This document shows positions 1 to 29,403 of a DNA stretch of 29,403 nucleotides, in pieces (the stretch's first letter is position 1; each line of letters opens with the position of its first letter). The stretch comes from a virus. Lineage: Duplodnaviria > Caudoviricetes. The stretch is taken from positions 1 to 29,403 of the IMG/VR virus record IMGVR_UViG_3300032295_001396; one strand, 5' to 3'. Position numbers and translations under genes: made by a program. The notes under the pieces were generated by a model. It was not told where the DNA came from and did no database searches. It saw only the letters and a program-made list of their open reading frames with translations.

Positions 1-15
1 AACGGCAATTCATTA

Positions 16-219
16 TCAGGAATTATTATGTCCGTCATTTGTTGTTATTTTAATTTCTGTTTGTTTATTCTGTTCTTCCAAGTATCTCTCCTTGGCTTCT
101 TCATAAATCTTTTTCTTGAGCATCTCAAACTCCCAATACCCCTTCTTCATCTTCTCGTTTCTTGCTTTAACTCTCTTGTTATGTTCTTTTTTTCCGCCTC
201 TCAATTTACTTTTTGCCAT
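16..219 (-). CDS. Small basic hypothetical protein (67 aa)
   Basis: ORF track; Lys/Arg-rich N-terminus MAKSKLRGGKKEHNKRVKAR; start overlaps the end of the methyltransferase gene. Confidence 0.7.
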   Translation of the reverse strand: MAKSKLRGGKKEHNKRVKARNEKMKKGYWEFEMLKKKIYEEAKERYLEEQNKQTEIKITTNDGHNNS

Positions 220-1393
220 AGTTATTCTTTTCTAATTTCCATTTATATTCCCATAGTGTAAAGTTTCTCTTAAATCCACGAAGAATGTTTTTTATATTAT
301 TTACACAAGGTTTATCAAAGTGTTTTTCTATTTCAAGTGGGGTGTTGAATGATTGGATGAAGTTGTCGTCCATATCATACTGGTTGATTACATATTCTGG
401 TTCAAGTTTCCAAATAAACCCACCACGACTATCAAACTTTGTTCTGTTGTATGTCCTCATTATATCCCCATCCTGAACTCCTGTTGCTTTGGATGCTTCT
501 AATCTATTCTTGTAGTCCGCTATGTAATTACCATCAAGGTCATATTGAACTACTCTGTATTCATCCAACTCTTCACCTGATATTCTTTTTTTACCGAACT
601 CTGCGTATCTCTCATTCAACTCAAACCCGATGAAGTTTCTATTACCAATTTCATTACATGCTAATCCTGTCGTCATTATCCCACCGAATATATCAAGGAT
701 TGTATCCCCATCATCTGTGAGTAAGTTGATATAATATTTTGGTAAGTCCTTATGGAATGGTGCGGGGTGTTTTATTGAGTTGTCCCTTGCTGCTCCTGCT
801 GTTGAAAATCTCACCACATTATCAGGACGGATTTTATCACCAAGTATTCTGTTAGATTGTTCTTTAACTCTCTCACCATCAGTTATTCTACCTTGAACTA
901 AAACAACTTTACCACGAGCAAATCTCTCTGTTGAACCCTTTGATGGTTCTTCTAAAACTTTATCCATGTTAAACTTCAGGTTCTTTTGGTCTTTAACGAA
1001 GTGGAATATAAACTCTGTGGTATTTCTAAATCTCTTTGGACTACCATTAGGTATTCCGTTTCTCTTCCACCAAATGTAAGTGTCGTAAAACTTTAATTTG
1101 GTTTCCTTTTGACTACGATAAATTAGTTCGTAAATAAAGGGGTTTCTATACCCCGCCTTACAAGTATCGTTTATGTTTAGTATGAAACTACCACTCGGCT
1201 TTAAGACCCTCTGTATTTGACTAAAAATGGGTAATAACCAATCACAATAATCTTGAGGTTTCTGTATTGAGATGTTCTTACCATAATTCACTATGTCCGC
1301 ATAAGGTGGGGATGTGATAATCAGGTCTATTGAATTATCAGGTAATTCTTTAATCAACTCAAAACAATCTCCTATTTTAATTTCTGCTGGCAT
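206..1393 (-). CDS. Beta-class N4-C/N6-A DNA methyltransferase with two C-terminal NUMOD1-like DNA-binding modules
   Basis: GDC..LIK.LPDNSIDLIITSPPY (motif IV; SPPY is typical of N4-C enzymes), HPAPF, and motif I variant ILDIFGGIMTTG..IGFELNERY; C-terminal repeats VVQYDLDGNYIADY..GGFIWK and INQYDMDDNFIQSF..YKWK. Confidence 0.88.
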   Translation of the reverse strand: MPAEIKIGDCFELIKELPDNSIDLIITSPPYADIVNYGKNISIQKPQDYCDWLLPIFSQIQRVLKPSGSFILNINDTCKAGYRNPFIYELIYRSQKETKLKFYDTYIWWKRNGIPNGSPKRFRNTTEFIFHFVKDQKNLKFNMDKVLEEPSKGSTERFARGKVVLVQGRITDGERVKEQSNRILGDKIRPDNVVRFSTAGAARDNSIKHPAPFHKDLPKYYINLLTDDGDTILDIFGGIMTTGLACNEIGNRNFIGFELNERYAEFGKKRISGEELDEYRVVQYDLDGNYIADYKNRLEASKATGVQDGDIMRTYNRTKFDSRGGFIWKLEPEYVINQYDMDDNFIQSFNTPLEIEKHFDKPCVNNIKNILRGFKRNFTLWEYKWKLEKNNYGKK

Positions 1394-1505
1394 TACGCTT
1401 ATGAAAACTTGATTTACTTGAATGTTTATTATAGGACTTTACTGCCTTACCACTTTTCCTCTTACCGAATGTGGTTTTTCTGTTGGATGATGTAGATTTA
1501 GCCAT
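1377..1505 (-). CDS. Small very basic protein (42 aa, not in ORF track)
   Basis: Manual translation MAKSTSSNRKTTFGKRKSGKAVKSYNKHSSKSSFHKRNASRN; A-rich upstream (AATAAAAATCAA-ATG); overlaps the methyltransferase start. Confidence 0.7.
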   Translation of the reverse strand: MAKSTSSNRKTTFGKRKSGKAVKSYNKHSSKSSFHKRNASRN

Positions 1506-1578
1506 TTGATTTTTATTAGTTAGGGTATTGAATATTCTTCTATAAACTAAAATAACACCAATATCCTATAAATAAATA

Positions 1579-1612
1579 TGGGGAAGAAGTAAAAAAAATT
1601 ACAACTCCCCCA
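1579..1612 (-). terminator. Hairpin, possible terminator
   Basis: Minus strand UGGGGGAG-UU-GUAA-U6-UUAC-UU-CUUCCCCA (8+4 bp) followed by UAUUUAUUU. Confidence 0.45.
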
Positions 1613-1669
1613 ATTTTTCACACAAGAAAACAAAACTAACGATTGGTATTCCAACCTCATATTATATGG

Positions 1670-1996
1670 TTATTGACCCCCATTTATTAGATGAGAATAT
1701 CTTTTTTCAAGGTTTTTACAGATATTATGGAAACATTTACCACATCCTGGCGATTTTTTTTGTTTTAATTCTCTGTTATAGAACCCATAGATGTATGCTA
1801 TTTCATCTCTTGATAGTCCATACTTCTTTATCAACTTCATTACATTATCCCATTCTTGTCTGGTTGATAATCCAAATGATAGTTCAACTTCTTTTTCTTT
1901 ATCACACTCTTCACAATCTCTCTCTTTATCTGTGAAGAATAACTGCTCGTTCAATTGCTCTTCTGTTTGCGTCGTCTGTGTCTGCTCCGTATTCAT
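1670..1996 (-). CDS. Small Cys-motif (probable Zn-binding) phage protein
   Basis: CEEC and PGCGKC motifs; co-oriented and overlapping the upstream gene. Confidence 0.7.
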   Translation of the reverse strand: MNTEQTQTTQTEEQLNEQLFFTDKERDCEECDKEKEVELSFGLSTRQEWDNVMKLIKKYGLSRDEIAYIYGFYNRELKQKKSPGCGKCFHNICKNLEKRYSHLINGGQ

Positions 1997-2144
1997 AGTT
2001 CCATCTTTTTTTGTTGCGTATTGAGTTTATGTGTTTTCTTGATACACCGAACATATCTGCGATTTCTCTATCAAATAGAATAGTATTATCACATAAGTCC
2101 CTGATGAGTTCAACATCTTTTTTATCTAATTTGATTAGTCCCAT
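1926..2144 (-). CDS. Stand-alone helix-turn-helix protein
   Basis: KLDKKDVELIR..REIADMFGVSRKHINSIRNKKRW resembles the C-terminal HTH of phage HNH endonucleases. Confidence 0.75.
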   Translation of the reverse strand: MGLIKLDKKDVELIRDLCDNTILFDREIADMFGVSRKHINSIRNKKRWNYEYGADTDDANRRAIERAVILHR

Positions 2145-2638
2145 TTTTCACTCCATTTTGATTTAACCCACGCCTTCATTTCGTTTATTGTTATTCGTAT
2201 TGAGTATCGTGGTATTTTAGTTTTCTTATGTATAGGTTCAATCTTCCTGTGTTCCATATACATCCTGAATAAACCCACATTATACCAGTTGTCGGGATTA
2301 TTCTTGAGTTCATCGTCAAGTAGAGAGTTTAACCATTCTACACTTGGTCTCTCTTGATAGGCGACATCTTCTTCATCAGGTATATCTAATGCTTCACTAC
2401 TGAAGTTTCTATATGTCTTCTTGAACTTTGAGTTATTGGAATAGAATTGATTGGTGATGGTTCTGGTTAGGAAATACATTTGTTCCTGTTCGGTCTGTAG
2501 GTTATTCCATTTCTCATTTGTTCCAAGTTGAATTAGAACATCATGTAGAAGGTCAATATACCTCTCGTCTCCTTTGGTTATTCGCTTTGCGAGTTCTTTG
2601 TATTGTTTGTATCGTTGTTCCAACATAAGTGGTTCCAA
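2135..2638 (-). CDS. ECF/sigma-70-like phage transcription factor
   Basis: Region-2-like LAKRITKGDERYIDLLHDVLIQL and region-4-like LFRMY..IHKKTKIPRYSIRITINEMK; 167 aa. Confidence 0.6.
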   Translation of the reverse strand: MEPLMLEQRYKQYKELAKRITKGDERYIDLLHDVLIQLGTNEKWNNLQTEQEQMYFLTRTITNQFYSNNSKFKKTYRNFSSEALDIPDEEDVAYQERPSVEWLNSLLDDELKNNPDNWYNVGLFRMYMEHRKIEPIHKKTKIPRYSIRITINEMKAWVKSKWSEKWD

Positions 2639-3105
2639 CTACCTCTCTTAAATGTCGTGTAAAGGTAATTGCTTGGTATTTGGTATTCATAAGATAAAGT
2701 CCATACAGATACACCATTATTTCTTTTGGTTAGTATTTCTCTCTTCTTATCATCATCCAAATTATATTTGTTTATCCTCTTACCATAAGTATTCTTCTTC
2801 ATACAATTTAATCTGTTTGAGATACATGCGAGGTTCTCAATCCTGTTGTTCTTTGGGTTCCCGTCTATGTGGTCTATTGTATCAGGACAATCACAATCGT
2901 TAAAGGCTGCCCATACCATTCTTGAAACCTTCTTGGTATATGCTTTATTCTTGTATGAGATACAAACCTTTTGATAATCTCTATTATCAACTGGTGATTG
3001 AGCCATGATTGTATCTCTCTTGATGTTCTTTATTCTACCGAGATTTGATGCTGCGTATGTTGGATACATCGGTATTTGTCTCCATACTTCTTGTTCGTTA
3101 TTCAT
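2578..3105 (-). CDS. NUMOD4-HNH homing-type endonuclease with C-terminal HTH
   Basis: NUMOD4 EVWRQIPMYPTYAASNLGRIK; HNH-type IDHIDGNPKNNRIENL..N. Confidence 0.88.
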   Translation of the reverse strand: MNNEQEVWRQIPMYPTYAASNLGRIKNIKRDTIMAQSPVDNRDYQKVCISYKNKAYTKKVSRMVWAAFNDCDCPDTIDHIDGNPKNNRIENLACISNRLNCMKKNTYGKRINKYNLDDDKKREILTKRNNGVSVWTLSYEYQIPSNYLYTTFKRGSWNHLCWNNDTNNTKNSQSE

Positions 3106-3265
3106 AATTACAATAATTTACATTCATACCATCCCCGATGGCTTGTTCGTATTCTTCTTTTTCTATTTGTTTATTCTGTATCCACATTTCATACTCATCA
3201 TCAAACATAAGGTCAAAGTCCTCTGCTGATAGGTAATCGTGGTGATATTGTTTTAGTGCTCCCAT
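3098..3265 (-). CDS. Small acidic hypothetical protein (55 aa, not in ORF track)
   Basis: Manual translation MGALKQYHHDYLSAEDFDLMFDDEYEMWIQNKQIEKEEYEQAIGDGMNVNYCNYE; fills the gap exactly (1 nt after the upstream stop, 8-nt overlap with the HNH start). Confidence 0.7.
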   Translation of the reverse strand: MGALKQYHHDYLSAEDFDLMFDDEYEMWIQNKQIEKEEYEQAIGDGMNVNYCNYE

Positions 3266-3266
3266 T

Positions 3267-3461
3267 TTATCTAAAGTTGTTATATGTGTTGTTGAATTGT
3301 TCTATCTCAAGGTAAGTCATACCACACCTTGAAACTTTATTATCCCAATCGTATTGTAGCATGTCTGCTATTTCTTGGTCTTTTGATTTAACCTTGTTGG
3401 TTAGGATTTGTTCTATATCCCATTCTTGTAGAGTGTCCCCGCTGATTAGTAGTGTCTTCAT
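3267..3461 (-). CDS. Hypothetical protein (64 aa)
   Basis: Track ORF 3267..3470; start moved to ATG at 3461, which gives TAA-T-ATG spacing with the upstream gene. Confidence 0.65.
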   Translation of the reverse strand: MKTLLISGDTLQEWDIEQILTNKVKSKDQEIADMLQYDWDNKVSRCGMTYLEIEQFNNTYNNFR

Positions 3462-3462
3462 A

Positions 3463-3729
3463 TTAGTCAATTCTTTTTAGTGGGCATTTATATTGATTAC
3501 CGAAACGATAAGTTAGGAACTCATACTCGTATTTGTATTTCAAGTTAGAGAATACAACTACAGGTCTATTGTATTGGTTTGCTTCTACCCTAATAGTCAT
3601 AGAACATTTCTTATCATACTTGTTAGTGTAAGTCATAGTTGCTTTTTCACCTGATACAAGTAATTCTTGTCTAATAATCTCAAACTCTCTGTATGAAGTT
3701 TTACCGAAGTCAAAAGTTTTGTTTTCCAT
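3463..3729 (-). CDS. Hypothetical protein (88 aa)
   Basis: ORF track; downstream of a repeated promoter; A-rich leader. Confidence 0.7.
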   Translation of the reverse strand: MENKTFDFGKTSYREFEIIRQELLVSGEKATMTYTNKYDKKCSMTIRVEANQYNRPVVVFSNLKYKYEYEFLTYRFGNQYKCPLKRID

Positions 3730-3752
3730 TTTTCTATTATTTTAGTTTCTTA

Positions 3753-3787
3753 TTTAATAAATATATCACAACATCTACAAAAGTCAA
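3753..3787 (-). promoter_or_regulatory. Promoter, copy 1 of a 35-bp direct repeat
   Basis: Minus strand TTG-N19-TATATTTA, resembling Bacteroidota TTTG-N19-21-TAnnTTTG; 34/35 identical to 4085..4119. Confidence 0.7.
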
Positions 3788-3829
3788 TATCTACAAAGAA
3801 ATATTTTTATTTTTTTTTGAGAGTAGTGA

Positions 3830-4057
3830 TTATGAACCTATAACCCACATTTCATCGGTATTCCAATTTATTTTTTTAGATACTTCAACAACATAGTCAG
3901 TATAGTCGTGGCAAGGACTATCAACTTTATTTTTCTTCAATACCTTATGAAGATACTTTGTTCTCTCTTCATCGTTCTCAAACTCAAATTGTGTCTTAAA
4001 AGACATTACTACTGGATAGTCAATAAAAATCTCGGTGTAAGTTTTGTTCTTTTTCAT
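3830..4057 (-). CDS. Hypothetical protein (75 aa)
   Basis: ORF track; lies between the two promoter repeats. Confidence 0.7.
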   Translation of the reverse strand: MKKNKTYTEIFIDYPVVMSFKTQFEFENDEERTKYLHKVLKKNKVDSPCHDYTDYVVEVSKKINWNTDEMWVIGS

Positions 4058-4084
4058 ATTCTATAAGGTGTTTTTTCTTCCTTC

Positions 4085-4119
4085 TTTAATAAATATAACA
4101 CAACATCTACAAAAGTCAA
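4085..4119 (-). promoter_or_regulatory. Promoter, copy 2 of a 35-bp direct repeat
   Basis: Minus strand TTTG-N19-TATATTTA; 34/35 identical to 3753..3787. Confidence 0.7.
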
Positions 4120-4192
4120 ATCCTACAAGAATATATTTTTTTATTTTTTTTATTTGGATATAATACTTACCTTCGTTGAAACAAAAAAAACT

Positions 4193-4435
4193 ATGACTAC
4201 CTACACATTAAAGAAAAGGATTACAAAGAAATACGGACAATTTACAGCAGTTGTTGAAGAGTGGAATGATGGCAAACAAATATTCCAACAGGTTAGAAAA
4301 GTTAGAAAAGGAACAAGACAGTTCGGTCAAAGTATGTTATATGGTATTTCCCCTATTGAGAGAGGTGGTTGCTATGATATGACTTCTGTAATGAAGGCTA
4401 TTAAATGCGATGTAAAAATGTTCTATGAGGATTAA
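4193..4435 (+). CDS. Hypothetical basic protein (80 aa), the only convincing plus-strand gene
   Basis: ATG at 4193 after AAACAAAAAAAACT; occupies a gap with no minus-strand gene; stop shares TTAA (4432-4435) with the convergent gene. Confidence 0.7.
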   Translation: MTTYTLKKRITKKYGQFTAVVEEWNDGKQIFQQVRKVRKGTRQFGQSMLYGISPIERGGCYDMTSVMKAIKCDVKMFYED

Positions 4436-4797
4436 GCCATAGCAGTCATCATCTCCCCATCACTTGACCTCTTATCTACTTTGGTAATATAAAGATTTTC
4501 CAGAGTAGTTAGGAGGTTTTCCATTTCTGCCTGATACTCTTGTGTTGATAGAGTATAAATGTCCCTCTCCTTGAGTTGTAATTTAAGGTCTAATGTTGAT
4601 AGGAATATGTGAGCAATTGTCTCACCGAACTCTCTTTTGAGTTTTCTATAACTCTGTATGGTAAAGTAATCAAACTCTAATGGTTCAAGGAACATAGATG
4701 TTAGTTCCTTACTGATTGTCTCAACAGGAAACTTATATGTAGGATTATCTTGAACTACACTTGTAAGTAAAGGTATTAGTGCTTGCTGTTGTTCCAT
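4432..4797 (-). CDS. Hypothetical protein (121 aa)
   Basis: Track ORF 4432..4848; start moved to ATG 4797 (MEQQQALI) because the upstream part is a hairpin and U-tract. Confidence 0.65.
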   Translation of the reverse strand: MEQQQALIPLLTSVVQDNPTYKFPVETISKELTSMFLEPLEFDYFTIQSYRKLKREFGETIAHIFLSTLDLKLQLKERDIYTLSTQEYQAEMENLLTTLENLYITKVDKRSSDGEMMTAMA

Positions 4798-4799
4798 AG

Positions 4800-4873
4800 A
4801 AAAAAAAAGAGGGGAGGAATAATAGAATAATGGATAATGGAAGCACAATTAGAATTGTAAAGACCCCCCCTCT
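4800..4873 (-). terminator. Terminator/attenuator-like stem with a 46-nt loop
   Basis: AGAGGGGGGG (4873-4864) pairs with CCUCCCCUCU (4817-4808), followed by a U8 tract. Confidence 0.5.
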
Positions 4874-4879
4874 ATATCT

Positions 4880-5104
4880 TTAACTAAACTCAAACTGGCT
4901 GACTTCGTTGTCTCCGTTGAGTTTGTATTTTATCTTATGACCTATAAGGCCTGGCTGTATTGGTTCTTCAGTTTCAATTAGTAAAGGTTCATCTATACCT
5001 TCAAGAATTAGATTATAGAATAACTTACTTGGTCTTACTTGATTGTATTTCTTCTCTACTTTAATCAACTTACAATCTAAAATCTTATGTTCTTTACCTT
5101 TCAT
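4880..5104 (-). CDS. Hypothetical protein (74 aa)
   Basis: ORF track; preceded by the GATATTTATTAG motif. Confidence 0.7.
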   Translation of the reverse strand: MKGKEHKILDCKLIKVEKKYNQVRPSKLFYNLILEGIDEPLLIETEEPIQPGLIGHKIKYKLNGDNEVSQFEFS

Positions 5105-5105
5105 A

Positions 5106-5117
5106 CTAATAAATATC
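5106..5117 (-). promoter_or_regulatory. GATATTTATTAG phage promoter-like motif
   Basis: Identical 12-mer also found 2-3 nt before the ATGs at 8686, 16548 and 22225. Confidence 0.65.
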
Positions 5118-5133
5118 TAAAAAAATAAAAAAA

Positions 5134-5217
5134 TCAATTCTGTCTCCTTTTTCTTACTAATAAAACTGCTATAAAATAACCTATGAATATTTGTAATGCT
5201 AATAAATCTATTTTCAT
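5134..5217 (-). CDS. 27-aa single-pass membrane peptide (not in ORF track)
   Basis: Manual translation MKIDLLALQIFIGYFIAVLLVRKRRQN: hydrophobic stretch followed by a basic tail. Confidence 0.5.
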   Translation of the reverse strand: MKIDLLALQIFIGYFIAVLLVRKRRQN

Positions 5218-5220
5218 ACC

Positions 5221-5510
5221 AGTTGCTATTCTAATTCCTATTACCGAAGGTTCTTATTTACGGGTTGATATGTGAGTGCTTATCCCATAGTTTTCACTAT
5301 AGAATAACACACTCATAGTCATTACTTATTTGACTGGGAGGTTATAGTATCAAGGGAAACTATAACTTGGAAGCAACTTTAGATTGACCCTTCAACCTAT
5401 CTATTATACACCTTCTTCCTTTGTGCTGGTGCTGACTTGTAATATAGATTATCCCCTTGTAAGTCGTTAAAGAATAAACGCAAGTGTTATGTTTCCGCCC
5501 ATTTATTCCT
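5221..5510 (-). ncRNA. Candidate ~290-nt structured RNA of unknown family
   Basis: No ORF in the track; at least seven stems found by eye; the non-canonical pairs are G-U on the minus strand; GAAA tetraloop; 8-bp loop-loop complementarity; promoter immediately upstream. Confidence 0.65.
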
Positions 5511-5515
5511 AACAA

Positions 5516-5545
5516 TAAATATAACTAAAATTGGAAAAAGTCAAA
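5516..5545 (-). promoter_or_regulatory. Promoter for the structured RNA candidate
   Basis: TTTG (5545-5542)-N18-TATATTTA (5523-5516), same design as the 3753 and 4085 promoters; first stem starts at 5510. Confidence 0.6.
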
Positions 5546-6053
5546 TCAATCCCAACTCTTTTGGAGAATATTGGATAGATTTTTCGTAAGTTCTTTTTTT
5601 CTCTTTGAGATTGTATTTGAGACAGAACTGCTCATGTATGTTTTTCGTGAGGTCATACCCAATAGATTTGAGAAAACTATATGTCTCAAGCCAATCCTCT
5701 TTACTAACACTATACAAGGTTGGGCCTACTTCTCTTTTGATTAGTTTTTTCTTATTGGATTTTTCTTTTTTGATACACAGATTTCCACTACTAACACACT
5801 TCTTACATTTGCCAGAATATCCACTTGATACATTCCTGTTTTTGTAGTATTCAGTTAGGGGTTTCTGTTTTTGGCACGAACAACAAACCCTATTTCCTTC
5901 GTCTATTTTTTTTTCCATCTTTAATCCTTGTGATACGCAAACCTTACAAACTTTGCGTCTGTATCCGTTCTTACCTGTGATGGTATAACTTGTGATAGAT
6001 TTTTCCTTTTTACAAACCCCACAAATCTTCTTATTTTCGTCGTCTTTAATCAT
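5541..6053 (-). CDS. Double zinc-ribbon protein
   Basis: CGVCKKEK..CKVC and CCSCQKQKPLTEYY..CKKC, like the N-terminal Zn ribbons of phage HNH/endonuclease VII proteins; no nuclease motif seen. Confidence 0.75.
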   Translation of the reverse strand: MIKDDENKKICGVCKKEKSITSYTITGKNGYRRKVCKVCVSQGLKMEKKIDEGNRVCCSCQKQKPLTEYYKNRNVSSGYSGKCKKCVSSGNLCIKKEKSNKKKLIKREVGPTLYSVSKEDWLETYSFLKSIGYDLTKNIHEQFCLKYNLKEKKRTYEKSIQYSPKELGLI

Positions 6054-6060
6054 AATGATA

Positions 6061-6090
6061 TAAGTATATCAAAATAATAAAATAACTCAA
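6061..6090 (-). promoter_or_regulatory. Promoter-like element
   Basis: TTG-N19-TATACTTA, 7 nt before ATG 6053. Confidence 0.5.
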
Positions 6091-6117
6091 GGAAGGGGTG
6101 TTTCTGTTCGTCTGGTG

Positions 6118-6660
6118 TTATTTCCAACCCTTCGCTAAAGATGCGATATATCTTTGTTGGTATTGTCCGTAGCAGAAACCAGCACGAACACCTCTATCTT
6201 TTTTCTTCTCTCTAACCATCTCATCACCCATACAACGACCCATAAACTCATTTAGAGTTTCTTTAGCCTTTGGTGAATACTCAAACTTTGTTCTACCAAA
6301 ATCAGCACTCATACCAACTACTCCTCCTTGTTGTCCGTCATTAGGTTTTCTTGAAGAACAAGCATCTTTAGCATACTTCTCTGTGTATCCTGCTGACTGG
6401 TGTTTCTCCATACAATCGGTAGTAGGTAGTGTAGCAAACTCTTCACTCTCTTTTGTTGCGTAATTGAACCCTTGTGCGACCTCTGTTTCAAGTTCGTCTG
6501 TTGTGTCTGTAATGTCCTCTGTTCCCATTTCTTTTTTATCCCAATAAGAATAACACACGGCTAATCTTTGGTCTTGTTCTGGTAAAGCGTCTTTTTCAAC
6601 ACTCATACATCTTGAGATAAAATCTTGTTCGGTTTCGTTTGCTTCAGGTTTGATAGGCAT
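6118..6660 (-). CDS. Small multi-module Cys-helical protein, possibly internal to the head
   Basis: Two copies of P...E....F..RCM..R.A.CY (N- and C-terminal) flanking a third C..C module. Confidence 0.65.
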   Translation of the reverse strand: MPIKPEANETEQDFISRCMSVEKDALPEQDQRLAVCYSYWDKKEMGTEDITDTTDELETEVAQGFNYATKESEEFATLPTTDCMEKHQSAGYTEKYAKDACSSRKPNDGQQGGVVGMSADFGRTKFEYSPKAKETLNEFMGRCMGDEMVREKKKDRGVRAGFCYGQYQQRYIASLAKGWK

Positions 6661-6663
6661 AAA

Positions 6664-6921
6664 TTATAGGGAGTTTTTTTTGAGTTTAATATTTTCGGCG
6701 TGTAGTTCATCCACCTTTTTTTCTAATTGTTGGATTTTAACATTCAACTCGTGTATCTCTTGTTTCAAGTCATCTATGATGTTCTTGTAAAGATTTACGG
6801 CAAGTTCAAGATTGCGTAAGGTTTGATTGTCCGTCTCTGCCTGTTGTCTCTTACGAGATACAAACCAAGCAGCAGAACCAGTCAAAGCGTTAGATATAAA
6901 AAGTAAAATAGTATCGTTCAT
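6664..6921 (-). CDS. Holin-like membrane protein with coiled coil
   Basis: N-terminal hydrophobic helix ILLFISNALTGSAAWFV, then RKR, then a heptad-rich coiled coil. Confidence 0.45.
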   Translation of the reverse strand: MNDTILLFISNALTGSAAWFVSRKRQQAETDNQTLRNLELAVNLYKNIIDDLKQEIHELNVKIQQLEKKVDELHAENIKLKKNSL

Positions 6922-6922
6922 A

Positions 6923-7537
6923 TTAGTCGCAATTTACACAAGCATCATACTCGGGGCCTTGGTAATACGGAAGGTTTCTATACCAATCATTTCTTCTTGG
7001 TGGTCTTCTCATACCAGGAGCAAAGTGAATACCTGCGAAATAAGTTTGTGATGATGATGGCATACCATCTTTATCGGTATATGAGTAATACCAGGGATAA
7101 TCACTTGGATAGGCTTGGACGCGGTCTAATAATCTTTGAGCATAGAACTCGTATCTACCTTGTTCTATTTCTCTCAAGTAAGACATACCTTTAATGTCTA
7201 TTGAGGTTCCTTGTTCTGTATTACCTATTGTGATGGCTTTATTCATCTTACGAGCAAAAACTTCAGGCATCGCCTCGTAGAATGCTCTATGAACGAGATA
7301 CGGAGCAATATAATCATCCAACATAATTCTATCTGCTTGAGACATAGTCCCACCTGATAATTGAACTGACTTTACTAATTCCATGTAGTAGTCGTAGCCT
7401 TTGGTTCCTATGAGCGTCTGTAGGCCGAGTTCCTGTCCCATGTAAATCGTGCTCGTTAGAAGGGCCATGTCTATATTTTGATTTAGCGTGGAAAACGCTT
7501 TTAACTTGGTTTCGCTGATAAGTAATACTGTAGCCAT
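6923..7537 (-). CDS. Head-tail adaptor/connector-like protein
   Basis: VLLISETKLK..NID..LL..QE..LQTLIGT pattern recognised from portal-adjacent proteins of Bacteroidota phages; directly follows the portal gene. Confidence 0.6.
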   Translation of the reverse strand: MATVLLISETKLKAFSTLNQNIDMALLTSTIYMGQELGLQTLIGTKGYDYYMELVKSVQLSGGTMSQADRIMLDDYIAPYLVHRAFYEAMPEVFARKMNKAITIGNTEQGTSIDIKGMSYLREIEQGRYEFYAQRLLDRVQAYPSDYPWYYSYTDKDGMPSSSQTYFAGIHFAPGMRRPPRRNDWYRNLPYYQGPEYDACVNCD

Positions 7538-7540
7538 TCG

Positions 7541-8686
7541 TTATATTCCTTTTTCTATATCAATTTGTTCTTGAACTTCGTCTGGTAAGATTTGGTTTTG
7601 CTCAATACCCAATTTGATTACTTGTTTATTTTTTAAGAACAGGATTTTCTCAAATGTCTTTAACATATCCTCTTGGATAGGAATAATTCTTGTCTGTAAG
7701 AATAGATTGTAAGCATCTAACATTTCTGCTCTGCCTCCTAATTGTCCTGATGTTTTTATACCCAATAACATCGGGGAACTTATACCCCACGCTGTAAGAA
7801 TTGTTTGGTCTATCTGTGGTGCCATTTGTGAATACCAAGCATCACTTGCGTTGTTCGGTATTGGAGCAATAACAGGGGCTGTTTCAGGGTTCTCACTAAA
7901 GAATAGGAAAACCTTACCACCATTATTTGTGGAGGTGTATTTAGCCTCTAATTGACGCATAAGTATATCTCTCTCTTCTTCACTTGGAACACCATTTGTG
8001 AAACTCACAGACATACTTGGCATCATAGAGTTTTGAGTGTTATTCAAGTGGAAGTTTCTAATCTCAATATCTAATTGACTTGTAGTCAAAGAAGCAATCC
8101 AATCAGGGGCTGGATAATAACTCATCATCGGTTGATATTTCTTTACATAATAGATTTGAGACGGGCTGTCTTCACCAACCATGTTAAAGGCTGGTAATTC
8201 AACTGGTTTCCATTTTTGAGGATTGATTTGTGTTCCCTTCCAATCTACAGAATAGTAGTAAGTATCCACATTACCGAACATATCCTCTTTACCTGCTCTC
8301 AATCTTGAGAAGTCAGTATGGTAGATTTCAGCAATTCCACCATCGTTAGATTTTACGATGTTGAGTGCGAACCCACCAAAAATAATTCTATCAACCACAC
8401 ACTTCTCATACACCTCATATAAGGTCTCACTTCTATTTGCCATCCCAATAGCATTAGGGTCTCCCTCTTTAACTATTAGGTCTTTACCCTTCACACCATA
8501 CATAGTAGCATTAGCACAAGCACGAGTGATTGGGGAATATTGATAGTTTGTAAGCAGGTGATTAGGGAACATATTATCGTCCCCGTAGAACACCCACGGC
8601 TTGTTTTTGATTACCTCTTGGAATTGTGGAACATACGCTGCGTTAAACTCTTGTATATGTAATCCGTATTTGTTTTTCTCGTCCAT
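7541..8686 (-). CDS. Portal protein
   Basis: WVFYGDDNMFP..YQYSP, IFGGFAL, YYPAPDW, H.NN..N.MMPS, NGGK, ILTAW.I.SPMLLGI motifs; 381 aa. Confidence 0.85.
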   Translation of the reverse strand: MDEKNKYGLHIQEFNAAYVPQFQEVIKNKPWVFYGDDNMFPNHLLTNYQYSPITRACANATMYGVKGKDLIVKEGDPNAIGMANRSETLYEVYEKCVVDRIIFGGFALNIVKSNDGGIAEIYHTDFSRLRAGKEDMFGNVDTYYYSVDWKGTQINPQKWKPVELPAFNMVGEDSPSQIYYVKKYQPMMSYYPAPDWIASLTTSQLDIEIRNFHLNNTQNSMMPSMSVSFTNGVPSEEERDILMRQLEAKYTSTNNGGKVFLFFSENPETAPVIAPIPNNASDAWYSQMAPQIDQTILTAWGISSPMLLGIKTSGQLGGRAEMLDAYNLFLQTRIIPIQEDMLKTFEKILFLKNKQVIKLGIEQNQILPDEVQEQIDIEKGI

Positions 8687-8688
8687 TA

Positions 8689-8700
8689 CTAATAAATATC
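8689..8700 (-). promoter_or_regulatory. GATATTTATTAG motif upstream of portal
   Basis: Exact 12-mer preceded by an A-tract, 2 nt before ATG. Confidence 0.65.
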
Positions 8701-8722
8701 AGTTTTTTTCATTTTATCCATA

Positions 8723-10795
8723 TCAATACTTGTTTGATAGGTAGTTAAACATTTGGGACAACTGACTATTATTTAATTTTTTATCAAAATAGAATTGTTC
8801 CGTATTACCATCTAATCCTCCATCAAACATCAATCTATACTGCTGGTCTGTAAGTGTGTATAGTGATGATGAAACTTGTGTTCCTGAAGCAATCAAGGTA
8901 TTATTCTCCCATACTTCTAAATATACATCTCCGCTCTGTTGGTATGCTCTTACAGCAATAGCAGTCCAACCAGTAGTTGATAAATCAAATCCAACTTGAA
9001 GAGTGCCTCCACCATTTAATCTGGCTTCAGCATAGAATACATTAGGAGGGGTATTTAGGTCTCTAACAAAGAAAAATCTTGTTCCTGTTGGGAAACCTGT
9101 GCCATCATACGCTTCTACAAAACAACCTCCTCTCTGTGGAGAAACATTATCATCATCTATGAAACCAAACCAAGTAAATCCGTTATGATGTGCTGTGTAA
9201 GTTCCCAAAGGATTAGATAATGGTGAAGCATTCTGGCTCGTCATTCCTGATACACCTAAATAACCTGTTGGGTAATACATAGGCCCATCATTTGGAATAC
9301 CATTTTCAACTACAAATGGAACTGAAGCAATTAAATCTGTTGCTCCACTTACTCTATTATTATTAGGTGAGTTTAGTGATAATGTTGATGAGTTCGTAAA
9401 GTCAATCCACCATAGAGCATTAAATGCCGCAGGATTGATTACAGGAACTCCTGAAGGTGTCGGGCTCGGTGTAATAGTGGGGGTCATAGTCATCGTTGGT
9501 GTGATGGTAGGAGTGATTGTTGCGGTCGGTGTGGGTGATGGAACTGGCGGATTTGTTAAATCAAATGTATAACAAGAAGCAGGTTGTGCGATACTTGATA
9601 AATAACCGAAACCATCCTCAAAATCTACATAGTAAATTGGAATACCACTTGAGTTTTCCAACAGATACATAGTTCCATTATTGAAATCTAATGGGAATTG
9701 AAGACCTGCCGCATTCACAGCGACAGCAGTATTACCACTAAAATACATAGTTGAACCACCTATTCCAATAGTGATAGGGATTTCTGCTACAAGTTGTGGA
9801 TTGGTAGAACCTGAATATAATTGATAGTATCCTGTTCCACCTGATGCTGAACCATAAGTTAGAACTGTTTGTGTATTACCTGTGTTGTAATAGATGTTAT
9901 ACACTTGGGCACTATTACCTATCTCTAACCACTTCGTTTTACCTGATGTGGTTAAATCGTATAAGTATAAAGTTGAACCTGTTTGTGATACGAATTGGGC
10001 ACTCTCACCGATGATGAGGTTATTTGCGTCATAAATACCTAATGAGTAAGAGGCGTTTGGTGTGGCTCCTGAACTCTCCCATACATCCCATTTATTTACT
10101 AATGATAAATTGAAACAACCACCCGATGTGATTGTGTAATCGTATTGGTAATAGTTAGAACAACCATCAACCATAAACATTCTTGAAGCGTCAAACGCAA
10201 CTTGAACTGGAGCACAACTATCTAAACTTGATAAGAACGATGCTGTGGTTCCTGTATTCTTGTAGTAGATACTATTGATAGGAGAATACCTTGTAAGGTA
10301 TGTAGGACACGCACCAGTCAATCCTGTAGGACAAACAGGGGTTGTATCACCTGATATACAGAACTGCTCCTCTTCACTAACATAAATGACTTGTGAGAAG
10401 TCCTCATCATTAGACACATAAGGCTCAAAGAAACATTCTTGGGTATTATCATCACCTACGATTACCCACGCTCTACCACTCTCTAATTTATTGTATGTTA
10501 AATCAATATCGGTATTGGTCGGGGACAATTGCTCATAGATGGCGTAGTAATACTGACCCAAGTAGTTTCCAAACCATACTTCAGGTGGAGATGCTTGTAG
10601 ATTTACATTACCACCTTCTACGAACCTGAACTTATCATAACGAACATTACTTGTAATAACTTCAGGAATGAATGATATTCTCTCCTTTGATGCTATATGT
10701 TGAAACGAAAATAAATAATAAGGATTAGCAAGTGTCTTATTCATAGACACAGTCGCAATTAAATTATTTACTTGGTTTTTTCTAATTATTAGCAT
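8723..10795 (-). CDS. Modular virion protein: N-terminal anchor domain, beta-rich domain, Pro/Thr linker, ConA/LamG-like domain
   Basis: N-terminal NPYYLF..RYDKF..GQYYY.IYEQ..LESG; PT tract; C-terminal LWWIDFTNSSTL..FDKKLNNSQLSQMFNYLSNKY. Confidence 0.65.
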   Translation of the reverse strand: MLIIRKNQVNNLIATVSMNKTLANPYYLFSFQHIASKERISFIPEVITSNVRYDKFRFVEGGNVNLQASPPEVWFGNYLGQYYYAIYEQLSPTNTDIDLTYNKLESGRAWVIVGDDNTQECFFEPYVSNDEDFSQVIYVSEEEQFCISGDTTPVCPTGLTGACPTYLTRYSPINSIYYKNTGTTASFLSSLDSCAPVQVAFDASRMFMVDGCSNYYQYDYTITSGGCFNLSLVNKWDVWESSGATPNASYSLGIYDANNLIIGESAQFVSQTGSTLYLYDLTTSGKTKWLEIGNSAQVYNIYYNTGNTQTVLTYGSASGGTGYYQLYSGSTNPQLVAEIPITIGIGGSTMYFSGNTAVAVNAAGLQFPLDFNNGTMYLLENSSGIPIYYVDFEDGFGYLSSIAQPASCYTFDLTNPPVPSPTPTATITPTITPTMTMTPTITPSPTPSGVPVINPAAFNALWWIDFTNSSTLSLNSPNNNRVSGATDLIASVPFVVENGIPNDGPMYYPTGYLGVSGMTSQNASPLSNPLGTYTAHHNGFTWFGFIDDDNVSPQRGGCFVEAYDGTGFPTGTRFFFVRDLNTPPNVFYAEARLNGGGTLQVGFDLSTTGWTAIAVRAYQQSGDVYLEVWENNTLIASGTQVSSSLYTLTDQQYRLMFDGGLDGNTEQFYFDKKLNNSQLSQMFNYLSNKY

Positions 10796-10856
10796 TCTCG
10801 CTTATTATGTAATGTGCGTCAAGTTTATCGTCAATCAATATAAAAAGTATATTCAT
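10782..10856 (-). CDS. Possible 24-aa micro-ORF
   Basis: MNILFILIDDKLDAHYIISENANN; starts 3 nt after the upstream stop and overlaps the next start. Confidence 0.3.
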   Translation of the reverse strand: MNILFILIDDKLDAHYIISENANN

Positions 10857-10859
10857 ATT

Positions 10860-12284
10860 TTAACAACTCGTATAAGTCCCTCCTGATATGAACCCGTTAT
10901 TGATAAACATTCTATTTGCTGAACCAGGAGCAGTTTGATTAGCGTAAAACGCAGATGCCGCTAATATTGTTCCTTGAGCATTTTGATAGATTGGTTGTGA
11001 GTTTGTTAGACACGCCCAACAAGTAGCAGGAGCACAAGGAGCACAATTACCTAAATCATAAGCATATAATGTGGAGGTATTACCACTCGCTAAATTATTA
11101 CAAGCATCAAGTGCTGTCGCTCCCGAACCTACAATAAATGATAGGCTTGGTGGTAATGGTGAAGAGGTTGGGGTGGGGGTTTGCGTAGGGGTAGGTTGAG
11201 GCGTTGGAGGAATAGACCATAAGTCATATTGCCATTTGTCCTTCAGGTATGCTTCAACTTGTTCTTGCTCAAATGCGGATAAATTACGATTGTAAATCAT
11301 AACCTCACCCATTTCCATATTCATATTATTAAAGTTCTGTGTGCCAGCACTTGTTGTTAGTGTTATTCCCATAACAGCGTTATTCCATCTACCCTCATAA
11401 GAAATACCACTAAATGAGGTTAGTGATGTTCCTGAAGTTGCGTTAGATTGTATGGTGCTAAAACCAGTTGGATAAATATTTACAGCCTTCATTAGGAACT
11501 TATCATTTAGATTAGTTCCAGTATAACCAGTCAAAGACATATTTTGGACTAATGGACTGTAAGCATTTGTAGATGCTAAATTACTGCTGCTTGCTTGACT
11601 AAAATATCTATCCCAAGCGCTGGCTCCTGAAAATGCTACACCTCCATTTGTGAAACCTGAATAGAATTGAAATGAGTAATTAGAATTGTTATAGGTAGAA
11701 CCCTGTGGTTTAGCAAACACAACGAATGTGGTTGAACCAGAGTGAGGTATAACAGGTTGATTAAATCCTGATAAACCATCTTGAAGAGTGGCTGAAGCGT
11801 TCGCAGTAAATCTAACCACCTGTTGATTGCTCGGCATCAAAGTTGAACCTGATAAAATAGGTCTTCTATTGATTGTAGATGCTGATAATTCCCAAGTGTA
11901 ATTTCCTTTGGAAGTCCATTTATCTACAAATGTTGTTCCACCTGATAATACAAGGAACATAGTTGAACTATCTGTAGCGTCAAACCATAAATCAGGAGTT
12001 GGTAAAGGTAATGGTGTGGATGTTGGTGTGATTGAAGGAGTTGGTTGTGGAGTAGCCGAAGGTTGTGGTGTCGGTTGTGATTGACCTATAACAGTTCCTC
12101 CTTGTTGAACGGCATTCTCGTATCCATCAACTCTCTTAAATCTTGACCTCTTCGCATCCCAACTATCAAACGCATTAGCATTTAATGGTGTTTTCGTTTT
12201 ACCTTCAACTTGTTTCTGTGGTGAGAAATAGGTTTGTTGTTTCCCTAAAACCCCCCATACTCTTTTGTCTATATTTTTGCTCAT
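10860..12284 (-). CDS. Modular virion protein with a ConA/LamG-like domain between Pro/Thr linkers and a C-terminal Cys-rich module
   Basis: PDLWFDATDSST..VDKW..GEVMIYNRNLS..VEAYLKDKW; PQPTPT tracts; ends in TSC. Confidence 0.7.
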   Translation of the reverse strand: MSKNIDKRVWGVLGKQQTYFSPQKQVEGKTKTPLNANAFDSWDAKRSRFKRVDGYENAVQQGGTVIGQSQPTPQPSATPQPTPSITPTSTPLPLPTPDLWFDATDSSTMFLVLSGGTTFVDKWTSKGNYTWELSASTINRRPILSGSTLMPSNQQVVRFTANASATLQDGLSGFNQPVIPHSGSTTFVVFAKPQGSTYNNSNYSFQFYSGFTNGGVAFSGASAWDRYFSQASSSNLASTNAYSPLVQNMSLTGYTGTNLNDKFLMKAVNIYPTGFSTIQSNATSGTSLTSFSGISYEGRWNNAVMGITLTTSAGTQNFNNMNMEMGEVMIYNRNLSAFEQEQVEAYLKDKWQYDLWSIPPTPQPTPTQTPTPTSSPLPPSLSFIVGSGATALDACNNLASGNTSTLYAYDLGNCAPCAPATCWACLTNSQPIYQNAQGTILAASAFYANQTAPGSANRMFINNGFISGGTYTSC

Positions 12285-12298
12285 AGATATTCGTGGCT

Positions 12299-12330
12299 AA
12301 AAAAGTTGGGGGAGCAGAACTCCCCCGAAC
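12299..12330 (-). terminator. Rho-independent terminator after the capsid and tail tube genes
   Basis: GGGGGAG-UUCUG-CUCCCCC stem (12326-12308) followed by AACUUUUUU. Confidence 0.85.
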
Positions 12331-12341
12331 CTTTATATTAT

Positions 12342-12887
12342 TTAACAAGGACAACTTGATAATGTAAGTCCTACTAAAGTAGATTGTAGAGAACCTGCTA
12401 ATTTCTTTGCTGGTTCCTTCTCAAATCCTTCTAATACAACTGTATATCCGTATCTGTCTGCGAAAGCAGTTCCAGTTTCCGCTGTTCCTGTTTGGAGTGC
12501 TAAACCGAAGTCCTCACCCAAATAGAAAATATCACCTTCATTTGTCTCAACAAACACCTTTAAGTTAGTGTTTTGAGCCAAGAGTTTAATTTGGTTTCTT
12601 GTAGATTGTTGTAGTTTTAGGAATACTAAATTGACTACTTGATTATACACTACAGTTCCATTTTCTAAACTCGCTTGGATTGTCTCAACAAAGTTAGATG
12701 TATTCTTCTCAACTAGTAACTGATAAACAGTTCCTCCAGTAGCACCTACTGTTAGGATTTCTTGGTCGCCGTTTTCAGTTGTGCCAGTTATACAACCAGC
12801 AACTACATAGGCGGATTTTATCCCCCCTACTGCGTCTCTACAGCCCTTACAGATATTACTACTCGTAAAACATGATGAAAAACTCAT
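12342..12887 (-). CDS. Major tail tube protein (putative)
   Basis: C.D.VGGIK, S.ENGT..Y.Q, VETN.G..FYLG, GTA..DR.GY..L.G.E pattern; 181 aa; directly after capsid and before a strong terminator. Confidence 0.7.
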   Translation of the reverse strand: MSFSSCFTSSNICKGCRDAVGGIKSAYVVAGCITGTTENGDQEILTVGATGGTVYQLLVEKNTSNFVETIQASLENGTVVYNQVVNLVFLKLQQSTRNQIKLLAQNTNLKVFVETNEGDIFYLGEDFGLALQTGTAETGTAFADRYGYTVVLEGFEKEPAKKLAGSLQSTLVGLTLSSCPC

Positions 12888-12931
12888 AACTTTTGTTTTT
12901 TAATTTTTTGACTTTTCAAGTCCGTTTATTT

Positions 12932-13885
12932 TTATGTTAAACCATTAGTGATTACGAATTGCGGCCAAGCAATTTGGACGCCAATCTTGAAATTACTTCT
13001 CAATCTTACTTCGTCAAAATCTACAGAGTAGAACATTTTAAGATTATCCATATCACTCATTAAATCCACACCTGCTACTAAATAGCCTGCTGGTGCCAAC
13101 ATAATAAGGTTAGAGTTCAATAGACCTCCTACAGGATGAACTAAAATGTTAGTTGCTGGATGGAATGTCTTGAAATCTTCATAAGAACCTTCAGGATTGA
13201 AGTGATAATAATTTGCCGTTCTGTAGTTGATAAGATACTTACGATAATTCGCATGGGACATGAAAACTACCCAGTCAGTTCTATTTACAACATCGTCTGG
13301 TATTTGCTCAATAAGATTATCTACTTGAGATAATGCTGTAGTTGAATTGATTGGTGATTGACCTGGAACTACAATACCGCCAGTTATTGTTTGAGTATCA
13401 GCAGTTGTTCCACTTACGCCTCTTACTAATTGCTTGAAACCAGAGAAACAAGTTGTCGCTGAAGAAGCACCCCAGATTTGGTTTTCCACATATTGTGAAA
13501 TCTGTGCCACCTTCAATTCGCTAATTTGTTGCTCAAAAGGAACTGTCTCTGGAGTTGAACCAGGAGTTAGTAATTGACCTAACCAGTAATTATTTAAGTC
13601 AGCAGGACAAAGTGTTTCATTCACTTTATACTGGCACACAGTAATATCTCTCTGTGTGTAGATTGTTGAACCTGATGGAGACCATCCACAAGTTCCGTCT
13701 TGAACTTCAAGGTTAGAGTTTAATAGGTTGATTGCTTGAGAGCCTTTCACGCCTGGTTGAACTTTAATCAACTTGATAGTTTCACTTTCCAAAATTGCTC
13801 TTCTAATCAATTCACCACCAACTTCGTCTGTATATGTAGATAAAGATGATAAATTAAAATTGAAGTCATACTTTTTGTTTGCCAT
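12932..13885 (-). CDS. Major capsid protein
   Basis: 317 aa; GVKGS..INLL, CG..SG.T..TQR.I, E.LCP.DL..W, PFEQ, GVDL.SD..YS.D.DEVR..FK.GVQ; follows the scaffold gene. Confidence 0.85.
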   Translation of the reverse strand: MANKKYDFNFNLSSLSTYTDEVGGELIRRAILESETIKLIKVQPGVKGSQAINLLNSNLEVQDGTCGWSPSGSTIYTQRDITVCQYKVNETLCPADLNNYWLGQLLTPGSTPETVPFEQQISELKVAQISQYVENQIWGASSATTCFSGFKQLVRGVSGTTADTQTITGGIVVPGQSPINSTTALSQVDNLIEQIPDDVVNRTDWVVFMSHANYRKYLINYRTANYYHFNPEGSYEDFKTFHPATNILVHPVGGLLNSNLIMLAPAGYLVAGVDLMSDMDNLKMFYSVDFDEVRLRSNFKIGVQIAWPQFVITNGLT

Positions 13886-13912
13886 AACTTTAGTTATTTT
13901 ATTTTATTTGAT

Positions 13913-14695
13913 TTATTTTTTAGAACCTTGCCTGATAGAAACAAGTTGAGAGATGTAATCATCCTTCGCTTGGTTTAATTCAGTTTGGATTTGGTTTTTA
14001 CCCATTCTTAAAGGTTCTCCCGCTGGTTCTTTAGCGAACTTGGAGACCTTCTTTTTCATTTCTTCTTGGTCTGCTACGATAGTATCAATTTTATCTTTGA
14101 TTTCTCCTAACACAGTCATAATTTCCTTCTTGAAACCTTCCATATTGTCGTTGCCTTGAGATAAAGCAGGTGTAGTCATACCCATCTCTTCTTCAACTTC
14201 ATCCATTTCGTCTTCAGGAAGTTCAACATTTTCTCTCTCGGTGATTTTTCCGTCTTTAGTCATGATTTTAATTAGAACTTCTTTGCCTTCTGTGTCCTTG
14301 AGTTTTAACTCGTGTTCGCCATCGGGTGCTGGTTGTTCTTTTCCATCAGGACTAACAATTTTAACTTCTTCACCTACATCAAATGTTGGGGATTTTACTA
14401 CTGTGCCATCTTTTAGCATCGCTTCTACGAAGTTTTGTTTTTGTTCCATATTGTCGTAATTTATTTTTTGGACTAATCCGTCCTTGATTGTTATTTTGGT
14501 TGTATCTTCTAACTCAAACTCACCATCAGGTGCTGGTATTTGCCCGTCTTTATTTATGATATAAATAGGCTCACCAACACTTAAATCACCTTCAGTAATG
14601 ATTTCATTACCATTTTCTTTGATTTTATAGGAGTTGAACTTATACAATCCAAGTAGTTTATTTATTCTGCGTATAGCATCTTGGTAATTCATCAT
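13913..14695 (-). CDS. Capsid scaffold-like protein
   Basis: Acidic; two PAPDGE.EL..KDG repeats; C-terminal coiled coil and FAKEPA; between protease and capsid. Confidence 0.7.
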   Translation of the reverse strand: MMNYQDAIRRINKLLGLYKFNSYKIKENGNEIITEGDLSVGEPIYIINKDGQIPAPDGEFELEDTTKITIKDGLVQKINYDNMEQKQNFVEAMLKDGTVVKSPTFDVGEEVKIVSPDGKEQPAPDGEHELKLKDTEGKEVLIKIMTKDGKITERENVELPEDEMDEVEEEMGMTTPALSQGNDNMEGFKKEIMTVLGEIKDKIDTIVADQEEMKKKVSKFAKEPAGEPLRMGKNQIQTELNQAKDDYISQLVSIRQGSKK

Positions 14696-16548
14696 ACAAA
14701 TTGTTTTAGGATGTCTTTGATTTTTTCAACTATTGCGGTGTTGTCTTTATGGAACTTTGCCTTCTCAAGGAAATAACCTTGAACTGAAAATCCATTTAAC
14801 TTACCCTCTTTAACCTTGTTCCATATAGCGTCATCTTCTATCTTCATAGACACCATCCAAGTTCCTTTAGGATAATTCATACCGAATACTTGTTGTTTAT
14901 CGTGCTGTGGGTCATCAACTATCCAACTCTCAACCACAGATACTCCATTTAGAAACTTCCGTCCATGCTCAACATTTGTTTTGTCTAACAATTTCTCAAT
15001 CATGAACTTCTGTTGTAGTTTTTTAATGGTCTCTTCAGTAAAATACACATAGTATATTTCACCAGTAATTTCATTTCTTCTAATAATCATCTTATCAGGA
15101 ACCATAGCAGGGCCTACAACCATTTTTTCTTCCATAGAAAACACAGAAAAACTCATCTCGTTTCTAATGGACTTTAATTTGTCTGCTGCCCAATTTATTC
15201 CTGTCGTTCCACCCCATCCTAACCAAGCGACATAACCTTTGTCCTTCCAAGGCGTGTCCTTGAACTCGGGTGATACTTCGCTATTCTTTTTATGTCTTTG
15301 GAAACCAGACATTCTGGCAATTGTTTCTTCACTTATCTTCTCACCCTTACATAATTGATTGGCTCTAATCCAACCTACTTGCGTCATCCCCTTTACTTCG
15401 TCTCCATATTCTTCCTTCCACTTGATGGCTTTACAAGCATTATTCTTTACTGAAGTTGGGTAGTCATCGTAAGATTGGAACTCTTCCTTCATCATTTCTA
15501 AAGCCATCTTTACAGGGACACAATTAGGGTCTCCATTATCTTTGAGACCAATAGGTTCGTATCCTTCCCAACAAGCATCTTCTAAACCGAAATTATCCAT
15601 AGGATTATCACTTCCACCCACATCATCAGGTTCTTCACCATTATCTGTGATATAACTTGTTTCATCTTTTGGATGAGCCTTACAAGGCATAAACAATTTC
15701 TTATCTCCGTAAGAATGTTCGTGGGAACCTTCACAACCAATCAACATAGCAATTGCTTCAGCGTCCTCTTGTTTCTCAAAAAGAGGTAGTGATGCTAATA
15801 CAGGTTTTTTCTTTGGTTTTGAGATTTGTTCCACATAAGGTGATAAAGCAGATACATCAGGATTTGATGCTGCGAAACCTGTTCTTGGTGGGGTATTTCC
15901 TGCTGCGATTGTGGCAGTTGTTCTTGTATCAGGGCCTGGCATTCCGTCCTCATCTTCTACACCTGTAAGGACATTATCGTTATTCACAATTCTACCTGTT
16001 CTTTGATACATAAGTTGAACCCACTTATGACGGCAATTGTAAGACCCCCTCCATGTAAAGATGTCGTATCCATCAGGCCCAACTTCATTTACTGAACGAT
16101 TACTCATCTCCATAATGTCTTCAATCCTGAATACCCTACGAGCAGCCATCATTTCAGCACAGAATGTTCTGTTTAAGTCATCTTTTGGGCCTACATACTT
16201 GTATCTAAATCTAACATCAGGAGTGTCCTGTGCTGATGGTATATTGGGATTAGAGATTATTTGGAACTCTTGTTTTCCAACTGGTTTTACCGCAGTTATT
16301 TCCCAACCTTCTTTTTCAAGAAACCCTTGTGGTTCTCCGTAAGCGTGAAACATTTGGATTACTTGTGGTATTTGTTCGTCAGCAAGAATATAGTGAGAAC
16401 ATTTGCCGTCCTCACAAGGTGTTTCTTGTTCTTGATTGAAATACTCAAAGTTTGCTTCGTGTGCTGGCATCTCTACCAACGCAATACCATCAAGCCCCGC
16501 TTCGTCATCTCCGTCCTGAATGATAAGTTCAATTATTTTAGGGGTCAT
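14692..16548 (-). CDS. XkdF-like prohead serine protease with a large multi-module insertion
   Basis: N-terminal IALVEMPAHE.NF; C-terminal VVGPAMVPDK.I.R, YVYF..ETI, N.EH, VVESWI, GTWMVSMKI, G.LNGFSVQG. Confidence 0.8.
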   Translation of the reverse strand: MTPKIIELIIQDGDDEAGLDGIALVEMPAHEANFEYFNQEQETPCEDGKCSHYILADEQIPQVIQMFHAYGEPQGFLEKEGWEITAVKPVGKQEFQIISNPNIPSAQDTPDVRFRYKYVGPKDDLNRTFCAEMMAARRVFRIEDIMEMSNRSVNEVGPDGYDIFTWRGSYNCRHKWVQLMYQRTGRIVNNDNVLTGVEDEDGMPGPDTRTTATIAAGNTPPRTGFAASNPDVSALSPYVEQISKPKKKPVLASLPLFEKQEDAEAIAMLIGCEGSHEHSYGDKKLFMPCKAHPKDETSYITDNGEEPDDVGGSDNPMDNFGLEDACWEGYEPIGLKDNGDPNCVPVKMALEMMKEEFQSYDDYPTSVKNNACKAIKWKEEYGDEVKGMTQVGWIRANQLCKGEKISEETIARMSGFQRHKKNSEVSPEFKDTPWKDKGYVAWLGWGGTTGINWAADKLKSIRNEMSFSVFSMEEKMVVGPAMVPDKMIIRRNEITGEIYYVYFTEETIKKLQQKFMIEKLLDKTNVEHGRKFLNGVSVVESWIVDDPQHDKQQVFGMNYPKGTWMVSMKIEDDAIWNKVKEGKLNGFSVQGYFLEKAKFHKDNTAIVEKIKDILKQFV

Positions 16549-16551
16549 ATA

Positions 16552-16563
16552 CTAATAAATATC
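16552..16563 (-). promoter_or_regulatory. GATATTTATTAG motif upstream of the protease-scaffold-capsid operon
   Basis: Exact 12-mer preceded by an A-tract, 3 nt before ATG. Confidence 0.65.
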
Positions 16564-16587
16564 AATTTTTTTAATAAGTTCAATCTT

Positions 16588-18828
16588 TTATAGTGTAGAA
16601 CGAGTTTTAATATTCCTATCTAACATTTGTTGATTAGACATATCACTCGCAACCACATAAGTTTTGATTGGTGCTTGTTGTAAAGTCATGGAGTTTTGTA
16701 GTTGTTGTAATGCTTGGTCTTGTGAGAATGAACCTACAGCAAGTCCTCCATCAGCAAATCTTTTTCCTCCACCTATAGAATTGATTGATGATAGTAATGG
16801 TCTAAACATCGCTGTTGATTGTGCGTTTATTACACTCTCACCATTACTCAACATCGCAGGTATTAAATCACTTTTTGGGCCTCCTATTCCTGATACTAAA
16901 CCACCTGTCGCCATACCTCTTGGTCTTGGAACTGCTGTGCCTGATGCGGCACCTGTTCCAGCAGCAGCACCACTCGCACCAGGAACTGGCGTCTTTACGA
17001 TGTCTGCTACTGCCTTGAAACCAACAAGTCCTGTCGCTACTGCTTGAACTATCGCATAACCAGGAACAGGAACCTTACTGAATGCGGCAAGTTGTCCTGC
17101 GATGGCTGCGTAAGTGTTGATTAGTGTTGCGGCTATTGATAGTGCTTTACCCGCAACAGTATTCTTACCCGCTATATCAGCAACAGCATTTAGAGCCGCA
17201 GCAGTTGCTCCTAATAATTTTTGTTGTGCGTCAAACTTCTTTTGTTCTATCGTGATTTGTGCTTCAGCGGCTGCTTTAGCATCTGCGGTTTGTTTGTCCT
17301 TTAACGCTTTGATTTGGTCTGCCGTTAAACCTTCACGAGCGAGTTGTTCTGCGTAGTATCGTTCGTCTAACGCTTTTTTGGCATCAAGTAAGGATTGTTG
17401 TTGTGCTAAATCCCCTTCAGCCTTCCTCATATTCTCTGCGAACTTGTCGTCAGTTTCCTTCTTACTTGCTTCAGCAGATTTTAATGCCGTATCTAAATCA
17501 CTCTTGGCTCTCTTCGCATTCTCTGTTTGGACTGCTATTGTAAGATTTGATTGAGCAAGTTTGATGTCTTCAAGTCGTGCCTTTTCTTCTTTGGTTAGTT
17601 CCTTCTTACCTTCATAAAGTTTCTTCTCGTTTTCTAACCCTTTAGCCTGTGCCGCAAAAATAGCATCTTGTGCTGTTCTTGCCTCTTTTGAGTTTTCACC
17701 ATACTTTTCTTTTTGTAGATTGTATGTGGCTGTAAGGTCATCAAGTTTTCTTTTGTTTGCCTCTTGTTGTGCTTTAACCAACTCATCAAAATCCTTCTTC
17801 TCTTGTTCTTTGTCTTTGTTTCTAAAGTCGGTCTTCTTGGTAATGTAGTCAGCGTCAAGTGCTGTAAGTTGTGATTGGTAATCCTTATATTCCTTACTAT
17901 CTTTTTTGTATAGTTTTTGTTGGTCTTCTAATAATTTCTTCTTTGAGTTGTAAGTATCTTCAGCATACTTTTTTTCTATCGCTAATTTCTCTTGTTCTGT
18001 TTTAGCACCATCTAACGCTATTGCTTTAGCCTTGTCTAAATCTGCCTGTCTTGCTTTTTCAGCACTCTCTAATTGAGCCTTCTGTTGGTCTAATGCTTTT
18101 TGTCTGTCGTCCCCTTGTTGCTTGAGGTTTTCTTTTTGTGTCTTTGTTAGTTGGCTTGCTCCATCCTCAAAGTTTTTAGTCGCAGTTGTATAGTTTTTAC
18201 TGAAGTCCGTAAATGCTGATTTAGCATCATCTACTGCTCCTGAAAAATCACCCGAAAACACCTTGACTAATGCTGACCCTAATTTACCGAGTGATTGTAA
18301 TAAAGCGGATATACCTGAATAAACAACTTTGACTGCTGATGATACAATCGGCATAGCCTTTGTGGCTAAACTAATCATCGCATCAATTACAGGTTCAAGT
18401 GCTGCGAATACCCCACCCAAGATTTGCTCAAACGCAATCATTAGGGGTTCCAACTTTTTAGTCATCTTCTCATTTTGACTAAACGCTGCTGTAAGAGCAC
18501 CTACTGCTGAAACGATAAGACCTATTCCAAGTCCCTTGAATGCTAAACCTAATTTGTTTGTTGATGATGTGAATGTATCAAGACCTCTACCGATTGAACC
18601 TAATGGGCCTGGTAATCCTGCTAATGTATCAATCCAATCCTCACTCTGTCCCTTTGCTGTTTTAGCGGCATCACCAATATCATTTATTCTGGCTTGTATC
18701 TTCTTGTATTCATCACTACCAGCAACTGTTTCCCTTTGGAGTTTCTTTAACTCCCTTAAAGTTTTGAGGGTGCCTTCAGCATTTATCGCCGCATCAATTT
18801 TAACCTGTAAAGTTTGTGTTTGTGCCAT
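16588..18828 (-). CDS. Tail tape measure protein
   Basis: 746 aa, Ala/Lys/Gln helical; hydrophobic GLGIGLIVSAVGAL segment; C-terminal ATGGLVSG.GGPKSD.IPAMLSNGESVIN. Confidence 0.85.
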   Translation of the reverse strand: MAQTQTLQVKIDAAINAEGTLKTLRELKKLQRETVAGSDEYKKIQARINDIGDAAKTAKGQSEDWIDTLAGLPGPLGSIGRGLDTFTSSTNKLGLAFKGLGIGLIVSAVGALTAAFSQNEKMTKKLEPLMIAFEQILGGVFAALEPVIDAMISLATKAMPIVSSAVKVVYSGISALLQSLGKLGSALVKVFSGDFSGAVDDAKSAFTDFSKNYTTATKNFEDGASQLTKTQKENLKQQGDDRQKALDQQKAQLESAEKARQADLDKAKAIALDGAKTEQEKLAIEKKYAEDTYNSKKKLLEDQQKLYKKDSKEYKDYQSQLTALDADYITKKTDFRNKDKEQEKKDFDELVKAQQEANKRKLDDLTATYNLQKEKYGENSKEARTAQDAIFAAQAKGLENEKKLYEGKKELTKEEKARLEDIKLAQSNLTIAVQTENAKRAKSDLDTALKSAEASKKETDDKFAENMRKAEGDLAQQQSLLDAKKALDERYYAEQLAREGLTADQIKALKDKQTADAKAAAEAQITIEQKKFDAQQKLLGATAAALNAVADIAGKNTVAGKALSIAATLINTYAAIAGQLAAFSKVPVPGYAIVQAVATGLVGFKAVADIVKTPVPGASGAAAGTGAASGTAVPRPRGMATGGLVSGIGGPKSDLIPAMLSNGESVINAQSTAMFRPLLSSINSIGGGKRFADGGLAVGSFSQDQALQQLQNSMTLQQAPIKTYVVASDMSNQQMLDRNIKTRSTL

Positions 18829-19004
18829 TACTGTTCTGTTCTCTTTTTAGCAATCTCAAAAAACATCGGTAAGTTTTTGAGTTTGGTATAAAACTTATGG
18901 AAATCTTCTCTCTCAATCATTTCCTGATTTAGTGCTCTTCTTAAATCTCCTATTGGGTCTATGAACTCAATATCTTCTGTTTTTTCAACTATCTCTGTAT
19001 TCAT
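18828..19004 (-). CDS. Hypothetical protein (58 aa, not in ORF track)
   Basis: Manual translation MNTEIVEKTEDIEFIDPIGDLRRALNQEMIEREDFHKFYTKLKNLPMFFEIAKKRTEQ; TAATG overlap with the tape measure start; AAAAAC-GATATTTT motif 5 nt upstream. Confidence 0.75.
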   Translation of the reverse strand: MNTEIVEKTEDIEFIDPIGDLRRALNQEMIEREDFHKFYTKLKNLPMFFEIAKKRTEQ

Positions 19005-19056
19005 AATATAAAATATCGTTTTTACTTTAAGCGGTTATAATTCGTCTCTAATTGCT

Positions 19057-21729
19057 TTATAGAGGGATACAACTACCACCCGAACAAACATATATTCCAA
19101 GTATCTCTCCTGAACCATCAAGGTCAGCGATACGGAATGGGCCTGTGTTAGTGTCTGTTGAAACATTTGAGTATGCTAAATAACCACTCTGTCCTGCGTA
19201 TCCATAAATGAAATCACCGATGGTTAAACCAGCATAGTTTTCACTCGCACAATCTGTAGTTTGTATTAGGTAATTTGTATTACAATAATCACTACAAGTT
19301 CCTCTCAACGCTCCATGTGTAAAAATTGTGTTAGGACAAGGAGGGGTTGAACTCGGTGTTTGGGTGGGTGTTGGCGTGGTCTGTGTGCCAGTTGGTGTGT
19401 TTGTCTGTGTTGTGGTTGGTGTTAAAGTAGGAGTGGCACTCGGGGTTGGTGTTATTTGATTGAATACAACAAGAACACAAGGACAAACAGGGACTACGGA
19501 ACTGATTGTAAATCCGCTTATATTAGAACCCGTATTGTATGTATGGTTATGGTCGTTAGTCGCCATAATCGTAGTGTAAGGTTGATTGATTACTCCACCA
19601 TCTATATCAAAAGTTCCTGTTATTGTATAATCACAAACAGCATTAGCATTACCTGTAAAGTCGGGATTATCAAACAAAGTAAATCTTATATCACTTGTTC
19701 CTTGTTGGTTGCTACTCATATATTGAGTTGTAAATGTAGAACAAGTCGGCGTGATGGTTTGGGTTGGTGTGTTGGTAGGAGTGGCTGTTTGACTTGAAGT
19801 CATAGTTGGAGTTAAACCAATAGTTGAAGTCGGGGTGCTTGTAGGGGTGGATGTCGGCGATAAAGTTGGGGTGTTTGTAGGACACACAACAGGATAAGTT
19901 ATTATACCATCCAAACCAAACTCCATTTGTCCTGCCTTCGGGAACCTTGCCCCGTCGTATATCGTAGAGCCTGTAGCAAATCCAATCATAGATGGGAATG
20001 CTGGGAAACCAGTTATTAAAGGATTTGTTGATTGACTATAAGAATACCAACCTAAATTAGTATTATACTCATCAAATCTTCTATAAATTGTGTGGTAATC
20101 TACACCATCGTAATTTTGGAATATTGTATAGTTATTTCCATCAGGTGCCGTAATAAACTTGAAGAATTGTGTTGTTCCTGTTTCAGTTTCATAACCATAA
20201 GTAAATGAACCACCTGAATAGATTGTGCTTCTACTATATGTTCCATTTATTATATCAGGGTTTGTTGAATTACTAATAATCAATTCTTGTGGGCATACTT
20301 CATTAGGAGTTCCTGTTGGTGTGGCGGTAGGAGTTCTCGTTGGAGTTCTCGTAGGAGTGTTTGTATTAGTCGCTGTGTTAGTTGGCGTAATTCCAATAGT
20401 TGAAGTCGGTGTGGATGTGTTTGTAATAGTTGCTGTAATACTTGGTGTGGGAGTTCTCGTTGGTGTGTTTGAGGGTGTGGGACTGATTGGTATAGGGTCG
20501 CAATCCACAGCATAACCATTACTATCCATCTTTACTATATTACTTGTAAGGACACCATCATAAGAGTTGAAGAAACCAGCACAAAAGATATAACCAGCAT
20601 CGTTAGTTGCTCCTGTAATTTGATATAAGTGTTGGATACTATCTTCCGTCACCAGCGATGTAAAGTTTCCACTATTCCAAGTTGTATCTAATGTTCCATT
20701 AGGATTGATACGAGTGATTTGATTTGTTGGAATACCTGAATATGAAGATGAGAAACCTACTGAAATATATTTAGAACCTTGAACTAAAACTTCATATTGG
20801 AAATTGGAAAATCCACCTGATACAAAACTTGTATCTCTTGTTCCATTTGGATTTAGACGGATTATACCTCTTGGAATATTCACTCCATTATACACGACCA
20901 TATCTCCAACACAAATAAGTTTTCCATCAGGTAAAACCTCAAAGTCATTTACACCACCACCAAATCCAATACCTGAAGTATTGAATGGGTCGCTTGAAGC
21001 GTATGTTCCATCACTATTTAATTTTATTAAATTAGACCTACCTGATTGAGTAAAAGCACCACTTACATAATAAGTTCCATCACTATTTTTGATGACTTTA
21101 GTAATTAAAGTTGTTGATATTCCTGATATAGCATTATTACTAAATGTAGTATCCAAAGAACCATTACTATTTAATCTACAAATCATTCCAACAGGTGTTC
21201 CTGAATACTGATTATCACCTGTTCCACAAACTAAAATCTTACCTCCTGTATCAAGTGCGGCATAGTATGTGGTTCTTGTAAATCCTGTTCCAATTACAAA
21301 TGAAGTATCTAATGTTCCGTTGTAATTTAATCTGGCTATTCTGTTTCTACTAACACCGCTAAAGGTTGTAAAACTACCTACTACTACATATTTTCCGTCG
21401 GGTTGTTGGACGAACTCAAGTGGGCCTTGAGCAAGACCTGTAATACCAAAACTTGTTCCTGGATTAAATGTTAAATCAACCTCACCATCTGTATAGGCTC
21501 TAACCATTTGACTTCTTGATACTCCATTTAACGAAATAAAACCTCCAAGCATAGCAAACTTTGATGGGTCAAATACATCTTGTAAGATTGTATTTACTAC
21601 ACCATTATCATTTGTTCCAACACCTGAAAAACAGATGCCAGGACACTGCGTTAAAGTGGGTGTAATAGTCGGTGTGTTAGTCGCAGTATTACTCGGGGTT
21701 GGCGTTATTCGCAATTTATTTATACTCAT
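19057..21729 (-). CDS. Modular adhesin-like virion protein: delta-60 (DUF5122-like) beta-propeller plus three modules joined by Pro/Thr linkers
   Basis: Repeats such as QPDGKYVVVGSF..IARLNYNGTLDTSF and LPDGKLICVG..IIRLNPNGTRDTSF; four PT tracts. Confidence 0.8.
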   Translation of the reverse strand: MSINKLRITPTPSNTATNTPTITPTLTQCPGICFSGVGTNDNGVVNTILQDVFDPSKFAMLGGFISLNGVSRSQMVRAYTDGEVDLTFNPGTSFGITGLAQGPLEFVQQPDGKYVVVGSFTTFSGVSRNRIARLNYNGTLDTSFVIGTGFTRTTYYAALDTGGKILVCGTGDNQYSGTPVGMICRLNSNGSLDTTFSNNAISGISTTLITKVIKNSDGTYYVSGAFTQSGRSNLIKLNSDGTYASSDPFNTSGIGFGGGVNDFEVLPDGKLICVGDMVVYNGVNIPRGIIRLNPNGTRDTSFVSGGFSNFQYEVLVQGSKYISVGFSSSYSGIPTNQITRINPNGTLDTTWNSGNFTSLVTEDSIQHLYQITGATNDAGYIFCAGFFNSYDGVLTSNIVKMDSNGYAVDCDPIPISPTPSNTPTRTPTPSITATITNTSTPTSTIGITPTNTATNTNTPTRTPTRTPTATPTGTPNEVCPQELIISNSTNPDIINGTYSRSTIYSGGSFTYGYETETGTTQFFKFITAPDGNNYTIFQNYDGVDYHTIYRRFDEYNTNLGWYSYSQSTNPLITGFPAFPSMIGFATGSTIYDGARFPKAGQMEFGLDGIITYPVVCPTNTPTLSPTSTPTSTPTSTIGLTPTMTSSQTATPTNTPTQTITPTCSTFTTQYMSSNQQGTSDIRFTLFDNPDFTGNANAVCDYTITGTFDIDGGVINQPYTTIMATNDHNHTYNTGSNISGFTISSVVPVCPCVLVVFNQITPTPSATPTLTPTTTQTNTPTGTQTTPTPTQTPSSTPPCPNTIFTHGALRGTCSDYCNTNYLIQTTDCASENYAGLTIGDFIYGYAGQSGYLAYSNVSTDTNTGPFRIADLDGSGEILGIYVCSGGSCIPL

Positions 21730-21730
21730 A

Positions 21731-22225
21731 TTACGGACAAGAAACGAAGTTTAATATCACACCTGAACTATCCACTTGAACTGCTGCCCAAGCAAGACCA
21801 GAACAGAATGTTCCTGTTGATGTATCTACTACAATCCAATTACCTCCACCATTAAATGGTGATGTGAGTGCTGCGTCATTATACACAATAGTTAAAGGAG
21901 CCCAAGTTGGGGCTGATTTATAGTATGGACGAGAACATGCTTTATTGGAACAAGCATCTCCTGAACTACCCCAAGTGCTCGCACCACCAGCGTAGATATA
22001 CGAAGTAAATGGTGTTCTTGTGGGTGTGGGTGTGAATGTTGCGGTAGGGGTGGGCGTTGCTCTCGTTGGTGTGATAGTGGGACTGGCTGTGATACTTGGT
22101 GTCGGTGTGGGTGAGGTTCCAGGACAAGCAGTCGTAGTCGGTGTGAAACTCGGTGTTATTGAAGGAGTTAAACTTATCGTCGGTGAGATGCTCGGCGTGG
22201 GAGTGGGTGTGTATCTAAATGCCAT
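21731..22225 (-). CDS. Pro/Thr-rich small virion protein with a C-terminal Cys module
   Basis: About 70 aa of TP repeats, then SSGDAC..Y.D..LT.PF.GG..W..VQVDSSG.IL..CP. Confidence 0.7.
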
Positions 22226-22227
22226 TA

Positions 22228-22239
22228 CTAATAAATATC
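22228..22239 (-). promoter_or_regulatory. GATATTTATTAG motif
   Basis: Exact 12-mer preceded by an A-tract, 2 nt before ATG. Confidence 0.65.
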
Positions 22240-22243
22240 ATTT

Positions 22244-25200
22244 TTAACAAGGAGTGCCATTTGTTGTTATGGTGAATACCGCAAGGTCAGCGTAAGGGAA
22301 ACCAGGTAATACCGAACCTTGTTGAATACATGATGGTATAGTATAACTACCTAATGAACTTACAAACACATAGGTAGATGTTCCATTACATAGATTATAT
22401 TTCAACCATCCTGTGTTGGTTATGTTTAATGTTGTATTCACTCTACAAGCAATACCTGAAGGCGTCTGGCTTGGAGTTATTGAAGGGGTTGGTGATAAAC
22501 CAGGGGTCGGTGTGGGAGTTCTCGTAGGTGTGGGTGATAAACCAGGAGTATTGGTAGGTGTGGGGGTCGGTAAAGGCGTCCAACTTGAGCAAGGACTATA
22601 TGATGATAAACAATATGTAAATCCTGTATCTTGGAATGAACTATACAATCCACATAATGTAATCGCACTTGATGGGTCAAGCGTCCATGTTCCATCAACC
22701 CCATCACAATACTTGAATGAGAATGTGTTTGTATTATCACCTGTATTTGTAATAGTCATAGATACACAACTACCCGTAAATGGTAATATCGTTTCATCCT
22801 TGAATGGTTCTAATAAGAAGGTGGGTGTTGTAGCAGAACAAGAGTTATACACAGCATAATCCCAAAAGATATAGTAATTAGATGTCTGTGTTCTATACAC
22901 ATCAAAGTATGGAACCTCATAGGTATATGCTTCGTTGTATTCGGTTCTAACAACCTTATATCTCTCAATAACCTCAAATGGTTCCTCATCTAAAGGCCCC
23001 TTGTAAATATCCACATATTGACCCTCAAAAGCCCATACAGGATACAGAATGTCTGTGTGTGTATGTATCACATCACAAGGGTCATTACAACTGATTAAAT
23101 CGTAGAATAATACAGGACTTGATTGGTAATCTCTTGTGAGTTTAACTAACTCTACACTACACATACCAGGTTCAAGTAATGATAGTCCTGATATTTTGTT
23201 TATCCTGAACTTTGTATTTTTAATCATGATGACTTCGTTGAAATACAAAGTAGATACATCCCATGGCGTTAGATACATTTGGACTTGGTAAATCTTATTC
23301 TCATCATTCGTCAGGTCTTCAATATAATCTCTGTAATATCTGTCGTATTGGTTCTCTAATGTTGGATATACAATCTCATCACTCGTAAATGTATTACTAC
23401 TATCATAGATGGTATAATGTGAGAAACCCTCAATAGCAAATGGATATGTTGTTAGACGATTAAAGTTTTGGAATGTCCCCATACTTGTAAGACCTAATAC
23501 TGTGAATGGTCTATTGGTTCCTGCGTATCTATAGAAGAACGGATTTGTCTTTGTATTACCTGTTGGGATTGATACGGACATGAATGTCTGTCTCGGTATT
23601 GAACGGAATGGTCTATACTCAAAGGTTGATATACCATTATTGTTTTGTTCCTTACTAATAAAATAACAAGGTAAAGCGATGTTAGTATCACCTGAAGCGT
23701 TCAAGTAGTAATCGGTATTTTGTCCTAATGTCTGTGTAAGATTTGTTGTTTGGTTCTTGTAATCTATGTTGAGGTCAAACTGATTTTGACCGAATATTTT
23801 GTTTGTTCTTTTTTGGTATTCTGTGTTGATGTAATCCTTGTCTTGTTTGTTCGCAGCAAAGATTGTTCCGTTGATTAAATTGGATGTGGGGTAAATGTTT
23901 TGTGTCGCATCAAAATCAACCTTATTAGTCCAATCCAAAGTTTCCCCTTTACCGATGTAATCAATCATAGGTTCCACAATAAGTGTCTTGGTCTTTACAG
24001 GATGTTCTACTACGACAAGATTAAATGTCTTATTCACATTCTGTATGAAGTCAATTTGTTTTTGGTCGCAGGACATCTCCTTATACAACTCAATCGTGTA
24101 AGGTAAAACTACTGGTGAGTTTGTAATCTTGAATGTCGCACCTTTAACCCTAAATGGAAGGCCATTTTTGGTATAGGTAAGCATATACAAATCCGTTCCA
24201 TAAAACGAACCTGTGGATGTTGTTGTCCCCGTCATGAAAAATGTATTCGTTAAACCTGATGATTGAGTTAGAACGAAATAATTTACACTCTTTATTAGTT
24301 GAGCATTTAATGGTGTTGAGTTTTGTAGAAACTCCCATAGTGTGAATGTTCCACCTGTATAAATCCAGGGGAATACACCGAATGGTGCTGTGCTCTCTAC
24401 AGTTATTGTTGCTTCCCAAGAAAAAGGTTCTCCGTTGCTCTGTGGTAGAGCAAACATATAGGTCAATTCATTCGCTGTTAAAGTTGTAGCGGAATAACCA
24501 GAATACGCAAGAGGGTTGAAATCAAAGTTTTCTTCAACGATGTTTTCTGTCTTAAACCAGTTTTGGAAACTACTAATCCCTGTTGTATTGTTTCTTATAT
24601 CTCTAATATATGAGTTTGTCTCACCCGTTGTATTTATCCACTCATATTTGTAAGGGGCTGCTTGAGCCATAAATGGTTGCTCGGTATTAAAGGATAATGG
24701 GATATAGTATCTACCGAAGTAGTCAGTATCAAAAAAAGAACTCTCAAGATAATATCCTGCTTGATTGACTATAAGTTCATATAATGTTCTCGTCCTAACA
24801 GAAGGAATAAGATATGATGATATGAGCGGAGACCCTGAAAAATCAAAGAACCCTGGTGTCCCTGAAAAATCAAGGAGTGGGGTATTGGCTGTGTTTATAT
24901 CTCTAATGTCTCTAAATGTTGAACCAGTATAATCATAACCTCTTTGTCCTAATACATACTGAACTTTACCTTCGTTGATTGGATTTGGTTGTATTGGATT
25001 TGTAGGATTAGCAAGGTTGTAAGAAAATGGGTTATGTAATGATGGGTCAAAAAATAAACTCTCTGCGATACTTGGATTGTATAGTGAGTGGTTTAATGAA
25101 CTCGTATCAATATTACATAATGCTTTGTCCCCGATGTTTGCTACAAGGTCTCCTACTGCTGAATAGAAGGTAATAGAATAGACCTTTTCAATCTTGTTGA

Positions 25201-25501
25201 TAGATACACTATTCAATCTTACATACCCATTATAGATTTCATAACCATCATATAATAGGTCTGCCTCAAACTTTTTCTTGGGGTTCCAATCTGTGAATAC
25301 TTGGTTTATCTCAAAGAAGTAATTGAAGATGTAGTTATTGTTCTTGGAGCCAGGAACCTTAAACTCTTTGGTAAAGGCACTATTCTTTTTAGTGATGTCC
25401 TGTATCTCGGCAAAAGATACTTCCATATCAATATCTTCATTACCATAGAGTTCAATAAACTCTTGGTTCCCATTTACATAAGTTCGTATTTGTAATCCCA
25501 T
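22244..25501 (-). CDS. Tail tip/baseplate hub-like protein with C-terminal Cys modules
   Basis: N-terminal ELY.NE.I..I.DI..K..F.K.F..PGSK.NN..F; DFI..K.FNL..IVEP; LDWT.K.D; follows the Dit-like gene; 1085 aa. Confidence 0.7.
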   Translation of the reverse strand: MGLQIRTYVNGNQEFIELYGNEDIDMEVSFAEIQDITKKNSAFTKEFKVPGSKNNNYIFNYFFEINQVFTDWNPKKKFEADLLYDGYEIYNGYVRLNSVSINKIEKVYSITFYSAVGDLVANIGDKALCNIDTSSLNHSLYNPSIAESLFFDPSLHNPFSYNLANPTNPIQPNPINEGKVQYVLGQRGYDYTGSTFRDIRDINTANTPLLDFSGTPGFFDFSGSPLISSYLIPSVRTRTLYELIVNQAGYYLESSFFDTDYFGRYYIPLSFNTEQPFMAQAAPYKYEWINTTGETNSYIRDIRNNTTGISSFQNWFKTENIVEENFDFNPLAYSGYSATTLTANELTYMFALPQSNGEPFSWEATITVESTAPFGVFPWIYTGGTFTLWEFLQNSTPLNAQLIKSVNYFVLTQSSGLTNTFFMTGTTTSTGSFYGTDLYMLTYTKNGLPFRVKGATFKITNSPVVLPYTIELYKEMSCDQKQIDFIQNVNKTFNLVVVEHPVKTKTLIVEPMIDYIGKGETLDWTNKVDFDATQNIYPTSNLINGTIFAANKQDKDYINTEYQKRTNKIFGQNQFDLNIDYKNQTTNLTQTLGQNTDYYLNASGDTNIALPCYFISKEQNNNGISTFEYRPFRSIPRQTFMSVSIPTGNTKTNPFFYRYAGTNRPFTVLGLTSMGTFQNFNRLTTYPFAIEGFSHYTIYDSSNTFTSDEIVYPTLENQYDRYYRDYIEDLTNDENKIYQVQMYLTPWDVSTLYFNEVIMIKNTKFRINKISGLSLLEPGMCSVELVKLTRDYQSSPVLFYDLISCNDPCDVIHTHTDILYPVWAFEGQYVDIYKGPLDEEPFEVIERYKVVRTEYNEAYTYEVPYFDVYRTQTSNYYIFWDYAVYNSCSATTPTFLLEPFKDETILPFTGSCVSMTITNTGDNTNTFSFKYCDGVDGTWTLDPSSAITLCGLYSSFQDTGFTYCLSSYSPCSSWTPLPTPTPTNTPGLSPTPTRTPTPTPGLSPTPSITPSQTPSGIACRVNTTLNITNTGWLKYNLCNGTSTYVFVSSLGSYTIPSCIQQGSVLPGFPYADLAVFTITTNGTPC

Positions 25502-25504
25502 ATA

Positions 25505-27112
25505 TTATCCTTGTGCTCTAAAGCGTTTAACATCAGCATATCTCAAGTCAAATGTGTATTGAAATATCTTCTGGTATTGTCTTTGGAACTTTTTTAATTC
25601 TCTGTTTTCCAACACAACTGGTAATAGGTATTGGTATTGTCTAATCTCACCCAAACAACTCTCACAATTCTCAATATCAGGTTGAGCACATGGGTCAATC
25701 ATTTCTGTTGTCCCCTCTATGATATACACTTCAGGTGATAAGAATATTTCCTCTACAACAACTGTATCTTCATCAGTCATAAAGTTAGACATACATTCTA
25801 TCTTGTAAGTAGCATTTTGGTCGTAAATTGTTATACCTCTTTGTGATGAACCCCTTGAGTAATATGACTTGTCTAATGAACTCTCTTGTCTGTATTGTTT
25901 TCTCTCTGTCTCAAATGTCTTACTTGATTTCTTACCGAATGTGTATGTGTCCCACTGCCCTCTACCATTCAAGAACAATAGATGTATTGGTTGGTTGATA
26001 CAATCGGGGTCTTCCATATAGAACTCAAGTATCTCACTCGTTCTTGCCGAGAAGTTCATATCAGTTCCATTAGTTAAATAGAAACATAATTTCTGTGCGT
26101 CCTGTGGTATTACATTCGTTCCTGATTGTGTAATGTTCCACGGCATATAGAACACAGCATTCTTCCATATATCATAGTTGTTTGTGATAGTGGAGTTGTT
26201 TGCTGTAAATGCTGAATAAGTGTAGTTTTGACCTTGAAAATCAGCACCTCTTACTACTACCCTTGTAGTTTGGTTAGTAAAATAGTCGTTTTGTCCGTCT
26301 AAAAATGAAATCACAATAGGACAATCGGGGTGATGTTGTCTTCTTCTTACTCTCTGTGATACGAAACCATCTTGTGATATTGTCTTGTATTCTCTACCAC
26401 CAGCATTTAGAAACTCACGAGGCCCACAAGTTGTGTCGTCCCCTTGTCTGTATATGTGTCTAAACAAGTCATAGTAATACCACGACTGATTATCTACTTG
26501 GAAAAAGTTAGGGGATTGTGTGTATCCTGAACCTAATGTTGCTCCTGATAGGTAAGGTGATGGGATAAGTTTATTATCCACACCAGGAAATATGTTGATT
26601 GCGTCAGGTTGATATGAACCTAACAAATCCATATCTAATACTATTGAGTTTGTTGTAGTGTCTTCGTATTCACAACCCACCTTTACGATGTATTGTTCTG
26701 CGTGCCATAAAACAGGTAATGTTTGTGATAGGTTATTCCCGTTGAATGTGTTAAACGCATTTAATGTTCTTGTATTTGTAGCATCACTCATAGTCAATAC
26801 AGAGTTTTCCTGTGCTACATAGTTTAGATACGGATATGTTGTCCCCGAAAATCTTGGGTTGGCTTTGAGGAATGTTCTAACTATCTCTTCTAACTCAACG
26901 ATTGCTTTACCATAAGAATTGGGACGAACCTTTAATCTTGTAGTAGGTTGAGGATTACCAGAGAAGTTTATACTACTCGGTCTAAAATAGACATCAATTA
27001 CAAACTTGAAGTTCTGTAATGTGTATCCTGTTGATGATAAGGTGTAGATATGCTCACCATTACTTGGGGTAATTGTTAGAGGTGATTGTTCTACATTTAT
27101 TATTACACTCAT
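25505..27112 (-). CDS. Distal tail (Dit)-like structural protein
   Basis: C-terminal FLN..G.WD..F.K..R..Y..S..T.E..EEIF.SPEVY pattern; position between the neck genes and the hub. Confidence 0.6.
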   Translation of the reverse strand: MSVIINVEQSPLTITPSNGEHIYTLSSTGYTLQNFKFVIDVYFRPSSINFSGNPQPTTRLKVRPNSYGKAIVELEEIVRTFLKANPRFSGTTYPYLNYVAQENSVLTMSDATNTRTLNAFNTFNGNNLSQTLPVLWHAEQYIVKVGCEYEDTTTNSIVLDMDLLGSYQPDAINIFPGVDNKLIPSPYLSGATLGSGYTQSPNFFQVDNQSWYYYDLFRHIYRQGDDTTCGPREFLNAGGREYKTISQDGFVSQRVRRRQHHPDCPIVISFLDGQNDYFTNQTTRVVVRGADFQGQNYTYSAFTANNSTITNNYDIWKNAVFYMPWNITQSGTNVIPQDAQKLCFYLTNGTDMNFSARTSEILEFYMEDPDCINQPIHLLFLNGRGQWDTYTFGKKSSKTFETERKQYRQESSLDKSYYSRGSSQRGITIYDQNATYKIECMSNFMTDEDTVVVEEIFLSPEVYIIEGTTEMIDPCAQPDIENCESCLGEIRQYQYLLPVVLENRELKKFQRQYQKIFQYTFDLRYADVKRFRAQG

Positions 27113-27113
27113 A

Positions 27114-27677
27114 TTATTCTGGTTGTTGAATTATGTTGATTAGGAATTGTTGTAAGTCCATTCCAAGTTGTGCTGCTGGCCCATCAGGTTTATTGAACTC
27201 TTTAATGAATATATCAAAACTATCATCGTAGAAGTTTGTAGGTTGAATACCATTTTCTTTGATTGATTTTGATATTGCGAATGCTACACCTTTAATATTG
27301 AACTTCTTAAATCTACCTTTTGGGTCTCTATTTAACCCCTTCGTTCTCATCCACGCCATCAAAGGTTTTAATGGAACATACTTACCTGGCTGTCTTCCAT
27401 CATTTACATACTTCCAATATTCTAACATGGAGACCTTCATTCTGTTCGTAGCGGGGTCAAATGAAACATTTATGGAGTTGTATAGGTTCCCCGTTTTAAC
27501 CTTCATGTTCCTCTTACCTGTTGATGGTTTTTGACCGAAGTATCCTGGTGCGTATGGATAAGGTTTAGCAAGGTTATTCTTTAATGCTTCTTGAAACTTC
27601 GCAGCAAGTTCCTCCATAGCCGCATCAAAGTTCGGTTGTGGTATTGCTTGAAACGAATAGAATTGATAATTACTCAC
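27114..27677 (-). CDS. Neck/tail completion protein (HK97 gp10-like)
   Basis: TGNLYNSI, EYWKYVNDGRQPG, AFAISKSI..GI.PT.F. Confidence 0.6.
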   Translation of the reverse strand: MSNYQFYSFQAIPQPNFDAAMEELAAKFQEALKNNLAKPYPYAPGYFGQKPSTGKRNMKVKTGNLYNSINVSFDPATNRMKVSMLEYWKYVNDGRQPGKYVPLKPLMAWMRTKGLNRDPKGRFKKFNIKGVAFAISKSIKENGIQPTNFYDDSFDIFIKEFNKPDGPAAQLGMDLQQFLINIIQQPE

Positions 27678-28218
27678 TTACTCCGTCGCTATTATTGTCG
27701 CAAGGTGGAAACTCTGCGTATGGTGCTATACACCTGTTTATTGCGTCAGGAACTCTCAATCTTATCTTACCACTCCAACCATTTACATAGTCGTCGTAAG
27801 CCTCACCAAATGGGGTCATATCAATAGGATAATCTATATCCAACTGGCAATAACATTCCATTCCTGTTGCGTATTTTAATTGAGCAATAACATCTTTAAG
27901 GATGTCTAATGTATCACTATAAGTGTCTAACTCATTATCAAAGTTTTTCACATTCTGTATATCCATAATTAGGATGTTGAACTCATAGGTAGTTTCTTTA
28001 CCATCTGTTCTTGCTAATTCAGGTATTACCCACATAGCAGGATAGAATGGGGCTTGATTGATTTGTGTATTGTCCTGCTTCAATCTCATCTCTGTTTGAT
28101 AGATAAGTTGTTCTACATCACCAAATCCCCACGATTGTATTTGCTCATGGTAATCTGCTAATTGTCTCAACAAGTCCATTATCTTTTTATAGTTATAGTA
28201 TCCTACTGCGTTTGCCAT
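27670..28218 (-). CDS. Tail terminator-like protein
   Basis: Acidic, 182 aa; YP.MWV.P, F.ILIMD, SDTL.IL.D, PF.E..DD.V.GW. Confidence 0.55.
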   Translation of the reverse strand: MANAVGYYNYKKIMDLLRQLADYHEQIQSWGFGDVEQLIYQTEMRLKQDNTQINQAPFYPAMWVIPELARTDGKETTYEFNILIMDIQNVKNFDNELDTYSDTLDILKDVIAQLKYATGMECYCQLDIDYPIDMTPFGEAYDDYVNGWSGKIRLRVPDAINRCIAPYAEFPPCDNNSDGVSE

Positions 28219-28219
28219 A

Positions 28220-28504
28220 TTATCTGTTTTTCATTTGTTGTTGTATCTTCTGTTGTTCTCTTCTTCTTATATCGTTTAAGTCCTTTTGATATGATAAATA
28301 GTTGAGAACAAAAACTAACGGATATTTAGTAATTTCTTCAATTTTAGTAATGTCTTCGTTCGCAAGCGAGACCAAAGTAGCAAACCAACCCCAGAACTTA
28401 TCAAAGGAACGAACTTCACGAGTATCCAAATCATCTTTGCCATCAGTTTCAACCTGACCCAAAAAGAGGCCTGAAAATTGCCTGATAAGGTTTTGCCTAA
28501 ATGA
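28220..28504 (-). CDS. -1 frame extension of the tail assembly chaperone (G-T type fusion, ~262 aa total)
   Basis: -1 frame is open from the T10 tract: SFRQNLIRQFSGLFLGQVET..FWGWFATLVSLANEDITKIEEITKYPLVFVLNYLSY; no ATG near its 5' end; stop sits 1 nt before the next ATG. Confidence 0.7.
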   Translation of the reverse strand, partial: SFRQNLIRQFSGLFLGQVETDGKDDLDTREVRSFDKFWGWFATLVSLANEDITKIEEITKYPLVFVLNYLSYQKDLNDIRRREQQKIQQQMKNR

Positions 28505-29007
28505 AAAAAAAAATTGGTAGAACCACGAACGAAACGGACAGGGAGTTTCTTGAACTCTTCTGCTTTGAGTTGTAATTCTTTTGAGTTGTAAGGTTTGTAG
28601 TTCCCGTTCTCATCTAACTCACGATATAACATCGCCATTAGAAGTGGCATATCTTTTTTTCTCTCGTGGGGTTCTTTGGTTAGGTATGTGTCTATGTCTA
28701 TAAACTCACCGAATGTTAAATTAGGTAAATCTAAAAATCTGTAGTTTTTATTGTTGAAACTGAACTCGTTGTAGAACTTGTCCCCATCTTGATTTAGAAA
28801 AGTGGAGATTTCATTAGATATTTTGACTACCTCCATGTAATCACTATTCTCAATCTCTTCTTCGGTAAGTCCTGTTGAGAATGATAATAACTTCACGCAA
28901 AACTCTCTCTCATCAGTCCATTCTTGTAATAGAACAAGTTTAGACCACATCTCAACTGTAGGTTCATCAACAGTATATTCTTTGTTTTTGTAATTAAACT
29001 TCATCAT
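28315..29007 (-). CDS. Tail assembly chaperone-like protein
   Basis: L.NLTFGEFIDIDTY..MAMLYR..NFFF pattern with a slippery tract; upstream of the tail completion genes. Confidence 0.65.
   Translation of the reverse strand: MMKFNYKNKEYTVDEPTVEMWSKLVLLQEWTDEREFCVKLLSFSTGLTEEEIENSDYMEVVKISNEISTFLNQDGDKFYNEFSFNNKNYRFLDLPNLTFGEFIDIDTYLTKEPHERKKDMPLLMAMLYRELDENGNYKPYNSKELQLKAEEFKKLPVRFVRGSTNFFFHLGKTLSGNFQASFWVRLKLMAKMIWILVKFVPLISSGVGLLLWSRLRTKTLLKLKKLLNIR
28504..28513 (-). other. Slippery T10 tract (candidate programmed -1 frameshift)
   Basis: ACC AAT TTT TTT TTT CAT contains X XXY YYZ heptamers in the correct frame. Confidence 0.7.
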
Positions 29008-29043
29008 ATAGAAATATCTTTTTTGTATTTTTTATCCACAACT

Positions 29044-29403
29044 TTATCTTACCACATAGGTTCCATAGGTTGCCTTTTTCTTGAACGAGTGATACGATAA
29101 TGCGAGGGATATTACAGTATCGTCGTGAAACCCCGTAGGAGACCCATATTTGACCTTTCTTGACTTTGGTGAGTATTCGTATGTAAAAACGCTTAACTCC
29201 TTGTATAGGTCTGTATTCAACTCCTGTGTGGGTAGTTTTAATTTACTCTCGTTCATCCCCATAATCAAATCTTCAATCAGGTTCTGCTTACTATCATTAC
29301 TGGTAATGAATGGTTGAACGGAGGGGTATTGTTTTTTAATCTGTTCGTATAAGACATCACCTATACTATTCACCTCTGCGAAACATACAGGTCTCCACTT
29401 CTT
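29044..29403 (-). CDS. terL: Terminase large subunit, C-terminal nuclease domain (5' part outside the window)
   Basis: Frame open to the window end (KKWRPVCFAEVNSIGD); F.T...SK..LI, EL..F.Y, Y..P.G.HDDTVISLAL motifs. Confidence 0.88.
   Translation of the reverse strand, partial: KKWRPVCFAEVNSIGDVLYEQIKKQYPSVQPFITSNDSKQNLIEDLIMGMNESKLKLPTQELNTDLYKELSVFTYEYSPKSRKVKYGSPTGFHDDTVISLALSYHSFKKKATYGTYVVR

Follow-up and report, generated by a model that had tools for sequence, protein, structure and literature searches.

The phage DNA analysed here carries, at 5243–5510 on the minus strand, a conserved structured element of about 260 nt, termed RNA-A (alignments A1, A2 and A7; model R1), which is a real, uncatalogued structured RNA family with a predicted four-pseudoknot fold. 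RNA-A occupies the site of an initiator-like gene in related phages, and for this reason the RNA likely starts phage DNA replication. We hypothesize, and consider on balance probable, that RNA-A is a Rep-free, RNA-primed phage origin resembling ColE1 RNA II, in which the loop of helix P6 would base-pair with template DNA under the 3′ tail of the element. The first-pass annotation of this locus had recognized an uncatalogued structured phage RNA, a description supported by conservation, covariation and the lack of an Rfam match, and all of its sequences lie where it had placed them. It had also proposed a non-coding RNA, a ribozyme or a leader; a structured RNA it is, but the gene context points instead to a role that the annotation did not name, that of a stand-in for an initiator.

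The window, by which we mean the whole stretch of 29,403 nt, is a tailed phage genome (95% complete) with nearly all genes on the minus strand, among them genes for a portal, an XkdF-type protease, a tape measure protein, DUF6712, HNH and methylase proteins. No polymerase, primase, helicase or initiator was recognized among the 32 window ORFs scanned. The nearest cultured relatives of the portal are from Nonlabens phages, and this match (26% identity) suggests a Bacteroidota host. RNA-A lies between a Zn-ribbon (endonuclease VII-like) gene (5541–6053, minus strand; phrog_2633, E 8.7e-7), the upstream border of what we call the slot, and a gene of 74 aa (4880–5104, minus strand), the downstream border, which has a TATTTA box of its own at 5115–5110. 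The 437-nt gap also holds an ORF of 27 aa (5134–5217, minus strand), hydrophobic with a basic tail and with no PHROG match, whose predicted product is a putative small membrane peptide; akin small hydrophobic ORFs follow HTH- and B-type slots (see below), and since such ORFs are found behind initiator-type slots too, this one is not specific to RNA-A. Elsewhere in the window, 206–1393 (minus strand) encodes a DNA methylase (N6_N4_Mtase) fused to NUMOD1 domains, and the gene at 2135–2626 (minus strand), common to all eight genomes compared, has a weak match to Sigma70_r2 (E 0.048) and may encode a phage sigma-like factor. Tandem paralogues of 120–140 aa with a 'YSKGISWIDDCRIPF'-like start motif, up to five in a row, were seen in related genomes (G001:74–1979, G002:4884–5676, G008:29354–30727).

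Pattern scans recovered homologues of RNA-A, 19 on viral contigs and 15 on contigs from metagenomes; in some cases one and the same phage is present in both collections, and 35 records in all bear the element. The scans gave many chance matches, the real ones being 14 of 119, 15 of 29 and 15 of 34 (metagenome), and a looser final scan added two loci, neither of which matches model R1. Alignment A7 comprises 20 distinct sequences, equivalent to about 12.5 after weighting of near-copies. Conservation begins with P1 at 5510, extends as far as about 5253 and drops on both sides. The conserved element ends near 5253–5243, which reduces the approximately 290 nt first claimed for it to about 260 nt. 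In neither the window nor 15 related loci did any Rfam model reach its gathering score, the below-threshold matches at the locus being at chance level (E 3.4–9.8), and ARAGORN found no tRNA or tmRNA genes in the window; the first-pass annotation too had been unable to match the element to tRNA, tmRNA, RNase P or an intron. A blastn search of the element against 50,697 phages returned a single 29-nt chance match, and one against 72,556 plasmids returned none; a pattern scan of GTDB genomes gave no matches, and hence no host or prophage. A literature search found no description of RNA-A, although an unnamed listing among the candidate RNAs of two RNA surveys is possible. Three RNA-A motif strings are absent from six supplementary files of PMC10690425, and the word 'replication' is absent from the available part of preprint 10.64898/2026.09.22.753630.

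Folding of 5215–5515 was better than that of shuffled controls on the minus strand (z −2.47, matched or bettered by 2 of 100 shuffles) but not on the plus strand (z −0.77), and the conserved core alone gave z −3.7 versus −0.3 (30 shuffles). The structure was derived from a scan of all column pairs, followed by a count of pairs on the named structure. In A7, 95.5% of 1412 cells are paired and 51 of the 74 pairs show two-sided changes, a level reached by none of 500 shuffles, with slid controls at 35–48%; covariation among homologues, the check that the annotation had called for, is therefore present. Because A7 was fitted to nested stems, the nested-stem counts lean towards those stems; two-sided changes were already seen in 45 of 74 pairs when a plain MAFFT alignment (A2) was scored on an earlier form of the structure, and the pseudoknots were absent from the model to which A7 was fitted. 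The non-Watson–Crick pairs were said to be G-U on the minus strand rather than A-C, and the cells bear this out (107 G-U/U-G against 9 A-C/C-A), the count leaning towards the minus strand because the structure was drawn for it.

All coordinates of the fold refer to the minus strand. Of the stems proposed earlier, those here called P1, P2, P3, P4 and P5, and the hairpin of P8, are kept through changes on both sides. P1 (5510–5500/5480–5470) is two-sided in 10 of 10 pairs, and its loop contains a G-rich tract and one pseudoknot arm (PK3, below). P2 (5465–5461/5438–5434) is 100% paired with four of five pairs two-sided, and P3 (5432–5428/5412–5408) is 98% paired with three of five; the P3 loop, AGCACAA-GGAAGAA, is near-invariant by its alignment columns. 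P4 (5398–5393/5386–5381; 95.8% paired, 5/6 two-sided) and P5 (5366–5359/5348–5341; 95% paired, 7/8 two-sided) are followed by P6 and by the long P7/P8 hairpin (5272–5314; 89.5% paired, 8/15 two-sided) with its GAAA loop at 5295–5292, a GNRA loop capping P8 in 16 of the 20 homologues. P6 (AGUCA/UGACU), claimed as a stem of the element, is invariant where it can be aligned and is missing or replaced in 6–7 of the 20 sequences. A small 3-bp hairpin after the tail (5243–5251) is variable among homologues.

Four pseudoknots, L1–L2, L2–J3/4, L3–J4/5 and an L4–L5 kiss, are supported by the alignment. PK3 joins CUUG of the P1 loop (5484–5481) to CAAG of the P2 loop (5459–5456), 100% paired with three of four pairs two-sided. 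The P2 loop (5449–5444) also pairs with J3/4 (5404–5399) to form PK1 (100% paired, 5/6 two-sided), and GGAAG of the P3 loop (5419–5415) pairs with CUUCC of J4/5 (5373–5369) to form PK2 (100% paired, 2/5 two-sided), while the kissing pair PK4 links the P4 loop (5392–5388) with the P5 loop (5356–5352; 97% paired, 4/5 two-sided). The kissing interaction proposed in the first-pass annotation, 5459–5452 with 5358–5351, combines one arm of PK3 with one arm of PK4 and does not survive: it is 82.5% paired against 81.9% in shuffles, and one of its eight pairs is two-sided, a value reached by 128 of 500 shuffles. The long-range closing stem 5378–5372/5227–5221 must likewise be abandoned: of the 20 sequences, one of which is cut short, three have its 3′ arm, and its 5′ arm overlaps PK2. 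A candidate closing helix, P9 (GUUG 5377–5374/CAAC 5267–5264), would enclose P5–P8; 78 of 80 cells pair, with one-sided changes only, and GUUG is invariant. The all-column scan revealed no two-sided change between the G tracts of L1 or L2 and either CCC tract.

A promoter-like motif, TTTG-N18-TATATTTA, lies at 5516–5545 on the minus strand, 5–6 nt upstream of P1, and presumably resembles Bacteroidota promoters. The claim that the element has its own promoter is borne out as regards the motif, which in the form TTGACTTT-N12–16-TATATTTA occurs three times in the window and in none of 100 shuffles; a putative TATTTA box precedes P1 in 17 of the 20 homologues, two others having a variant and one being cut off there. 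A sigma-70 scan gave 2 sites against 3.7 expected, and no terminator was found on either strand between 4850 and 5650. No antisense promoter box is conserved among the 20 homologues, TATTTA[TA] boxes occurring on the opposite strand in three of them, at differing places, by a scan that other promoter types may escape. RNA-library contigs from two freshwater studies cover parts of the element, 5346–5503 in X1, where the contig extends a further 77 nt beyond the promoter side, and 5238–5415 in X2, and both runs additionally take in scattered portions of related phages; set X4 gave no match, and X5 gave 31-nt pieces only, elsewhere. As strand, start and level are not given, these contigs are evidence neither for nor against transcription.

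A direct repeat of 12–14 nt relates the P6 loop with its CCC flank to the 3′ tail of the element. The internal copy (5325–5338, minus strand) comprises CCC, the 5′ arm of P6 and the P6 loop and is the proposed DNA-pairing guide, and the tail copy (5253–5264, minus strand), 1–2 bases shorter, is the proposed start of an RNA:DNA hybrid. Both are CCC...AAAUAAG-like, without a G run. The internal copy best fits the tail of its own genome (score 360 against 250.8 ± 13.4; none of 20,000 permutations as good, 18 sequences), a test that is inflated by the relatedness of the sequences; for the seven divergent rows alone, 7 of 20,000 permutations were as good. The middle base of the repeat triplet requires three changes on a tree from which the repeat was left out, and it is the same in both copies in 19 of the 20 rows, the 20th resembling an alignment offset. 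No complementary RNA partner that co-varies with the repeat emerged from the all-column scan, and an RNA segment identical to a stretch downstream of it is able to pair at that stretch with the template strand of the DNA. For ColE1, pairing of an RNA stretch with the template strand is described in the available text of PMC4412123 as essential for the persistent hybrid. It follows that the two ColE1 stretches are direct repeats on the non-template strand. Two like sites in one molecule, and the invariant unpaired residues of the core (P3 loop, AAGUUGCU), might also be expected of a ribozyme acting in turn on the two repeat sites by cleavage, ligation or circularisation. We give this reading a very slight probability: no guide strand co-varies with the repeat, none of the Rfam ribozyme models (RNase P, group I/II, self-cleaving) matches the element, and the exclusion of initiators described below would go unexplained unless the cut makes the primer, in which case it is compatible with an RNA-primed origin.

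Evidence for such an origin comes from the slot. Of 56 loci with a DUF6712 gene, 16 stop short of it and 40 are informative, and these hold RNA-A in 11 cases, a DUF6291 gene in 12, an HTH gene in three, and elements that we call B, C and D in eight, four and one; the remaining locus, L194, has an empty slot of 42 nt and RNA-A 3.7 kb away. Exactly one filler is present in 39 of the 40 slots, and two fillers in none. DUF6291, on which the literature search found no paper, scored over the cut-off in 5 of the 16 slot proteins scanned. Slot proteins match a primosomal protein (E 3.4e-5), a replication initiation protein (E 3e-5, in G008) and, in L330 from a second scan, a DnaD-like loader (E 1.6e-9), as well as replisome-organiser and lambda-O-like families, and several match replication families weakly (E 0.002–0.008). 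The slots with initiator-like proteins carry iteron-like repeats. On a DUF6712 tree of 39 rows the slot types are scattered, the RNA label requiring nine changes for 11 rows, and the supported sister of the window carries DUF6291.

Several other features of the slots were noted in passing. Element B, about 215 nt and gene-free (L195:4986–5200; also in L166, L167, L169, L170, L174, L178, L179, L305, L319, L320 and L324), has 5 of 49 predicted pairs two-sided and no Rfam match in the loci scanned, and is present in complete genome G001, which is without an initiator. Element C (L202:3861–4200, L200:11911–12200; also L165, L206 and L294) is a gene-free filler of 300–400 nt with conserved blocks, and element D (L211:12080–12420, L317:3690–4010), also gene-free, has a direct repeat of 12–13 nt; its two copies lie 91 nt apart and are in agreement in any one genome. 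Elements B and C are preceded by a leader-like element of 110 nt that has hairpins and T runs (L179:3301–3410; also L166, L170, L195, L200, L294 and L319), and other leader-like hairpins precede the DUF6291 genes of L196 and L001. Behind several slot types lies a protein of 59–65 aa with W-x-x-G and C-terminal GF motifs and a weak match to a PHROG of unknown function (L245:312–494, L247:2742–2939, L267:496–681, L196:4904–5083); that it is a helicase-recruiting partner is a guess. CTAG is very scarce in the window, with one site in 29 kb, and likewise in several relatives; in CTAG-tolerant genomes it clusters behind RNA-A and in other slots, and in some avoiders CTGG is found there. Within 100 nt behind the tail, CTAG/CTGG number 35 against 7.2 expected (18 homologues, whole-genome background), and CTAG occurs 57 times in 24.0 kb of slots against 183 times in 356 kb of flanks, though it is lacking in 7 of 10 RNA-A slots, the window included. 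The CTAG/CTGG clusters, which we regard as no more than a lead, might be primase start sites.

RNA-A and initiators seem largely to exclude one another. Among 36 whole records DUF6291 is found in five and RNA-A in 18, never together, and neither DUF6291 nor phrog_270 nor phrog_186 was found in the complete RNA-A genomes G002, G005 and G012 or in the window, the gene lists of which contain no initiator-like ORF. The seven records that are at least 90% complete, three with RNA-A and one each with B, C, DUF6291 and HTH, share their other genes. The exception is L245, a metagenome contig of 1.2 kb on which RNA-A is followed by an HTH_36 initiator-like gene (phrog_270, E 1.6e-11); it is the only one of the 35 RNA-A records to combine the two, and 29 of the 35 hold at least 600 bases downstream. 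The search for co-occurring initiators used 11 initiator queries, all from the same slots, and most records are fragments; initiators of unsampled families may be missed. RNA-A might instead be a stand-alone, trans-acting phage RNA (a scaffold, decoy or regulator, comparable to GOLLD, ROOL or raiA) carried as cargo in a recombination hot spot, with replication started by another route, an explanation that we regard as rather unlikely. It would suit the ornate four-pseudoknot fold with its own promoter-like motif, the occurrence of RNA-A outside the slot in L194, L259 and L141 and beside an initiator in L245, and the readiness of the slot to accept plain cargo such as an HNH gene (L182) or a methylase (L211). 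It leaves unexplained, however, why each of the 40 informative loci shows one filler per genome, why initiators are missing from the complete genomes, and why the repeat differs from one genome to the next while its two copies match inside each, and the element is not accompanied by a tRNA cluster.

L245 bears also on the idea that RNA-A is a cis-regulatory leader, riboswitch-like or an attenuator, for the next gene, since the element precedes an initiator-like gene there; moreover it is located 5′ of same-strand ORFs, and other slots begin with leader-like hairpins ending in T runs. We nevertheless think a leader very improbable, as the next gene varies (the 27-aa peptide, a 106-aa ORF, a 60–65-aa protein, an HTH protein or none), the 74-aa gene is preceded by a promoter-like box of its own, and no terminator was found in the window.

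The same slot evidence would be expected of an origin acting as DNA, either as a folded single strand or as two iteron-like protein sites, and opened by transcription. HTH- and D-type slots too have two repeats, 91–102 nt apart; in the HTH-type slots L191:12305–12438 and L172:6076–6208 the separation is about 100 nt, and the first repeat contains eight consecutive Gs. Folded DNA tolerates G-T pairs as well. The available text of Weinberg 2017 allows that plasmid motifs may act as single-stranded DNA (PMC5737381). Against this, a GNRA loop in 16 of 20 homologues and four pseudoknots are RNA-like, and the promoter box keeps a constant, short spacing to P1. As a cognate partner the Zn-ribbon protein is not supported, its nearest neighbour having the same slot type in only 9 of 20 cases; it does not follow slot type, so that we see no evident partner among the phage proteins. 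To an origin of this kind we would give little probability.

Our working hypothesis of an RNA-primed origin is, then, that host RNA polymerase would start at the 5545–5516 motif and that the transcript would fold into P1–P8 and the four pseudoknots predicted from covariation. The P6 loop and its CCC flank, presented by the fold, may then pair with the template under the tail; by analogy with known systems the transcript would be held there in a persistent R-loop at about 5265–5250, and DNA synthesis may start either from its 3′ end or through host primase acting on the displaced strand. The enzymes would be those of the host, as neither a polymerase, a primase or a helicase nor an initiator was recognized in the phage. 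We count in favour of an origin the slot occupancy, the initiator-type slot proteins, the RNA/DUF6291 exclusion, the co-changing repeat and the scatter on the tree, with rG/dC pairing in ColE1 and the R-loop origins of T4 as precedents in the part of PMC4412123 available; we count against it L245, the weak protein matches, the plain cargo, the C/A-rich repeat, the lack of an antisense promoter box and the absence of a turn in GC skew at the RNA-A site. A wider proposal, which we offer tentatively as falling somewhat short of probable, is that this group of 30-kb tailed phages has repeatedly swapped its initiator cassette for unrelated folded RNAs of at least three families (A–C, perhaps D), with RNA-A as a self-targeting primer, a four-pseudoknot scaffold whose reprogrammable loop would pair with template DNA at the 3′ end of the RNA itself.

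The following comparisons rest on the portions of the cited papers that were available. Like ColE1 RNA II (PMC5043065, PMC4412123, PMC4555960), RNA-A would be a promoter-driven folded RNA of a replicon without an initiator protein, and an upstream stretch of it repeats origin sequence and can pair with the template, as shown in ColE1 and proposed for RNA-A. The ColE1-type combination of no initiator and a promoter-driven RNA at the origin appears to be present, judged by the promoter-like motif and the gene content, with L245 excepted. The two differ in that RNA-A belongs to a tailed phage rather than a plasmid, is about 260 nt rather than about 550, has a C/A-rich repeat where ColE1 has an rG stretch and dC template, and has no antisense RNA I that could be seen; homology to ColE1 RNA II/RNA I was rejected, with no Rfam match and no match in plasmids. 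Phage T4 oriF and oriG are likewise phage origins at which a promoter transcript forms a persistent priming hybrid (PMC4412123), as proposed for RNA-A; they consist, however, of a promoter and an unwinding element served by the phage's own replisome, whereas RNA-A is a pseudoknotted family that alternates with initiator genes, and its phage, of 30 kb, is without recognized replication enzymes. ARRPOF RNA (RF02933; PMC5737381, PMC12990946) is similar in size (about 255 nt), in having P1–P8 and four pseudoknots, and in its link to Rep-independent replication, proposed in the case of RNA-A, but is from a Fusobacterium plasmid, and its pseudoknots (among them 5′ end–L6, J4/5–L7 and an intermolecular P10; PMC12990946), compared by text description, are not the L1–L2, L2–J3/4, L3–J4/5 and L4–L5 of RNA-A. 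Its model was rejected, having no match at the locus and, in five records, a single match of 9.4 bits elsewhere (4116–4149) against a cut-off of 127.2. The marine RNA-based (MRB) replicons of Vibrionaceae (PMC3035462) share a Rep-less origin region encoding RNA, but have a 68-nt antisense RNA I with a terminator, of which none was found at RNA-A; their 110-bp core was rejected for want of a plasmid match and of a terminator in 4850–5650.

The GOLLD, ROOL, OLE, raiA and HEARO families are in Rfam 15, and all were rejected, since no Rfam model matched. GOLLD, ROOL and raiA (PMC12286853, PMC12968392, from the text available) are multi-pseudoknot non-coding RNAs, GOLLD and ROOL occurring in phages; compared with these two RNA-A is much shorter, and the window has no tRNA.

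Even if the origin reading fails, RNA-A stands as an RNA family not catalogued before, and covariation supports its four pseudoknots. For many ornate bacterial RNAs there is a structure without a function, and the gene context of RNA-A gives it a direct and testable one, for which the co-varying repeat provides a built-in rescue experiment. For RNA-mediated initiation, the available text of the 2010 paper on MRB replicons names only two families, both of plasmids (PMC3035462). On the wider proposal, RNA-initiated replicons would have been invented independently for a third time, and RNA-A would be the first ornate RNA in such a role in a phage. If our origin hypothesis is true, it would explain how replication starts in small phages without recognized replication genes, and a compact Rep-free origin for Bacteroidota would be possible.
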